Source of the DNA: Spirochaetia bacterium
GTDB lineage: Bacteria > Spirochaetota > Spirochaetia > CAKZLE01
Length of the DNA stretch: 64,000 nucleotides
Reading direction: 5' to 3'
Assembly (NCBI GenBank): GCA_963677595.1
Contig: OY782041.1
Coordinates: forward strand, 96,001-160,000
This document shows positions 1 through 64,000 of this stretch, one piece after another. Numbering within the stretch: the first letter of the stretch is position 1; each line of letters begins with the position of its first letter. Below the pieces are notes generated by a model, which made no database searches, was not told where the DNA came from, and worked only from the letters and a program-made list of their open reading frames with translations. Both the position numbers and the translations under genes were made by a program.

Positions 1-2
1 AT

Positions 3-296
3 AACCATATCGCTCTTCCCGTATCGCTGAAGGCCGGGAAGATCCTCGGGTGCAGCACCTATACCAGCCTGGGACAGGTACCAGGACCGGTCGATACCGT
101 CACCCTCTACGTCAACCCAAGGATCCTCGAAGACGAGATCGATGCCATCATAGGGATCAAGCCCAAGCGGGTGATCATGAACCCCGGGACGGAGTCAGTG
201 ACCGCTGCCAGGCGGTTCCTGGACCACGGGATCCGGGTCATCGAGGCCTGCACCCTGGTCCTCCTGAAGACAGGGCAGTACAGGACCGCCTCATGA
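3..296 (+). CDS. CoA-binding protein (CoA_binding_2-like), 5'-truncated by the window edge
   Basis: Frame 3 reads ...VDTVTLYVNPRILEDEIDAIIGIKPKRVIMNPGTES...IEACTLVLLKTGQY, typical of small CoA-binding proteins; not in the ORF track. Confidence 0.8.
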   Translation, partial: NHIALPVSLKAGKILGCSTYTSLGQVPGPVDTVTLYVNPRILEDEIDAIIGIKPKRVIMNPGTESVTAARRFLDHGIRVIEACTLVLLKTGQYRTAS

Positions 297-940
297 CAGG
301 GAAACACTACTCACGGACATTCGCGAACATCCCGAAGCCCAAGCAGCAGCATATATTCTCCATCGCCATCGAGGAGTTCGCGAAGAACGGGTACAAGGCG
401 GCGAACATCAACACCATAGCCCGTGAGGCTGGCATCAGCATCGGATCCATGTACAGCTACTTCTCCTCGAAGGAACGGCTCTTCCTCGCCATCATCGACG
501 AGGGAGTCATGCTTCTGAGGAGCGTGCTGAAGGATGTACGTCAGGAACCCGGGGACTTCTTCGACAAGTACCGGAAGATGCTTAAGGCCGCAGTCTCCTA
601 TGCCAGGGAGTACCGGTACCTGCACCAGATCTACTTAGAGGTGTCGACGGAGGGGCTCTCCCATATCGCAGAGGAACTTACCGAGAGCATGGAGAAGGTC
701 ACCACGGAAGCCTACCGCATCCTCATGGAGGATGCAGTCAGTTCCGGGGAGCTGCGGGAGCAGCTCGACCCTGCTGCAGCCGCCTTCTGCCTGGACAGCC
801 TTGCCATGATCCTGCAGTTCTCATTCGCCTCGAAGTACTACCATGAACGGATGAAGCTCTACTTCGGGCCTGAGATTGATGAGGAGCGAATGATCGACTC
901 CATGATCGATTTAGTACGAAACGGGATCGGCCGTCCCTAA
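293..940 (+). CDS. TetR/AcrR family transcriptional regulator
   Basis: AIEEFAKNGYKAANINTIAREAGISIGSMYSYFSSKE HTH; ATG overlaps the upstream stop (ATGA). Confidence 0.9.
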   Translation: MTGKHYSRTFANIPKPKQQHIFSIAIEEFAKNGYKAANINTIAREAGISIGSMYSYFSSKERLFLAIIDEGVMLLRSVLKDVRQEPGDFFDKYRKMLKAAVSYAREYRYLHQIYLEVSTEGLSHIAEELTESMEKVTTEAYRILMEDAVSSGELREQLDPAAAAFCLDSLAMILQFSFASKYYHERMKLYFGPEIDEERMIDSMIDLVRNGIGRP

Positions 941-1518
941 TAGGGCGTCTTCAGGGCATCGGAGATCTTGTACTCCCGGTAATCGGGAAGATGCATCAAC
1001 GCCGCGGCGGGCAGGTTGAATACCGACTTCAGGCTCTGCCTATGGAGGAGGAGTTCCTCCTGGTAGACGGCGACGAACTCGATGAGTTCCTCTTCCTGGT
1101 CCATGATCTCCCTGATAGGCCTGAGCAGGGCTTGGGGAAGCACATTCCCATACGATTCGACTGCAGCAGGGACGACCTCATTGACCAGCCGGTCAGTAGC
1201 ATCATACCAGGCACTCCGCTCATCCGGGTGCATCAGGAGTGTGGAGTCCTGCAGGAGCAGCGGCTTTAGAGCTGTGCCTGCAGCCTGGAGCAGGGGGTCG
1301 TCCTCACCCTCCAGGGCAAGGACGAGTTCATCCAGACTCTCCGACCGGGCATCAAGCAGTTCAATGATCTTCGTATCAGCAGCCTCGATCCGGGCGACCC
1401 TCCGGCCGATCCCGTTACGCGTGACGATGAGGAAGAGCCCTGCCGCCAGGATCACCAGGGCGATCGCGACGATCATCCTGAACCAGCGCGGGGGATCCTT
1501 CGTGGAGAACGCCATCAC
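937..1518 (-). CDS. LemA-like membrane-anchored protein
   Basis: N-terminal TM helix, then helical domain ending VAVYQEE...VFNLPAAALM, resembling divergent LemA. Confidence 0.55.
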   Translation of the reverse strand: MMAFSTKDPPRWFRMIVAIALVILAAGLFLIVTRNGIGRRVARIEAADTKIIELLDARSESLDELVLALEGEDDPLLQAAGTALKPLLLQDSTLLMHPDERSAWYDATDRLVNEVVPAAVESYGNVLPQALLRPIREIMDQEEELIEFVAVYQEELLLHRQSLKSVFNLPAAALMHLPDYREYKISDALKTPY

Positions 1519-2264
1519 GATCCCTCCTGCCTGAGAGCCTCGAGCAGCCTGCTGTATGCCGTATGGAGCCCCATGAGCTGCCCGGTATCGATCGTCCCCG
1601 GGGCTGGCCGGTCGAGGAACTCATAGATCCCATCAAGCCCACCCCGATCCAGGGCGTACTGGCTCTCCAGGAGCAGGAGCTGTTCAGCCTGGGGCATCTC
1701 CATGAGCGTTCCTACGAGTCCTGGATCCTTCCTGTACAGGAGCCCCCGGTGCAGAGCCGGCTGCTTCTCACACCACCTCCCGAACCGGTCGGCAAGGGCC
1801 CTCCTCCTGCCTTCTGACTGGAGGGCGAGCTGGCGAAGGGAGATGATCGACTGCCGTAGCCGGTCGATGAACCGTTCGGTGCAGGTCCCGGGGTCTGTCT
1901 TCACCCGGTCCAGGAGGTCCTCACCGTGGAGGAGGCGCCCTACTGCCTTCATGTCGGCATACTCGCAGCAGAGCTGTCCCGCAGGGTCAAGGAACTCAGT
2001 TTCGGTGAGGACTGTGGCCTCGATCCGGTACTTCTGCATGATCAGGGAGACCCGGGTTGGGAACGCAGCCAGCCGTTCTTCCAGGCTGCCGTCGAGGACG
2101 AGCAGTATCCGTACCGGTGAGAGTCTAGAGAGGAAGGTACCGTATGCGGCACTCCCATACAGGAGGGCCATGAGGATCTCCCCTCCGGGGAGTACTTCCA
2201 TCACTGCTCGCATGAAGGCATCCACAGCCTCGCTGATGAAGATATCCGGTCTCTGTTCTCGCAT
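1515..2264 (-). CDS. Nucleotidyltransferase-fold protein, catalytic motif degenerate
   Basis: LLYGSAAYG motif; expected DxD position reads SPVRI; GGAGG RBS before MREQRPD. Confidence 0.55.
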   Translation of the reverse strand: MREQRPDIFISEAVDAFMRAVMEVLPGGEILMALLYGSAAYGTFLSRLSPVRILLVLDGSLEERLAAFPTRVSLIMQKYRIEATVLTETEFLDPAGQLCCEYADMKAVGRLLHGEDLLDRVKTDPGTCTERFIDRLRQSIISLRQLALQSEGRRRALADRFGRWCEKQPALHRGLLYRKDPGLVGTLMEMPQAEQLLLLESQYALDRGGLDGIYEFLDRPAPGTIDTGQLMGLHTAYSRLLEALRQEGS

Positions 2265-2352
2265 CGTCCCTCCCGCGTACGTGCAGTATACAACAGATCC
2301 CCGCAGGTGGGAATGCACTGCAGGGACCAAAGGTGATTCTCAAACGGCTATA

Positions 2353-3306
2353 CTATCTGTTCGGTTCGATCCTGGTACCCTTTCCGTGGTGTACCGCATC
2401 GAACAGGTTCGCGGGATTGGTGATCAGACCGGTGTTCCCCGACTTCTCGATGAAGTCGACGACAGCCTGGATCTTGGGGAGCATGCTCCCCGGGGCAAAA
2501 TGGCCCTCATCGATATAGGTCTTTGCCTCATCAACCGAGATGTGTTCGAGGCTCCTCTGCTGCGGTGTCCCATAGTTGAGGCAGACCTGCTCAACGGCTG
2601 TCGAGATGACGAAGAGGTCCGCACCGAGTTCAGTGGCCATGAGGGAGGCGGCAAAATCCTTGTCGATGACCGCCTCGGCACCCGAGAAGGACCCGTCATC
2701 CGATATGGTGACTGGTATGCCCCCGCCGCCCGCGGCGATGACGATGGCTCCGCTGTCGAGGAGCGTCCTGACAGAGTCGAGCTCAACGATCCGTTTCGGC
2801 CGTGGGGAAGGAACTACCCTCCGGTACCCCCTGCCGGCATCCTCCACGACATTCCAGCCGTCATGGTCCCGGTGGTACTCCGCATCATCCTGGGTCATGA
2901 AGTTCCCGATCGGTTTCGTGGGGTTGCCGAAGGAGGGGTCGTCACGATCCACCTCGACCTGGGTGACCACGGTGACGACCGGTCGTGCCATACCTGCCCT
3001 CGCGAACTCGTTATGGAGGGCCATCTGCAGATTATAGCCGATAGCCCCCTGGGTGTCCGCGACACAGGAGTCCAGCGGGACGGTATGGAGGATCCTCCGT
3101 GAGTATTCCGCGCGCCGGAGGATGAACCCGACCTGGGGCCCGTTCCCGTGGGCGATCACGATCCGATGCCCCTCCGAAGCCAGTCGAACGATATGGGCGG
3201 CGGTCTTCCGTGCCGCCTCATACTGTGAGGCTACTGTTACATGTTTCGCATCCTCGATGAGCGAGTTGCCCCCGATCGCGATGACGATCAACTTCCTGTC
3301 TTCCAT
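2353..3306 (-). CDS. arcC: Carbamate kinase
   Basis: IAIGGNSL, HGNGPQVG, PTKPIG, GRGYRRVVPSP, AVIDKD, GSMLPK motifs. Confidence 0.95.
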   Translation of the reverse strand: MEDRKLIVIAIGGNSLIEDAKHVTVASQYEAARKTAAHIVRLASEGHRIVIAHGNGPQVGFILRRAEYSRRILHTVPLDSCVADTQGAIGYNLQMALHNEFARAGMARPVVTVVTQVEVDRDDPSFGNPTKPIGNFMTQDDAEYHRDHDGWNVVEDAGRGYRRVVPSPRPKRIVELDSVRTLLDSGAIVIAAGGGGIPVTISDDGSFSGAEAVIDKDFAASLMATELGADLFVISTAVEQVCLNYGTPQQRSLEHISVDEAKTYIDEGHFAPGSMLPKIQAVVDFIEKSGNTGLITNPANLFDAVHHGKGTRIEPNR

Positions 3307-3466
3307 GACTCTCTCCTGCATATAGAAGCCCATGCCCGGCAAGATTCCCGGGATGAACCGTCTGACGAACTCTATTATATCGCCTTTGCAACAATTTGCA
3401 ACAAATATTTTTTTATCATGGGAGGTTTTTCAACTGATGAATGGTACTCCACTCACCAGCTCCTGT

Positions 3467-3495
3467 TTGACTATTTAGGTTGAATCGGGTATCGT
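3467..3495 (+). promoter_or_regulatory. Putative sigma70 promoter of the queuosine precursor transporter
   Basis: TTGACT-17 bp-TATCGT. Confidence 0.45.
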
Positions 3496-3550
3496 TCCTC
3501 TCAGAAAGAACAGGACATTGATTCTTTCTAACGGGAGGGAAGAAGCACAT

Positions 3551-4222
3551 ATGAATCAGATGGAGCGCAAGACGCAGGTCCTGCTGGCATTGTTCGTCAG
3601 CTCGATGGTAATCGTAAACACACTCGGGTCAAAGATCACGACACTGTTCGGGGTCCGGGTATCAGTCGGGATCTTCTTTGTCCCCCTCCTGTTCCTCATC
3701 ACGGACATCATCGGCGAGGTCCACGGGAGGAAGCGGGCACAGTTCTTCGTGAAAGTGTCATCAGGCATCCTCATCTTCATGTTCGTCATGATCCTGCTCT
3801 GCATCAAACTGCCTGCGAACCCGACCTGGGGAAACCAGGCCCAGTATGAACTGATCTTCGGGAGTTCACTCAGGATGACCTTCGCGAGCATCGTCTCGTT
3901 CATGATCAGCCAGTTCTATGATGTGTTCGCCTTCGACTTCTTCAAGGCGAAGACCAAGGGACGCCACCTGTGGCTGAGGAACAACCTCTCGACGATGACG
4001 AGCCAGTTCATCGACACCACGATCTTCATGTTCCTGGCCTTCTACCATATAAGCCCCAAATTCACCACCGGGTTCATCTTCTCGCTCATCATCCCCTACT
4101 GGATCTTCAAGGTCGCCTTCGCGCTCCTGGACACACCGCTGTGCTACATCGGTGTACGATGGCTCAAGGGCGAGCGCATGCTGAACGGCAAGGACATCGC
4201 ACCGGAGAGTCCAACCGTCTAG
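3551..4222 (+). CDS. Queuosine precursor transporter (YhhQ/VUT family)
   Basis: FLITDIIGEVHG, SQFYDV, LWLRNNLSTMTSQFIDT, LDTP motifs; multiple TM helices. Confidence 0.9.
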   Translation: MNQMERKTQVLLALFVSSMVIVNTLGSKITTLFGVRVSVGIFFVPLLFLITDIIGEVHGRKRAQFFVKVSSGILIFMFVMILLCIKLPANPTWGNQAQYELIFGSSLRMTFASIVSFMISQFYDVFAFDFFKAKTKGRHLWLRNNLSTMTSQFIDTTIFMFLAFYHISPKFTTGFIFSLIIPYWIFKVAFALLDTPLCYIGVRWLKGERMLNGKDIAPESPTV

Positions 4223-4244
4223 GTACGGCAGGACACACCAATTC

Positions 4245-4278
4245 AAAAGAACCGCTTTTCACAGCGGTTCTTTTTTTC
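4245..4278. terminator. Bidirectional intrinsic terminator
   Basis: AAAAGAACCGCT-loop-AGCGGTTCTTTTTTT between convergent genes. Confidence 0.85.
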
Positions 4279-4279
4279 G

Positions 4280-6334
4280 CTATCGGGGCAGACTCACCTC
4301 GACGGCGATCGTGTGCGTCCTCGACCCGTTCGCGGGGGAGGTGGAAACATCCGACGTGAGATGGTTGCAGTCCCCGAGAGAGTCCCCGCGATGCCAGAAC
4401 CCCTGGCAGGTACTGACCGTCCCGCGTACGATCTCATGCTTCAACGATACGGTCCCAACCGTATAGCCGTTGGGGCTCTCCACCCTCACGGTATCACCAT
4501 GGGAGATCTTCCGCTCGGACGCATCCTCCAGGTTCATCCAGATCGTGTCATCCTGCAGCCGGTTCAGCGATTCTATATGGGCATGCTGGGAGTGGATCCG
4601 GTTCCTCGGGTGGGGTGTGACCATGGCAAGCGGATAGGAGCTGTCGGTATACGGCTCCTGCAGCAGGGGATACCGATCCCCGCCGACTGACTCATAGGCC
4701 TCAGAGACCAGCTCGATCTTCCCGCTCGGGGTCTCGAGGGGGAAGGTCCCGGGGTCGGTGAAGAAATCGGAGAAGGCGACGAAGGGTTTGAGCTCACTCT
4801 CATGGAACCCCAGCTCCTTGAACCGCGCGATATCATCGATCTCGCTGTCGGCAAGGAACCCGCTTATCCATTGTTCAGGGGTCTTCCCTTCCGTGAAAGC
4901 CTCCCTGAACCCGAGCCTGCCTGAGAGGTCGGTGAATATCTGGAGGTCGGTCTTCACCCCTGCTGGGGGTTCTACGACCTGCCTCGAGTAAAAGAGATGG
5001 CCGGAGTTGGCAAAGCAGAGGTCCTCACGCTCGGGGAACATGGCGACCGGGAGGATGATGTCGCTGTACCGTGCGGTCGGGGTCATGAACATCTCGTGGG
5101 TGACGACGAACTCCGCCTTCATGAACGCCTTCTTGACCTTGGTGGTGTCGCTGCTCTGGGTGATGAAGTTGCCCCCGACATTGTAGATCACCTTCAACTC
5201 ATGTGCATACCCACCGGCTCTCCCTTCCAGGAAGGCATCTGCCCACCGGTTGACAGGGACCCCGTTGGCCGTGGTCCTGCTGTCGATCGCCCCTGCCCTC
5301 ACCTTCGGTACCTGGTTCCACTGTCCCCCGCCGATGCTGCCTCCTCTCTTCCCGGCATTCCCTGCCATGAGCTGGATGAAGACCAGCAGCCTCTGGAGGT
5401 TCTCACCGCCGAGCGCCCGCTGGAGCGACAGTCCCGGCAGCAGCGCTGCCGGCTTGTCACCGGCAAGGGCTTCGAAGAGCTGGTAGATGGTCTCGATCGG
5501 TATGCCGGTACGTGCAGAGGCCAGTTCCGGTGTCTTCGCTATCCCGTCGACTTTTCCGGTGAGGTAGTCTGCGACCTCATGGTGGCCGATGGCGAATCGG
5601 TCGAGCTCATTGAGACGCCCAGGGAACCTCTCGATGCACAGGTAACCCAGCGCTGCTGCCAGGTAGGAGTCTGTACCGGGGCGTATCCCGATCCATTCCC
5701 CCCGGCACAGCTCCACGCTGTCGGTATGCCGGGGATCGATGACATGGCAGGGGATCCCCTGCGTGCCCGCCTCACGGAGGACCTGCTCGGTCTCGCAGCC
5801 GAACCGGGTATCGCGGGGGTTGAACCCCCAGAGGATGATCGATGAGGAATCGAGCACGGTCCTGACGTCGATACCCACCGCCCGTGTCCCGAAGAGGTAG
5901 GGATTGATGAAATCGACGACCTCGCAGCTGTAGTTCCCCCTCGTATCGGTATAGTCCCCAAGTAACGAGAGGAACCGTTTCGTGAGCGAGCCGGTGTTAT
6001 GGAGGGCTCCCCGGCAGGAGCCAGAACCGCCGATCCTGATGACCTGCGGGGGCGTAACACGCAGGAGCCTCTCCTCGATCAGCGAATAGGCCTCATCCCA
6101 GCTGACCGGGACGAACTCCTCCCCGCCGCGGGGACCTACCCGCTTCATCGGGGAAGTGAGCCGCTCCCCATGGTAGAGGATCTCGGGCATGCGGTAGCCT
6201 TTCACGCAGCCCTGCATGAAGCGGGTACGGTTCGGGTTGTCGACGACCTTCACCAGCCTGCCGTCCTCGATGTGCGCTTCCAGCGCACAGCCTGCACCGC
6301 AGTCCTTGTTGCATGATACCGGGTATCTCTCCAT
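4280..6334 (-). CDS. Molybdopterin oxidoreductase catalytic subunit (DMSO reductase family)
   Basis: N-terminal CNKDCGAGC...C Fe-S motif, RLTSPMKRVG, GNYS, PGTD, TPTARYSDIILP, C-terminal Mo-bisPGD domain; no Tat signal. Confidence 0.9.
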   Translation of the reverse strand: MERYPVSCNKDCGAGCALEAHIEDGRLVKVVDNPNRTRFMQGCVKGYRMPEILYHGERLTSPMKRVGPRGGEEFVPVSWDEAYSLIEERLLRVTPPQVIRIGGSGSCRGALHNTGSLTKRFLSLLGDYTDTRGNYSCEVVDFINPYLFGTRAVGIDVRTVLDSSSIILWGFNPRDTRFGCETEQVLREAGTQGIPCHVIDPRHTDSVELCRGEWIGIRPGTDSYLAAALGYLCIERFPGRLNELDRFAIGHHEVADYLTGKVDGIAKTPELASARTGIPIETIYQLFEALAGDKPAALLPGLSLQRALGGENLQRLLVFIQLMAGNAGKRGGSIGGGQWNQVPKVRAGAIDSRTTANGVPVNRWADAFLEGRAGGYAHELKVIYNVGGNFITQSSDTTKVKKAFMKAEFVVTHEMFMTPTARYSDIILPVAMFPEREDLCFANSGHLFYSRQVVEPPAGVKTDLQIFTDLSGRLGFREAFTEGKTPEQWISGFLADSEIDDIARFKELGFHESELKPFVAFSDFFTDPGTFPLETPSGKIELVSEAYESVGGDRYPLLQEPYTDSSYPLAMVTPHPRNRIHSQHAHIESLNRLQDDTIWMNLEDASERKISHGDTVRVESPNGYTVGTVSLKHEIVRGTVSTCQGFWHRGDSLGDCNHLTSDVSTSPANGSRTHTIAVEVSLPR

Positions 6335-6494
6335 ACTGTTCTCTCCCATAAGAATCGATTCTACTATATGGGATATTTCTTTGCAATCTGCTATACTCAC
6401 GCAATCATCCCGAAAAGAGGAGGCTCCCCTCGATGCAGAGGCCCGAAACAGTACAGAACGAACTGGTTATCCATCAGCACCCGAGGTGCACCGC

Positions 6495-7238
6495 ATGATC
6501 CTCATCGCAGGCGACAGCCTGAGCTCGGGGAACATCGGGATCGGGTATACCACCTTCCTCCCTGAACGGGACTACCTCATCCGGGGCATCGACGGTGATA
6601 CCATGCGGGGGGTCACCGAACGGGTCCTGCGCTACCTGAAGCAGCGAAGGGTCACCGATGGGCTCGAGGGGATCATCATCGAGTGCGGGAGCAATGACGT
6701 GCTGCTCCCCTGGCTCCTGCAGAGCGGGAACCCGGTATTCAGGGAGGCCGCAGCCGGGCTGGTCAATGAGCGGACAGCCCCTGAAGGGTCACCGGCTTCA
6801 TTCGCTTCGGTCTATGACCGCCAGCTCGGCAGAATCGTCGCTGCCGCAGCGGAGGCAGGTCTCTCCCCTGACCGCATCGCGGTGACGGACATCCCGCCGG
6901 TCGGGGAGGATCTCTCGTCCCCGATACAGGGTATCAGGGCCGAGTACAACCGCAGGGTCCAGGAGCTTGCCGCTCAGGCTGGTGCTCAGCTGATCGGGCT
7001 GGGAAGCGTCCTCGAGACGGCCTATTCCAGCTTCCAGCCGGTACCGCCGGGAACCTACTTCATGGATGAGCCTGGGAACTTCGTCCGGGATGCCGCCTTC
7101 ATCGCCGACGACGAGGCGAAAGCCGCAGAACTCAGCAGGAAGCGGGGACTCACCCTCACGGTGGATGGGCTCCACCTCAACGGGAGGGGCGCACGGATCG
7201 CCGCCAGGGCCTTCACCGGGTTCATACAATCGTTATAA
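6495..7238 (+). CDS. SGNH/GDSL hydrolase
   Basis: GDSL, GSND and DGLHLN blocks. Confidence 0.85.
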   Translation: MILIAGDSLSSGNIGIGYTTFLPERDYLIRGIDGDTMRGVTERVLRYLKQRRVTDGLEGIIIECGSNDVLLPWLLQSGNPVFREAAAGLVNERTAPEGSPASFASVYDRQLGRIVAAAAEAGLSPDRIAVTDIPPVGEDLSSPIQGIRAEYNRRVQELAAQAGAQLIGLGSVLETAYSSFQPVPPGTYFMDEPGNFVRDAAFIADDEAKAAELSRKRGLTLTVDGLHLNGRGARIAARAFTGFIQSL

Positions 7239-7327
7239 GAAGAAGATTGCCTGTTTTAGGCTTTCCTCTTACTCTCAGATTGATTACATTTATACATGCA
7301 TAAACAGTTTTAAATGAGGAGGAACGG

Positions 7328-9697
<2,370 letters not shown>

Positions 9698-9704
9698 GGG
9701 CTGT

Positions 9705-10934
9705 ATGGAACTGTTAGCACCTGCGGGAAACCTGGAAAAACTCTATTACGCCTACACCTACGGGGCGGATGCCGCCTACATCGGCTTGAGCAGCTTCTCC
9801 CTGCGTGCCCGCGCTGAGAACTTCCATGACGACCAGCGCCAGGCGATCGAGAGGATCAAGGGAGAGAAGAAGCTCTTCGGGGCTGTGAATATCTACTTCC
9901 ATAACGGGGACCTTGCAAAACTGCGGGATTCGTTCGAACTCATCGAGCAGTACCCGCTCGACGGGTTCATTGTGAGCGACCTCGGCGCTGCGGTGCTCCT
10001 GAAGGAGCGCTTCCCGCAGATCCCGCTCCACCTGAGTACCCAGGCCAACTGCATCAATGCAGAGGCAGCGAAGGTCTACCGTTCCCTCGGGTTCGAGCGT
10101 GTCGTGCTCGGCAGGGAGACCACCCTCGATGAGATCAGGGCGATCAAGGATGCTGCCCCGGAGCTCGAGATCGAGACCTTCGTCCACGGGGCCATGTGCA
10201 TCGCCTACTCGGGGAGGTGCTTCCTCAGCCGCTACATGACCGACCGTTCCGCGAACCAGGGCGACTGTTCCCACTCCTGCAGGTGGGACTACCGGGTCCA
10301 GGGGCTGGAGCTCGCCCTCGAGGAGAAGGAGCGCCCGGGAGAGTACTACCCCATCTATGAGGGGGATGGATTCACCTCCATCCTCTCATCGAAGGATATG
10401 TGCATGATCGACTACCTGCAGGACCTCAAGGATGCAGGCATCGACTCCCTGAAGATCGAGGGGAGGATGAAGTCCATCTACTATGCAGCAGTCACCACGC
10501 GAGCCTACCGGAAGGCACTCGATGCCCTTGAATCAGGGGCTTCCGCCGATACCTGGGCCGGCTACCGGGATGAATTGTACAAGGTCAGCAGGAGGGAATA
10601 CTCCACCGGCTTCTACTTCGGAAAGGAGGAGATCGAGCAGTCCACCCAGCAAAGCTATGCCAGGGAGTACCTCTTCCTCGGCTCGATCGGGAACGAGGCT
10701 GGGAATGGGTATTATGAGCTGGTCGTGAAGAACCAGATCCGAGACCATGAGACCATCGAATACATCGGGCCCGACATCCTCTTCGAGGTTGATGAGGCTT
10801 ACGAGATCGTTGATGAGGAGTACCACCGGGTCAGCAAGGCTGACCATGGGAAACCCTACTTCATCAAGCCCTCAGTCCCGGTACAGCCGGGTTATATCCT
10901 CAGGAAGAAGCGCAAGGCAGACTCCCCGAACTGA
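9705..10934 (+). CDS. Peptidase U32 family protein (TrhP-like RNA hydroxylation)
   Basis: MELLAPAG, HLSTQ, HGAMCIAYSGRC, CSHSCR, SLKIEGRMK. Confidence 0.9.
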   Translation: MELLAPAGNLEKLYYAYTYGADAAYIGLSSFSLRARAENFHDDQRQAIERIKGEKKLFGAVNIYFHNGDLAKLRDSFELIEQYPLDGFIVSDLGAAVLLKERFPQIPLHLSTQANCINAEAAKVYRSLGFERVVLGRETTLDEIRAIKDAAPELEIETFVHGAMCIAYSGRCFLSRYMTDRSANQGDCSHSCRWDYRVQGLELALEEKERPGEYYPIYEGDGFTSILSSKDMCMIDYLQDLKDAGIDSLKIEGRMKSIYYAAVTTRAYRKALDALESGASADTWAGYRDELYKVSRREYSTGFYFGKEEIEQSTQQSYAREYLFLGSIGNEAGNGYYELVVKNQIRDHETIEYIGPDILFEVDEAYEIVDEEYHRVSKADHGKPYFIKPSVPVQPGYILRKKRKADSPN

Positions 10935-10938
10935 TCAC

Positions 10939-11451
10939 CTACATCCTCCTGCTGTCATAGGCCCAGTGCAGCAGGGCCTGACGCTGCCGAGGCCGGCAGC
11001 CGAGGTCCCCTTTGGGGCAATGCTTCTGCAGCTGGGAAATATGACGTTTCATGGCCTTCCAGCGGGTGACCTGCCTCGCATCATCCTCACCCCTCCGTCC
11101 CATATAGTACCGGCAGTACCACTGGAACCAGCCCCTTGGGTCATCCGGGTGGATCCACCCCTTCTCTCTCCAGTACTGCAGGGGCTTCGATGCATCAACC
11201 CCGAAGAAGTTGAGAGAGGGGTCCTTACCTCCTGTGCTGAACACGGCATGGGTGAACCAGGAGTGAGGGAACTCATCAGTGCAGTCCCTCATGTAGACAC
11301 CGCCGAAGACTCCGAGGGAGAGCATCTGCGCAGGGGTGAGCTCAGGAGTGAACCCCTGCGCGAAGTGCTCCCCGATCGGTTCGCTCCGGAAGTAGCTGTA
11401 CCCATCCTGCATCTTGTCATGCACGACGACCCGTATCATCTCACAGAGCAT
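10939..11451 (-). CDS. Conserved hypothetical protein
   Basis: LTPAQMLSLGVFGG, DPRGWFQWYCRYYMGRR and RQALLHWAYD look like a conserved family of unknown function; overlaps the upstream gene. Confidence 0.7.
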   Translation of the reverse strand: MLCEMIRVVVHDKMQDGYSYFRSEPIGEHFAQGFTPELTPAQMLSLGVFGGVYMRDCTDEFPHSWFTHAVFSTGGKDPSLNFFGVDASKPLQYWREKGWIHPDDPRGWFQWYCRYYMGRRGEDDARQVTRWKAMKRHISQLQKHCPKGDLGCRPRQRQALLHWAYDSRRM

Positions 11452-12112
11452 CAGCCTCCCTCCTCAACTGCGTTATATGCTTCCCGGGGGCTACCCCCGC
11501 AGGGCAGACCCTGCTGCAGGCGAAATGGCTCTCGCAGGCATCGACCCCCTCAGGACCGTAGGCGGCAGCTCTCAGCTCCTCGATCTCTTCGGGCTCCTCA
11601 CGCTTGGACAGTTCCCGGTGTACTGCGGCAAGCGGTGCCGGCCCGATGAACGGGCCGCTCACGGGGCAGGCGCTCATGCAGCTCCCGCACTCGATGCAGT
11701 CCTCGAAGCGGGTCCATCCCGCTATGCTGTCGGGAGGGACGGCCCCTGTGCCGGTCCCGCTCTCCCGAAGGTAGGAGTGCACCGGCATCCTCTGCACCAT
11801 CGAGGAGATGTCGACAACGAGGTCTGCTACCAGGGGGAATCCCCGGAGCGGTTCGATGGTGAGGGGCCCTTCCGGCAGGCCGGTGAGGAAGGTCATGCAG
11901 GCCAGCCGCTCCGTACCGTTGATGAGGCAGGCACAGGTACCGCAGGAGCCGTGATGGCAGGAATGGCGGTACTGCAGGGTCGAATCCATCGTGAAGCGGA
12001 TCTCCTCGAGGGCATCGAGGACGGTGAGTCCCTCCTCGAGTTCGAGGGTGAAATCGACAGAGTCCCCTCCCGTGCGTTTGATGGTGAAGGTGAATTTCCT
12101 ACTGCTTCCCAT
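11441..12112 (-). CDS. Succinate dehydrogenase/fumarate reductase-type iron-sulfur subunit
   Basis: SCHHGSCGTC...AC (2Fe-2S), CIECGSCMSACP (4Fe-4S), CESHFACSRVCP (3Fe-4S). Confidence 0.88.
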   Translation of the reverse strand: MGSSRKFTFTIKRTGGDSVDFTLELEEGLTVLDALEEIRFTMDSTLQYRHSCHHGSCGTCACLINGTERLACMTFLTGLPEGPLTIEPLRGFPLVADLVVDISSMVQRMPVHSYLRESGTGTGAVPPDSIAGWTRFEDCIECGSCMSACPVSGPFIGPAPLAAVHRELSKREEPEEIEELRAAAYGPEGVDACESHFACSRVCPAGVAPGKHITQLRREADAL

Positions 12113-13295
12113 GATAGCCTCCTGCAATGAACTCCCGGTGTGACGGCAGGATGAACTCTTCACTCCTGCAGGGCTCCGTGATGCTGAGGCGGCTGCATAC
12201 CATTTCGGCGGCAGCGGACCCCATCCCCCTGAGCGTCGTGGCCTTGCCGCCTGCGATACTCACCAGGTTGGGGATCCCGTCCGCCGTGCTGTGGTCCACC
12301 GCCATGAAGTCGCGGCTCAGCGTCCGCACATCCGCTGTCGTGTCGGAGACCCCGAAGAGGGGTCTGGCAGCTGCCCAGGCCGTATGGCGCGGCTGGCTGC
12401 TGAATCCGGGGAACATGGCATCCGCTGAATCGAGGAGGAACGAGATATCGCCATTGGGGATCCTCACGATGTCGGGGTCGTCCGAGAGGTATTGGGTGGA
12501 ACCGATGATCGTCAGGCCCCTCTGCGGCACGATGATATCGCCGTCACCGGCGGGGTGGAGCCTGCTCACCACCATATTGGACAGACGGCCTTTCACCGCC
12601 AGCATGGTACCCGGGGAGGGCGAGACCTGCAGGGAAGCCCCTGCCATCTGCGCGATCCGGCCAGCCCACGGGCCTGCCGCGTTGATATAGGCATCGCCGA
12701 TGAGCAGCCGCTCTTCTCCCGTCGTATGGTCGAGCACCCTGAGGGCGGTTATCGCTCCTTCATGGGTCTCTATATCGATCACCTCCGTGTAGGGGCAGAT
12801 CTCGGCAAGCCCGGTCCTCATGGCACCCGCGGCGAAGCTGATCACCAGGCGCCAGGGGTCCAGGGTACCGTCCGGGACCAGCACGGCTCTCCTGATCGTC
12901 GGGGCAAGGGACTTCTCGTAGGCAAGGGCCCTGCTGACAGAAACTTCCTCCGCGGGTATGCCGCTCTCCCGGCAGGCCTCGATGAATTCTTCGGTATACT
13001 GCGCATCCTTATCATCCACTGCAACAAAGAGCCCCATATTATACTCCACGGCCTCCGGGGCGATCTTTCTGAGGACCGCACTCTCGTGCATGCACTCCCG
13101 TGCGATGTTCCGGTCCCCCATCGCATACCGTGCCCCGCAGTGAAGCTGCCCGTGATGCCGCCCGGTGGTCCCCGAGGTCAGTTCACCCCGTTCGACCAGG
13201 GTGACCGACACTCCCCTGAGGGTGAGGTCGTACATGGCGGCAATACCCGTACCCCCTCCCCCGATGATGACGACGTGCCCGGTCTCTCTCCTCAT
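12099..13295 (-). CDS. FAD-dependent glycerol-3-phosphate dehydrogenase-like oxidoreductase (GlpA family)
   Basis: IIGGGGTG, SGTTGRHHGQLHCGARYA, INAAGPWA, GGKATT. Confidence 0.85.
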   Translation of the reverse strand: MRRETGHVVIIGGGGTGIAAMYDLTLRGVSVTLVERGELTSGTTGRHHGQLHCGARYAMGDRNIARECMHESAVLRKIAPEAVEYNMGLFVAVDDKDAQYTEEFIEACRESGIPAEEVSVSRALAYEKSLAPTIRRAVLVPDGTLDPWRLVISFAAGAMRTGLAEICPYTEVIDIETHEGAITALRVLDHTTGEERLLIGDAYINAAGPWAGRIAQMAGASLQVSPSPGTMLAVKGRLSNMVVSRLHPAGDGDIIVPQRGLTIIGSTQYLSDDPDIVRIPNGDISFLLDSADAMFPGFSSQPRHTAWAAARPLFGVSDTTADVRTLSRDFMAVDHSTADGIPNLVSIAGGKATTLRGMGSAAAEMVCSRLSITEPCRSEEFILPSHREFIAGGYHGKQ

Positions 13296-13360
13296 GCATT
13301 TCCCTCCTCACTCCTCTGGACAATCTCCATCATACCACATAAGATGGTATCAGACACGAA

Positions 13361-13547
13361 TAAGAAGGAGTGCCGAGGCAGATGAGGATATAAGAAGGAG
13401 TAGCTTACATACAGTTCGATGTAATCATACTCTTCGTACGTCTCATCATTATGTGACCGGGCACTGCATGACCAATCTGGATAACATTCCGTAATACAGA
13501 CAATCCGTGCGTCTTTCCAGTGCCCGTACCAGGTACTGGAGGTATCT
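13361..13547 (+). promoter_or_regulatory. Structured leader / putative translational attenuator of the ABC-F gene
   Basis: uORF ATG AGG ATA TAA after AAGGAG; RBS-sequestering hairpin and a competing helix. Confidence 0.5.
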
Positions 13548-15029
13548 ATGTATATACAGGTGACTGATCTTTCTTTCGGCTGGGATTCCCCGCTCATCCT
13601 GAACTTGAGCTGCAGGTTCGAGACAGGCTGGACCGGGATCACAGGAGTGAACGGCTCGGGGAAGACGACGCTGCTGAACCTGCTTACCGGAGGGCTCCTG
13701 CCGGAATCAGGCGACATCCAGGTCGCGGGGAGTCTCCTCTACTGCAGGCAGGTACCGGAACCATTCCCTGCAGAAGCAGAAAGTCTCTTCGATGACTACT
13801 CAGCCGAAGCGTATCGGGTGAAGCGCCTCTATGGGCTGGAAGAGGTCTGGCGATACCGCCCGGAGACTTTGAGCCATGGGGAGCGTAAGCGGATACAGGT
13901 CGCTGCCGCGATCTGGCTCGCCCCTGACATCCTCATCCTCGATGAACCGACGAACCACCTGGACTCAGAGAGCAAGGCGGTGCTCACTGCAGCACTCAAG
14001 CAGTTTCGGGGGGTCGGGATCATCGTAAGCCATGACCGGCAGCTCCTCGATGAACTGACGAACCGGACACTCTTCCTGGAGCCGCCGGGTCATGACCTGC
14101 GGGAACAGCCCTATTCTGAAGCTGTGAAGGTTCGTGATGAGGAAGCAGCATGGAATGCTTCGAGGAGGGCTTCCCTCCAGAAGCAGATCCGAAGGCTGGA
14201 GGGGCAGGCGGCAGCGTACAGGAGACTTGCCCGAGGGGCAGACAAGAGGAGTTCCAAGAGCCGCCTTGACCCGAAGGACCATGACGGACGGCTGAAGCTC
14301 GACTGCGCACGGCTCCTCGGGAAGGATGCCATGCATGGGAAGATGCTCAACCAGCTACAGGGCCGCATCCGGCAGGAGCAGGAGAAGGCAGATGCACTTC
14401 TCCTTACAAAGAGACCGACCTTCGATTTCGCCCTTCACTTCACCCCGGACAGACGCAGGTACCAGTTCATGCTCGAAGAAGGAGAGATCCGTATGGGGGA
14501 TAAACTGCTCACCTACCCTGACCTTTCTCTGGGGAGCGGGGACCATGCAGCCCTGACCGGAGTGAACGGGTCGGGGAAATCGACCCTCCTCAAGATGATC
14601 TATCCCCACTGCAGGGAGGAGGAGACGCTGTACATCCCCCAGGAGATCCCTGCTGCAGGGCAGGATTCGTTCTTCCGCAGGGTCAACAGCCTCCCGAACC
14701 ATGACCGGGGGGAGCTCTATGCCATCATGGCTGCGCTCGGGTCAGATCCCAGGCGAGTCCTCGCCGCGGAGTCACCGAGCCCCGGGGAACTCAGGAAGCT
14801 GCTGATCGCTGACGCCATACGGGGTCAGATCGCCCTGATGATCCTGGATGAGCCCACGAACCACCTGGACCTGAAGTCCATCGAAGCCCTGGAGTCTGCA
14901 CTCTCAGCATACCGGGCAGCACTTCTTCTGGTGAGCCATGATGCGTACTTCCTGCAGGGGACGACGGACCGTCGATGGGAGATCACAGAAGGAGAGCCTG
15001 ATACGTATACGCTCAGGATACGAAGCTGA
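13548..15029 (+). CDS. ABC-F family ATP-binding protein
   Basis: Two ABC domains (GVNGSGKT/S, LDEPTNHLD twice), helical linker, no TM segment. Confidence 0.9.
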   Translation: MYIQVTDLSFGWDSPLILNLSCRFETGWTGITGVNGSGKTTLLNLLTGGLLPESGDIQVAGSLLYCRQVPEPFPAEAESLFDDYSAEAYRVKRLYGLEEVWRYRPETLSHGERKRIQVAAAIWLAPDILILDEPTNHLDSESKAVLTAALKQFRGVGIIVSHDRQLLDELTNRTLFLEPPGHDLREQPYSEAVKVRDEEAAWNASRRASLQKQIRRLEGQAAAYRRLARGADKRSSKSRLDPKDHDGRLKLDCARLLGKDAMHGKMLNQLQGRIRQEQEKADALLLTKRPTFDFALHFTPDRRRYQFMLEEGEIRMGDKLLTYPDLSLGSGDHAALTGVNGSGKSTLLKMIYPHCREEETLYIPQEIPAAGQDSFFRRVNSLPNHDRGELYAIMAALGSDPRRVLAAESPSPGELRKLLIADAIRGQIALMILDEPTNHLDLKSIEALESALSAYRAALLLVSHDAYFLQGTTDRRWEITEGEPDTYTLRIRS

Positions 15030-15079
15030 TATCGCGGTGTTTATGCCTAAAGAGATGCTCTTTTCGTTCCTGTACTCGC

Positions 15080-15562
15080 CTACTCCCTCTTTGCTGCACG
15101 TATCATGAGGACGGGGACCGTACCGGCTCGCAGGACCTTGTCGGTGACGCTGCCGAAAGCCCAGCGGCTGAAGCCGGAACGACCGTGGGTCGACATGGCT
15201 ACCAGGTCGCAGCCGAGCTCCTCCTCTGCCTTCACGATCTCCTCAGCCGGGTGGTTGTTCCCGGAGAGGACGAGGGTCTCGACCTCTGCCCCGCAGCCTT
15301 TCAGTCTTGCCGCGGCATGCTCAAGGTAGGCCTTTGACTCAGCCTGAAGCTTCTCCATCTCCTCATGGGTATAGGGGACGAATACCGCACCGTCGGAACC
15401 GCTCGTGACATCGAGCTGATGGGTCAGCGAGGTGATGACATGCAGCAGGACGACGGTGACGTGTTCGGTAGGCGATAACCTGGAGATTAGGGTGTTTACG
15501 TAATCGAGAGCAGCTTCCCCAAGTCCTGATCCATCGAGTGGGACCAAAATCTTCTCTGACAT
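15080..15562 (-). CDS. Universal stress protein (copy 2)
   Basis: KILVPLDGS...DLVAMSTHGRSG...GSVTDKVLR. Confidence 0.93.
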   Translation of the reverse strand: MSEKILVPLDGSGLGEAALDYVNTLISRLSPTEHVTVVLLHVITSLTHQLDVTSGSDGAVFVPYTHEEMEKLQAESKAYLEHAAARLKGCGAEVETLVLSGNNHPAEEIVKAEEELGCDLVAMSTHGRSGFSRWAFGSVTDKVLRAGTVPVLMIRAAKRE

Positions 15563-15738
15563 AGCGCTCCTCCATATATCTCACGTATACTACCAGAGAT
15601 ATGCACTTTCACGGGGAAGGAGCTTCATCACATCATGAGCGTGTTCGAGGAGAACGACCGAGTACCATGGGCACTGGGCCATACCCCCGATACCACGGTC
15701 TCAGCTTAATGAGAAAGACGCTTCAATGGATCGTGGGC

Positions 15739-16218
15739 CTACTCTTTCTTCGCGGCACGCACCATGAGGACGGGGACCTTACCTGCACGCAGGACCTTGT
15801 CGGTGACACTGCCGAATGCCCAGCGGCTCAGGCCGGAACGGCCGTGTGTGGACATGGCTACCAGGTCGCACCCCATCTCCTCTTCTGCCTTCACGATCTC
15901 CTCAGCCGGGTTGTTGCCGACGATCACATGGGCTTCCACCTCAGCACCGCAGCTCTTCAGTTTCCCTGAGGCCTTGTCGAGGTAGGCCTTGGACTCGGCC
16001 TCCATCTTCTCCATCTCTTCCGGGGTATAGGGGATGATGACCGTCCCGACCCCGCCGCTGTGGACATCGAGCTGATGGGTCAATGAGGTGATGACATGCA
16101 GCAGGACGACTGTGACATGCTCGGTAGGCGATAACCTGGAGATAAAGGTGTTAACGTAATCGAGAGCAGCTTCCCCAAGTCCTGATCCATCCAATGGAAC
16201 CAAAATCTTCTCTGACAT
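15739..16218 (-). CDS. Universal stress protein (copy 1)
   Basis: Same motifs; near-identical tandem paralog with shared GGAGCGCT RBS. Confidence 0.93.
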   Translation of the reverse strand: MSEKILVPLDGSGLGEAALDYVNTFISRLSPTEHVTVVLLHVITSLTHQLDVHSGGVGTVIIPYTPEEMEKMEAESKAYLDKASGKLKSCGAEVEAHVIVGNNPAEEIVKAEEEMGCDLVAMSTHGRSGLSRWAFGSVTDKVLRAGKVPVLMVRAAKKE

Positions 16219-16330
16219 AGCGCTCCTCCCTGTACCTAAAGTGTAGTACCAGCTATATGCAAAATCAAGGGAAGTTGCATAAAATAAGAATGAAAGCTGT
16301 TGGGAGAAGCGAGTTTCCTTCCCTAACGAG

Positions 16331-16468
16331 ATGATCGGTGCCAGTCTCGGTATCGCAGCCTCCAGGGAGCACGACAACGACTTCGATGAAGTCCTCAAGG
16401 CAGCCGACAGCGATATGTACCGGCAGAAAGCGATCCATAAACAGAACCGGCACGCATCCCAGACGTGA
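16331..16468 (+). pseudogene. C-terminal remnant of a GGDEF domain
   Basis: Translates MIGASLGIAASREHDNDFDEVLKAADSDMYRQK, the SxGxA...AD.xMY..K tail of GGDEF; rest absent. Confidence 0.65.
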
Positions 16469-16469
16469 C

Positions 16470-16497
16470 GAGAGCACGGCCGTTCCGGCCGTGCTCC
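16470..16497. terminator. GC-rich hairpin between convergent units
   Basis: GAGCACGGCC-GTTCC-GGCCGTGCTC. Confidence 0.55.
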
Positions 16498-16531
16498 CTG
16501 TATGCATCACATGAGTGGATGAGTATTCAGA

Positions 16532-17824
16532 TCACTCATCCTCCTTCTTCTTGAGACTCGGGGGCAGGATCAGGTTCAGGAGGATACCCACGAAGGTCGC
16601 GAGTGCCACGCCACCCAGCTCGAAGGAGAGGGATTCGCTGATCGGGAAGAAGATCCTCCCGCCGCCGATCCCGATGACCAGGATGACTGAGGTGATCGTG
16701 AGGTTGCGCTTGCATGAGTAGTCCACTCCGCTCTCCACGACGGTCCTGATACCGGCGCTCGCGATGATCCCGAAGAGCATCATCGAGATACCTCCCATGA
16801 CGGGAGTGGGGATGGTCGAGATGATGGCCCCTACCTTCTGGATGAAGGAGAGCAGCAGGGCGAAGACAGCAGCGCCTCCGATGACCCAGACACTGTAGAC
16901 TTTCGTGATGGCCATGACACCGATGTTCTCGCCGTAGGTGGTGTTCGGCGGTCCCCCGAAGAGGGATGCGAATGCGGTGGCGACACCGTCACCGGCAAGG
17001 GTCCGGTGGAGACCCGGGTCCTTGTAGAAATCGCGTCCGACGACCTTGCTGACTACCATGGTATCGCCGAGGTGCTCGGCGATGGTCGCGAAGGAGACGA
17101 GGAGGAAGGTCACGATCGGCACCAGCCCGAACTTCGGCATGACGAACTTCGGGAGCCCGAACCATGCTGCATCGTTGATCGTCTGGAAATCGATGAGCGC
17201 GAAGGACGGGAACATGAGCCCCATGATCAGGGTGAAGATATACCCGCCGATGATGGCGATGAGGATCGGGATGACGGTGAAGAAGCCCTTCATCACGATG
17301 CTGCAAAAGATGGCGATCGCCAGGGTGACCACGGCGATCAGGGCATAGCTGCCGCTGTAGCCGTTCGCTGCATCAGCTAACGGGTACATCGCCATGTTCA
17401 TGGCGGTCGGTGCCAGGTTGAGCCCGATGACGATGATGACCGAGCCGATCACTACCGGCGGGATGATGCGGTCGAGCCAGCCTACCCCGAACCTGCTGAT
17501 GATCGCGGAAACGATCACGTAGAAGATACCGACGCAGAAGGCGGCACCCATCGCATAGGCGACCCCGTGTGAGCCGCTGATGGTGATCAGCGGTACGATG
17601 AAGGCGAAGGAGGAACCAAGGTAGGTCGGGACCTTCCCCTGGGTGATCAGGATGTAGATCAGTGTTCCCATACCTGAGGTGAAGAGTGCTACCGAGGGAC
17701 TCAAGCCCGTAAGCAGCGGGACCAGGACAGTTGCCCCGAACATGGCGAAGACGTGCTGAAGACTGAGCGGTATCCACTTCTTCAGTTCCGGCTTCTGTGC
17801 GACATCGATGATTTCGTGTGACAT
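16532..17824 (-). CDS. uraA: Uracil/xanthine permease (NCS2, UraA-like)
   Basis: LQHVFAMFGATVLVP, YLGSSFAF, AEHLGD, PNTTYGENIGV. Confidence 0.9.
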   Translation of the reverse strand: MSHEIIDVAQKPELKKWIPLSLQHVFAMFGATVLVPLLTGLSPSVALFTSGMGTLIYILITQGKVPTYLGSSFAFIVPLITISGSHGVAYAMGAAFCVGIFYVIVSAIISRFGVGWLDRIIPPVVIGSVIIVIGLNLAPTAMNMAMYPLADAANGYSGSYALIAVVTLAIAIFCSIVMKGFFTVIPILIAIIGGYIFTLIMGLMFPSFALIDFQTINDAAWFGLPKFVMPKFGLVPIVTFLLVSFATIAEHLGDTMVVSKVVGRDFYKDPGLHRTLAGDGVATAFASLFGGPPNTTYGENIGVMAITKVYSVWVIGGAAVFALLLSFIQKVGAIISTIPTPVMGGISMMLFGIIASAGIRTVVESGVDYSCKRNLTITSVILVIGIGGGRIFFPISESLSFELGGVALATFVGILLNLILPPSLKKKEDE

Positions 17825-17895
17825 ACAAACCCCTTTTGTGTGTATTTTGTTATGGTGTTGTTGCAGGATGTCTCAGGAGGTGTCATCTTCAAGAC

Positions 17896-17937
17896 AAAAA
17901 AATAGGTCTTTCCGCTCCTGATCGAGCAGAAAAACCT
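17896..17937 (-). terminator. Intrinsic terminator between response regulator and uraA
   Basis: Minus strand AGGTTTTTCTGCTC-loop-GAGCGGAAAGACCT followed by a T run. Confidence 0.7.
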
Positions 17938-18019
17938 CTGTCTATCCAACTAACCCTTTGATTACATCTTACAAATTCAACCATGCTAGAATTATTCTTA
18001 CAATGAATCTGACAGATTG

Positions 18020-18712
18020 TCAAGGAATGAAACGGTACCCCATCCCCCTGACCGTCCGTATATGGTTCGGGTTCTCCGATTCATCGAGGTGGTACCGCAG
18101 CTTCGCGATATGGACATCGACCGTCCTGGTATAGATGCTGGAATCATACCCCCACACATCATCAAGGATCTTATCCCGTGAGAGGATCTCCTCGGGATGG
18201 AGCGCGAGGTACTCGAGCAGCCGGTACTCCTGGGCGTTCAGGGGAATGGGCTGCCCGTCACACGTGAGGATGCCCCGCAGCCGGTCCAGGGTATACCTGC
18301 CGAAGCTGATGGAATCGGCCTCTTCCTCTGGTTTGGCTGCAGGAGCTGCGGCAGACCGTCTCAGGGCAGCTTCGATCCTCGCAAGGAGCACCCCCATATC
18401 GAAGGGCTTCATCACATAATCGTCAGCACCCTGCTGCAGACCCATGATCACGTCGATGTTCGTGTTCCGGGCTGTGAGCATGATGATCGGGCTGGCAGTA
18501 CCATGTTCCCGCAGATGCCTGCAGACGGTGAATCCGTCCCGACCGGGAAGCATCACGTCGAGCAGGATGAGGTCATGGCTGCCGGCCTTGGCCGCCTCCT
18601 CACCCCGGATGCCGTCGCCCTTCACCTCCACCTCATAGCCTTCGGCCACGAGTCTATCCTCCAGCGTCATCTGGACTCCAGGTTCATCTTCTATGATCAG
18701 TATCTTTGCCAT
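18020..18712 (-). CDS. OmpR/PhoB family response regulator
   Basis: ILIIEDE, LILLDVMLP, DDYVMKPF, RTVDVHI, IRTVRGMGY. Confidence 0.95.
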   Translation of the reverse strand: MAKILIIEDEPGVQMTLEDRLVAEGYEVEVKGDGIRGEEAAKAGSHDLILLDVMLPGRDGFTVCRHLREHGTASPIIMLTARNTNIDVIMGLQQGADDYVMKPFDMGVLLARIEAALRRSAAAPAAKPEEEADSISFGRYTLDRLRGILTCDGQPIPLNAQEYRLLEYLALHPEEILSRDKILDDVWGYDSSIYTRTVDVHIAKLRYHLDESENPNHIRTVRGMGYRFIP

Positions 18713-18713
18713 C

Positions 18714-20429
18714 TTACACCAGCCTGCAGGGGATCTCGACCTCGAAGCGACAGCCTGGCCGCATGGTCCCGTCGAGTCTCGGATAAGGGGAATCCAGCCG
18801 GATCTTACCCCCGAGTATGGAGACATTCCGCTTCACGATGGAGAGCCCGAGGCCGCTACCCCGCTCCTGGGACTCCTTCGACTGCGTCCCGCGGTAGTAG
18901 GAGTCCCATATGGCCTTCTGCTCATGCAGGGGTATGCCGATACCGTCATCCTCGATGACACAGCGAAGCAGGTCAGGGCGGATGAAGAGGATCTCGGCCC
19001 TCAGCGAACCGGGTTCATCCCGGTACGCATGGTAGATCCCGTTGCTGATCAGGTTGGAGACGATGAGCTCGAGCAGCTCGGTATCGGTGGAGACTGTCAC
19101 ATCGAGGTTCCTCACGTTCCAGTCTATCGCAACGGACCGCTCCCCGGCAAGGGCATCAGCGTGTTCACGCAGTCTCGAGAAGAGCTCTCCCAGGTGGATC
19201 TCGCTCTCCTGCCGGGTATAGCGCCGCTTCCCCTCGACCCTGGAATAGGCCAGGATGTTCTCGATCATGGTCCCGAGCCGATGGGTCTGCTGCTTGATCA
19301 GCTCGCCGTAGGAGGGCACCCTCGCTGCCGGGACCATGTCGGCCGCCAGGTTGTCCGAGGCGGACTGGATGACCGTCAGCGGGGTACGGAGCTCATGGGT
19401 GATCGAGGCGGTGAACTCCCGTTCCTTCTCCCGCTGGTTCTGCACCCTGTTCATCTGGTAGAGCAGCAGGATGCAGATGAAGCCGATCAGCCCGATGAGG
19501 AAGATGCCCGCGAGGAAGATGATGCTTAGCGTCCGCTCGATGTTCCCGCCGTAGTAGTCGATACTGGAAAGCCTGACCCCGATGATATCCTGGCCGGGCT
19601 CCAGCGTGATGACGCCTTCAAAGAGCCTGCTGAACCCACCGCCGGGTATGATATGGTCCCGGAAGTCGACCTCACCCCCGAAGGGTTCGAGCTTCATCAT
19701 GAAGAGCGGGAAGACCTGTGTCTCCTGCAGGATGAAGGGGTCGGAGACGAGTGAACTCAGGGGATTGAATGTGTAGCCTGCAGCAGCGGCACGATCGAGC
19801 GTCTGGGAATATTCCGGGTCATCGGGGCTGAGGACCCATTCGACGCGCATCTCGGGATGGGCGTCCTCGATCTCGGGGAAGATGTAATCGGCTATATAGG
19901 CTCCCAGGTCGATGCGGGCCGCGATCATCCGGTCCCATCCGATCGGTGAGAGGTAATAGAGGTCATTCCCGTCCTGCAGGAGCTGCGGGCGCAGTTCCTT
20001 CCCTGAAAGCTCCTGCACCAGGCTGTCCGGCAGCTCAGCACGGCTCCAGCCTGCCCCGGAATACCAGTAGGCTGCAGCAGACCCGCTGCCGGTATCGAGG
20101 TAACCCACCGCTGAGACCATTGGGTTCTCGCTCGAGGGACCGAACTGCCCATGGAGCAGGATGATCTCACTCTTTGCCTGTTCGACCGAGGTCCCCGATA
20201 GCAGTGCTGCCTGGTCGATCCAGCGGCCGAGCATGAAGATGCTCTCCATCTCCCTCGATGCCGTCCGATTGATCGAGAGGGCGAGGGAGCTCCTCGTCTT
20301 CTCGTACTCACCCCGAGCGATGTTCGAGAACCACCGGTACTCGAAGACACCGAAGGTGATCAGCACCGCACTCAGTGCCGCGACCATGCCTGCGAGAATG
20401 ATCCTGTTCCGTCGACTCAAACGTTCCAT
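18714..20429 (-). CDS. Sensor histidine kinase
   Basis: Two TM helices, ITHELRTPL H-box, NLISNG, DDGIGI, GSGLGL. Confidence 0.93.
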   Translation of the reverse strand: MERLSRRNRIILAGMVAALSAVLITFGVFEYRWFSNIARGEYEKTRSSLALSINRTASREMESIFMLGRWIDQAALLSGTSVEQAKSEIILLHGQFGPSSENPMVSAVGYLDTGSGSAAAYWYSGAGWSRAELPDSLVQELSGKELRPQLLQDGNDLYYLSPIGWDRMIAARIDLGAYIADYIFPEIEDAHPEMRVEWVLSPDDPEYSQTLDRAAAAGYTFNPLSSLVSDPFILQETQVFPLFMMKLEPFGGEVDFRDHIIPGGGFSRLFEGVITLEPGQDIIGVRLSSIDYYGGNIERTLSIIFLAGIFLIGLIGFICILLLYQMNRVQNQREKEREFTASITHELRTPLTVIQSASDNLAADMVPAARVPSYGELIKQQTHRLGTMIENILAYSRVEGKRRYTRQESEIHLGELFSRLREHADALAGERSVAIDWNVRNLDVTVSTDTELLELIVSNLISNGIYHAYRDEPGSLRAEILFIRPDLLRCVIEDDGIGIPLHEQKAIWDSYYRGTQSKESQERGSGLGLSIVKRNVSILGGKIRLDSPYPRLDGTMRPGCRFEVEIPCRLV

Positions 20430-20491
20430 GCCCTAATCATATAGGGGTTGGGGCAAAACCGCCAGAACTATTGGAGATACTCTCATCACCT

Positions 20492-20559
20492 TTTACATAG
20501 TTTACAACCGGTTTACGTTCCGTTAACCACAAGGGATCCCCATTTCAGTATGGTATGAT
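20492..20559 (+). promoter_or_regulatory. Putative OmpR-type direct-repeat site and -10 of the exporter operon
   Basis: TTTACA/TTTACA/TTTACG/TTAACC spaced 9-11 bp apart, then TGG-TATGAT. Confidence 0.45.
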
Positions 20560-20573
20560 CAGGAGGTGAACCA

Positions 20574-22049
20574 ATGAGTTCCAACGAACATATCATCCAG
20601 GTAGACAGGGTGAAGCCGCACACATCGAAGAAGAAGAGAAGAAGGATCATCATCGTGCTGATCCTGCTCATCGCAGCAGCAGGCGGCGCCTACTGGTACC
20701 TGAACCAGTCAGCACAGCCGGAGGTCATGACCATCTCCTCCTATGACGCAGTGAATGTCACGAGCGGGGATCTCGTATCCACCACGGAAGCGAGCGGCAC
20801 GGTCGTGCTCCCCAACCAGGTGACCATCGTCAATACCAAAGAGGGGTACATCAAGGAGCTGCTCGTAGCAGAAGGTGATGAGATCACCACCGAGGATGTC
20901 CTGCTGGTCATGGACGTACCGGAGTATGAGGAGCAGATGGAGACCTATGAGGTCCAGCTCGAACAGGCGAACATCGAGTATGACTCCCAGGTCTACTCCT
21001 ATGATTACCAGATAGCTGGGTACCAGAAGAGCATCGCACGCGTCGATGAGGATATCATGGAAGCCCAGGCCGATATCGAGGCGATCACCTCGAGGTCCCT
21101 CTATGACCTGCGGACTTTGCAGCTCAAGATCGACCGGCTCACCGCCCAGATCGAGACTGCCCGTGCCGACGTCACGGAGGCTGCAGCCCTCGCTGAGCTG
21201 AGGACCTCCTACAAGACCAGTTATGAGTCAGCCGTGGACACCCTGGACTCACTGCTCGAATCGAAGGAAGATTACGAGCTCCAGCTCGCCGATACCTACG
21301 ACTCCCTCTATGAAACGGCTGTCAAGGACCTGAAGGCCCTCCAGGAGTCCAAGGCCGACTATGAGTCCGACCTGGCCAACACGAAAGCGAACCGCGAGTT
21401 CTATATCGCGAAGCAGGAGTCGAACATCAGCCAGATCCAGCTGAACATCTCACAGCTCAAGAATGATATACAAGAGCTGAACATAACCAGCCCGATCGCG
21501 GGGGAGATCCTCTCGATCAACGGGGACGCCGAGATCGAGGGGAACTACCTGAGCTCCTCAGAGTCCCTCTTCGTCGTAGCTGACCGCTCGCAGGTCTATG
21601 TCGACCTCGATGTCTACGAGCAGTACGCAGGGCTTCTGGAAGTGGGTGACCCCGTCAGCCTGACGATCGGGACCGAGACCATGAGTGCCGAGATCATCAG
21701 GATCGGGAAGGTCGCCTCCCTCGACTCCGACGGGCTTACCGCCACGATCGCTATCCGGGTCAGGCCCCAGACCGACACGGTCCTCAACCCGGGGGCATCT
21801 GCCGTCTCGAGCATCACGCTGGGGACCCAGGAGAACACCCTCCTGCTGCCGAGAGGTTCCTACCTGACGACAGGAAGCCAGAAGTACCTCTACGTCGTGG
21901 ACGGGGACATGGCATACAAGACCGAAGTCACCTTCGGCGAGATACAGGGGAACAAGGTCGAGGTCATCAGCGGCGTGGAAGCTGGTGATACCGTCATCAC
22001 ATCATCATACCAGGGATTCATCGCTGAAGATGTGATCCGCCTGCAGTAA
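20574..22049 (+). CDS. Periplasmic adaptor (HlyD/MacA-like) subunit
   Basis: N-terminal TM, lipoyl halves (GYIKELLVAEGD / ITSPIAGEI), long coiled coil, C-terminal beta domains. Confidence 0.88.
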   Translation: MSSNEHIIQVDRVKPHTSKKKRRRIIIVLILLIAAAGGAYWYLNQSAQPEVMTISSYDAVNVTSGDLVSTTEASGTVVLPNQVTIVNTKEGYIKELLVAEGDEITTEDVLLVMDVPEYEEQMETYEVQLEQANIEYDSQVYSYDYQIAGYQKSIARVDEDIMEAQADIEAITSRSLYDLRTLQLKIDRLTAQIETARADVTEAAALAELRTSYKTSYESAVDTLDSLLESKEDYELQLADTYDSLYETAVKDLKALQESKADYESDLANTKANREFYIAKQESNISQIQLNISQLKNDIQELNITSPIAGEILSINGDAEIEGNYLSSSESLFVVADRSQVYVDLDVYEQYAGLLEVGDPVSLTIGTETMSAEIIRIGKVASLDSDGLTATIAIRVRPQTDTVLNPGASAVSSITLGTQENTLLLPRGSYLTTGSQKYLYVVDGDMAYKTEVTFGEIQGNKVEVISGVEAGDTVITSSYQGFIAEDVIRLQ

Positions 22050-22062
22050 CGGAGGAGAACCA

Positions 22063-22758
22063 ATGATTACCTTAGAGAACATTTCAAAAGTATACGACCT
22101 CGAGGAGGTCAAGATCACGGCAGTGGACAATGTCTCCCTGTCGATAGACCGGGGCGAGTACATCGCCGTCATGGGACCGTCAGGGTCGGGCAAGTCGACC
22201 CTGATGCAGATCCTCGGCATCCTCGACGATGCCACCAGCGGGGTCTACAAGCTCGAGGGCTATGATATCACGACGCTGCCCGACAAGGAGCAGGCCCGTA
22301 TCAGGAACAAGCACTTCGGCTTCATCTTCCAGAGCTTCAACCTCTTCCCCGAGCTCAGTGCGTTGGAGAACGTCATGCTCCCGATGCAGTACGCAGGCGT
22401 CCCGGTCAAGAAGCGGAAGGAACGGGCGATCTACCTCCTCAACGAGGTAGGCCTCTCACACCGGTACAACCACCTCCCGACGATGCTCTCCGGTGGTGAG
22501 CAGCAGCGGGTAGCGATCGCACGGGCCCTCTCGAACGAACCGGACCTGATCCTGGCCGATGAGCCGACGGGTAACCTCCCGACCGACAAGGGGGACGCGA
22601 TCATGGAGATCCTCGAGAAGGTCAACAATGACGGGGTCACCATCGTCATGGTCACCCACAACCCCGCACAGGGAAGGCGTGCAAAGCGTGTGATCAGGCT
22701 CAGGGACGGCCGCCTGGACGACAGCGAAGTACCTGCAGGAGAAGCGTATGCTGAATGA
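22063..22758 (+). CDS. ABC exporter ATP-binding protein (MacB/LolD-like)
   Basis: [32 protein letters not shown]. Confidence 0.95.
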
Positions 22759-24160
22759 ACCGGTAAAGATCATGCTCAGGCGGTTCATCGACCGTCTGAC
22801 CGAGTCGGGACTGCTGGTCCTGACCGTAGCGCTGGGAGTCGGGGCCTTCGCCGCAGGCGGGGCGCTCTTCATCAACGTACAGCAGCAGAGTGCTGCCATG
22901 CTGGCCTCCCCTGAGTACCACGAGATCGTCATCTCCACGAGGACGAATACCGAGGACATGGCTACCCCGGTAGAGGCGAAGGCACTGAACGAGGACACGA
23001 TCCTCACCCAGTCGGACCTCTCCGCCGGGGACATGATCCCCGCCGTGGAGTACAGCTATATCATGAACCACTCGCGGCTGAGACTCATAAACGAGGACTC
23101 GATAGCCCGGGAGACCGCCATGAGGGAGGAGTTCCAGGCCCAGGCCGAGGCTGAGGGGGGCACCCCGCCCGAGGGCGAGACAACTCCCGAGGGAGCGGAT
23201 GCCGCACCGGAAGGCGACGGCGGGTTCTTCTCCTTCAGCCAGGATGTCTCGGAGGATTGGGATGAGATCGCTGCCGACAGCGACATCCTCATCGCCGATG
23301 TGGAGGAGGTCTCAGGCTATGAGGTCACCTCAGGGTTCTTCCCCGCCTGGGGCATCGACGCGGCTGCAGGTTCCCTCTTCAGCCAGAGCGATTATGACGG
23401 TACTGATGACGTCATCCTGCTGGGAAGCACCATAGCGGAAACCCTGGCGGACGGGGATGATACCACTTCCCTGATCGGGAAGAAGCTCCTTACCCGTGAG
23501 GGGTACCAGACCATCATCGGTATCCTCGAGACGACAGGGACGACGGTGGACAAGTACTATGTCGAACCCTATAAGGACGTTGCAGCTTCCGGCGGCTTCA
23601 CCGGCTTCCGGATGATGTTCATGAACAGCGAGCTCCGTTTCAGCGTATCCGACCCCGAAGCCCTTGACTCGACGGCCCAGATGCTCGATGAGTGGTTCAC
23701 CTCCCAGTTCGGTGAAGACCAGATAAACGTGCTGAACCCGAGGATCGAGGCAGAGCAGACGATCGCCCGTAACAACGGGATCAGCCTCCTGCTGCTCATC
23801 CTGGCAGTGGCCGGCCTGTTCATCGCTTCGGTGAACATCGCGCACATGCTGCTGAGCCGGACCATGCGCATGAAGAAGCATGTCGGCATCCTCATGGCAC
23901 TCGGTGCCACGAGGAAGAACGTGAACAGGCTCTTCGCCACAGAGGCACTGCTGGTCATCGTCCTCGGCACCGTGGTCGGTGCCCTGATCGCGATCCCGCT
24001 GAACCTCCAGATGAAGGCTTCGCTCGAGCTCATGGGGAACTCGACCTGGATGGTCGCTCTCAGCGCCCTGCTCTCTGCAGTCATCATCTTCATCTTCACC
24101 CAGATGCCGATCAGGCGGTTCGACAGCATCAAGCCGGCTGACGCCATGAGAGCACAGTAG
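22748..24160 (+). CDS. ABC transporter permease (MacB/FtsX-like)
   Basis: TM, large periplasmic domain, 3 TM; GILMALGAT motif. Confidence 0.88.
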
Positions 24161-24173
24161 GAGGAATCACATC

Positions 24174-25481
24174 ATGAAGAAATTTTTAGTCGTGCTCTTC
24201 AGGCAGTGGGCACATTCACCGATAAAAGTACTGCTGACCCTGCTGGCAGTGTCATTGGGGACCTTCATCCTCATCCTCTCGTTCAGCGTCACGAACATCA
24301 TCGATGAGAAGGTCACCGATGTCCTCAACGCCCAGGGTGTGATCGTCCATGTCGCAAACGGCACGTGGGACTCCGAGGGTAACGTGGACCAGACGAGGCC
24401 CTCCGAATGGGACACCTCTGCCGGGGACTACCTCATCTCCGACACTGATTCCGTGGAGTACACGGCGATCGTGTCCTTCTCACCCTTCATGGAGCTCAAC
24501 GTGGGAGGCACCTCCTACAACCTGCGCTCCTCCATAGCGACGGAACCCTCCTACTTCGATGTCTTCGACCTCGAGGTCATCGCAGGGGTCCCGATGTCCG
24601 AGGAGGATGTATCGCTCGGCTCGAGGAAGGTCTGGCTCTCTGAGGAGACTGCCGTCCTGCTCTTCGGCTCAGCCGAGGATGCGATCGGGCAGTGGGTACA
24701 ACCGCCTGGGTTCACGATGGGCCGGGGCATGAACAGCCAGGAACAGAACATGGTCATCCAGTACAGCGTTGCCGGCGTCTACGAGACCCCGTCCGAGATC
24801 ACCAGGAACTCCTATGGGATCGGGGACCTGCTCGTTCCCTTCACCTCCTTCCTCCCGCAGGGAGCCAACGCCTCCATGGCGATGAACAGGATGGCAGGGA
24901 CGATGGTCATCAAGAGTTCAGAGACCTCCGTCGAGTCCGCCGAGGCCGCGATCAGGCAGACGCTGACCCAGAACTACGGGGATGATATAGACATCATCGT
25001 GTGGGAAGGCTCCATGCGGGGCGAGACGAGCTATATGCAGGACCTGCGCAAGACGGTCAATGTCTTCACCGTGTCGGTGAACATCCTCGGTATCGTCCTC
25101 ATGCTCGTGAGTACCCTCGGGGTCTTCTCCATCATGCTCGTCGAGGCATTGAGCAGAAAGAAGCATATCGCACTCGAGCGGGCCCTCGGCGCCTCGAAGG
25201 GACGGATCATCCAGGAGTTCTGGATCTGGTCGATCGCCATGAGCTTCCTCGGGGTTGCCTTAGGCGCTATCATCTCCTACTTCGTCTGCCCGACTGTGCT
25301 CTCTACCATCTCTCCCCTGCTCGGCGACCTTTCGACGGAGCTCGACCTCACGTCAGGCATCGACCTCAAGGCACTGCTCGAGAGTGCGGTACTCGTACTC
25401 GGGTTCGGCGGGCTCTTCGGGCTGCTCCCGGCACTGCCGGCAGTCAACGACTCGATCGCCGATGTGCTGAAGGAGGCGTAA
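24174..25481 (+). CDS. ABC transporter permease (MacB/FtsX-like)
   Basis: Same architecture; IALERALGAS motif. Confidence 0.88.
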   Translation: MKKFLVVLFRQWAHSPIKVLLTLLAVSLGTFILILSFSVTNIIDEKVTDVLNAQGVIVHVANGTWDSEGNVDQTRPSEWDTSAGDYLISDTDSVEYTAIVSFSPFMELNVGGTSYNLRSSIATEPSYFDVFDLEVIAGVPMSEEDVSLGSRKVWLSEETAVLLFGSAEDAIGQWVQPPGFTMGRGMNSQEQNMVIQYSVAGVYETPSEITRNSYGIGDLLVPFTSFLPQGANASMAMNRMAGTMVIKSSETSVESAEAAIRQTLTQNYGDDIDIIVWEGSMRGETSYMQDLRKTVNVFTVSVNILGIVLMLVSTLGVFSIMLVEALSRKKHIALERALGASKGRIIQEFWIWSIAMSFLGVALGAIISYFVCPTVLSTISPLLGDLSTELDLTSGIDLKALLESAVLVLGFGGLFGLLPALPAVNDSIADVLKEA

Positions 25482-25484
25482 GAG

Positions 25485-26756
25485 ATGAGAAAACTACTGG
25501 TTACAGCACTCCTGCTGGTCATGGTCGTCCTCCCCGCGAGCGGGGAGACCCTCTCCAGCATGAACGACCTGGTCTCCTACGCCCTTGCCCACAGCTACTC
25601 CTATACCAGGGCCCTGTATGATGCGAACACCGCCTACAGCAGCCTGGCAACCGACGCATGGTATGAGAGCTCTTCGATGAGCTTGAGATCCGATGCGGCG
25701 GTGAACAGCACAACCAACGGGGTGTCGGCAACACTGTCGGTCGACGTTCCGGTGAACGACTACCTGACGATCTCAGGCAATATCGACACAGCCCTCTCTG
25801 GGAAGATGTCGGTGAGCATCAACCCGCTGGCACAGCCGGAGAGTACCGTGGAAGAGGAGTTGGCATATGAGAATGCCAGCCTCAACCTCGCTGAGCTGAA
25901 GCAGTCGATCAGCAATGACGTGGTCTCTGCCTACATCAGCTACCGGCTTGCCGAGGAGGAGCTCTCCCTCACGGAGAAGCAGGCGGACCTTGCGAAGCAG
26001 GAGTATGAGTTCGAGCAGGAGCTCTACGACCTCGGGGAGGTGACCCTCATCGAGCTGCAGGAGGTCCTTGACGACCTCTCCGATGCACAGAACAGCGTGA
26101 GTACGGGTAGGAACTCCCTCACGACCGCCAAACGGGCGCTCATGCAGACCCTCGGGGCAGAGACGGCAGCGGAGCTTACGCTCCCGGTGATCGACCTCCA
26201 GGCCTTCGCCGACCTGGCGACGGTGAACGAGGATACCGATTACGCAGCTTCGACTTCTGTCATGGGGACCTATGCAGTCATTTCTGCGGTGAACAGTGAG
26301 AAGACCGCCCAGGACACCTATGATACCCAGCGGCTCTTCGAGCCGAATGTGAGCATCTCCTCAAATATCAGCACGAGTGGTGCAATCACCGGGTCGGTCA
26401 GTTTCTCGATGGGGTTCGACAGTTTCAAGGAGGATGTGAAAGCAGACTACCTCGATGCCCTCACGCTCGCACAGCAGAATACACTCAGCACCATATCATC
26501 AGCCCAGTACAGCCTGGACGCACTGATCGAGTCGATCGCCTATGACAAGCTGCAGATAGCAGATGCAAGAAGGCAGGTCGAGATGACCCAGCGGCTGATC
26601 GACGAGGCGGAGACACTCTATGCGCATGATGAGTATGATGAGCTCGACCTGGCATCACTGAAGCTCTCGGCAGAGTCCAAGGAGCTCTCCCTGATGAAGG
26701 AGATCCTGGACTGGTACGAACACCAGCTCGAGATCAAGGTATACCTTACCACATAA
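25485..26756 (+). CDS. TolC-family outer membrane efflux protein
   Basis: Signal peptide, repeated helix-beta units, YDLGEVTLIEL motif, last gene of the exporter operon. Confidence 0.75.
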   Translation: MRKLLVTALLLVMVVLPASGETLSSMNDLVSYALAHSYSYTRALYDANTAYSSLATDAWYESSSMSLRSDAAVNSTTNGVSATLSVDVPVNDYLTISGNIDTALSGKMSVSINPLAQPESTVEEELAYENASLNLAELKQSISNDVVSAYISYRLAEEELSLTEKQADLAKQEYEFEQELYDLGEVTLIELQEVLDDLSDAQNSVSTGRNSLTTAKRALMQTLGAETAAELTLPVIDLQAFADLATVNEDTDYAASTSVMGTYAVISAVNSEKTAQDTYDTQRLFEPNVSISSNISTSGAITGSVSFSMGFDSFKEDVKADYLDALTLAQQNTLSTISSAQYSLDALIESIAYDKLQIADARRQVEMTQRLIDEAETLYAHDEYDELDLASLKLSAESKELSLMKEILDWYEHQLEIKVYLTT

Positions 26757-26777
26757 GAGGGCCCGGATACGCATACA

Positions 26778-26818
26778 GCACCGAAGGCTGCATAGAGGGT
26801 TATGCAGCCTTCGGTGCG
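26778..26818. terminator. Hairpin between convergent genes
   Basis: GCACCGAAGGCTGCATA-loop-TATGCAGCCTTCGGTGC. Confidence 0.7.
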
Positions 26819-26822
26819 TTAT

Positions 26823-27647
26823 TCAGAAATCGAAGTTCTCGGGGTCGGAGCCGATTCTGTCCCCCTCAACGGCCTTCATCCGCATCAGGTCCTCTTCGCT
26901 GATGGTGATATCCGGCAGTTCGAAGTTCTCGATGATCCGCTTCTTGCGGTTCGACTTCACCAGCGGGACGTTCCCCATCTGCAGCTGCCAGATGGTGGCG
27001 AACTGCGATACCGTACAGCCGTAGGTTTCCGCGAGCTCTGCAATAAGGGGCAGTTCGAAGATGGCCCCCTGCATCAGGGTCGCCCAGGACTCGATGATGA
27101 TCCCATGCGTATGGCAATACTCCTGCAGCTCATACTGCGGGAACTGCGGGTGGAGCTCCACCTGGTTGACCATCGGGACGATGTCCACTCCCTTCAGGAG
27201 CTCCTTGAGCTGCCGTATGGTGAAGTTACTCACCCCGATCGATCGTACCCTGCCCTCTTCATAGAGCTTCTCGAGTGCCTTCCAGGTCTCTCCACTCACC
27301 GGCTTCGGCCAGTGGATGAGGTAGAGGTCCAGGTAGTCGGTCCCAAGCCTCTCCAGCGACTTCTCGAACGCCTCAAGGGTGGTATCATAGCCCTGGTCAG
27401 AGTTCCAGACCTTGCTCGTGAGGAAGATATCCTCACGCGGTATGCCGCTCTTGCGCATCCCCTCGCCGACCCCGCGTTCGTTCCCGTAGATGGCAGCCGT
27501 GTCGATATGGCGGTAGCCGGCCTGCAGGGCATCATTGACTGCATCGATGACGAGGGACCCCTCAGGTATCTTGAAGGTCCCGAACCCCAGTGCCGGGATC
27601 TTCTTCCCGTTCGATAACTCATACTCTCTCATACTCTCTTCCCCCAT
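26823..27647 (-). CDS. Aldo/keto reductase (2,5-DKG reductase-like)
   Basis: GYRHIDTAAIYGNE, LDLYLIHWP, IGVSNF, NQVELHP; true start may be 27632. Confidence 0.93.
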   Translation of the reverse strand: MGEESMREYELSNGKKIPALGFGTFKIPEGSLVIDAVNDALQAGYRHIDTAAIYGNERGVGEGMRKSGIPREDIFLTSKVWNSDQGYDTTLEAFEKSLERLGTDYLDLYLIHWPKPVSGETWKALEKLYEEGRVRSIGVSNFTIRQLKELLKGVDIVPMVNQVELHPQFPQYELQEYCHTHGIIIESWATLMQGAIFELPLIAELAETYGCTVSQFATIWQLQMGNVPLVKSNRKKRIIENFELPDITISEEDLMRMKAVEGDRIGSDPENFDF

Positions 27648-27698
27648 GAGGGAATTGTAGCATACAGCCGGGGGGCTGTTCCAGAACGCCCGAGCTGA

Positions 27699-27806
27699 TT
27701 ACTGAACATGATGGATCTCTATCTGTGGTGCAGGGAACGGCCATACCTCTGGGAAAACGGTCAGTCCTTCCCCCAATACCCCGATAACAGGTCTCTGCTC
27801 AGCCAT
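27699..27806 (-). pseudogene. RloB-like N-terminal remnant
   Basis: MAEQRPVIGVLGEGLT overlaps the AAA ATPase stop, matches the RloB/TOPRIM EGxT start, then loses similarity and stops after 35 aa. Confidence 0.55.
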
Positions 27807-29118
27807 GGTATTCAGGGGTATCCTCGGAAACCTGCAGTGATCCCAGATACGGTACAGCACCGAGCTTACCGATCTTATAGAAGTTCGCAATTGAATTATT
27901 CCTATGCAGACCGTAATCACTACCCCGGGAGATCACTGTAGCTCCAGTAGTCCTGTCTTTCTCACAGAACAGGAACATGTCAGGACTCAGATGGTCGCAC
28001 TCGAGGAGCCTGGTGTTATGGGTCGTGATGAGCATCTGGGAGGAAGATGCATTGTAGAGAAACATGTTGAGAAAAAAGATCATGAGATCAGGATGGAGGG
28101 AGCTTTCGAGTTCATCAATGCTTACAAAGCACCTCTTGCTGATCAACTCATGAAGCACGATCGACAATCCAAGGAACCGTCTTGTCCCATTCGATTCTTC
28201 CTCGATCTCAAGAGTCGCCTGCCCTCCCCGATAGGTATGGGTGAATACTGGATGGTCTTTCTCGATCCTTCGTTCGGAAAGGATCTGCTCTTTCACGGAC
28301 TGAGGGATACGCTTATCAACTTCCACCGCGGAGAGGATGGAATCCTCAAGGAGTACCTCATCTTCCTCGATCCTGAAATCCTCTATCTGGATATCGGCTT
28401 TGTTCAGCATCTGGACTACATAGGCATTGTATCTATCCTTGTCCTTACGTATCATTCGTACAGCCCAACTCTCAAGGTCTGTCGAAGGGATGATGAGGGG
28501 AAGCAAAGAATCCTTGAGATACTCATATACCGTATTAAGCAGCACATTCGTCACATTCGAAGACCCGAGGGTGGCGAAGAGAGACTCGTTATGGGCTACA
28601 CCGTTTTGAAAGAACTGGCGCTGGTACACATCAAGACCGACCTTCGCCCCAAACTGGATCGTCGGCCTCTCATTCCCTCCTGAACTTTTCCGGGAGAAGA
28701 TATTCGCAGGCTGGGTAGAAGGATAGTAGATGAGCGTTTCTGCTACAATGCTTTTTGCATTCAGTTCCATAGTATAGACATACCTGGTCCCATCTATAAA
28801 GAAATCTATCAGGTATCTGCCGTTACCCTGTTTTGTTACGGGATCGAATTTGAAGGGACTGTATGCAATTGGATCATTCCTCTCCCTCTTTCCTGAAAAG
28901 AGTGCATTCCTGAGGAATTCGAGAGCGTTCACCACATTGGATTTACCCGAAGCATTCGCCCCATAGAGGATCGCCGCCTTGAGGACTTTCCGTTTCTCAT
29001 CAATCGGGATGAACAGAGAATCACTGTAGGGTGCAATGTTTGTCTTCTTGGGAACGAAACTGATGATGACCTCATCTTTTATTGACAATACGTTTAGTAT
29101 TCGAATCTCCTGGATCAT
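27799..29118 (-). CDS. AAA_21-type ATPase (RloA-like)
   Basis: YGANASGKSN, ESNGTRR, IDELESSLHP, LITTHN, FYKIGKLGAVP. Confidence 0.88.
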   Translation of the reverse strand: MIQEIRILNVLSIKDEVIISFVPKKTNIAPYSDSLFIPIDEKRKVLKAAILYGANASGKSNVVNALEFLRNALFSGKRERNDPIAYSPFKFDPVTKQGNGRYLIDFFIDGTRYVYTMELNAKSIVAETLIYYPSTQPANIFSRKSSGGNERPTIQFGAKVGLDVYQRQFFQNGVAHNESLFATLGSSNVTNVLLNTVYEYLKDSLLPLIIPSTDLESWAVRMIRKDKDRYNAYVVQMLNKADIQIEDFRIEEDEVLLEDSILSAVEVDKRIPQSVKEQILSERRIEKDHPVFTHTYRGGQATLEIEEESNGTRRFLGLSIVLHELISKRCFVSIDELESSLHPDLMIFFLNMFLYNASSSQMLITTHNTRLLECDHLSPDMFLFCEKDRTTGATVISRGSDYGLHRNNSIANFYKIGKLGAVPYLGSLQVSEDTPEYHG

Positions 29119-29283
29119 TTTCTTTTCCTGTTTTTCGTAGTTATTCTACAATTTCATCATATAGATATAAGTTATCAAGAGTTTTCCATACAATCTTCCA
29201 TATTGTTTCAGGCTGATGCCGCGATATGCTGGAACACCTGCTATGGGCTTCTTTGACGATGATCAAGACGGTTACGTATCTGA

Positions 29284-29383
29284 AAGTAGGTCGACATGTC
29301 GACCTACTTCAGAACACCTCTGGCAATCTTGCTGCAAGCATAGTATAATACATCTGTAAGTAGGTCGACATGTCGACCTACTT
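29284..29383. repeat. Two identical 26-bp perfect palindromes flanking a promoter
   Basis: AAGTAGGTCGACATGTCGACCTACTT at 29284-29309 and 29358-29383; TGGCAA-17-TATAAT between them. Confidence 0.9.
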
Positions 29384-29398
29384 CAGAATGGAGGCTCT

Positions 29399-30691
29399 AT
29401 GTTCATACGGCGTGATTCATATCTCGAACAACTGAAAGGGAGAAGGTTCAACGGACAGGTAAAAGTCATAACCGGTATCAGACGGAGCGGGAAGAGTTTC
29501 CTGCTCTTTACCATCTATCGGGATTTCCTGCTTGCTGATGGGGTACAAGAAGAGCATATCATCTCAGCTGCCCTTGATGACAGTGAGATGGAGGAACTCT
29601 GCGATCCTGAACAGCTGTCGACCTTTCTTCGGTCACGTATCATAGACCCGCATCAGAGATACTACATCTTTCTTGATGAAGTACAGTACGCGATCTCCCG
29701 GGAAGAGATGAAGGATCCAGATAGACCGATTCGGTTGTACGGTATCCTGAACGGACTCCTGCGTCTCGGCAATGTCGATATCTACGTCACTGGGAGCAAC
29801 TCCAAGTTCCTTTCCAAGGATGTGATGACCGGTTTCCGGGGAAGAGGAGACGTCATTCACGTCTTCCCGCTCTCCTTCAGGGAGTTCTATGATCACGTAG
29901 GAGGCGAGAAGGCAGAGGCCTATGAGCAGTATGCGATGTACGGCGGCATGCCGTTCGTCCTCTCGCAGCTTTCTGATGAGGAAAAAACCCGGTACCTTGC
30001 GAACCTGTTCACCGAAGTCTATCTCCGGGACATCGTAGAACGCCACAAGATCGAACTCGGGCACATACTGGACCAGTTGACTGACCTGCTCTGCTCCTCA
30101 ATTGGGTCCCTGACCAATGCCACCAGGATATCGAACACCCTGGCAAGTGCAGGAGGGAGGAAGGTCACGCCTGAGACAATCGCTTCGTATATTGGTTTCC
30201 TGACCGACTCATTCCTCTTCGCTGAATCCAAACGGTTTGATGTCAAAGGCCGACGATACTTCCAATACCCCTATAAGTATTACTGCAGCGACATAGGCTT
30301 ACGGAATGCACGGCTTCATTTCAGGCAGCAGGAAGAGAGCCATATCATGGAGAACATCATCTATAACGAACTCATCCTGCGGGGGTACCAGGTCGATGTC
30401 GGGGTCGTCGAGATCACCGAGAAAGACTCGGAAGGGATCCGCCGGCAGAAGCAGCTCGAGATCGACTTCGTCGCCAATAAGGGTTCTACGCGATTCTACA
30501 TCCAGTCTGCCCTCTCCATGGACACGGAGGCAAAGACCAGACAGGAATTGAGATCCCTCGAGAAGATCAACGATGCATTCAGGAAGGTCGTCATAACGAA
30601 GACCTATGCAAAGCCCTGGACTGATGATATGGGGACCTTCCATATAGGGCTGTATCAGTTCCTCCTTGAAGAGGACCTGCTCGCTCCCTGA
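29399..30691 (+). CDS. AAA_14 ATPase with DUF4143 and C-terminal PD-(D/E)XK-like region
   Basis: GIRRSGKS, FLDEVQ, VTGSNS, YGGMP, KYYCSDIG, MENIIY, EIDFV...IQS. Confidence 0.88.
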   Translation: MFIRRDSYLEQLKGRRFNGQVKVITGIRRSGKSFLLFTIYRDFLLADGVQEEHIISAALDDSEMEELCDPEQLSTFLRSRIIDPHQRYYIFLDEVQYAISREEMKDPDRPIRLYGILNGLLRLGNVDIYVTGSNSKFLSKDVMTGFRGRGDVIHVFPLSFREFYDHVGGEKAEAYEQYAMYGGMPFVLSQLSDEEKTRYLANLFTEVYLRDIVERHKIELGHILDQLTDLLCSSIGSLTNATRISNTLASAGGRKVTPETIASYIGFLTDSFLFAESKRFDVKGRRYFQYPYKYYCSDIGLRNARLHFRQQEESHIMENIIYNELILRGYQVDVGVVEITEKDSEGIRRQKQLEIDFVANKGSTRFYIQSALSMDTEAKTRQELRSLEKINDAFRKVVITKTYAKPWTDDMGTFHIGLYQFLLEEDLLAP

Positions 30692-30798
30692 TGACTTACT
30701 CCGGGTCCGTCAAACCTTCGCCAGTTCTCATTGCGCATTTAGTTAAATACCATTATACTAGTAGTAGATTGGTAATATTGGAGGTAACTACTCTTATC

Positions 30799-31104
30799 AT
30801 GTTATTTATATCACCAGAAAGAGCAAAAGAGATCCTTTCAGGGAACATAAAAGAGCAGAGACTCCAGCAGGACCTGACCCAGAAGGGGCTCTCAGAACGG
30901 TCGGGGGTTCCCCTGCCAACCCTTCGACGATTCGAACAACATGGGGATATATCCCTGGAAGCATTGGTCAAGCTCCTTATCGTGCTCGGCTCCCTGGAGA
31001 AGGTGATCAAGGCCACTGAGATCGAACAGCAGCCATTCACCTCGATTGACGAGGTGCTTGTCTCAGGGGCTAAAGCTAAGAGGAAACGGGGAAGGAAGTC
31101 ATGA
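30799..31104 (+). CDS. XRE HTH antitoxin (HipB-like)
   Basis: LTQKGLSERSGVPLPTLRRFEQHG HTH; overlaps the hipA start. Confidence 0.8.
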   Translation: MLFISPERAKEILSGNIKEQRLQQDLTQKGLSERSGVPLPTLRRFEQHGDISLEALVKLLIVLGSLEKVIKATEIEQQPFTSIDEVLVSGAKAKRKRGRKS

Positions 31105-32333
31105 GTATCCCAGATCCGGTGAATGTGCTGGAAGTGAAGCTCTGTTTCAGGGAAGACCCCTTTCCTGTCGGCCGCCTGGCACTGAGGGATCACCGAATAT
31201 ATTTTGAGTACTACCCCTCCTTTCTCGGGAAGGGACTTAACATCTCACCCTTCATGCTCCCGCTCAGGGAGGGGATCCATACCTTCGAAAGCTCTCCTTT
31301 CGAGGGACTGCCCGGCCTCTTCAATGACAGCCTGCCGGATGGCTGGGGAAGGCTGCTCTTTGACCGCTATATCATGTCGAAGGGGCTCTCCCCGAGGGAG
31401 GTCTCCCCACTGGACCGGCTCGCCCATGTTGGTACCCGCGGCCTTGGGGCATTGACCTATGATCCTGAGGTAGAGCGGTCTGAGGAGTATGACGGCCTCG
31501 ACCTCGATCATCTCGCCTCACAGGTCACGGAGGTCCTGCAGGGGGATGCTCCGGAGGTGATCGAGGAGCTGCTGGCCTTGAACGGTTCGTCAGCCGGTGC
31601 CCGCCCAAAAGCCATGATCGACGTCTCTGATACGTTGGGAAAGATCAGGTATGGCGGGACCCAGACGGAACAAGGATTCTCCCCATGGATCGTGAAATTC
31701 CCGAATACCCAGGACGGGACAGATGCAGGGGCAGTCGAGTATATCTATGCCCTGATGGCAAAGGATGCCGGGGTGATCACGCCGCAGGTGCATCTGTTCC
31801 GGGCTGAAGAGGGTCCCGGCTATTTCGCGGTCAGGCGATCTGACCGGGATGGGAACAGACGCCTCCATATGCATTCCGTCAGCGGACTCATGCATGCCGA
31901 CCATCGCCTCCCGGCTCTTGATTATGAAGAGATCTTGAGTCTCACCTTCATGCTCACCCGCGATATCAGGGAGGTGGAGAAGATGTATCGATTAGCAGTC
32001 TTCAATGTTCTTGCCCATAATCGTGATGACCATGCAAAGAACTTCAGTTTCCTGATGGATGAGTCCGGGCAGTGGAAGCTTTCCCCTGCCTACGATCTGA
32101 CCTTCTCTTCAGGGCCCGGCGGCGAACAGAGCACGCTGGTCCTGGGAGAAGGACGATCCGTGGACAGGGAGCAGCTCGTGACCCTCGGACTCCGAGCCAA
32201 GGTACCAAAGCCGCAGATCAGGGATATCCTTGATCAGACACAGTCCGCACTCTCCCGGTGGCCGGCTCTTGCAGCGCAGTACGGGGTGAATAGGGCGAAC
32301 GCTTCACTGATCAGGAAGAGTCACTGTTTATAG
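31101..32333 (+). CDS. hipA: HipA family kinase toxin
   Basis: FNDSLPDGWG, GSSAGARPK, HNRDDHAKNFS, LSPAYDL. Confidence 0.92.
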   Translation: MSIPDPVNVLEVKLCFREDPFPVGRLALRDHRIYFEYYPSFLGKGLNISPFMLPLREGIHTFESSPFEGLPGLFNDSLPDGWGRLLFDRYIMSKGLSPREVSPLDRLAHVGTRGLGALTYDPEVERSEEYDGLDLDHLASQVTEVLQGDAPEVIEELLALNGSSAGARPKAMIDVSDTLGKIRYGGTQTEQGFSPWIVKFPNTQDGTDAGAVEYIYALMAKDAGVITPQVHLFRAEEGPGYFAVRRSDRDGNRRLHMHSVSGLMHADHRLPALDYEEILSLTFMLTRDIREVEKMYRLAVFNVLAHNRDDHAKNFSFLMDESGQWKLSPAYDLTFSSGPGGEQSTLVLGEGRSVDREQLVTLGLRAKVPKPQIRDILDQTQSALSRWPALAAQYGVNRANASLIRKSHCL

Positions 32334-32370
32334 GAATACCGTATGCGCTCATGCTCATCCGATCACAGGA

Positions 32371-33291
32371 TCAGGGCAGTATATTCCCGGCAGCCAGGTA
32401 GATCTCATACCACTCCTCACGGGTGAGGTATATGTCCATCGCAGCCCTGCACGCTTTCAGCCGCTGGGGATTCATCGTCCCGGTCACAGGCTGCATCTTT
32501 GCAGGATGCCGCAGTAGCCAGGCGATCGTGATCGTCACATTGCTCACACCGTAACGCCCTGCGATCTCATCGATCTTCCTGTTGAGTTCGGGGAACTTCT
32601 CATTATCGAGGAAGACCCCCTCGAAGAACCCGAACTGGAACGGTGACCAGGGCTGGATGGTGATGTCCTTCAGGCGGCAGAAATCGAGGACGCTGCCGTC
32701 CCGGTTCACTGCAGCATCATCGAGCATGTTCACATGCAGGCCCTGCGTGATCATATTCGTGTTCGTGATACTGAGCTGGAGCTGGTTCGCGACGATCGGC
32801 TGCCTCACGAACTTCTGCAGGAGCTGTATCTGCATGGGATTCTGGTTCGAGACACCGAAATGGCAGACCTTGCCGCTGTCATGCAGCTGGTCGAAGGCCT
32901 CGGCTACCTCCTCCGGCTCCACCAGAGCATCGGGTCGATGCAGGAGCAGGACATCGAGGTACTCGGTCTTAAGGCGTCTGAGGCTCCCCTCCACCGATGA
33001 GATGATATGGTCCTTCGAGAAATCGAAGGCTACACCTTTCCGGATTCCGCACTTCGACTGTAGCAGCAGTTTCTCACGCACATCACTGCTCATATGTACG
33101 GCTTTTGAGAACACCGTCTCACATACTCCATCACCATAGACATCGGCATGATCGAAGAAGTTCGTGCCCAACTCGAGGGCAGTCTGGACGAATCGTTCCG
33201 CCTCCTGTTTATCTATCCTGTTTATGCGCATACAGCCCACTGCTATAGCGGGGACGTCCAATCCCGATCTTCCTAATGGTACCCTTCTCAT
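32371..33291 (-). CDS. Aldo/keto reductase (YdhF-like)
   Basis: FFDHADVYG, QSKCGI, LLHRPD, FGVSN. Confidence 0.92.
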   Translation of the reverse strand: MRRVPLGRSGLDVPAIAVGCMRINRIDKQEAERFVQTALELGTNFFDHADVYGDGVCETVFSKAVHMSSDVREKLLLQSKCGIRKGVAFDFSKDHIISSVEGSLRRLKTEYLDVLLLHRPDALVEPEEVAEAFDQLHDSGKVCHFGVSNQNPMQIQLLQKFVRQPIVANQLQLSITNTNMITQGLHVNMLDDAAVNRDGSVLDFCRLKDITIQPWSPFQFGFFEGVFLDNEKFPELNRKIDEIAGRYGVSNVTITIAWLLRHPAKMQPVTGTMNPQRLKACRAAMDIYLTREEWYEIYLAAGNILP

Positions 33292-33450
33292 AAGTCCACT
33301 CCCTTCTTGTGTATAGCCTCTGCTGAAGCCCGGCTTTCTCTACAACCTGGTATAAGCATACCCCATTCAAGCTAGAAACTACAGGAGAAAATCACAGGTT
33401 GTTCCATACCACCCGGAGCTGAGAATGAGACATGGAAGGGATTCCTGAAA

Positions 33451-33531
33451 AAGGAAGAGCACACCATCACTGCAGCACTGGATTACAGTACGTTAGCAGA
33501 CCTCTGTGACCCGGATCGGCTGTCAGCCTGG
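33451..33531 (+). pseudogene. Fragment of a paralog of the AAA_14 ATPase
   Basis: KEEHTITAALDYSTLADLCDPDRLSAW aligns to QEEHIISAALDDSEMEELCDPEQLSTF in 29399..30691. Confidence 0.6.
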
Positions 33532-33705
33532 GCTAGTTGTAACGGTGAAATCACGTGATTTTCAGCAGGTACACTTCCGTAAAAATGACATAAAAATGTA
33601 CTAATTTTGATTTTACTTCGCCAATTTACCTTTTATTGTCGTAATTTATTGATTTATGCGTACTTTTATGTGATAATTACTTAAATCTTTTAAGGGAGAA
33701 AGAAG

Positions 33706-35145
33706 ATGACACATCAGGCGCTAATCGACCTAATAGGCATGATACAGGTCCAGAGAACCGAATCCCAAACCCTTGAACTTAAAGCAGCCCATATCGGTTG
33801 TCCCAAAAGACTCTATGACACCCTCTCCTCGTTCTCGAACCAGGATGGCGGCGGAATCCTGGTCTTCGGCATCAGCGAACAAGATTCATATGGGGTTGTG
33901 GGTGTATATGACCCCCAGGATCTCCAGAAAAAGGTCAACGAGCAGTGTAAACAGATGGTGCCGCCTGTGCGTCCAGTCTTCACTGTCGTTTCCTTTGGAG
34001 AAGAGATCGTGGTGTCGGCAGAAATCCCAGGAATAGACATCTCTGAAAGACCCTGTTATTACGGTGGGGTTGGAAAGACCAAGGGGTCATACATCAGGGT
34101 CGGTGAGTCCGATGAGCCAATGAGCGACTACGAAATCTACAGCTACGAAGCGTTCAGGAAGAAATATGAGGATGATATCAGGGTCAATGAGCGATCTGAT
34201 GAAAGTGTCCTTGACAGGGAAGCATTCACCCAGTATATCGAGAGGATCAAGCTCCAGTACCCGAAACTCTCCAGGCTGCCCGATGCCGACATCTATCGGC
34301 ATCTCAACCTGGTGGTCCAAGGGAAGCTGACCCTGGTATGCACGCTCCTGTTTTCTCTCTACCCCCAGATGTTCTATCCGCAATACACGATCAACGCCAT
34401 GGTGGTTTTCGGGAATGAGCGGGGCATCGCTGCTGAGGATGGTGCAAGGTTTCTTGATAACAGACGCATTGAGGGGACGATCCAGGACATGTTGGCCCAA
34501 AGCCTCAACTTCCTTCAGAAGAATATGAAGGTGAAGACCATCATAGACAAAGAGAGCGGGAAACGGAATGACAAACCAGAGTATCCTGTCATAGCATTAC
34601 GGGAAGCCCTGTTGAATGCCCTTATCCACCGCGATTACAGTATCCACACCCAGGGGATGCCGATCGAAGTGATCATGTACAGCAACAGAATAGAGATACG
34701 GAATCCTGGAGGGTTGTATGGTCGGTTGACAGTCGATGACCTCGGGAGGGTCCAGCCTGATGCAAGGAACCCGGTACTCGCCAGAGCTCTGGAGTTCCTG
34801 GGTATTACCGAAAACAGATACTCAGGCATACCAACAATGCGGCATGAAAGCAAGGAGGCGGGGTTACGGGAGCCAGAGTTCAAGAATTCAAGGCAAGAAT
34901 TCCTTGTCACGTTCTATAATGCAAGACTTGAAGCCTCTCCTACAGAAAGTTCTGACCAGGAGAGGAAGATCCTTGAATTCTGCCGTCAGCCGAAGTCCCG
35001 CGATGAGATAGCACATTTTCTAGGGTTCAAGTCTACCCGCTGGGCAATGAGTGGATTTGTATCCCCCCTCCTGAAGGCGGGTCGACTCAGGATGACATTG
35101 CCTGATACCCCGAAGTCAAAGAACCAGAAATACTATACGGCCTGA
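33706..35145 (+). CDS. AlbA_2 (Schlafen-like) + HATPase_c_4 + winged-helix protein
   Basis: ESQTLELK, SFSNQDGGGILVFG, REALLNALIHRDY, IRNPGGL, PDTPKSKNQKY. Confidence 0.85.
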   Translation: MTHQALIDLIGMIQVQRTESQTLELKAAHIGCPKRLYDTLSSFSNQDGGGILVFGISEQDSYGVVGVYDPQDLQKKVNEQCKQMVPPVRPVFTVVSFGEEIVVSAEIPGIDISERPCYYGGVGKTKGSYIRVGESDEPMSDYEIYSYEAFRKKYEDDIRVNERSDESVLDREAFTQYIERIKLQYPKLSRLPDADIYRHLNLVVQGKLTLVCTLLFSLYPQMFYPQYTINAMVVFGNERGIAAEDGARFLDNRRIEGTIQDMLAQSLNFLQKNMKVKTIIDKESGKRNDKPEYPVIALREALLNALIHRDYSIHTQGMPIEVIMYSNRIEIRNPGGLYGRLTVDDLGRVQPDARNPVLARALEFLGITENRYSGIPTMRHESKEAGLREPEFKNSRQEFLVTFYNARLEASPTESSDQERKILEFCRQPKSRDEIAHFLGFKSTRWAMSGFVSPLLKAGRLRMTLPDTPKSKNQKYYTA

Positions 35146-35171
35146 GACGATACGCAGAAGTTCCAGCAACT

Positions 35172-36524
35172 TCACCTGCCCTTTCTTCTCTTTCCTGAGA
35201 CAGCAGGCTTCTTCCCTCCCCTCAGCAGTACCCCAATGACCAGGATGAGCAGCGTGAGGATCACGAAGGGAATGATCATAGCCTTCTGCACCGCCCCGTA
35301 GATGATGTACCCCGACCCGACGGCTGCCAGTGCCGGCATGATGAAGCGGACGAGGATTGACTCATCGGCGAAGGTCCTCATGACCCAGAGGTAGAGGGAG
35401 AGGTAGATCAGGTAGAGGAAGGCGATAGGCAGCTCCGATATATCCATGAAGCCGCCCCACCAGCCGTTGAAGCTTCCGTACCAGACGGTGAGCCAGGCTG
35501 CTGACACGACCAGTCCGAGGAGCCCGGAGTTGACGGTACTGTTGGTCCTGCCGCTTATATGCCGGAAGAAGCCCGGAGCCGGGCCAAGGTCCCTGACGGA
35601 GATGGAGTACATCCCCCGTACCGAGCCCATGACCAGCCCGTTCAGCGTCCCCAGGCAGGAGACGATGACGAAGAGGGTCAGGACCGTACCGGCCAGGTCT
35701 CCGAAGACGAGGGAGATGACCTGGACCGGGGCGGCATCCCCGGCTGCGATGACCTGGGAGTTCGTCAGCACCCCCGCGATCCCGATGTAGTAGAGCATAT
35801 AGGCAGCGACGACCACGACCGCACCGGCGAGGAGCGCCTTGGGAAGGGTCTTCCTGGCATCCTTGAGTTCCGCATTGATCGAAGTCGCAATGATCCAGCC
35901 CTCATAGGCGAAGATCGTGGAGAGGGTCGCCACGGCGAGCCCCCCTGAGGTTGAGATATTCTCTGCGCTGCTGATGAAGCTGTTCACAGTCTGCCCGCTC
36001 GACAGCCCCCGGATCAGGCCGATGATCACGACCAATGCGATCGGGATGAGCTTGATCATGGCAGTGGAGACCTGCCACCTGCCGGCAAGTACCGGCGAGA
36101 GGAGGTTCAGGAGAAAGAACAGTGCCAGGTAGATGAAGGCGACCAGCCACAACCCTGACTGCAGGCCCAACAGCCCGACGGTATAGTTCGCCGAGACCCA
36201 GGCCAGCACGGCACAGAGGGTCGGGTAATAGACCATGGTCATGAACCAGCCCACGATATAGCCGCCGGATACCCCATAGGCCTCCTCGAAATAGTCGACG
36301 AGGCCGTTCACCTTCTCGTAGCGGGTCGCGATCTTGGAGAAGACATAGGAGGTGATAACCATGATCCCCCCGCCGATGAGCCATGCCGTGAGGGCTACCG
36401 GCAGGGAACCCCCTGACGCGATGAGCACATCGTCAGCCTTGAAGAAGACCCCTGACCCGATAACGATCCCGACCACCATGGCGGCAGCCGTCCAGAACCC
36501 GTATTTCTTCTCTAATCGTTCCAT
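35172..36524 (-). CDS. Amino acid permease (APC family)
   Basis: GIVIGSGVFFK, FAYEGW, about 12 TM helices. Confidence 0.9.
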   Translation of the reverse strand: MERLEKKYGFWTAAAMVVGIVIGSGVFFKADDVLIASGGSLPVALTAWLIGGGIMVITSYVFSKIATRYEKVNGLVDYFEEAYGVSGGYIVGWFMTMVYYPTLCAVLAWVSANYTVGLLGLQSGLWLVAFIYLALFFLLNLLSPVLAGRWQVSTAMIKLIPIALVVIIGLIRGLSSGQTVNSFISSAENISTSGGLAVATLSTIFAYEGWIIATSINAELKDARKTLPKALLAGAVVVVAAYMLYYIGIAGVLTNSQVIAAGDAAPVQVISLVFGDLAGTVLTLFVIVSCLGTLNGLVMGSVRGMYSISVRDLGPAPGFFRHISGRTNSTVNSGLLGLVVSAAWLTVWYGSFNGWWGGFMDISELPIAFLYLIYLSLYLWVMRTFADESILVRFIMPALAAVGSGYIIYGAVQKAMIIPFVILTLLILVIGVLLRGGKKPAVSGKRRKGR

Positions 36525-36669
36525 GATACACACTCCTGTTGCCTGAAAATCGTTGCCTTGTTGCCGGCGCATCGGAGGCTACCATACCATACTTACTCTC
36601 GTTGGGCAAATAAAAAAGCCGGAGACTTTTGATCTCCAGCTTCTCATCGACGGGACGAACTGTCAGTCA

Positions 36670-37329
36670 CTATTCAGTGACGAGTTCACTCTCCTCCGGC
36701 AGTTCCCCGAGGGACTCATCCCAGGGTGTGGTCGGGTCATCGACGACCTCTTCGGTCATCGTCACCGGGACACCCTCTATATCCTTCAAGCGCATATCGA
36801 CCTCGTACCCCTTCTTGTCCAGGAGAACAAGGATCTCCTCGACCGAGAGGTCATCAAGTATACGCGCGACAGCTACGGAATCAGTGGCACTGACCTTGAC
36901 CATCTCACCGGCTGCTTCCGGCTGTGCTGTCGCCTCAGCCGTCGCGATGACGGGGATCGGTGTGTCGGTCACATCCTGGCCGGCCTTCATGTTCTGGACC
37001 ACGAAGAAGTTGATAGCGAAGAGGCAGACGAATGCGGCTGCTACCCCGATCAGGGCTGGCGTCCTCACATAGAGTCGTCGCTTCATGAAGCGTGTCGGCT
37101 CCTCTGATACCACATTGCTCTTCAGGTACTTCCATACCCGCTCTTTCTGGTCCTCGAACTCGAAATCCTGGATCCTGGCGGCCTGTATCTGCCTGCCGAG
37201 GGATTTCTGCTGCTCGAATCTATGTTTGCAGCTTTGGCAGTGCAGAAGATGCTCTTCCACCTGGGTCTTCCACGGTTCACTCAGTTCACCGTCGATGTAA
37301 GCTGACAATGTCTTATCATCCAGACACAT
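36670..37329 (-). CDS. Zinc-finger anti-sigma factor
   Basis: LSAYIDGEL...HLLHCQSC (HxxxCxxC), single TM. Confidence 0.85.
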   Translation of the reverse strand: MCLDDKTLSAYIDGELSEPWKTQVEEHLLHCQSCKHRFEQQKSLGRQIQAARIQDFEFEDQKERVWKYLKSNVVSEEPTRFMKRRLYVRTPALIGVAAAFVCLFAINFFVVQNMKAGQDVTDTPIPVIATAEATAQPEAAGEMVKVSATDSVAVARILDDLSVEEILVLLDKKGYEVDMRLKDIEGVPVTMTEEVVDDPTTPWDESLGELPEESELVTE

Positions 37330-37846
37330 ACATATCCTCCTCGTTCAGCAGTTTCTCAAGCTGCTGCCTGGCCCGATGCACTCGAACCTTCACGTTACTC
37401 TCGGAGATGTTCAGTATAGTGGCTATCTCACGGTAGTTCAGTTCACTATACTCTTTGAGCACCAACACAGCTCTCAGTTTCTCCGGCAATTTATGTATCG
37501 CTTCCCGGACAAGAGCACATGTCTCCTTTCCGAGAACCTCATCTTCACCAGTCTTCAGGGCAGGTTTCGTCTGTTTCTTGATCTTCTCTACAGCTACCTG
37601 TTCCCTGCCCTTGCGCTTCACGTAGTTGATGGCGAGATTCTTCGTCACACGGATCAGCCAGTACTTCGCCTCATCAACCGATGGAAATGAAAGGTTACGG
37701 TTATAGAACCTGATGAAAGCTTCCTGACAGATGTCCTCTGATGCATCCATGTTGTACGTCACATGATAGGCTACACGCATCAGAACGGGGAAGACTTCCT
37801 TGTACACTAGCTGAAAAGACTCATAACCGCTGCTTTTAACTTCCAT
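37316..37846 (-). CDS. ECF RNA polymerase sigma factor (RpoE-like)
   Basis: SEDICQEAF, WLIRVTKN, YREIATILNISESNVKVRVHRAR. Confidence 0.92.
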   Translation of the reverse strand: MEVKSSGYESFQLVYKEVFPVLMRVAYHVTYNMDASEDICQEAFIRFYNRNLSFPSVDEAKYWLIRVTKNLAINYVKRKGREQVAVEKIKKQTKPALKTGEDEVLGKETCALVREAIHKLPEKLRAVLVLKEYSELNYREIATILNISESNVKVRVHRARQQLEKLLNEEDMYVSG

Positions 37847-37874
37847 AATAATTAACAACACACCATAAATTAAG

Positions 37875-39293
37875 TTACACGATTGATTTCCATTTTGTAC
37901 CAGAAGTGGTATCAATGATCTCTATTCCCTGCTCCTTGAGAATATCACGAATCTCATCGGCTCTGGCGAAATCTCTCTCTTTTCTGGCAGCTTCCCGTTC
38001 CTTGATCAATGCGAGAAGCTCATCACTCAACTCCTGAGGTTTCTCTACCTCTACTCTATCTATTCGTAAACCAAGGACTTTGTCAATATCATAGAGGACC
38101 GTCAGCTTCTCGGAAGGGGTGAGTTCTCCGTCTTTCAGGAGCCCCCAGACCACCGAGAGGGCCCTCGGCATGTTCAGGTCAGCCTCTATATGGGAGGTGA
38201 ACTCCTTCCGGTACCCCTGGGCTTTCTGCGAGAGTCCGCTGAGCTCAAGGGGGGCTGCCCCCTCCTCCAGCAGCTGCTGCACCCTCGAAGTCAGGTTGGT
38301 CCGTGCGGTCCGTGCGGATTCCAGCGCATCGAAGGAGAACTGGAGCTGGGAGCGGTAGTGCCCGCCGAGGCAGAAGTACCGGTAGTCCATCGGGTCATAG
38401 CCCTTCTTCTTCAGCAGAGAGAGCGTCAGGGTCTCCCCCTTGCTCTTCGACATCTTCCCACTCTCATCAAGCAGGAACTCCCCGTGCAGCCAGTACTGGA
38501 CCCACGGGCTCTTCCCCGTGGCGGCCTCGGCCTGTGCGATCTCGTTGGTATGGTGTACCGGGATCGCATCGATCCCGCCGCAGTGGATGTCGAACTGCTC
38601 ACCAAGATACTTCATGCTCATGGCGCTGCATTCGATATGCCATCCGGGATACCCCACTCCCCAGGGGGAGTCCCAGACCATCGCCTGATTCCCGAACTTC
38701 GACTGGGTGAACCAGAGGACGAAGTCCTTCGGGTTCCGCTTGTTCGAGTCCACCTCGATCCGGGCGCCCGACTTGAGCTCCTCGAGGTCGAGTCGTGCCA
38801 GCCTGCCGTATGCAGGATAGGTATCGATGCTGAAGTAGACGTTCCCGCCGGCGGTATAGGTATGCCCCTGGTCCTCGAGCCGCTTGATCAGGTCGATCAT
38901 CTCCTGAATATGTTCAGTAGCTTTGCAGGTCACGGCAGGATTCTCCAGGTTCAGGTCCGAAGCATCTGAGAGGAACGCATCGGTATAGAACTCAGCTATC
39001 TCGTAGACGCTCTTACCGGTCTCCCGGGAGGACTTCACCATCTTGTCCTCACCGTCGTCACCGTCACCGACGAGGTGCCCCACATCGGTGATGTTCATGA
39101 TGTGCTTCACCGAGTACCCGGTGTATTCGAGTACCCGCCTCAGGATGTCCTCGAAGATGAAGGTCCTCAGGTTCCCGATATGTGCGTAGTTGTAGACCGT
39201 GGGTCCGCAGGCATACATCCTGACCTCGTTCCCGTCCATCGGCTTGAACTCTTCGAGAGACCTTCTCATCGTATTGTATAACGTTAATGACAT
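37875..39293 (-). CDS. cysS: Cysteine--tRNA ligase
   Basis: CGPTVY, HIGN, PGWHIECSAM, KMSKS. Confidence 0.97.
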   Translation of the reverse strand: MSLTLYNTMRRSLEEFKPMDGNEVRMYACGPTVYNYAHIGNLRTFIFEDILRRVLEYTGYSVKHIMNITDVGHLVGDGDDGEDKMVKSSRETGKSVYEIAEFYTDAFLSDASDLNLENPAVTCKATEHIQEMIDLIKRLEDQGHTYTAGGNVYFSIDTYPAYGRLARLDLEELKSGARIEVDSNKRNPKDFVLWFTQSKFGNQAMVWDSPWGVGYPGWHIECSAMSMKYLGEQFDIHCGGIDAIPVHHTNEIAQAEAATGKSPWVQYWLHGEFLLDESGKMSKSKGETLTLSLLKKKGYDPMDYRYFCLGGHYRSQLQFSFDALESARTARTNLTSRVQQLLEEGAAPLELSGLSQKAQGYRKEFTSHIEADLNMPRALSVVWGLLKDGELTPSEKLTVLYDIDKVLGLRIDRVEVEKPQELSDELLALIKEREAARKERDFARADEIRDILKEQGIEIIDTTSGTKWKSIV

Positions 39294-39396
39294 TCCTGAA
39301 CCAAACCTCTACCCAATATATTTGCCCAAAAGGGATAATTCCGGTACAATGGTACCTGTGCCTTCAAATGTACGTGAAACAGGTGAAAAAATCAAC

Positions 39397-40287
39397 ATGA
39401 ATCAATTAGTACAAAAAGATATCATATTGGAATCGCTCACATCGATCAAGGCAGGGGGGAAAGCCGCCTATTACGCCAGGCCGGAGGACTACGACCAGCT
39501 CGTGGGGATCCTCTCAATGGTACGGTCCGAGGGACTCGAGCTTTCCATCCTCGGCGGCGGCACGAACACCCTCATCTCCGACAAGGGCATTCCCGGCCTC
39601 CTCCTCGACATGAGGAGGTTCAAGACGATCCACACCAGGGGGACCCTCCTCACCGCGCGTGCAGGCAGCACGCTGGAGCGGGCAGTCGCCCTCTCAGCTG
39701 AAGCAGGCTTGTCAGGCCTGGAATACTTCTCAGGACTCCCGGGCACCGTCGGGGGAGCCGTCTTCGGGAACGCAGGCTGTTTCCACCATGAGATCGGTGA
39801 GGTAGTCGAGTGGGTCGAGTACTTCGATATGGACGGTGAGCTCCATAAGATGTGGCGCGACCAGTACCGGTTCTCCTACCGCAGCTCTCCCTGCCGGACG
39901 AACAGGTGGATCATCACGCAGATCGGGTTCAACCTGGCACCGAAAGCCCCGATCTATATCCAGCAGCAGGCAAAAGCCTACCGCCAGAAGCGGCGTGAGA
40001 TGGGCCACTATCGGTACCCTTCGATGGGATCGATCTTCAAGAACCCCATCAACCCGAAGACTGGGATGCGGGTATCAGCCGGGGAACTCATCGATGCTGC
40101 CGGGTTGCTCGGCTATACGGTCGGGAATGCGAAGGTTGCCGAATACCATGGGAACATCATCATCAACCCCGGCGGGAAGGCCGGCTCTGATGACATTTTC
40201 CAGCTCATCGGGTATATTCAAGATACGGTCGAGAAGGTCCACGGAATCACCCTGGAACTCGAGATCAACCTGCTCGGCCAGTGGTAG
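39397..40287 (+). CDS. murB: UDP-N-acetylenolpyruvoylglucosamine reductase
   Basis: GGGTNTL, PGTVGGAVFGNAG, FSYRSS, SMGSIFKNP, LELEI. Confidence 0.93.
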   Translation: MNQLVQKDIILESLTSIKAGGKAAYYARPEDYDQLVGILSMVRSEGLELSILGGGTNTLISDKGIPGLLLDMRRFKTIHTRGTLLTARAGSTLERAVALSAEAGLSGLEYFSGLPGTVGGAVFGNAGCFHHEIGEVVEWVEYFDMDGELHKMWRDQYRFSYRSSPCRTNRWIITQIGFNLAPKAPIYIQQQAKAYRQKRREMGHYRYPSMGSIFKNPINPKTGMRVSAGELIDAAGLLGYTVGNAKVAEYHGNIIINPGGKAGSDDIFQLIGYIQDTVEKVHGITLELEINLLGQW

Positions 40288-40317
40288 CCGATACATCCCA
40301 GCAAGAAGGAGTCCTTC

Positions 40318-41670
40318 ATGAACGAACCACTGCAGCACTTCCTTGAATACTATGACAAGATGACTCTTTCCGAACGTAAGGAGTTCCTCAAGGAACTGCC
40401 CTTCGATGACCTCTTGGAGGACTGGGATGATCTCGAGAAGTTCGAGGCAGAGAAGATCTTCGTCGAGCTGCCGTTGGAAGTCAAGACTGACCTGATCTAT
40501 GAACTGCCGAACGATAACCAGGAACACCTGATCCTCGGGCTGACCGAGAAAGGGAAGAAGGAGCTCTTCGAGATGATGGAACCGGATGACCTGGTAGACA
40601 TCATGCAGTCGGTGAGCAAAGAGGTCCGTGACGCTGTCTGGAAGTCGCTCACCGATGATGACAAGCGGGAGATGCTCTTCCTGCTCAGGTTCGACGAGGA
40701 TGATGCGGCAGGGATCATGACCCCCAGGTTCATGGCTGTGCAGGCCCATACCACCGTCGGCCAGGCGATCAACTTCATCCGGGCCAACTGCGACACGGTC
40801 GAGTTCCTCTTCGGCGTCTATGTCATCGATCAGCTCGAGCGGCTCACCGGGTTCGTCACGATCAAGGACCTGCTCGCATCCAAGGATGATAGAAGGATCA
40901 GCGAGATCATCACGGAGCAGAAGGTCATCTACGCCTATGAGGATACCGACCAGGAGGAGGTCGCCAAACTGATGGAGACCCACGACCTCGCATCGATCCC
41001 GGTCGTCAACCATGACCACATCCTCATCGGTATCGTCACCTTCGATGACATCATCGACGTCATCAGGGAAGAGCAGACCGAGGATGTCTATAAGATGGGA
41101 GGTATGGCCACTTCCGATGAGACCTACCTGCACAACACGGTATGGGACCTTGTGAAGATGCGCGTACCCTGGCTGATCATCCTGCTGCTGCTCGGGACGA
41201 TCTCGGCGAATGTGCTCAACCACTATGAGTCGGTACTGATCGGCGGGGCCTTCCTCGTCATCTTCATGCCAGTCATCACCCAGACCGGCGGTAACGCCGG
41301 CTCCCAGGCCTCTACCCTGATGATCCGGGGACTTGCCACCGGGGACATCGTCTTCAAGGATATCGCGAAGATCCTGACGAAGGAGCTGCTCATCGGGATC
41401 CTCATGGGTGTGATCACCGGCGGGGTCATCGTGATCAGGAGCATCTTCCTCCCCCCCGGGGTCGGCATCTACGAAGGGATGGTCATCGGCCTCTCCCTCA
41501 TGATCGTCGTCTTCATCTCCAACCTCATCGGGATCCTCGCCCCGCTCGGGATAGCCCGATTGGGCAAGGACCCCACAGTCATGTCTGCCCCGCTCATGGC
41601 CACCGTCATAGACATCTGCGGGTATGCGATCTACTTCGAGACCGCCAGGTGGCTGCTTGACCTGGGGTAG
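40318..41670 (+). CDS. mgtE: Magnesium transporter MgtE
   Basis: MgtE-N, CBS pair, GGNAGSQ, DPTVMSAP...D. Confidence 0.93.
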   Translation: MNEPLQHFLEYYDKMTLSERKEFLKELPFDDLLEDWDDLEKFEAEKIFVELPLEVKTDLIYELPNDNQEHLILGLTEKGKKELFEMMEPDDLVDIMQSVSKEVRDAVWKSLTDDDKREMLFLLRFDEDDAAGIMTPRFMAVQAHTTVGQAINFIRANCDTVEFLFGVYVIDQLERLTGFVTIKDLLASKDDRRISEIITEQKVIYAYEDTDQEEVAKLMETHDLASIPVVNHDHILIGIVTFDDIIDVIREEQTEDVYKMGGMATSDETYLHNTVWDLVKMRVPWLIILLLLGTISANVLNHYESVLIGGAFLVIFMPVITQTGGNAGSQASTLMIRGLATGDIVFKDIAKILTKELLIGILMGVITGGVIVIRSIFLPPGVGIYEGMVIGLSLMIVVFISNLIGILAPLGIARLGKDPTVMSAPLMATVIDICGYAIYFETARWLLDLG

Positions 41671-41671
41671 G

Positions 41672-42814
41672 TCAGACCTCGCATGAGATACGCACAGCCT
41701 GCCCTTCATGGGTCATCTCATACTTCAGGGACAGGTCGCTGCGCTTTAAGTAGAGGAGTAAGCCGAATTGCGCATCCCCCTCCTCCATCCCAGCTTCCAT
41801 CCTCACAGTCAGGGGACCCTGCCGGTAGGAGAGGGAGAGTTCATGCTCCCCTGACCAGCTGCCCATACCGTACCGGAACACGGTCTTCGTCTTCAACTCG
41901 AATGGTCCCAGGGCGATCGCCGCGCGGGTGCTGTCCTCAAGCTTCTCCACACACTCAAGGATGTTCTCAGCCTCGAAACGGTAACACCAACGCTTCTCCA
42001 GGCTCAGGACTCCCGCCTCAGCCGTGATACCGGTGACATACTTCCGTTCATAGCCGCTCCGGAAGGCAGCCGGGTCGGGATGGGACACTCGCTCCTCCCA
42101 GCCTGCGGTGATTCCCAGGAAGGCACCTTCATATTCAGCCCTGAAGACCCTCCCCGACCAGAGGGAGTCCTCTTCTGTGGAGAATCCCGGGCTCACGAGC
42201 CGTTCGGCCAGAAGGAACGATACCGTCCCGACGGTGGGGGTAAAGGCCAGCTGCAGCAAGCCGGACGGCTTGTCGTAGTCAGAGTACCAACGAAGTACCC
42301 TGAGATCGAGGAGACCTTTCTCGACCCAGCCGGCCCCGAACAGCTGCTCCCGGGGAGATGGGGCAGCAGCCAGAAAGTCAAGCTGCGGCCCGATACAGCC
42401 GAAGGCCCCCGGGGAGCGTACCCCCTCCTCGCTGACCAGGGAGAGCCCGAGTTTAGAGGCTTTGCCTCCAAGCATGCATACCACAGCACGTGGATCATCT
42501 GCATCTGCAGGTTCAACCCGGATGCCCGGGTCCCTGAACAGGTCCGATAGAGAGATCGTATCAGGGTGGTGCCAGGTATGGCACAGCCCGCGGTAGACAG
42601 GCCTCCCGATCGTGAGGAACCCGTCGATGTCGAGGAGGACCTCCATGAGGACATCATCTTCCCATGAAATAGTCCCTGCAGCATGCTGCAGGGTCATCCC
42701 ATCGGTGATCCTGCCGTCCCCGATCGTCCTCTCCCAAGTCATGGTGGTCGCGCGGCTCTCCAGGGAGATGAGGAGCAGTCCGGCGATGAGTAGATAGCGG
42801 TAGTATTGCTTCAT
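41672..42814 (-). CDS. Hypothetical exported protein, possible outer-membrane beta-barrel
   Basis: Signal peptide; C-terminal half has alternating hydrophobic beta-strand-like segments. Confidence 0.55.
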
Positions 42815-42955
42815 ACTCTATATAAACAGGATTACCTGAATTCTGATTCATCTATTGCCAGAATAATACCAACCTTCTTGCATAATCTTTCCGAAAGTGA
42901 AAAAATAGGTGAAACAATTTACAGATGTAAACATAGGGTTGGAGGTTTTTATATT

Positions 42956-44281
42956 ATGGTGATTCTCACATTGAACTGTGGAAGTTCCTCAGCAAAGTAC
43001 CAGCTGTACGATTGGGACGCGAAAGAGGTCCTCGCAGTAGGAGTCATAGAACGGATCGGCCAGGCCGTATCCACGATCGAGCACAAGGCGAAGGGAGAGA
43101 CCTACGAAGCGGAAGTCTCCTCCCCTACCCATAAAGAGGCGATCGAACTCATCATCTCGACCATCATCGATGAGAAGCTCGGAGTGATCAGCTCGGTAGA
43201 CGAGATCAAGGCCGTAGGCCACCGGGTCGTCCACGGCGGCGAGCAGTTCAAGGAGTCGGTCATCGTCACCGACGAGGTCCTGTCCGTCTTCGAGACCCTC
43301 GTACCGCTTGCCCCGCTCCATATGCCGGCAAACATCCTCGGGATCAGGGCTGCCCAGGAAGTCATCCCCGGGATCCCCCACTGTGCAGTCATGGATACCG
43401 CATGGCACCAGACCATGCCGAAACAGGCATACCTCTATGCGGTACCCTACGAATGGTACAAGGACAACAACGTACGTCGATACGGGTTCCACGGGACCAG
43501 TTATGTCTATACCGCGAAGCGGGCTTCAGTACTACTCGGCAAGGACCCGAAGGATACCAATGTCATCATCGCCCATATCGGGAACGGAGCTTCGATCTGT
43601 GCCGTGAAGAACGGAGTCTGTGTCGACACCTCCATGGGGCTCACCCCGCTCGAGGGCCTCATCATGGGAACCAGGTCAGGAGACCTCGACCCGGCGATCC
43701 TCCCTTATATGATGAACGCTACCGGCATGACCGCCTCTGAAGTGGACTCAGCCCTCAACAAGAAGAGTGGGGTCCTCGGGATCAGCGGGCAGTTCTCTGA
43801 CCGACGTGACATCAGGGATGCTGCTGCGGCAGGCGATGAGCGATGCCAGCTGGCGATCGACATGGAGTGCTACCGCCTGAAGAAGTATATCGGGGCATAC
43901 ATGGCAGCAGTCGGCAAGGTCGATGCCATCGTCTTCACCGCAGGTGTGGGCGAGATGGCTCCCCATATCAGGAAGGGCGTCCTGGAAGGCCTCGACCACC
44001 TGGGAGTCGTCTACGACCCGGAGAAGAACCAGCAGGCTACCTGCAGGAACACCGAGCTGGAGATCTCGGCAGATGGTTCACCGGTCAAGATCCTCATTAT
44101 ACCAACCGATGAGGAACTGGTCATGACCGAGGACACCTATGCACTGCTGCAGGGCACCTACGATGTCCATACGAACTTCACCTACTCCTTCCAGCACAAG
44201 GAGTATGAGAACAAGGCACGTTCGGCTGCCCTGGAGAAGGACCTCGAGAAACGACCCTACCTGAAGGACCTGATGGCCTAG
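42956..44281 (+). CDS. ackA: Acetate kinase
   Basis: [41 protein letters not shown]. Confidence 0.96.
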
Positions 44282-44306
44282 GCTGGCACTCCCCTGGTAT
44301 ACGAAC

Positions 44307-44353
44307 GAGGGGCTGCTGCAGGAGTCGTTACCCGACTCGTGCAGCAGCCCCTC
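44307..44353. terminator. Hairpin between convergent genes
   Basis: GAGGGGCTGCTGCA...TGCAGCAGCCCCTC. Confidence 0.65.
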
Positions 44354-44360
44354 TTCTGTG

Positions 44361-44930
44361 TCAGGGACAGCAGTCCTTCTTCGAGAAGAGTGCCCCTGCG
44401 CGTACTTCCCGGGCGGTCTCAGCCCCGACGAGGTACTCGATCACCGCGAACGCGAAGTCAGCGGCGAATCCCGGCCCCCTGCCGGTGATCAGGTTGCCGT
44501 CGATGATCACGGGCTCCTCCTGGGTGAAGGAGACACCGGGAGCGAAGGACTCAGCCCCGGGGTAGCAGGTTGCCTGCTTTCCTTCGAGGATCCCCGCCTT
44601 CCCCAAGACAGCAGCCGGTGCGGCACAGATCGCCGCGACGAGCTGCCCGCCGTTGATCATGGAGATGATCAGCTCATTGATCTCCCAGCTCGCTGCGAGG
44701 TTCGTTGCCCCGGGGAGTCCCCCGGGAAGGAGGATTCCGTCATAGGATGCGTCCTTCAGTCCTTCGATCGGGCCGTCAGGGATAACCGTCACTCCCCGTG
44801 ACCCGGTGATCGTATCATCACCGACGCCTGCGATGACGACCTCTATACCCGCCCGTCTCATCAGGTCGATCGGGACGATCGCCTCGATCTCCTCGAATCC
44901 GTCTGCCAGACATACCAGTACCTTTGCCAT
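44361..44930 (-). CDS. DJ-1/PfpI/YajL family protein
   Basis: GFEEIEA, LPGG, AAICAAP, ITGRGPG. Confidence 0.92.
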   Translation of the reverse strand: MAKVLVCLADGFEEIEAIVPIDLMRRAGIEVVIAGVGDDTITGSRGVTVIPDGPIEGLKDASYDGILLPGGLPGATNLAASWEINELIISMINGGQLVAAICAAPAAVLGKAGILEGKQATCYPGAESFAPGVSFTQEEPVIIDGNLITGRGPGFAADFAFAVIEYLVGAETAREVRAGALFSKKDCCP

Positions 44931-45982
44931 TACCTTGCCTCCCCTATCTTCTCATATGCATGCATGATGATCTCTTCCGTCTCCTCCCAGCTGATGCATG
45001 CATCGGTGATGGAGACCCCGTACTTCAGCTGTGCAGGATCCGCCGTGATCTGCTGGCTGCCGGAAAAGAGGTTGCTCTCAAGCATGAACCCCGATATAGA
45101 TGTATTGCCGCGGGAGATCTGGTCACTGACCGACCTCAGCACGCGGCGCTGGTTCTCATACTGCTTACGGGAGTTCGCGTGGCTGCAGTCGACGATGATC
45201 GAGGGCTTCAGCTCCATCGAGCTCATCATGGTCTCTGCCTCCTCGACATACTCCTCATAATAGTTCGGGCTGCTCGACCCGCCCCGGAGGATCAGGTGTC
45301 CCCGCTCGTTTCCGGTCGTCCTGATGATCGAGGAGTTCCCGTCGGCGTCGATCCCGATGAAGCTTGCCGGGCTTGCGGCGGACTTCACCGCATTGATCGC
45401 ATTGGTCAGGTTCCCGCTCGTGCTGTTCTTGAAGCCGACCGGGACCGAGAGGCCGCTGGCGAGGTTTCGGTGGGTCTGGCTCTCAGTGGTCCGTGCACCT
45501 ATCGCCGCCCAGCACACGATGTCATCGATATACTGCGGGACGATGGGGTCGAGCATCTCGCAGCCGACCGGCAGCCCGATCCTCGTGATATCGAGGAGCA
45601 GTTCCCGAGCAAGCTCGAGCCCGTGGGCGATGTCGTAGGTACCGTCAAGATGCGGGTCGAGGATGAGTCCCCTCCATCCGAGGATGGTCCTGGGTTTCTC
45701 GAAATAGGTCCTCATCACCAGAAGAATCCGGTCCTGGACGCGATCAGAGAGGGCCTTGAGCTTATGGGCATACGCGAGGGCAGCCTTCTTGTCATGGATG
45801 GAACAGGGTCCGGAGATTCCGAGGATCCGGCGGTCCTGCCTGGCAATGATCGCATTGATCTGTGCACGCTGCTCCAGGATGAACGCCTCTGCCTCACTGT
45901 CCACGGGCAGCCGCACATGCATCTGTGCCGGACTGATCAGTGGGGTGAATGACTCTATTCTGACATCTTTGATATTGCTCAT
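44930..45982 (-). CDS. Class I-alpha DAHP synthase (AroF/G/H type)
   Basis: GPCSIHD, YFEKPRT, IGARTTESQ, DCSHANS, SITDAC. Confidence 0.95.
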   Translation of the reverse strand: MSNIKDVRIESFTPLISPAQMHVRLPVDSEAEAFILEQRAQINAIIARQDRRILGISGPCSIHDKKAALAYAHKLKALSDRVQDRILLVMRTYFEKPRTILGWRGLILDPHLDGTYDIAHGLELARELLLDITRIGLPVGCEMLDPIVPQYIDDIVCWAAIGARTTESQTHRNLASGLSVPVGFKNSTSGNLTNAINAVKSAASPASFIGIDADGNSSIIRTTGNERGHLILRGGSSSPNYYEEYVEEAETMMSSMELKPSIIVDCSHANSRKQYENQRRVLRSVSDQISRGNTSISGFMLESNLFSGSQQITADPAQLKYGVSITDACISWEETEEIIMHAYEKIGEAR

Positions 45983-46047
45983 GATCGCTCTCCTTGCGAA
46001 CAGTTATACCATAAAGTGTCAAGAACAATCAAATAGTAGGATGCGTA

Positions 46048-46836
46048 TTAATCCACGATTTCGTCGGTTTCAAGCAGTCCTGCATGCATGCTGCCCTTCC
46101 TGCACACGTGGATATCCTGCCTGGCATCCAGCTCCCTGGCGACCCGCCCCTCGAGGAGGTCAGCCCGGTTGTTGGTGTCGGACATATGGCAGAGGTAGAC
46201 CCGTGACGGGCGGGAGTTCCCGGAGATACTCCCGATGAGGGAGAGGGCATCACTATTGGAGAGGTGGCCGTACACAGAGGCGATCCGCTGCTTCAGGTAG
46301 TAGGGGTACGGGCCGGTCACGAGCATCTGCTCCTCGTAGTTGGCCTCGAGAAAGAGGATATCGGTCCTGGCTATGAGGGACTTCATCGCTTCCGTGACCT
46401 GGCCCGAGTCGGTCAGGACCATGAGGGACCTGCCGCCGGCGGTCACATGGAAATTGATTGAGTGCGCTGCATCATGACTCGTCTCGTAGGGTTCAATCAG
46501 GAACGGCCCGAGCGTGAGACTCCGGCCGGGGGTCACCGGGACCGGTGGGATGGGGCACTTCCCGGGGATGACGGACTGGGGATGCGCATGGTGGAGGTAG
46601 ACGGGGATGCTGAGCTTCCGCATCAGGACGCCTACCCCCTTCATATGGTCCGAGTGGCTATGACTGACGAAGACGCCCCTGACCTTCTCGAGGTCAAGGC
46701 CCAGGGCATCAGCCCTCCGGGAGAGTTCCTTGAAGGTGAACCCGTTGTCTATGAGGAGAGCCTCCCCTTCATACTCGATGTAGTAGCAGTTAGCGGAGGA
46801 ACCGCTCCCGATGATGGCATAGGAGATCGTGCTCAT
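46048..46836 (-). CDS. MBL-fold metallo-hydrolase (YycJ/WalJ-like)
   Basis: SGSSAN, SHSHSDH, SHDA, EANY, GHLSN. Confidence 0.88.
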   Translation of the reverse strand: MSTISYAIIGSGSSANCYYIEYEGEALLIDNGFTFKELSRRADALGLDLEKVRGVFVSHSHSDHMKGVGVLMRKLSIPVYLHHAHPQSVIPGKCPIPPVPVTPGRSLTLGPFLIEPYETSHDAAHSINFHVTAGGRSLMVLTDSGQVTEAMKSLIARTDILFLEANYEEQMLVTGPYPYYLKQRIASVYGHLSNSDALSLIGSISGNSRPSRVYLCHMSDTNNRADLLEGRVARELDARQDIHVCRKGSMHAGLLETDEIVD

Positions 46837-47171
46837 GACTTGAGGGCATCCTCGAGCTCCTGGCTGTCGAACCCGAGCAGGACATGACGGTCCATCCGGA
46901 TGACCGGGGTGACCATGAGCTCGGGATGCTCCATGATCTCCTCCACCGCATCGTAATCGAGGTAGGCATAGCCCTGCTTCTTGTAGAACTTCGAGGCCGT
47001 GTCGATGAGCGCTTCGGCATCATGGTACTGCAGGATATGGGAGAGCTCCCCGGGGGAGAGTTCCCGCTCTTCGAGGTCTATCATCTGGTAGGGGATCGAC
47101 CGTTCCTTGCAGAACCTGACCGCCTTTCTCGTCTCTGAGGATTTCTTCGTACCTATGATCTGGAGCACCAT
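46833..47171 (-). CDS. ArsC/Spx-like family protein
   Basis: TRKAVRF...HPELMVTPVIR...GFD; lacks the redox Cys pair. Confidence 0.8.
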   Translation of the reverse strand: MVLQIIGTKKSSETRKAVRFCKERSIPYQMIDLEERELSPGELSHILQYHDAEALIDTASKFYKKQGYAYLDYDAVEEIMEHPELMVTPVIRMDRHVLLGFDSQELEDALKS

Positions 47172-47304
47172 ATTCCCTCTCCCGTGGGTTCACCCGTTTT
47201 AAAAAATACTGTAGTGTAGTCCCACTATATATGATACCATATGGTTTGTTCTAGAGCTCTCAACACAGAGTGAACGACAGTTTAATACCAAAGGAGCTAA
47301 GATC

Positions 47305-48690
47305 ATGCAGAGACGGATTGCACAGCTGGTGAATGCGGACCCGACCGACGAGACGTTGGAAGTCGAGGGCTGGGTGCGAACGAAACGTGATTCAAAGAAC
47401 TTCTGTTTCTTCGAACTGAACGACGGATCCTGCCTGAAGAACCTTCAGGTGATCCTTGACAAGACTACCTCAGAACTCTCCGAAGTCATAACCCATATTA
47501 CGACGGGGGCGAGCGTCACCTTCTCCGGGAGACTCGTGGAATCCCCGGGGAAAAACCAGAAAGTCGAGCTACAGGCTTCCGGGGTGGTCCTCCACGGAGA
47601 AGCCCCCGCGGATACCTACCCCCTGCAGAAGAAGCGGCACTCACTCGAGTTCCTTAGGGAGATCGCCCACCTGCGGCCGAGAACCAACACGATCAGCGCC
47701 GTTGCCCGGGTACGGAATGCCTTGAGCTATGCGATACACTCCTACTTCCAGGAGCAGGGGTTCATCTATGTCCATACCCCGATCATCTCCGCCTCCGACT
47801 GCGAGGGCGCAGGCGAGATGTTCCAGGTGACCACCCTTCCCCTGGATGGGATCCCCATAGAGGACGGGCTCATCGACTACTCCAAAGACTTCTTCGGGAA
47901 ACCGGCGAACCTCACGGTGAGCGGCCAGCTGGAAGCCGAGATCTACGCACTCGCGATGAAGAACGTCTACACCTTCGGACCTACCTTCCGTGCCGAGAAC
48001 TCGAACACTGCCCGTCACCTTGCCGAGTTCTGGATGATCGAGCCGGAGATGGCATTCTGCACCCTCGAAGGAGACATGGCTGTGGCTGAGGAGTTCCTCA
48101 AGTACATCTTCACCTATGTGCTCGACCATTGTGCCGAGGATATGGCGTTCTTCAACCAGTGGGTACAGAAGGGAGTCGCAGACTCGCTTCGAGAGGTGAT
48201 CGAGAAGCCGTTCGTCCACCTGACCTATACTGATGCGGTGAAGGAGCTGGAAGCAGCAAAAAAGGATTTCGAGTTCCCGATCTCCTGGGGGGCGGACCTC
48301 CAGTCGGAACATGAGAAGTACCTCACCGAGGAGGTCTGCAAGGCTCCTGTCATCGTGACCGACTACCCGAAGGAGATCAAGGCTTTCTACATGAAGCTCA
48401 ATGACGATGGGAAGACCGTACGTGCCATGGACGTCCTCGTACCGCGACTCGGTGAGATCATCGGGGGTAGTGAACGAGAGGCACGCTACGATGTGCTCCT
48501 GCAGCGCCTCGACGAGCTCGGGCTCGAGAAGAAGGACTACTGGTGGTACCTGGACCTGCGAAGGTACGGGTCGGTCCCGCATGCAGGCTTCGGGCTGGGC
48601 TTTGACCGGGTAGTCCAGTACGTCACCGGCATGCAGAACATCAGGGATGTCATCCCCTTCCCGAGGACTGTCCATAACGCTGAGTTCTAG
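47305..48690 (+). CDS. asnS: Asparagine--tRNA ligase
   Basis: [42 protein letters not shown]. Confidence 0.97.
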
Positions 48691-49135
48691 CATTGGACCT
48701 GCTGGCATAGCCCTGAAGGCGTGAGGTGCTCAGCTGGAACAGACTCTGGATCACAGTAATACGGTCATTGCAGATCTGCCCGCCCGTCTGGATATCGTTG
48801 ACCGGCGGGCTGCCGCAAAGGCTCTATGAGCCTTTGCCTCTCCTAACGAGAGATTCTCCTCTCTACCTCCGATTGAAGAGCTTGAAGACTCCCAATGTAA
48901 TGAAGCCGTATCACAACCGCCCCCCCCAACCTGCGGGGTGCATAATGAGCGTACCTATACCTCAATGTTAATATTTTTGCAGGATACTTTTCACTTGAGA
49001 ATCAGAAACAATTTCGCTGCCTTTCGGAGCTACTTTTCGCTCTCTTTGGGAAGAACCTTCTTTCATAGAGGTTCTTAACAGTTTTATAGCTTTACTACTG
49101 CGTACGATAATATCACGAGAAAAGTAGTATGACTG

Positions 49136-49390
49136 TAGTTGAGAAGTCATAGATGCTATCCTATTCTTGACGGAGAATGGGAACCGGTGATCGTGTAATA
49201 CGTTTTTGTGATGGATGCTGGACTGCCAGACATACCTCAAGAGAAAAGATACACTGACCGGTCATCGAAGACTACTTGGAGACTTCCCGGGGAATTCTCC
49301 CCGGGAATGATCTCAATAATAAAAATGAAGGACATCTACGCACTTCCTGTCATAAAGCTTCCCAACTATCCGTTAATTTAATTTTTGAGG
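49136..49390 (+). ncRNA. Candidate IS110 bridge/seek RNA in the left non-coding end
   Basis: Several hairpins downstream of the junction promoter; short segments matching target and donor. Confidence 0.5.
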
Positions 49391-49398
49391 AGGCTGCC

Positions 49399-50568
49399 AT
49401 GATAGACAGACCTTTACGATTGACGGCAACCAGGATCATCGGCTTGGATCTTTCCAAGAAGACTCTGGTTGGGTGTATGCTGCTAGAAGAAGAAGGGTTC
49501 ATGAAGAACCACTTCTTCGACGAGAAGATGAATGCTCAAGGACGTCAGCGACTCGCTGAACGGTTCAAAGCAGGAGATGCGATCTTCATGGAGGGAGGGA
49601 CCTCTTCCTTCAACCTCGCACGGTATCTGCTGAAGCACACCGAAGCAGACGTGTATGTACTCAACCCTATGAAACTGCATATCATCTTCGAGTCGATCTG
49701 CAAGTCAGATCGGCAAGATGCTGCAAAATTGGCTAAGTATGCACGGGATGCCCACCCTGAGAACTGGGTACTGGTTCCCATCCCGACTGAACAGGAATCT
49801 GCTGAGCGCTCAGTAGTCAAGCTTCACATCGCCTATTCTCAGTATCGTACGAAGGTCATCAACAAGCTTCATGCGGTATTCACAGGAATGGGGTTCCCTG
49901 ACCTGAAGAAATCGGATCTGAAGGATCCTCGCAAGCGACGGGACTGGGTGGAGACCCTGCTCGCCGAGGAGATAGCTCTATTCAGTGCAGGGCTCCTGCT
50001 CGAAGAGCTTGAATCATTGGAGTCGCAGATGGAACGTATTCATGAGAAGCTCAAGGAGATCATTCTCGCTCACCCACGAGAAGCCATAGCATGGCTCTCG
50101 ATCCCTGGTATCGGAGACATCACGGCTGTAACGCTCATTGCCTTCCTCGGTAATGGAGACCGATTCTCTTCTGCTAACCAACTGAGGAACTATATCGGTC
50201 TCATCCCGAAGAAGGATCAATCCGGGACGGTCGATAAGCAGCTTGGGGTCTCTCGTCACGGGTGTATGCCGATCAGGAGGCACATCATGCAGGGAGCTTG
50301 GGGTGTCAAAAAGTTCAGACATGATTGTTCTCTTACTCGGTACTGGCAGCGTCTTGAAAGCCGACGGAAGCTTGGTCAGAAAGCATCAGTTGCCATTGCT
50401 AATAAGATGCTCTCTATCGGATTCGCCCTGCTGAAGAACGGTGACATCTATCGGATGCCTGACGGGGAACAGTATCTGTTGAAGAAGCTGCATTACTATA
50501 AACTTGAAGCTCTCGTCGGAACCCGATCCTGGCAGATTAATTCCGATAAGAGCTCCATAACCAGCTAA
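49399..50568 (+). CDS. IS110-family DEDD recombinase/transposase
   Basis: IIGLDLSK, FMEGG, KSDRQDA (DEDD); SIPGIG...YIGLIPKKDQSG (Tnp_20 Ser). Confidence 0.93.
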   Translation: MIDRPLRLTATRIIGLDLSKKTLVGCMLLEEEGFMKNHFFDEKMNAQGRQRLAERFKAGDAIFMEGGTSSFNLARYLLKHTEADVYVLNPMKLHIIFESICKSDRQDAAKLAKYARDAHPENWVLVPIPTEQESAERSVVKLHIAYSQYRTKVINKLHAVFTGMGFPDLKKSDLKDPRKRRDWVETLLAEEIALFSAGLLLEELESLESQMERIHEKLKEIILAHPREAIAWLSIPGIGDITAVTLIAFLGNGDRFSSANQLRNYIGLIPKKDQSGTVDKQLGVSRHGCMPIRRHIMQGAWGVKKFRHDCSLTRYWQRLESRRKLGQKASVAIANKMLSIGFALLKNGDIYRMPDGEQYLLKKLHYYKLEALVGTRSWQINSDKSSITS

Positions 50569-51061
50569 AGCCTTCCTAACGGTTTTAGCCTATCACTAAC
50601 CACCTCCCCACGCAAGTCCTTATTCTTAAGGTCTCGGAGAATTGTGTCTATTTGAATTGCTAAAATTTTCTTGTTTATACCTCTTGACATCTACAGACAA
50701 ATAAATGATGTAGTTGCCATTGTTATACCTCCCATAAAAAGATCGTAATTAAAATATATGATAGCCATTGCATGGTGTCAATTGGATATTCGTTCTCCAA
50801 TAACACCGGTGTCTCGCAAGTTTCAGCACCACCGGGATCAGGGAGATTCCAGCACATGAACAGTACTCTTTGTTTCTTTTATATTGAGTTCTCACAGCAA
50901 TCAATTTACGTATGAGAATCTCAAAGAGTAACCAGGCTTCGGGCTGGGCTTCGACCGTGTCGTCCAGTACGTCACCGGCATGCAGAACATCAGGGACGTC
51001 ATCCCCTTCCCGAGGACTGTCCATAACGCTGAGTTCTAGTAGACGGCGGAGTCCAGTAAAT

Positions 51062-51283
51062 ATAACGAGAGGACAGCATGGGTATCTGGTTCCTCCTCTT
51101 CCTCTGCTGCCATCCCCTTCTCCCCGGACTGTTCGACCAGCCCGGTATCAATGATCACCTGGCAGCATCAGCCGCCAGGTTCCTTATTCTTCTTACCACC
51201 TGTGGGAGGGAAGCAGGCATCTCCTTTACCTCCTGACACCTGCCGTCCTCCCGTTCATGGACTTTCTAACCATTCCTATCCTT
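51062..51283 (-). ncRNA. Structured GGA-rich repeat, copy 1
   Basis: Three hairpins conserved across three copies with G-U and compensatory changes; 12 GGA motifs counted on the minus strand. Confidence 0.55.
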
Positions 51284-51934
51284 CTAGAGGGTGGTCAGCC
51301 CCATACGCAGTGCGTACTTGGTGAGTCCTGCGATCGAGTGCACATCCAGCTTGGACTGGATCTTCTTCCGGTGGACATCTACCGTGCTCACCGAGATGTC
51401 CAACTTGAAGGATATCTCCTTCGAGGTCATGCCCCGACTGAGGAACTGCAGAACCTCCCGTTCTCGCCGGGTGAGCGGGACCGTCGGGAACCTCTGATTC
51501 CCTGCTTTGTAGATCCGTTCTTCCGCGACGTAGGACGGCAGATACACCGCTCCCTCGAACTGCGCCAGCAGCGCCTGCTCGAACTCCTTGAACGATGCCT
51601 TCTCGAAGAGGAATCCGTTGATTCCATGATCATGGTACATGTCGATCATCATCTCATGATGCTCCTCAATGAGGATCATCGTGCGGATCGCGCACCCGGA
51701 GATGGGGCCGTCCTCCTTCCCCAGCAGCTTAAGAAACTGCTTACATCGTGATGCGGTCTCGAGGAGCGCTGAGGATATGATGATGATGGCAGACTGTACA
51801 TTGAGCTGGCTTTCAGCCAATGCATCCAGATCTTCATAGTAGGCGACAACCTGGAATTCTCCAGATTCTTTGATGAGCCTGAACAGCCCTTCACTAAGCA
51901 GTGACCTGCTCTTTATAAAGATAATGTTTTTCAT
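51284..51934 (-). CDS. LuxR-HTH regulator with degenerate receiver domain (copy 1)
   Basis: LTRREREVLQFLSRGMTSKEISFKLDISVSTVDVHRKKIQSKL; no DD or phospho-Asp. Confidence 0.88.
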   Translation of the reverse strand: MKNIIFIKSRSLLSEGLFRLIKESGEFQVVAYYEDLDALAESQLNVQSAIIIISSALLETASRCKQFLKLLGKEDGPISGCAIRTMILIEEHHEMMIDMYHDHGINGFLFEKASFKEFEQALLAQFEGAVYLPSYVAEERIYKAGNQRFPTVPLTRREREVLQFLSRGMTSKEISFKLDISVSTVDVHRKKIQSKLDVHSIAGLTKYALRMGLTTL

Positions 51935-52003
51935 ATTAGTATTAACCTTTTATTTGTTTGATTTGATTTAAAAATTCTGATCGAATCTTTGTTTTTTTAG
52001 GTT

Positions 52004-52222
52004 CATCGGGAAAACAGCGGGTGTATCTTATTCCTCCTCATCCTATGCTGCCATCCCTTCCCTCCGAGCTGGTCGACCAGCCCGGTATCAATGATCACCC
52101 GGCGGCATCAGCCGCCAGGTCCCATATTCTTCTTGCCACCTGTGGGAGGGAGCAGGTATCTCCTTTACCTCCTGACACCTGCTGTCCTCCCGTTCATGGA
52201 TTTTCGAACAATTCCTATTCTT
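52004..52222 (-). ncRNA. Structured GGA-rich repeat, copy 2
   Basis: Homologous to copy 1, same hairpins. Confidence 0.55.
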
Positions 52223-52876
52223 CTAGAGTGTGGCCAGTCCCATGCGCAGTGCGTACATGGTGAGTCCTGCGATCGAGTGAACATCCAGCCTGGACTGGAG
52301 CTTCTTCCGGCAGTTAATGATCGAGGCCTCCGAGAGGTTCAGCTTGGAACCAATCTCCCTCGAGGTCTTGCCCAGGCTGAGGAGCCGCAGCACCTCCTGT
52401 TCTCGCTCGGTGAGCGGGACCATCGGGAACCTCCGGGGTCCTGCTTTGTAGATCCGTTCTTCCGCGACGTAGGACGGTAGGTATACCGCTCCCTCGAACT
52501 GTGCCCGCAGCGCCTGCTCGAACTCCGTGAACGAGACCTTCTCGAAGAGGAATCCCTTGAATCCCTGGGCATGATACATGTCGATCATTACCTCATGCTG
52601 CTCCTTGATGAGGATCATCGTGCGGATCGAGCACCCGGTGATGGGGCTATCCTTCTTCCCCAGTATCTCAACATACTGCTCACAACGTGATACAGTATTG
52701 AGGATCCTTGAAGATATGATGATGTTGATCGGAGAGCGCACATTGTGCCGGCTTTCAGCGAATGCGTCCAGATCTTCATAGTGTGCGATCATCTGGAATT
52801 CTCCAGATGCTTCGAGGAGCCTGAGCAACCCATCACTGAGCAGTCCCCTGCTTTTTATTAAGATTATGTTTTTCAT
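52223..52876 (-). CDS. LuxR-HTH regulator with degenerate receiver domain (copy 2)
   Basis: Paralog with a diverged recognition helix (LNLSEASIINCRKK). Confidence 0.86.
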   Translation of the reverse strand: MKNIILIKSRGLLSDGLLRLLEASGEFQMIAHYEDLDAFAESRHNVRSPINIIISSRILNTVSRCEQYVEILGKKDSPITGCSIRTMILIKEQHEVMIDMYHAQGFKGFLFEKVSFTEFEQALRAQFEGAVYLPSYVAEERIYKAGPRRFPMVPLTEREQEVLRLLSLGKTSREIGSKLNLSEASIINCRKKLQSRLDVHSIAGLTMYALRMGLATL

Positions 52877-52985
52877 ACTGCTAGTAACCAAGTTTTTTTG
52901 TTGTATTTCCTTTTTTGTGTATCCATCAGGGAAACCCATTCCCCGGGGACTCCCTCCGGCTTCCACAGGTATGTGGCAGCCTTTC

Positions 52986-53206
52986 ATAACGGGAAGACAG
53001 CATGGGTATCTGGTTCCTCCTCGTCCCATGCTGCTATTCCCTTCTCTCCAGGCTGTTCGACCAGCCTGGTATCAATGATCACCTGGCGGCTTCAGCCGCC
53101 AGGTTCCGTATCCTGTTGCCGACTGTGGGAGGGAAGCAGGTATCTCTTTTACCTCCTGACACCTGCTGTCCTCCCGCTCGCGGACTTTCGAACAATTCCT
53201 TTTTCT
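52986..53206 (-). ncRNA. Structured GGA-rich repeat, copy 3
   Basis: Homologous to copy 1; A-U replaces G-C in the third hairpin. Confidence 0.55.
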
Positions 53207-53860
53207 CTAGAGTGAGGTCAGCCCCATGCGCAGTGCGTACTTGGTGAGTTCCGCAATCGTGTGCACGTCCAGCTTCGACTGGATCTTCTTCCGATGGACA
53301 TCGACCGTACTTACCGAGATGTCCAGCCTGGAAGATATCGTCCTTGAGGTCATGCCCTGGCTGAGGAACCGCAGTACCTCCTGTTCCCGCTGTGTGAGCG
53401 GGACCATCGGGAACCTCCGGGGCCCTGGTTTGTAGATCCGTTCTTCCGCGACATAAGACGGCAGATATACCGCTCCCTCGAACTGCGCCAGCAGCGCCTG
53501 CTCGAACTCCTTGAACGATGCCTTCTCAAAGAGGAACCCGTTGATTCCCTGTTCATGGTACATGTCGATCATCAACTCGTGATTCTCCTGGATCAGGATC
53601 ATCGTGCGGATAGAGCATCCGGCGAGGGGACCATCCTCCTTCTTCAGCATCTTGAGATACTGCTCACAACGTGATGCGGTATCGAGGATCGCTGAAGATA
53701 TGACGATGATCAGGGGAGAGCGCTCATTGTGCTGGGTTTCAGCCAACGAATCTAGATCTTCATGGTGTGCGACCATCTGGAATTCACCAGATGTCTGGAC
53801 TAGCTCAATTAGTCCCTCCGTTAGGAGTGACTTACTTTTAATTAATAAAAGTTTTTTCAT
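53207..53860 (-). CDS. LuxR-HTH regulator with degenerate receiver domain (copy 3)
   Basis: Paralog of copies 1 and 2. Confidence 0.88.
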   Translation of the reverse strand: MKKLLLIKSKSLLTEGLIELVQTSGEFQMVAHHEDLDSLAETQHNERSPLIIVISSAILDTASRCEQYLKMLKKEDGPLAGCSIRTMILIQENHELMIDMYHEQGINGFLFEKASFKEFEQALLAQFEGAVYLPSYVAEERIYKPGPRRFPMVPLTQREQEVLRFLSQGMTSRTISSRLDISVSTVDVHRKKIQSKLDVHTIAELTKYALRMGLTSL

Positions 53861-53922
53861 ACTACTTATAAACAGGTTTGAGGTGGATTTGATTTAAAAA
53901 AAAAGGGCAATTCTTTATTTTT

Positions 53923-54807
53923 TTATTTTTTTTTCGGATCCATCGGAATAAACCCTTCCCCGAGTACTTCCTGGGCACTGGTGATGATCATAAATGCGTC
54001 AGGATCTATCTTCCTCACGGTATTGGTCACCTGGGATATCTTCCTGTTCCGTACCACCATCATGATCATCCGCTTGTCATCGTTACGGTACATACCATGG
54101 GCATCCACGAAGGTTCCCCCATGACCCTGATCGAAGGTAAGGACTTTCTGCAGCTCCTCGTACCGGTCACTGATGATATAGGCCATCTTGGCGTAGTTCG
54201 CTCCGCTGGTCACCATATTGATGAACTGTCCTGTCGTGAAGAGGGTGATGACGGCGAAGAGTGCCTGTTCGATCGAGAACGAGAAGGCAGCTACCGCGAC
54301 GATCGCCCCATCCACGAGGTAGAGGGATGTCCCGAGCGGGAGCCTGCTGTAGTGGTTGATGACCTGCGCGATGATATCGGTCCCGCCGGTATTCGCCCCG
54401 CCCTTCATCGTGATTCCTATCCCCGCCCCGGTCAGGGTCCCGCCGAAGAGGGCAGCGAGCAGGATGTCCGTCCGGTCGCCCGTGGTGAGCAGGCCCTCAT
54501 AGCCGAGGATGTGTCCGAGGACGGTCACGGCAACGGACATCGCGATCGTCCCCCAGAGTGATTTGAGCCCGAACCGGTGGCCGAAGACCAGGATCCCGAG
54601 CCCGAAGATGGGTATGCTCAATGCGAGGATGACGATACCCGGGTCCCACCCGAACCAGTAGTAGGTGATGACCGACAGACCGCTCACCCCTCCCGCAGCT
54701 ATCTTGGCTGGGGCAAGGAACAGGACGAGGCCTGCAGCCGTGACGACCGACCCGATCGTGATCAGGATATAGTCACGCACCTTCCCGGCCAGTTCATCAC
54801 GCTTCAT
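53923..54807 (-). CDS. YitT family membrane protein
   Basis: IAAGGVSG, GANTGGTDIIA, IDPDAFM...EVLGEGF. Confidence 0.9.
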   Translation of the reverse strand: MKRDELAGKVRDYILITIGSVVTAAGLVLFLAPAKIAAGGVSGLSVITYYWFGWDPGIVILALSIPIFGLGILVFGHRFGLKSLWGTIAMSVAVTVLGHILGYEGLLTTGDRTDILLAALFGGTLTGAGIGITMKGGANTGGTDIIAQVINHYSRLPLGTSLYLVDGAIVAVAAFSFSIEQALFAVITLFTTGQFINMVTSGANYAKMAYIISDRYEELQKVLTFDQGHGGTFVDAHGMYRNDDKRMIMMVVRNRKISQVTNTVRKIDPDAFMIITSAQEVLGEGFIPMDPKKK

Positions 54808-55264
54808 CGCCTTCCTCCCGTACCATACGCGTCAAGGTTGCATCGAGCCTGTTGGCAAACGCCTGGGTCTCTTTCTGTGAGAGGGGCTTCGTCTTCTCGA
54901 AATGGAGCCCTGCTTCCCTGAACTCCGTCATCATGTTCCGCAGGGAGAGCCGCTCGGCCATATTCTCCGCAGTGAAGATCCCTCCCCGGTCATCGAGGGC
55001 TGTTGCCCCCTTCTCCACGACCCGTGAAGCCAGGATCACGTCCCGCGTGATCACGAGGTCACGAGCGGTGACCTCCTCGACCACCCGATGATCGGCATGG
55101 TCAGGGCCGGGCTCGACGGTGATCATCGTGATGAAGGGTCCCCTGCAGTCGGGGAGCACACGGTCCGCGATGAAGATTGCCTCGCGCCCTACCCGCCTGG
55201 CGGCTTTCTGGATGATCGCCCTGACATTCCTCGGACAGGAGTCTGCATCTATGATGATCCTCAT
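54797..55264 (-). CDS. YaiI/YqxD (DUF188) family protein
   Basis: MRIIIDADSCP, DHAD, DLVITRDVILA. Confidence 0.88.
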   Translation of the reverse strand: MRIIIDADSCPRNVRAIIQKAARRVGREAIFIADRVLPDCRGPFITMITVEPGPDHADHRVVEEVTARDLVITRDVILASRVVEKGATALDDRGGIFTAENMAERLSLRNMMTEFREAGLHFEKTKPLSQKETQAFANRLDATLTRMVREEGDEA

Positions 55265-56448
55265 GGCTGCGGGACTCCTGCAAGGAAGAGCCTGCCCTCA
55301 CAGGTTATCCGGTAGTCTGAGACCGATGCGGGGATCAGGAAGCAGCTGCCTGCAGCCGCCTCGACGGTGCCGTCATCACAGGTGATGACCGAGGTCCCCT
55401 CGGTCTGGATGACCATCTCGATGCTGTCATGGCCGGTGAAGCCGCAATCCGCATGATCGACCACCTGAAGGATGAACTCAGAAGCGGGGGTATCATAGAC
55501 GAGGGACCCGTTACCGGTTTCGGAAGGCAGGGCCTTCTGTTTATCGACATGGTTGAATCCCACGATCTCGAGCAGCTCCTCGGTATCGATATGCTTCGGG
55601 GTGAGCCCGCCGCGGAGGACGTTGTCGCTGCTGGCCATGAGTTCCACCCCGATCCCGTCCACATAGGCATGCAGTTCCCCTGCCGGCTGGTAGAGGGCCT
55701 CCCCGGGGGCGAGCTCCAATACATTGAGGTAGAGCGGCGAGAGCACAGAGGGATCATCTGGGTAGATCGAGAGGAACCGCTTCACCAGACGGTATTCCAG
55801 GGAAGCGGCAGGAGACGATGCGATCTCAGCAGCAAGCATCCCCATGAATGCATCACGTTCTGCCCCTGCGAGGGTCAGGACCCGCTTTAGGAGCTCACGG
55901 TAGACCTCTCCCTCAGGCCGTTCCGGATCAAGGATTCCCGACAGGTACGTCCGGGATGTCTCCGGGATGAGGGACTCCAACAGCTGCCCTATCGCCTCTA
56001 CTGTCCTGAACCCGCACATGGCGATCGACGGGCTCAGGGCACAGAAGATCTCAGGCTTGTGATTCGTATCCTTGTAATTCCTCACAGGTGAGGTGTGCGG
56101 GACTCCCGCAGCCTCCTCCCTGGCATACCCGGCAGCAGCCTGAGCCTTCGAGGGATGACACTGGATCGACAGCGGGGCCGCGATCGCAAGGATCTTGAAG
56201 AGGTACGGCAGCTCATCGCATCCTGCCCCGAGGGTTGTTTCAGGCTCCCGGGTTATCAGCTCAGCCATGGGTTGTGAGGTCCCGTCATCACCCAGGACAC
56301 GGGTCATGCCGTTCGCATGGGCGCCGAGCCACATCTCTGCCCAGGGGCCTGCCCCGACAGCTTCCGGGTGGTGCGTGAACTCCTGCAGCCAGCTCGAATG
56401 GCCCCAGGCATAGCCCTGGATATATGGTTCCAATCGTTGAATCTTCAT
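55261..56448 (-). CDS. manA: Mannose-6-phosphate isomerase class I
   Basis: YAWG, AEMWLGAH, PLSIQCHP, YKDTNHKPE, SDNVLRGGLTPK. Confidence 0.95.
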   Translation of the reverse strand: MKIQRLEPYIQGYAWGHSSWLQEFTHHPEAVGAGPWAEMWLGAHANGMTRVLGDDGTSQPMAELITREPETTLGAGCDELPYLFKILAIAAPLSIQCHPSKAQAAAGYAREEAAGVPHTSPVRNYKDTNHKPEIFCALSPSIAMCGFRTVEAIGQLLESLIPETSRTYLSGILDPERPEGEVYRELLKRVLTLAGAERDAFMGMLAAEIASSPAASLEYRLVKRFLSIYPDDPSVLSPLYLNVLELAPGEALYQPAGELHAYVDGIGVELMASSDNVLRGGLTPKHIDTEELLEIVGFNHVDKQKALPSETGNGSLVYDTPASEFILQVVDHADCGFTGHDSIEMVIQTEGTSVITCDDGTVEAAAGSCFLIPASVSDYRITCEGRLFLAGVPQP

Positions 56449-56639
56449 GGCGTCAGTCTATAACCACAGCATGAAATCGTCAATGTCTTTAGATGTTTCG
56501 GTTTTCAGATGCTTCCGGCAAACTTGTATTTTTATCGGATTACCGCTATAAAGTAAGGTATATAACCCAACAGGCAGCACGTAATACGTGCTCATGTATG
56601 ACAATATACGCCTGTCACCATACATTCAAGGAGAATCGC

Positions 56640-58295
56640 ATGCAATATTCCCCCCTACAAAAAGCACGATATGAGTACCAGCCGAAGCTCCCGAAGATCC
56701 TTCGGGAAGAGATCAGTACTATCGTACCGGTCTTCGGTGAGGCAACCGAGTCAGAGTCCGACCAGGAACAGCTCAAGACCCTCTTTCCCGGGACCTACGG
56801 GATGCCGAAGGTCTCATTCGCTTCCGGCGCAAATGAGACGATCGGCAGGAAGCTGACCATCGGTGTAGTCCTCTCTGGAGGACAGGCTCCCGGAGGCCAC
56901 AACGTCATCTCAGGGCTCTATGATGCCGTGAAGAAGGCGAACCCTGCTTCCCGCGTTCTCGGCTTCAAGGGCGGACCGTCAGGTATCCTCAACGGCGACA
57001 TCCTCGAGATCACGGATGAGTACATGAACGAGTACCGGAACACCGGCGGGTTCGACATCATCGGGTCCGGGAGGACGAAGCTCGAGTCTGAGGAGCAGTT
57101 CGAGATCTGTGAGAAGGTCTGCAAGGAGCTCGAGGTAGATGCTATCCTCATCATCGGCGGGGATGACTCCAATACCAACGCTGCAGTCCTTGCTGAGTTC
57201 TTCAAGAGCAGGAACTCCGGCATCGCCGTCATCGGCGCACCGAAGACCATCGACGGTGACCTGAAGAACGAGTCCATCGAGGTCTCCTTCGGGTTCGACA
57301 CGGCAACAAAGACCTATTCTGAACTGATCGGGAATATCGAGCGTGATGCCAATTCAGCGAAGAAGTACTGGCACTTCATCAAGCTCATGGGCCGGAGCGC
57401 TTCCCACATCGCACTGGAGTGTGCACTGCAGACACAGCCGACCGCATGCCTCATCTCCGAGGAGGTCGCCGAGAACAGCACTACCCTCACCGAGATCGTC
57501 GACGACCTCGTGAAGAAGATCGTCTACCGGGCAGAGAACGGTGAGAACTTCGGCGTCGTGCTCGTACCGGAAGGCCTGATCGAATTCATCCCCGAGATGA
57601 AACTCCTGATCGCCGAACTCAATGACCTCATGGCTGCCCATGCGGACTTCTTCCAGACCCTGAACACCTTCGAGGACCAGGCTGACTGGGTGAACAAGAA
57701 CCTCTCGAAGGACTCTTCCTACGCCTTCTCCTCCCTGCCGAACAACATCCAGCGACAGCTGCTCATGGACCGGGACCCCCACGGGAACGTCCAGGTATCA
57801 AGAATCGAGACAGAGAAGCTGCTCATCGAGATGATCGAGCTGAAACTGAAGGAACTGAAGAGTGAGGGGAAATACAACGGCAAGTTCAGCTCACAGAGTC
57901 ACTTCTTCGGGTATGAAGGACGATGTGCCTTCCCCTCCAACTTCGACTCAGACTACTGTTACTCACTCGGGTTCAACGCATTCATGCTCGTTGCAGCCGG
58001 GCTTACCGGCTACATCTCATCGATCACCAACCTCTCAGCACCCGCTGACCAGTGGAAAGCTGGAGGGATCCCGGTGACCATGATGATGAACCTCGAACAG
58101 CGGCACGGCGAGATGAAGCCGGTCATCAAGAAAGCCCTCGTGGAACTTGACGGCAAGCCGTTCATGACCTTCGCGAACAACCGGGAAGCATGGTACAAGA
58201 CCACCTCCTTCACCTTCCCCGGTGCTATCCAGTACTACGGGCCGGATGAGGTCTGCAACCTGCCGACTGTCACCCTGAAACTCGAGCACGAATAG
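56640..58295 (+). CDS. pfp: Pyrophosphate-dependent phosphofructokinase (long clade)
   Basis: [36 protein letters not shown]. Confidence 0.95.
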
Positions 58296-58308
58296 GTTTC
58301 AGATTTTC

Positions 58309-58351
58309 AAAAAAAATACTGCAGTTCTTACGTTCTGCAGTATTTTTTTTG
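58309..58351. terminator. Bidirectional intrinsic terminator
   Basis: A run-TACTGCAG-loop-CTGCAGTA-T run. Confidence 0.85.
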
Positions 58352-58363
58352 TTCTGGTGGTTC

Positions 58364-59080
58364 TTATTCAGCCATCTCGAGGGCGATCCGCATCATGCTG
58401 GTGAAGGCAGTCTGCCGCTCCTCGCTGGTGGTCCTCTCATGGGTGACCAGGGAATCAGAGACGGTACAGATGCAGGAAGCCTGCTTGCCGGTAGCCTGGG
58501 CGGTCGAGAAGAGGGCGAAGGCTTCCATCTCCACAGCTATGCACCCATGTTCATTATGGGCATCCCTGAAGTCGAACCCGTCCTCCCGATAGAAGACGTC
58601 TGAGGAGTGGATGCACCCCCGGCGGATCGGGATCGCGAGTTCTGCGGCATAGCCTGCAAGCTGGTCATTGAGTTCGAGCGAGGCCTCGAGCGTATCGCCG
58701 GCATAGCCGGTCTGGGTACGGGCGAACGAGGATTCCGACCATGCAGCATCGGCCAGGATCACGTCGTAGAGCTTCACATCGGGGCTATACGAGCCGCAGG
58801 AACCGATCCGTATGATATTCTCCACATCATAGAACTTGAAGAGCTCATAGGAGTATATACCGATGCTCGGCATCCCCATCCCCGAGCTGATCACGGAGAT
58901 CCTCCTGTTCTTATAGGTCCCGGTATACCCGAGGCAGTTGCGTATGCTGTTGACCTGTACCGGGTCCGTCAGGAAGTTCTCTGCGATGAACTTCGCCCTC
59001 AGCGGGTCCCCCGGCATCAGGACGGTCTTCGCGACATCATCGGTCGACTTCATCTGCAGGTGCGGTGTAGGTATGCTCAT
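58364..59080 (-). CDS. deoD: Purine nucleoside phosphorylase, hexameric type
   Basis: PTPH, MPGDPLRA, GMGMPSIGIY, IRIGSCG, VEMEA, TVSD. Confidence 0.95.
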   Translation of the reverse strand: MSIPTPHLQMKSTDDVAKTVLMPGDPLRAKFIAENFLTDPVQVNSIRNCLGYTGTYKNRRISVISSGMGMPSIGIYSYELFKFYDVENIIRIGSCGSYSPDVKLYDVILADAAWSESSFARTQTGYAGDTLEASLELNDQLAGYAAELAIPIRRGCIHSSDVFYREDGFDFRDAHNEHGCIAVEMEAFALFSTAQATGKQASCICTVSDSLVTHERTTSEERQTAFTSMMRIALEMAE

Positions 59081-59098
59081 GTATCTTTCTCCTCTATC

Positions 59099-60274
59099 TC
59101 AATATGCTGTGCCGCTTCTCATCGGCTTCACGCCGAAGTAGGAGCAGAGGCTCTGCGAGAGGTCGGCGAAACTTTCGCGGACCCCGACGTTCCTTACTGG
59201 CTGCCCCTTCTCATACCATAGCACAGGAACGTACTCCCGTGTATGGTCAGTTCCCCTGAAGGTGGGGTCGCAGCCGTGATCACCGGTGACGATGAGGAGA
59301 TCTCCCTCCTCTAGTTCCTCCATCAGGGTACCGAGCGCCTCATCGACCTGATTCACCGCCTCGGCATAGCCGGGGACGTCACGACGGTGCCCGTAGAGCA
59401 TGTCGGTATCGACGAGGTTGACGAAGACGAAGGTATCTTCATCAAATGACTCTTTAGCAAGCGCAACCATCCGCTCGATGCATGCCGGGTTGCCGGCATC
59501 ATGGAAGGAGTCGGTGATGCCCGACTCGTTGAAGATAGAGCCGATCTTCCCCACGGCCTGGGTCCGGATCCCTGCTTCCTGCAGGTGGTCGAGGATGCTC
59601 TGCTCAGGCAGCGCTATGCTGTAGTCATGCCGGTCACCGGTCCTGGTGTACGACCCTGCCTCCCCGATGAACGGCCTGGCGATGACCCTGCCGACCTGGT
59701 AGGCATCACAAAGGTCCCTCGCGATCTCACACTGGCGGTAAAGCTCAGGTAAGGGGATCACGGCATTGTTCGCAGCGATCTGGAAGACCGAGTCGGCCGA
59801 GGTGTAGCAGATCGGCCAGCCGGTTCGCTCATGCTCCTCCCCGAGTTCCGCGATGATCGCAGTACCGGAAGCAGCCTTGTTCCCGAGGATCCCCCCCACA
59901 CCGGCACGTTCGCAGAAATCGCTCACGAGTGCTTCCGGGAACGAGGGGTATTCCTGGTTGAAGACCGAGAAGGGTTCGGCAAGCACGATACCCGCCATCT
60001 CCCAGTGCCCGGTGGTGGTATCCTTCCCGGGCGAGCGTTCAGCCATGATCCCATAACTGGCAAGCGGGGACTCGACCGATTCACAGCCGGGGAGTTCCCC
60101 TTCGGCAAGGAGGGAGACGTTCCCCAGCCCCAGCCTCTTAAGGTTCGGCCACTTCACGGCCGCCTGCTCACAGATATGCTTCGCCGTGTTGGCCCCGCTA
60201 TCCCCATAATGATCGGCATCGGGCAATGCCCCGATCCCGAAGCTGTCGATGACGACGATCATCGCTTTTCTCAT
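59099..60274 (-). CDS. deoB: Phosphopentomutase
   Basis: IDSFGIG, GKDTTTGHWE, YTSADSVFQ, YGHRRD, DHGCDP, DHTRE. Confidence 0.95.
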   Translation of the reverse strand: MRKAMIVVIDSFGIGALPDADHYGDSGANTAKHICEQAAVKWPNLKRLGLGNVSLLAEGELPGCESVESPLASYGIMAERSPGKDTTTGHWEMAGIVLAEPFSVFNQEYPSFPEALVSDFCERAGVGGILGNKAASGTAIIAELGEEHERTGWPICYTSADSVFQIAANNAVIPLPELYRQCEIARDLCDAYQVGRVIARPFIGEAGSYTRTGDRHDYSIALPEQSILDHLQEAGIRTQAVGKIGSIFNESGITDSFHDAGNPACIERMVALAKESFDEDTFVFVNLVDTDMLYGHRRDVPGYAEAVNQVDEALGTLMEELEEGDLLIVTGDHGCDPTFRGTDHTREYVPVLWYEKGQPVRNVGVRESFADLSQSLCSYFGVKPMRSGTAY

Positions 60275-60449
60275 ATACACATGCTCCAATTCAGGTATCT
60301 GCAGTCTCCCTGCAGGCTCCCGTACTATCAAACATACTGCTCTTTCCCGTAAAAGATAAGGAAAATGATCATAGAAGTCAGCTATCATGGTAGTATACCA
60401 TAAAATCCGGCTGGTCACAGGTGGAATCAGACTCATATCTTCGTTCTGC

Positions 60450-61136
60450 TTAGTACTCTTCCCTCACTTCCATCGCCAGGTTATCGCAGATCGCCGACAG
60501 CGAGGAGTAGCCGTTCCCCAGTCTGTCAGCACCCATGTCGATATATCGTTTTGCCTGGGCATAGTCTCGTATCCCGCCAGAGGGCTTCACCTTGATTCGT
60601 CCTTTGGCAGTATCCAGCATCACCTGCACGACCTCTTCTGTCGCCCCTCCTGAGGAGAAGCCGGTTGAAGTCTTGATGAAATCAGCGTTAGCCCTGACAG
60701 CTGCCTCCGTCGCGGCTGCTACTTCCTCCAGGGTCAGCATACAGGATTCTACGATCACCTTCACAGGGACTCCTGCCGGTTTCGCGACATCAGTAACGCA
60801 GCGTATATCTTGTTCCACCAGGTCCCAAAGACCTGACCTGATAAACCCATAGTTCGTGACCATATCGATCTCCATGACTCCCTTGGCTATGTACGCTTCA
60901 GCCTCAAGGGCTTTCACCTCACTCAGCCCGCATCCATGTGGGAATCCGAGTACCACCGATACCCCGGTATCTGTTCCCTCACACATCCCGACAGCCAAAT
61001 CGATATCACAGGGCCTGACGCATACCGTCTTCACATGGTAATCGATTGCCATGTGAATAGCTTCTCTAGCTTCTTCTCTCTTCATTTCCGGCTTCAGTAC
61101 TGCCGCATCCAGATATCTGCAGATGGCTTTCCCCAT
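60450..61136 (-). CDS. deoC: Deoxyribose-phosphate aldolase
   Basis: LGFPHG, EIDMV, VKVIVE, FIKTSTGF, KPSGGIR. Confidence 0.93.
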   Translation of the reverse strand: MGKAICRYLDAAVLKPEMKREEAREAIHMAIDYHVKTVCVRPCDIDLAVGMCEGTDTGVSVVLGFPHGCGLSEVKALEAEAYIAKGVMEIDMVTNYGFIRSGLWDLVEQDIRCVTDVAKPAGVPVKVIVESCMLTLEEVAAATEAAVRANADFIKTSTGFSSGGATEEVVQVMLDTAKGRIKVKPSGGIRDYAQAKRYIDMGADRLGNGYSSLSAICDNLAMEVREEY

Positions 61137-61230
61137 TTCTCTCTCCTTCTCACATAGGTATACTTGGGTTACATGACCCTGTAGAGTCACGAAAATTCTG
61201 AGTTTCTTTCTGTTGCTGATTATAGAAATT

Positions 61231-62256
61231 CTACTTCTTGTGGATCGGCCCTGTTGATTCGCGTATCTCAAGCTCCACAGGGAGTGTTATCTCGTCCGCA
61301 TTCCCTTCCTGGTCCTTATCCTGGATCAACTTATAGAGCAATCCAAAAGCTTTCTCACCTAATTCATATCGCGGGACGATCATCGTTGTAATAGGGGGAT
61401 CTGTGAACATACCGTATTTGATCCCGCCCCAGCCTATCAGGGAAATATCATCTGGAACATTCAAACCCCGCTTCTTCACCGCCCTCAGAGCCCCGATGGC
61501 ACTCAGGTCAGCGGCCCCGATGATCACGGTAGGCATCGTGTCAGCATCAAGGAACTCCTCAGCTATCCATTCTCCCTGTTCCATGGACAGATCGGAATAC
61601 GTGTACTGAATATAGCGGCTCAGCCCATGGGTTTCCATGATCCTCTTATAGGTTTCGATCTTGATGGCATTTGACCCGGAATTCTCCGGACCGGCGATCA
61701 TGGAGATCCTCTCATGTCCCAGCTCAAGCAGGTGGTTCATCAGTATCTCCATCCCCGATTCGATCTCCAGTTTGATCCTGTGAAAGCCATCTTCAAAATT
61801 ATCCTCGGATATGAGTATGAATGGGATATGCTTCTCCAACTCCTTGAGCTTTCCCAATAGGGGGTCAACAATCTGAAGCGGAGTAGAATAGATGATACCG
61901 TCTATACTTCTATTCTGCAGTATGTTCAGGTTCTCTATGATATTCTCCTGTTTCCAGTCCCCATTACAGACCATGACGGAGTAAGACTCATTCCGGGCAT
62001 ATTCCTCTATCCCATGCAGCACGTCGTAGATATACGGGCTGGTTATATCTTCACAGATCAGACCGATAGCCTGACTCTTCTTCGCTTTCAGGGTCTTCGC
62101 GGTAATATTAGGTTCGTATCCAAGCTCCTCGATAGAGCGATTCACGACAGTCCTTGTCTCATCCGAGACCCGGTTCAACCCGTTGACAACTCGAGATACT
62201 GTACTGATAGCTACACCAGCATGCTTAGCGACATCTTTGATTGTTACAGTACTCAC
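61231..62256 (-). CDS. LacI family transcriptional regulator
   Basis: TIKDVAKHAGVAISTVSRVVN HTH, VPDDISLIG. Confidence 0.93.
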   Translation of the reverse strand: MSTVTIKDVAKHAGVAISTVSRVVNGLNRVSDETRTVVNRSIEELGYEPNITAKTLKAKKSQAIGLICEDITSPYIYDVLHGIEEYARNESYSVMVCNGDWKQENIIENLNILQNRSIDGIIYSTPLQIVDPLLGKLKELEKHIPFILISEDNFEDGFHRIKLEIESGMEILMNHLLELGHERISMIAGPENSGSNAIKIETYKRIMETHGLSRYIQYTYSDLSMEQGEWIAEEFLDADTMPTVIIGAADLSAIGALRAVKKRGLNVPDDISLIGWGGIKYGMFTDPPITTMIVPRYELGEKAFGLLYKLIQDKDQEGNADEITLPVELEIRESTGPIHKK

Positions 62257-62293
62257 GATCCTCTCCTATCTTTTTCTGTACATCCAACGATCC

Positions 62294-63139
62294 TCAGCTG
62301 GTCCTTGCCTGAGAGGTGTCAAGTCCCGGATCCCAGCACTCCGGCACCAACCGCTTGAGAATCCCCATGATCAACTCGACCATCTCTCCCTGTACCTGCT
62401 TCCCAACGGAGATCACCTCTTGGTGATCCAGGGGCTTATCCAAGACGCCTGCGGCCATGTTCGTCGCACACGAGAGTCCGATCACCTCCAACCCCACATA
62501 ATTCGCGACGATGACCTCGGGAACGGTCGACATCCCTACCAGGTCCGCACCCAGGATCCGGGCCATACGGACCTCTGCGGGGGTCTCGTAGCTGGGACCG
62601 TTGAAGGCCATATAGACCCCCTCTCTCAAAGGCTTCACCTGCTGAACCAACGACCTGAGCTCCTTGGAATAGGGATCGCTCATATCCGGGAACCTCGGCC
62701 CCAGTTCCTCCGTGTTGGGTCCCATCAGGGGATTCATTCCCATATAGTTTATATGATCTTTCAGCAGAATGATATCCCCCGGAACATAGTCCAGATTCAC
62801 AGCCCCGGCTGCGTTAGTGATGATCAGCTTCTTCACCCCGAGCCGTTTCAGCAGGACAACAGAGAGAATAAGATCATCAGTATCCTGCCCCTCATAATAG
62901 TGCAGTCTGCCTGCCAGTACGATGACCTTTTCCCCGATCTTCAAGATACCGGAATGCCCGGAAACTGAACCTATAGGCATCTCATCGATAGCTGAATACG
63001 GTATTTCGAGCCCATCAATATAGTCTGCAACACTGGACAGGCCTGAACCAAGGATCACCCCGACCCCAGGCTCTGCATCAGTCCTCTTCCTGACAGATGC
63101 CAGGGCACGATCGACTCTCCTGTTGAAATCTCTCTTCAT
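62294..63139 (-). CDS. Purine nucleoside phosphorylase, trimeric type
   Basis: ILGSGL, GRLHYYEG, TNAAG, GPSYETPAE, VGMSTVPE. Confidence 0.93.
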   Translation of the reverse strand: MKRDFNRRVDRALASVRKRTDAEPGVGVILGSGLSSVADYIDGLEIPYSAIDEMPIGSVSGHSGILKIGEKVIVLAGRLHYYEGQDTDDLILSVVLLKRLGVKKLIITNAAGAVNLDYVPGDIILLKDHINYMGMNPLMGPNTEELGPRFPDMSDPYSKELRSLVQQVKPLREGVYMAFNGPSYETPAEVRMARILGADLVGMSTVPEVIVANYVGLEVIGLSCATNMAAGVLDKPLDHQEVISVGKQVQGEMVELIMGILKRLVPECWDPGLDTSQARTS

Positions 63140-63153
63140 AGTATACCTCAGTT

Positions 63154-64000
63154 CTATTTCGTGTCCACAAAATGACGTCCGACATATTTCGGGGCCCTGA
63201 TATTCCTCACTGCGACAACCAGCACAAGCAGCGTGATGAGATAGGGGATCATCTGTATGAATTGTGAAGGCACCCCATAGCCCTGCAGGTTGATCTGGAC
63301 AGCCTCAGCCAACCCGAAGATCAGGCTGCTGAACAGTATGCCAAGCGGCGAATAATTCCCCAGGATATTGATCACCACGGCGATGTATCCCCGGCCGGCC
63401 GTCATCTCCCGGACGAAGAGATCCAGATGATCTATGGAGAGAAAGGCTCCAGATACCCCGGCAAGGATACCGCAGACAGCGACTCCAAGATATTTGTACG
63501 TGTTAACCGGTATACCGGCAGTAGCGGCTGCATAGGGGTTCTCCCCCACTGACGTGAGATGGAATCCCAGTATTGTTCTCTTGAACAGATATACCGATCC
63601 TATCAATACGATCACGGCGATGATCGCAATAGGGGTAATCAGGTTCATCAGAGCCCCGCTGCCGAACAGCGGTTCGAACGAAGCAGTCTGGGGAGAGTTA
63701 CCCCTGCTTCCCCAGAACTCCTGGAGCAGCAGCGTGGTGATCCCGATCGAGAGGAAATTCAGCCCGACTCCGCTTATGATATGGTTCACGTGGTAGCGTA
63801 TCGTGAGTATGCCATGCAGCAAGGCGATCAGCAAGCCTGATAAGATAGCGAACAGGAGGCCAATGTACGGATCCCCGAAGTAGAAGGCACCTGCGGTTGC
63901 ACCAAAAGCCCCTGCAAGCATCATTCCCTCGAGTCCGAGTGCCATGATACCGACCTTGGCAGAATACATCCCCCCCAGCGCTGCTAATAGAAGAGGTATG
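63154..64000 (-). CDS. Nucleoside ABC transporter permease, 5' end outside the window
   Basis: LGLEGMML, VGENPYAA, GRGYIAV, QMIPYLITL. Confidence 0.88.
   Translation of the reverse strand, partial: IPLLLAALGGMYSAKVGIMALGLEGMMLAGAFGATAGAFYFGDPYIGLLFAILSGLLIALLHGILTIRYHVNHIISGVGLNFLSIGITTLLLQEFWGSRGNSPQTASFEPLFGSGALMNLITPIAIIAVIVLIGSVYLFKRTILGFHLTSVGENPYAAATAGIPVNTYKYLGVAVCGILAGVSGAFLSIDHLDLFVREMTAGRGYIAVVINILGNYSPLGILFSSLIFGLAEAVQINLQGYGVPSQFIQMIPYLITLLVLVVAVRNIRAPKYVGRHFVDTK

Follow-up and report, generated by a model that had tools for sequence, protein, structure and literature searches.

The insertion sequence examined here lies within a 64,000-nucleotide stretch of the genome of a Spirochaetia bacterium (the window), and it raises the question of which group of RNA-guided recombinases it represents and by what means its insertion site is chosen. 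An initial annotation had proposed for it a mixed architecture, in which IS1111-like ends accompany a longer structured end upstream of the recombinase gene. Here we report that the locus is very probably a recently mobile insertion sequence of the IS110 superfamily and of the ISLin1 lineage, whose upstream end likely yields a two-loop bridge RNA predicted to guide a DEDD/serine recombinase both to the target and to the joined ends of the element. The ends, the five copies, the empty site, the catalytic residues, the conserved fold, and the guides changing with flanks and with ends are the parts of this reading that were taken from sequence, and the coordinates of the features are collected in Table 1.

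Sequence comparison confirms that the element exists, defines its boundaries precisely and shows that it has moved recently. The genome to which the window belongs (G000) encodes five full-length copies with identical ends in all five, as well as one truncated upstream end and one distant paralogue (L029; protein 45% identical). These shared ends are those proposed by the initial annotation, with an AAA at either side, and the non-coding ends of 275 nt upstream and 137 nt downstream likewise agree with its lengths. Recent movement follows from two copy pairs that are identical end to end, together with the intact catalytic residues. The reading frame of the window copy differs from those of the other four at 37-39 positions, and these four differ from one another at 0-26. 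The suggested search for empty sites was also successful: in X2, a public run from a study other than that of run X1, a contig jumps exactly 1,582 bases at the window site, and in two of the five other family genomes intact 56-codon orthologues of the interrupted gene continue without a gap across the junction and carry one AAA, matching both the empty target and the reading frame that excision had been expected to restore. Removal in silico of the other copies repairs reading frames at three further sites, where frame alone cannot fix a 3-base overlap. A true 3-bp target duplication is ruled out because the empty site retains a single AAA, which leaves no duplication beyond one shared overlap.

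The shared core appears more likely to be AA than AAA, since the left overlap copy of the paralogue L029 is GAA and its right copy AAA, and since both guides overlap on the last two A's. Matching within the core is apparently not strict, because two relatives, L037 and L008, vary within these two positions on the left side. The contigs of run X1 hold the element body with majority-type alleles only, yet join the window flanks to element ends; this run is uninformative on which guides occupy the window site, because two right-end variants at separate depths show that copies had been collapsed. Two left flanks and one right flank in X1 match none of the five sites in G000, which suggests that a close strain has additional insertion sites. 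Among the joins listed for contigs of runs X1 to X5 there was no circle junction, a result that in contigs does not amount to absence, and no RNA data set with the element was among the sequencing runs listed.

The element is a member of the IS110 superfamily, as its recombinase combines the RuvC-like DEDD domain with a Tnp domain carrying the catalytic Ser-Gly. In the alignment, D17, E65, D104, D107 and S275 correspond to the catalytic residues of IS621 and all five are intact, the IS621 reference row (L078) having been checked as IS621 against the solved structure. Relatives at 41-78% identity comprise 147 metagenome matches, and those with a name are mostly Sphaerochaeta-type spirochaetes. 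A single-sequence structure prediction was of low confidence (pLDDT 38) and was set aside.

Table 1. Features of the element and of the gene that it interrupts (positions in the window)
Feature	Position	Strand	Basis or remark
Interrupted 56-codon host gene, 3' part	48968..49123	-	Gapless orthologues
Left AAA overlap copy	49121..49123	+	Likely 2-nt recombination core in its last two A's; core length inferred (L029)
IS110-superfamily element	49124..50705	+	1,582 bp including one AAA overlap copy; five same-end copies, 1,582-base contig skip, gapless orthologues
Predicted -10 box, circle-junction promoter	49125..49130	+	17-nt spacing to -35 in 9/9 clade junctions and ISLin1
Left subterminal inverted repeat	49130..49146	+	13/17 here; 12-16/17 in the same register in eight relatives; compensatory changes in L036, L042
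Predicted bridge-type RNA	49141..49347	+	Closing stems, 5' hairpin (49159-82), target arm with internal loop, donor arm in multiloop
First target guide	49199..49207	+	Reverse complement of core and right flank (top-strand match); covaries with right flanks
Second target guide	49241..49247	+	Identical to left flank and AAA (bottom-strand match); 7/7 to own flank
First donor guide	49270..49277	+	Reverse complement of core and left-end start; 7-nt match
Second donor guide	49317..49323	+	Matches right-end terminus and AAA, 6/7; weak by itself (shuffle p 0.32)
Conserved hairpin, predicted to mask the ribosome-binding site (49387-93)	49356..49395	+	Helix 9; 98.7% of cells paired, no compensatory change
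DEDD recombinase, 389 aa	49399..50568	+	PF01548, PF02371, NF033542 above cut-off
Right subterminal inverted repeat	50683..50699	+	Pairs with left inverted repeat, 13/17
Predicted -35 box (TTGACA)	50684..50689	+	Within right inverted repeat
Right AAA overlap copy	50703..50705	+	Shared ends across copies
Interrupted gene, first five codons	50706..50720	-	Promoter-like site at 50781-50753

The imperfect subterminal inverted repeats recognized by the initial annotation are modest by themselves (shuffle p 0.012) and proved to be conserved in the eight relatives that have both ends present, with compensatory changes in two of them. Their reported offsets of 6 and 3 nt are counted with the AAA left out. 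The IS1111-like spacing itself holds, because the distance from the innermost CA to the TG across the junction, counted by the published IS1111 rule of 7 bp on the left and 3 bp on the right with no duplication (PMC11187229), is 12 nt in the window clade and 12 nt in IS5075; the innermost pair of the element's repeats is mismatched. The promoter that had been predicted to arise from the joined ends is conserved at the level of sequence, its -35/17-nt/-10 geometry being kept in all nine window-clade junctions that were built (the window and eight relatives) and in ISLin1, and the L029 junction has a perfect TATAAT. At 14 of 19 target sites, which are kin and non-independent, a C is located five bases left of the AAA (binomial p ~1e-5 at 25%). 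This C occupies the position of the last C of the right inverted repeat in the donor and is absent from the guide; a preference for G at +8 on the right side is weak (6/14). The inverted repeats are likely read by the protein, and the C described above would be one such contact.

Structure predictions indicate that the upstream end likely folds into a two-loop bridge-type RNA. Its fold is more stable than that of shuffled sequences (z -4.97), and 16 of the 65 consensus pairs show compensatory change across 11 sequences, the structure being derived from that same alignment. The donor-arm stem (helices 7-8) is conserved with compensatory pairs and repeats the layout of the target loop, and the most variable stretches of the upstream end are both sides of the first loop. 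A search of this RNA against Rfam gave two matches, both at chance level. An antisense RNA would pair equivalently; the predicted junction promoter and the orientation of the gene point to the plus strand.

Comparison of guides with flanks suggests that the element likely uses an RNA guide to choose its insertion site. For the second target guide against the left flanks, the permutation p is 0.005 (17 sites, 7 guide classes; kin, non-independent), and this guide also fits in L002, L003, L029 and ISLin1. For the first guide against the right flanks, p is 0.015 in a fixed register (12 sites, 8 classes; kin, non-independent) and 1e-4 when a 1-nt shift and wobble pairs are allowed. The right-guide matches are loose, as 4 of the 12 sites match at 0-2 of 7 positions in the fixed register and need the 1-nt shift. 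When the first guide is instead taken as identical, rather than reverse complementary, to the right flank, the permutation p is 0.94. The guide positions were chosen after viewing the G000 copies, many guides are A-rich, and the relatives are kin. The counts omit L039 (the site of L037), L045 (which is without an upstream end), loci without the relevant flank or guide, and L038 and L043, the apparent duplicates of L037 and L032. From alignment A1 the row c2379 was removed on account of erroneous coordinates.

Within G000 the guides of the window copy match their own site at 4/4 and 4/7 positions and the other four sites at 0-1/4 and 1-2/7, and the majority guide matches the window's site at 0/4 and 2/7. 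Counted together with the core, the window guide forms 6 standard pairs and 2 wobbles over 9 positions on its own site. An error of assembly is an unlikely source of the window guides, because run X2 contains a window-type fragment that spans the second guide with zero differences. Natural retargeting between related elements has been published (PMC11187229). The truncated copy (G000 C1:253791-253963) carries a third target-guide pair without a recombinase gene; this truncated upstream end could provide a target loop in trans.

Taken alone, the donor matches are near chance (p 0.05 and 0.32, joint 0.016). In L002, L003 and L029 the first donor guide changes in concert with the sequence of the left end, and the same three loci contain a segment resembling the second donor guide. 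In both loops the top-strand match comes first, which is the order of IS1111 and the reverse of IS621; according to PMC11187229, IS1111 RNAs have the top-strand match first and the order is reversed in the IS110 element tested there.

The best named relative of the recombinase is ISLin1 of Leptospira interrogans (NCBI 'IS110-like element ISLin1 family transposase'), with 157 bits versus 83-87 for ISHvo9/10, 51-59 for core IS1111 and 53 for IS621. Trees of the kind that the initial annotation had recommended, sampling 24 reference rows, place the window clade as sister to ISLin1 with support of 100/99 in 38 rows and 98/98 in 26 rows, outside the 100/100 core IS1111 clade. The link of the clade to core IS1111 is unstarred in the free trees (94/89 and 82/81). 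Joining the clade to core IS1111 without ISLin1 was rejected (p-AU 0.026; 26 of 38 rows, LG+G4), and joining the clade together with ISLin1 to IS110-type rows was not rejected (p-AU 0.31; 26 rows), the free trees placing the clade elsewhere. An RNA model built without ISLin1 finds all three ISLin1 upstream ends (E 0.005-0.008), the ISLin1 ends being defined from uninterrupted repeats in L046. Among the other 28 loci searched with this model the sole match below E 0.5 is the genome's own truncated copy, and there was no match in five core IS1111 loci with one close relative or in the ISHvo9/10 loci. At L046:1-440, an ISLin1 is inserted in a short tandem repeat, with a second partial copy directly upstream.

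ISLin1 resembles the element in its long upstream and short downstream end, imperfect subterminal inverted repeats, the same -35/-10 at the junction, a 3-nt end overlap, a homologous 5' hairpin and target arm, and a top-strand guide that comes first. Its guides track its own flanks and its second donor match is present, with its first donor guide not identified by eye. It differs in its protein (~28% identical, 357 aa versus 389 aa), its overlap (AGA rather than AAA), its CA-to-TG distance (13 nt rather than 12) and a much shorter downstream end. With the IS1111 family (IS5075/IS4321, ISEc11, ISKpn4, ISPa11; seekRNA) the element shares subterminal inverted repeats at the 7+3 geometry, the top-strand match first, the GL-P----SG motif, and donor guides located in a multiloop, a feature described for many RNAs of the family. 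In contrast to that family, its RNA is upstream rather than downstream, its recombinase falls outside the core clade and has 389 aa rather than 330-350 aa, and its repeats are less perfect (13/17 including an inner mismatch, rising to 16/17 among relatives, versus 11-13 bp that are perfect or nearly so). Like IS621/ISCro4 of the IS110 group, whose RNA is termed bridge RNA, it has an RNA in the upstream end behind a predicted junction promoter, a target loop followed by a donor loop, a likely 2-nt core in all guides, and DEDD and serine residues; unlike them, it has the opposite guide order in both loops, inverted repeats of 17 bp rather than 2-3 bp, and a distant protein (E ~1e-13).

The mixed architecture is upheld, in that IS1111-like end geometry and guide order occur with a predicted RNA at the upstream end. 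On these sequence comparisons, RNA position and clade set the element apart from the IS1111 family, inverted repeats and guide order set it apart from the IS110 group, and it belongs with ISLin1. The combination of upstream RNA, subterminal inverted repeats and IS1111 order is not unique, as the catalogued ISLin1 has the same layout. Published exceptions on the IS1111 side are ISMtsp17, ISHvo10 and ISAcp5, with an upstream or an upstream and downstream non-coding region (PMC11187229); that paper (Siddiquee et al. 2024) mentions a small number of IS1111-type elements with an upstream non-coding region and names ISMtsp17, which differs from our element in being described inside the tight IS1111 cluster. 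Movement of the RNA between element ends has been proposed (PMC11208160). Searches of the openly available full-text literature yielded no paper on the RNA of ISLin1 or on an RNA that is upstream and follows the IS1111 order. An upstream RNA for ISLin1 may already be recorded in Supplementary Table 5 of PMC11208160, which relates RNA location to phylogeny. Related literature includes PMC13626964, PMC12288879, PMC3789691 and bioRxiv 2025.05.14.653916.

The surroundings of the element provided several further observations. The last 107 bp of asnS are repeated at 48584-48690 and 50933-51039 (103/107 identical), bracketing 2.24 kb that include the element; this whole repeat-bounded stretch is absent from an X2 contig and has the appearance of what is left of an island that had integrated at the 3' end of asnS. 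A Pfam search with the interrupted 56-aa protein gave no match. In G003 (locus L087), the orthologue of its gene is followed by a 145-aa ORF whose product looks similar, by eye, to a GNAT acetyltransferase, suggesting a small toxin-antitoxin-like pair with the partner missing at the window. On the minus strand, 51284-53860 contains three LuxR-type regulator genes in tandem, and units of ~230 bp are repeated in the intergenic regions. Elsewhere in G000, the copies at C1 226794 and 2593633 are inserted within the first eight codons of genes, whose starts resemble those of a pyridoxamine-phosphate-oxidase-like protein and a HipA N-terminal protein. The paralogue at L029:1171-4010 (G000 C1 about 2,615,250-2,618,090) is a complete element of the same design, and its downstream end contains, on the opposite strand, a 383-aa ORF that encodes a zinc ribbon and probably represents a nested insertion sequence.

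It is highly improbable that the guide matches reflect chance, with A-rich sites chosen by the protein alone. The core and many guides are A-rich and the right-side matches are imperfect, but the permutation preserves composition and still favours the own guide-flank pairs, and non-A guide changes follow the flanks in the window copy, L003 and L029 and between ISLin1 copies. A different explanation, which bears on the reprogramming claim alone, is that the distinct guides of the window copy arose outside this genome, in a sister element that arrived with the asnS 3'-end island and was already in place; we give it close to an even chance. The 37-39 differences of the window copy's reading frame, against 0-26 among the other four, agree with such an arrival, as do the flanking 107-bp asnS repeats and the absence of the whole stretch from an X2 contig. 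The empty site in the small gene and the window-type fragment, both found in X2, indicate on the other side that element and site move separately in nature, and the window guides match the window site under either origin.

Two further alternatives concern the donor loop and the ancestry of the element. The RNA could act in the manner of a seekRNA, in which the target loop alone matters, the protein recognizes the ends via the subterminal inverted repeats, and the donor loop is either not needed or removed by processing. This is improbable: the repeats are long with compensatory changes, each donor match is weak individually, and for ISEc11 and ISEc21 short RNAs with target matches are reported to suffice (PMC11187229), but three different left-end sequences are each accompanied by a change in the first donor guide, and the donor-arm stem is conserved with compensatory pairs in the same layout as the target loop. 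As for ancestry, the element may instead descend from the IS110 group with independently lengthened inverted repeats and a convergent likeness to IS1111, a history that we consider possible but doubtful and that is compatible with the preferred mechanism. The upstream position of the RNA, a protein longer than the 330-350 aa of IS1111 (PMC11187229) and the tree uniting the clade and ISLin1 with IS110-type rows at p-AU 0.31 fit this history, as does the source FASTA of PMC11187229, where ISLin1 stands in an alphabetical run with ISLhe4 and ISLxx2, this being the order of the run and not a group assignment. Guide order and end spacing, both IS1111-like, speak against it, and so do the free trees, which place the clade on the IS1111 side with the unstarred support given above.

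Under the preferred reading of an RNA-guided element of the ISLin1 lineage, the element would circularize, and its joined ends would form a sigma-70-type promoter transcribing the RNA and then the recombinase. Loop 1 would pair first on the top strand, to the right of the AA core, and next on the bottom strand, to its left; loop 2 would pair likewise on the circle junction, and strand exchange would take place at the core without a true target duplication. Compared with IS621, the orientation in which the RNA reads the two DNAs would be reversed, in the manner of IS1111 RNAs, though the RNA is placed like that of IS621. The circle and its promoter, the pairing of each loop and the strand exchange are modelled by analogy with IS621 and IS1111, whose mechanism and guide order have been published (PMC11208160, PMC11208158, PMC11187229). 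The IS621 chemistry on which this model draws is being revised in its turn, because a 2026 preprint makes the case for excision of a single strand by IS621 and for its tolerance of half matches (bioRxiv 2026.08.31.748434).

A tentative and rather unlikely extension is that the ISLin1 lineage constitutes a third, undescribed group of bridge recombinases, intermediate on the path from IS110 to IS1111, in which the donor site has flipped relative to the RNA and long inverted repeats have been gained with the RNA still upstream. If this extension is true, guide order would be tied to the inverted repeats rather than to where the RNA lies. The lineage would then provide a natural system that combines a co-transcribed, two-loop RNA having IS1111 polarity with an A-rich core and with a base that the protein reads beyond the guide, and three target specificities in near-identical copies on one chromosome. 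The impact of the element itself is moderate, because exceptions in RNA position, natural retargeting and tens of thousands of mined bridge RNAs (32,190 in bioRxiv 2026.10.21.760802) have already been published. The element separates RNA position, inverted repeat length and guide order, which the two founding papers treat as linked. Here the order goes with the inverted repeats, which bears on the origin of IS1111 from IS110 and on the use of the donor loop by IS1111-type RNAs; with all parts resolved to the base and natural guide variants at hand, the donor-loop question would be directly testable.

Follow-up and report, generated by a model that had tools for sequence, protein, structure and literature searches.

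A structured non-coding element with Shine-Dalgarno-like loops follows three tandem luxR genes in a spirochaete

Organization of the luxR locus

The window analysed here (the whole stretch of 64,000 nucleotides) contains three tandem-duplicated genes for LuxR-type regulators, luxR1, luxR2 and luxR3, each with one copy of a non-coding element of about 190 bases behind it (Table 1). An earlier note on this DNA, which had supposed the host to be a spirochaete, correctly, had placed three homologous blocks at 51062-51283, 52004-52222 and 52986-53206. All three were confirmed; on the minus strand each begins immediately past the stop codon of its luxR gene. The element is real: its copies are 85.6-88.2% identical in pairwise comparison. 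As also claimed, no ORF is conserved across them; they differ by single-base indels at three places and in their start codons. In the profile of the luxR family the acidic pocket, the phospho-Asp and the conserved Lys of NarL are replaced, and the analogy with UvrY/GacA drawn in the earlier note fails on this point. By inspection, no sensor kinase was recognised among the ORFs of 44-60 kb.

Comparison with relatives gave insights into the history of the locus. In these genomes the stops of luxR and asnS overlap or sit at most ~10 nt apart, with no such spacer, and the element was absent from the orthologous luxR-asnS site in five of five family relatives (a comparison that left out L012-L013). 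Where luxR and asnS originally met is marked by the displaced copy of the asnS 3' end beside luxR1. The 3' end of asnS also took in a 2.2-kb insert with an IS110 and a 107-nt duplication. Judging from these sequences, the three copies are one event, in which the element was gained between luxR and the convergent asnS and gene and element were then tandemly triplicated. The proposed amplified module of regulator plus RNA was therefore retained in so far as both were amplified together, as a single tandem duplication and not as an ancient pairing.

Table 1. Features of the luxR locus (positions in the window)
Feature	Position	Strand	Remarks
Displaced copy (107 nt) of the 3' end of asnS	50933..51039	+	convergent with luxR1; 96% identity to 48584-48690
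Element copy 1, conserved core of 192 nt	51064..51255	-	28 nt past the luxR1 stop; original position, facing asnS
3' arm	51064..51086	-	alternative pairing with the 5' arm (51235-51255) gives the 21-bp closing stem
H4 of copy 1	51067..51117	-	diverged H1 duplicate; AGGAGG (51092-51097) in predicted loop
H3 of copy 1	51124..51145	-	8-bp stem; holds the compensatory pair
H2-H3 linker	51146..51156	-	invariant in three copies; 0/11 columns vary
H2 of copy 1	51157..51180	-	10-bp stem and 4-nt loop
H1 of copy 1	51204..51252	-	16-bp hairpin; 13-nt loop (51222-51234) with SD mimic AGGAGGU then AAA; 5/52 columns vary
luxR1	51284..51934	-	NarL-like regulator, 216 aa; GerE HTH; receiver-like domain without phosphorylation residues
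Junction of units 2/1	51935..52003	-	yitT 3'-end remnant and AT-rich luxR upstream region
Element copy 2	52005..52194	-	3' end enters the yitT-derived duplication junction
luxR2	52223..52876	-	217 aa from ATG at 52876; diverged recognition helix
Junction of units 3/2	52877..52985	-	~30 nt of unassigned origin, yitT 3'-end remnant, AT-rich luxR upstream region
Element copy 3	52988..53178	-
luxR3	53207..53860	-	217 aa; adjoins yitT as in most relatives

Occurrence of the element

Searches of the 4.33-Mb genome by blastn, nhmmer and a covariance model revealed no fourth copy. As far as the searches show, it is limited to one species-level lineage, namely its organism and close strains, outside which no homologue was found. 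A second assembly, of 4.36 Mb, also encodes the three luxR paralogues. Blastn of 60 relatives returned just two matches (27-30 nt), blastn of 400 genomes of the class (two candidates scored per genome) three matches of 28-32 nt, all in long ORFs, and the covariance model on 150 class genomes one weak match, inside an ORF. Plasmids gave one short match, phages none, and the viral-contig searches one chance match, zero and zero. A metagenome pattern scan yielded four loci, all without the rest of the element, using exact patterns that miss diverged forms. The best covariance-model match in the family (G003:C10; E 0.016) lies in an intergenic stretch with hairpins and contains a short word resembling H4; it occurs as a single copy, was not found in G005 and is not significant. 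Rfam gave no meaningful match, whether queried with the region or with copy 3 by itself, and no CsrB, CsrC or Rsm family at E up to 10.

Several known classes of element were discarded. Terminal inverted repeats of the MITE type are present, as the stem between the 5' and 3' ends; a genome-wide MITE or REP family unlinked to luxR was rejected since the three copies stand in tandem and none is dispersed. A retron ncRNA was rejected, the only reverse transcriptase match lying 3.3 Mb away and, on inspection, resembling a group II intron protein, and a type I toxin mRNA because of frameshifting indels and lost starts among the copies on both strands. Inspection also ruled out an integron attC site: the sequence departs from what we take to be the core consensus, and luxR is a resident gene.

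Folding and constraint

On the minus strand, the three hairpins H1, H2 and H3 described in the earlier note were recovered, with every cell (100%) of their helices paired. Two further features had been overlooked: a fourth hairpin, H4, homologous to H1 (none of 2000 shuffles scores as well), and a 21-bp closing stem, including G-U pairs, that joins the two ends of the element. H4 is the weakest helix (84% of cells paired), and the closing stem is retained in 95% of cells. The closing-stem and H1 states are near-isoenergetic, differing by no more than 3 kcal/mol in every copy; when whole mRNAs were folded, the H1 state was dominant (84% and 100%). Against dinucleotide shuffles, the folding z-scores of copies 1-3 were -4.5, -5.7 and -6.8 on the minus strand and -2.4, -4.2 and -8.0 on the plus strand, and the plus-strand fold of copy 1 is ~23 kcal/mol worse than its minus-strand fold.

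Differences between the copies follow the minus strand. All six one-sided changes in the stems of H1-H3 give G-U pairs on that strand, as the earlier note had observed, and the compensatory swap that it saw in H3 was confirmed (one G-C/A-U). Coding changes of luxR, used as comparison set, comprised 41 of G-U type versus 45 of A-C type, and the bias in H1-H3 has p = 0.016 among transitions and p = 1.5e-4 over the full spectrum. Covariation among the three copies was not significant (272 and 169 of 500 shuffles). The element is also constrained in relation to the four-fold sites of luxR, 27/65 of which vary: variable columns amount to 37/192 in the whole element (Fisher p 8e-4), 21/132 in H1-H3 (p 2e-4) and 5/52 in H1 (p 1e-4). 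The H1 loop, where 1/13 columns vary, is conserved as much as the stems, and so is the H2-H3 linker. Of the predicted duplexes with the 16S 3' tail, the strongest (-13.3 kcal/mol) overlaps the start of this linker. Since the copies look mosaic, gene conversion may inflate the estimate of constraint. Together, constraint and the minus-strand G-U bias support the earlier claim of a structured non-coding minus-strand RNA under selection. In a second population none of the listed element variants hits AGGAGG; one new variant disrupts an H1 pair, and another converts a G-U to an A-U pair. Between populations the copy-3 element differs at 23/226 bases versus 15/317 in a luxR stretch, a further reason why constraint may be overestimated.

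No promoter-like site was found for the element, which fits read-through from luxR. A search for terminator-like sites found none on its minus strand, the sole match inside an element being one of 6 bp on the plus strand of copy 2.

Shine-Dalgarno mimics, GGA content and the CsrA hypothesis

The motif AGGAGG occupies six of six H1 and H4 loop positions despite the divergence between both hairpins, and the loops have a predicted mean unpaired probability of 0.26-0.97. The 16S tail of this genome keeps its anti-Shine-Dalgarno (anti-SD) sequence intact, and each copy contains 5-9 predicted sites for it at -8 kcal/mol or better, where the genome averages 1.8 and shuffled sequences 2.0-3.3. An SD lies 8 nt ahead of an ATG in copy 1, and a second SD, 12 nt ahead of an ATG, is present in copies 1 and 3. 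Predicted duplexes between the element and the luxR start regions were long, loose pairings, with shuffles as good in 0.5%, 16% and 1.5%.

GGA motifs had been the basis for proposing a CsrA/RsmA-sequestering RNA under a GacA/UvrY-like regulator. The 12 motifs counted in copy 1 were confirmed (12, 12 and 11 in the copies), and GGA is present in the H1 loop as described, and likewise in that of H4. The enrichment turned out to be modest: the genome averages 5.0 in 222 nt, counts of 11-12 occur in 0.8-1.8% of random windows, and p is 0.01-0.05 by base shuffling. Seven GGA are common to all three copies, and only 4-6 per copy are unpaired in the MFE structure. In addition, the element lacks the CAGGA(U/A/C)G heptad (ANGGA occurs 3 times per copy), and its stems are far longer than those of typical CsrA sites. 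A search with PF02599 found no csrA in the genome (95.4% complete, one contig), and neither fliW nor flagellin was found there. Above the cut-off, csrA occurs in none of six family genomes versus 46 of the 55 genomes from elsewhere in the class. Because no CsrA gene was found in this spirochaete, and with the luxR receiver also lacking phosphorylation residues, it is very unlikely that the element is a CsrA sponge, and we regard that proposal as largely refuted. Among other RNA factors, Hfq and RNase E/G were not found in the genome and the C-terminal model of RNase J had no match, while RNase III, Rho and a DUF3276 (PUR-like) protein are encoded.

Candidate anti-SD small RNAs

The genome contains three candidate RNAs with anti-SD hairpin loops of the form UUU(U/A)ACCUCCUUU, at 784.7k(-), 1653.2k(+) and 2077.96k(+) of G000. 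The candidate at 784.7k(-) has a U-tract terminator, is 91-98% conserved in all five other family genomes (6/6 in total) and shows stem covariation across them; the five relatives thus have it without having the element. As a putative family-wide anti-SD small RNA, it is better supported than the element itself. In the candidate at 1653.2k(+), the loop and upstream promoter-like boxes are kept in G001 while the stem changes.

The H1 loop is predicted to form 11 bp with the candidate at 1653.2k(+) or 2077.96k(+) (-15.4 to -15.7 kcal/mol). Because SD mimics and anti-SD loops pair with one another in general, only 4 of these 11 bases count as extra evidence. The word AGGAGGTAAA occurs seven times in the genome: three times in the element, twice opposite the 1653.2k and 2077.96k loops and twice elsewhere. 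Ranked by duplex energy among 16,782 GGAGG sites, H1 stands at 195-626 for partners B and C (top 1-4%), and at 964-1,447 for one loop and 9,447 for the other loop of the family-wide 784.7k RNA; H4 ranks 1,703 or worse. Nested co-folding, a model that cannot draw kissing loops, gave no loop-loop pairing. Element loops and anti-SD loops could both have converged on the ideal ribosome site.

Proposed function and alternative explanations

Based on these results, our best reading, possible rather than probable, is that the luxR 3'UTR RNA is an SD-mimic decoy or a docking site for anti-SD small RNAs. The earlier note had mentioned an SD-like decoy as a fallback, and it now comes to the front with AGGAGG in all six loops and anti-SD candidates in the same genome. 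The element would be part of the luxR 3' untranslated region and transcribed together with luxR. H1 may fold first, and the SD mimics, predicted to be open in the two homologous loops of H1 and H4, would pair loop to loop with the anti-SD loops of the candidate small RNAs. Transcription of luxR might then relieve the mRNA targets of these small RNAs or, alternatively, the small RNAs might control decay of the luxR mRNA. If the 5' and 3' ends paired in the closing stem instead, the H1 loop would change shape, and the stem could serve as an RNase III substrate freeing a discrete RNA, the weakest step of the scheme. The fuller proposal, a recently evolved bistable 3'UTR RNA of a non-flagellated spirochaete that mimics ribosome-binding sites and traps undescribed anti-SD small RNAs, its dose tripled by duplication, we consider rather doubtful. 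If true, it would be a sponge-sRNA circuit caught at birth, in a genome where CsrA, Hfq, RNase E/G and RNase J were not found.

A purely cis-acting 3'UTR would need no small-RNA partner: hairpins and closing stem would set stability, processing or termination of the luxR mRNA and insulate it from the convergent asnS. Insertion exactly where the stops of relatives nearly touch or overlap, the presence of RNase III and Rho, and a closing stem that is widely retained and almost equal in energy to the H1 state all agree with this idea, as do the species-specific 3'UTRs reported to alter expression of orthologues in Staphylococcus (PMC7049690). Nevertheless, we judge it unlikely, because the minus strand holds no terminator-like site, a role in stability leaves the conserved H1 loop and H2-H3 linker unexplained, bistability may be a mere consequence of the H1/H4 duplication, and the H1 state dominates in the whole mRNA. 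Alternatively, the element might be a relic that came to rest at the 3' end of asnS and was then copied with the duplication: either a MITE-like insert, with terminal inverted repeats of 15-21 nt, or the leader of a gene since lost together with its ribosome site. Its absence from the orthologous site in the relatives, the other insertions at the asnS 3' end and the SD-ATG spacings of copies 1 and 3 speak for such an origin; on the other side, no copies are dispersed, matches to plasmids, phages and viral contigs are at chance level, no downstream ORF is conserved, and constraint and the strand-specific G-U bias indicate a current function, making a relic quite unlikely.

Two further explanations assign the element another partner or another strand. 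If it acts as a decoy for some purine-reading factor, though not CsrA, the element would bind either the 30S subunit via the 16S anti-SD, in the manner of STAB-SD, or a BpuR-like PUR protein. This is improbable, even with an intact anti-SD, the excess of predicted 16S sites and the DUF3276 gene in its favour, together with Borrelia BpuR, described as binding purine-rich RNA with a KD of 13 nM (PMC3764826). STAB-SD is reported to act by blocking RNase J (PMC4113751), and the STAB-SD reading is weakened because the RNase J C-terminal model has no match here; moreover, three 3'UTRs would hardly titrate ribosomes. If instead the functional RNA were the plus strand, it would be a cuckoo/RsaE-like repressor with anti-SD loops and a fourth member of the anti-SD class of this genome. 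The plus H1 loop has a 10-nt core in common with two anti-SD candidates, copy 3 has its strongest z-score on that strand, and AT-rich DNA lies ahead of copies 2 and 3 there. However, none of the six H1-H3 stem changes favours the plus strand, copy 1 folds far worse on it, and it offers no promoter-like site and only the short terminator-like match in copy 2, so we hold this explanation to be decidedly improbable.

Should the SD-mimic pairing be true, it would show the birth of a regulatory RNA by insertion into a zero-length convergent junction, internal duplication of a hairpin and tandem amplification, and it would identify partners in a lineage for which searches did not find the usual chaperones and nucleases. 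Should the sponge idea not hold, a false CsrA lead is still removed and a family-wide anti-SD small RNA candidate is gained.

Comparison with known regulatory RNAs

RosA of B. subtilis is reportedly a sponge of C-rich small RNAs of the anti-SD type. To our knowledge, sponges of the RsaI/RosA type are known mainly from Firmicutes, and none from a spirochaete was found in the open-access literature searched. In S. aureus RsaI, G-tracts of hairpins are described as binding the C-rich sRNAs RsaG, RsaD and RsaE (10.1101/278127). The element is likewise predicted to display G-rich tracts from hairpins, and its genome also supplies candidate C/U-rich sRNAs as partners. It differs in having no sequence or Rfam relation to either RNA, in lying behind a regulator gene instead of being a free gene, in its restriction to one species-level lineage, and in its two alternative folds, and its pairing is predicted from sequence.

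With CsrB, CsrC, RsmY and RsmZ it has in common 11-12 GGA in ~220 nt, some of them in loops, and the position next to a regulator of NarL fold. However, its stems of 8-16 bp and loops of 13 nt contrast with short hexaloop hairpins (PMC7652899), it belongs to a lineage where CsrA was not found and lacks CAGGA(U/A/C)G repeats, no promoter or terminator of its own was found, and the regulator is a pseudo-receiver protein. The 3'UTRs of icaR and rpiRc in S. aureus resemble it as long, lineage-specific 3' extensions of a conserved regulator gene with potential for SD/anti-SD pairing, and RNase III is present. The icaR 3'UTR carries an anti-SD that pairs with the SD of icaR itself (PMC3868564), whereas the loops of the element are SD-like and the luxR genes have no clear SD.

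The Cuckoo, alpha-r14 and RSs0680 RNAs are described as modular, with 2-4 hairpins, an SD-related loop motif and tandem copies behind a gene (PMC4615179). The element is also built of modular hairpins with SD-related loops and stands in tandem copies behind a gene. Membership in the Cuckoo family was rejected: there is no Rfam match, the motif occupies only two of four loops, being missing from H2 and H3, whereas Cuckoo has its anti-SD (CCUCCUCCC) in every hairpin loop, and the favoured strand of the element is the complement, a mirror image of the Cuckoo design.

Structure of the element

Each of the three luxR genes (luxR1, luxR2 and luxR3) is followed on the minus strand, from the base after its stop codon, by a copy of a non-coding block (hereafter the element), as an earlier note had reported from these positions. 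The copies are 85.6-88.2% identical to one another, and no fourth was found by blastn, nhmmer or a covariance model in the 4.33-Mb single-contig source genome. The hairpins H1, H2 and H3 of that note were recovered, with minus-strand folding z-scores of -4.5 to -6.8 and only 1 of 242 GC-matched genomic windows folding as stably as copy 1. GGA is modestly enriched (12, 12 and 11 motifs), and no ORF is shared, since three single-base indels and start-codon changes break all of them. The note had overlooked a further hairpin, H4, which arose by duplication of H1 and has since diverged (0 of 2000 shuffles gave an equally good alignment); AGGAGG is kept at the loop of both.

The duplication gives the 5' arm two possible partners: the near arm, which yields H1, and the 3' end, which yields a 21-bp closing stem in which 95% of cells are paired versus 84% in H4. 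In constrained folds, the two states differ by no more than 3 kcal/mol in any copy; in truncated folds H1 is the first to form, and it is dominant in the folded full luxR mRNA (84% and 100% for the two copies tested). The H1 loop and the H2-H3 linker, with 1 of 13 and 0 of 11 columns variable, match the stems in conservation. The linker lies in the middle of an imperfect inverted repeat (51139-51163 and equivalents), which could fold into another hairpin or serve as a dyad for DNA binding.

Coordinates of the element copies (window positions) and of the anti-Shine-Dalgarno (anti-SD) hairpin candidates (source genome G000, contig C1)
Feature	Position	Strand	Description
Element core, copy 1	51064-51255	minus	conserved core, ~190 nt
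Element core, copy 2	52005-52194	minus	conserved core, ~190 nt
Element core, copy 3	52988-53178	minus	conserved core, ~190 nt
A (loci L088, L094)	~784,680-784,775	minus	two anti-SD loops and a U-tract intrinsic terminator
B (locus L092)	~1,653,000-1,653,290	plus	conserved promoter-like boxes, small hairpin, anti-SD-loop hairpin
C (locus L093)	2,077,947-2,078,005	plus	anti-SD-loop hairpin right after a stop codon, then terminator-like hairpin

Selection and strand

Across the three copies, variable columns number 37 of 192 for the whole element, 21 of 132 for H1-H3 and 5 of 52 for H1; of the four-fold sites of luxR, 27 of 65 vary (Fisher p = 8e-4, 2e-4 and 1e-4, respectively, for the comparison with these sites). 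In line with the note, each of the six one-sided stem changes in H1-H3 makes a G-U pair on the minus strand; a further change is two-sided, and no such bias is seen among luxR coding changes (41 versus 45). Covariation, with three rows, did not pass a shuffle control (272 of 500 shuffles), and H4 pairs are broken at 5 of 15 positions, three being A-C.

Pieces from a second population, in two sequencing runs of one sample (X2 and X3), match all three luxR-element units. Their H1-H3 stem variants are mostly alleles already present in the source genome copies, the new ones being one G-U to A-U change and one broken H1 pair; another variant alters the central base of the linker inverted repeat. 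At position 3 the copy has a mixture of copy 1 and copy 2 alleles; 23 of its 226 bases differ, a higher proportion than in a luxR stretch (15 of 317). Gene conversion among the copies is therefore likely, and the constraint estimate is soft; conversion accounts less readily for the stem-versus-linker contrast and the G-U bias.

Possible readers of the loops

The note had likened the element to the CsrA/RsmA-sequestering RNAs that UvrY/GacA-type regulators control in Gammaproteobacteria, and had inferred a CsrA decoy or an SD-like decoy. PF02599 had no match in the source genome and none above cut-off in any of the 6 family genomes, while 46 of 55 genomes from the rest of the class gave a CsrA match; FliW and flagellin were likewise not found in the source genome. 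At 95.4% marker completeness, absence of csrA is not proven, but the result across the family makes a missed gene unlikely. CsrB has repeats of CAGGA(U/A/C)G, and the CsrA sites recovered by selection mostly consist of a short stem and a 6-nt loop (PMC7652899); by comparison, each element copy has no such heptad, 3 ANGGA and 4-6 unpaired GGA. The luxR proteins align over their full length with NarL, but are not GacA/UvrY-type phosphorelay outputs, since the acidic pocket, phospho-Asp and Lys are replaced. We thus regard a CsrA sponge as very improbable.

The 16S tail carries a normal anti-SD, and 5-9 anti-SD-pairing sites are predicted per copy versus 1.8 in random windows. A scan of non-coding DNA for loops complementary to the element gave 122 candidates, and follow-up left three hairpin elements with UUU(U/A)ACCUCCUUU loops (A, B and C), none of which reached an Rfam gathering score. 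A is a candidate stand-alone small RNA, better supported than the element itself: ~88 nt are 91-98% conserved in all five other family genomes (L095-L099), with compensatory stem changes. B, a candidate small RNA or regulatory leader, sits between an iron-containing dehydrogenase gene and the probable [FeFe]-hydrogenase maturation operon that it precedes (both named by inspection); its relative in G001 (L091) retains the loop and promoter-like boxes with a different stem. C sits between convergent genes, and its stem has short words in common with H1. Two other pattern matches in relatives (L089, L090) were not such elements.

Terminators or G-U pairs assign A, B and C to the U-rich strand, which is complementary to the strand favoured for the element. 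Duplexes of 11 bp are predicted between the H1 loop and B or C, at -15.4 to -15.7 kcal/mol; with A the loop would pair with one bulge. Among 1,444 AGGAGGT words, AGGAGGTAAA occurs 7 times: three in the element, two opposite B and C, and two elsewhere. Among 16,782 GGAGG sites, the H1 site ranks 195-626 for B and C, and 964-1,447 and 9,447 for the two loops of A. The match is thus good but not exceptional, and the same picture would be expected if both sides had converged on an ideal ribosome site.

Proposed role and alternatives

The SD-like decoy, offered in the note as an alternative, is taken up here in the form of SD mimics in the probable luxR 3'UTR. On the strength of the AGGAGG loops and the anti-SD candidates, we tentatively propose that this RNA presents SD mimics to anti-SD small RNAs, which either would be titrated while luxR is on, as RsaI is described to do (10.1101/278127), or would act on luxR mRNA through the element. 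Neither a promoter-like site nor a minus-strand terminator was found in 50.9-54.1 kb, which fits read-through from luxR but does not account for the RNA 3' end. RNase III, Rho and one group II intron-like RT are encoded in the source genome; searches there for Hfq, RNase E/G and the RNase J C-terminal domain gave no match.

The stable fold directly behind each gene might instead act only in cis, for stability or insulation, which we judge unlikely. Somewhat less probable is a relic of a mobile or leader sequence. A decoy for 30S or for a BpuR-like protein gains from such a protein being encoded in the genome, and still seems slightly less probable than a relic. Copy 3 folds equally well on the plus strand, and a functional plus-strand anti-SD RNA, against which the G-U bias speaks, is the more doubtful still.

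Distribution and origin

The element matched no Rfam family, and searches of up to 400 class genomes, of plasmids, phages and viral contigs, and a pattern scan of one metagenome yielded no homologue. A weak model match (E 0.016) to a single-copy intergenic region that has a 26-bp hairpin and an H4-like word (L064 1501-1676, contig C10 of G003, minus strand) was treated as chance. The element would work like RsaI and RosA and belongs to neither, is a mirror image of the cuckoo RNAs (PMC4615179) and not a member, and resembles Staphylococcus cases (PMC7049690, PMC3868564) as a lineage-specific 3'UTR; literature searches turned up no description of a comparable RNA from spirochaetes. We consider it a candidate for a real, uncatalogued, narrowly distributed structured RNA other than a CsrA sponge.

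Orthologues of luxR (39-47% identity) occur in all five other family genomes; in these and in G056 a single luxR lies tail-to-tail with asnS (gap up to ~10 nt) and lacks the element. The inter-unit junctions of the source genome hold yitT 3'-end remnants, and therefore the duplicated unit comprised the yitT tail, AT-rich upstream DNA, luxR and the element. Copies 1 and 2 are the closest pair for genes and elements alike. The amplified regulator-RNA module of the note thus stands as linked and triplicated; given the remnants, the matching closest pairs and the element-free relatives, it represents one gain followed by triplication, not three independent observations. A second, 4.36-Mb assembly also encodes all three paralogues.

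A 2.2-kb insert next door (48691-50932) contains an IS110 (~49121-50706; five full copies genome-wide) and is bounded by a duplicated 107-nt piece of the asnS 3' end; in an X2 contig, an intact asnS runs directly into element copy 1. Within the insert, right after asnS, lies a unique, strongly folding 270-nt stretch. All three luxR genes lack a clear SD (51935-51960, 52877-52900, 53861-53885) and have AT-rich boxes just before ATG, so that their mRNAs may be leaderless or nearly so. The recognition helix of luxR2 (52223-52876) is altered relative to luxR1, luxR3 and all aligned relatives, which suggests a new DNA specificity after duplication.
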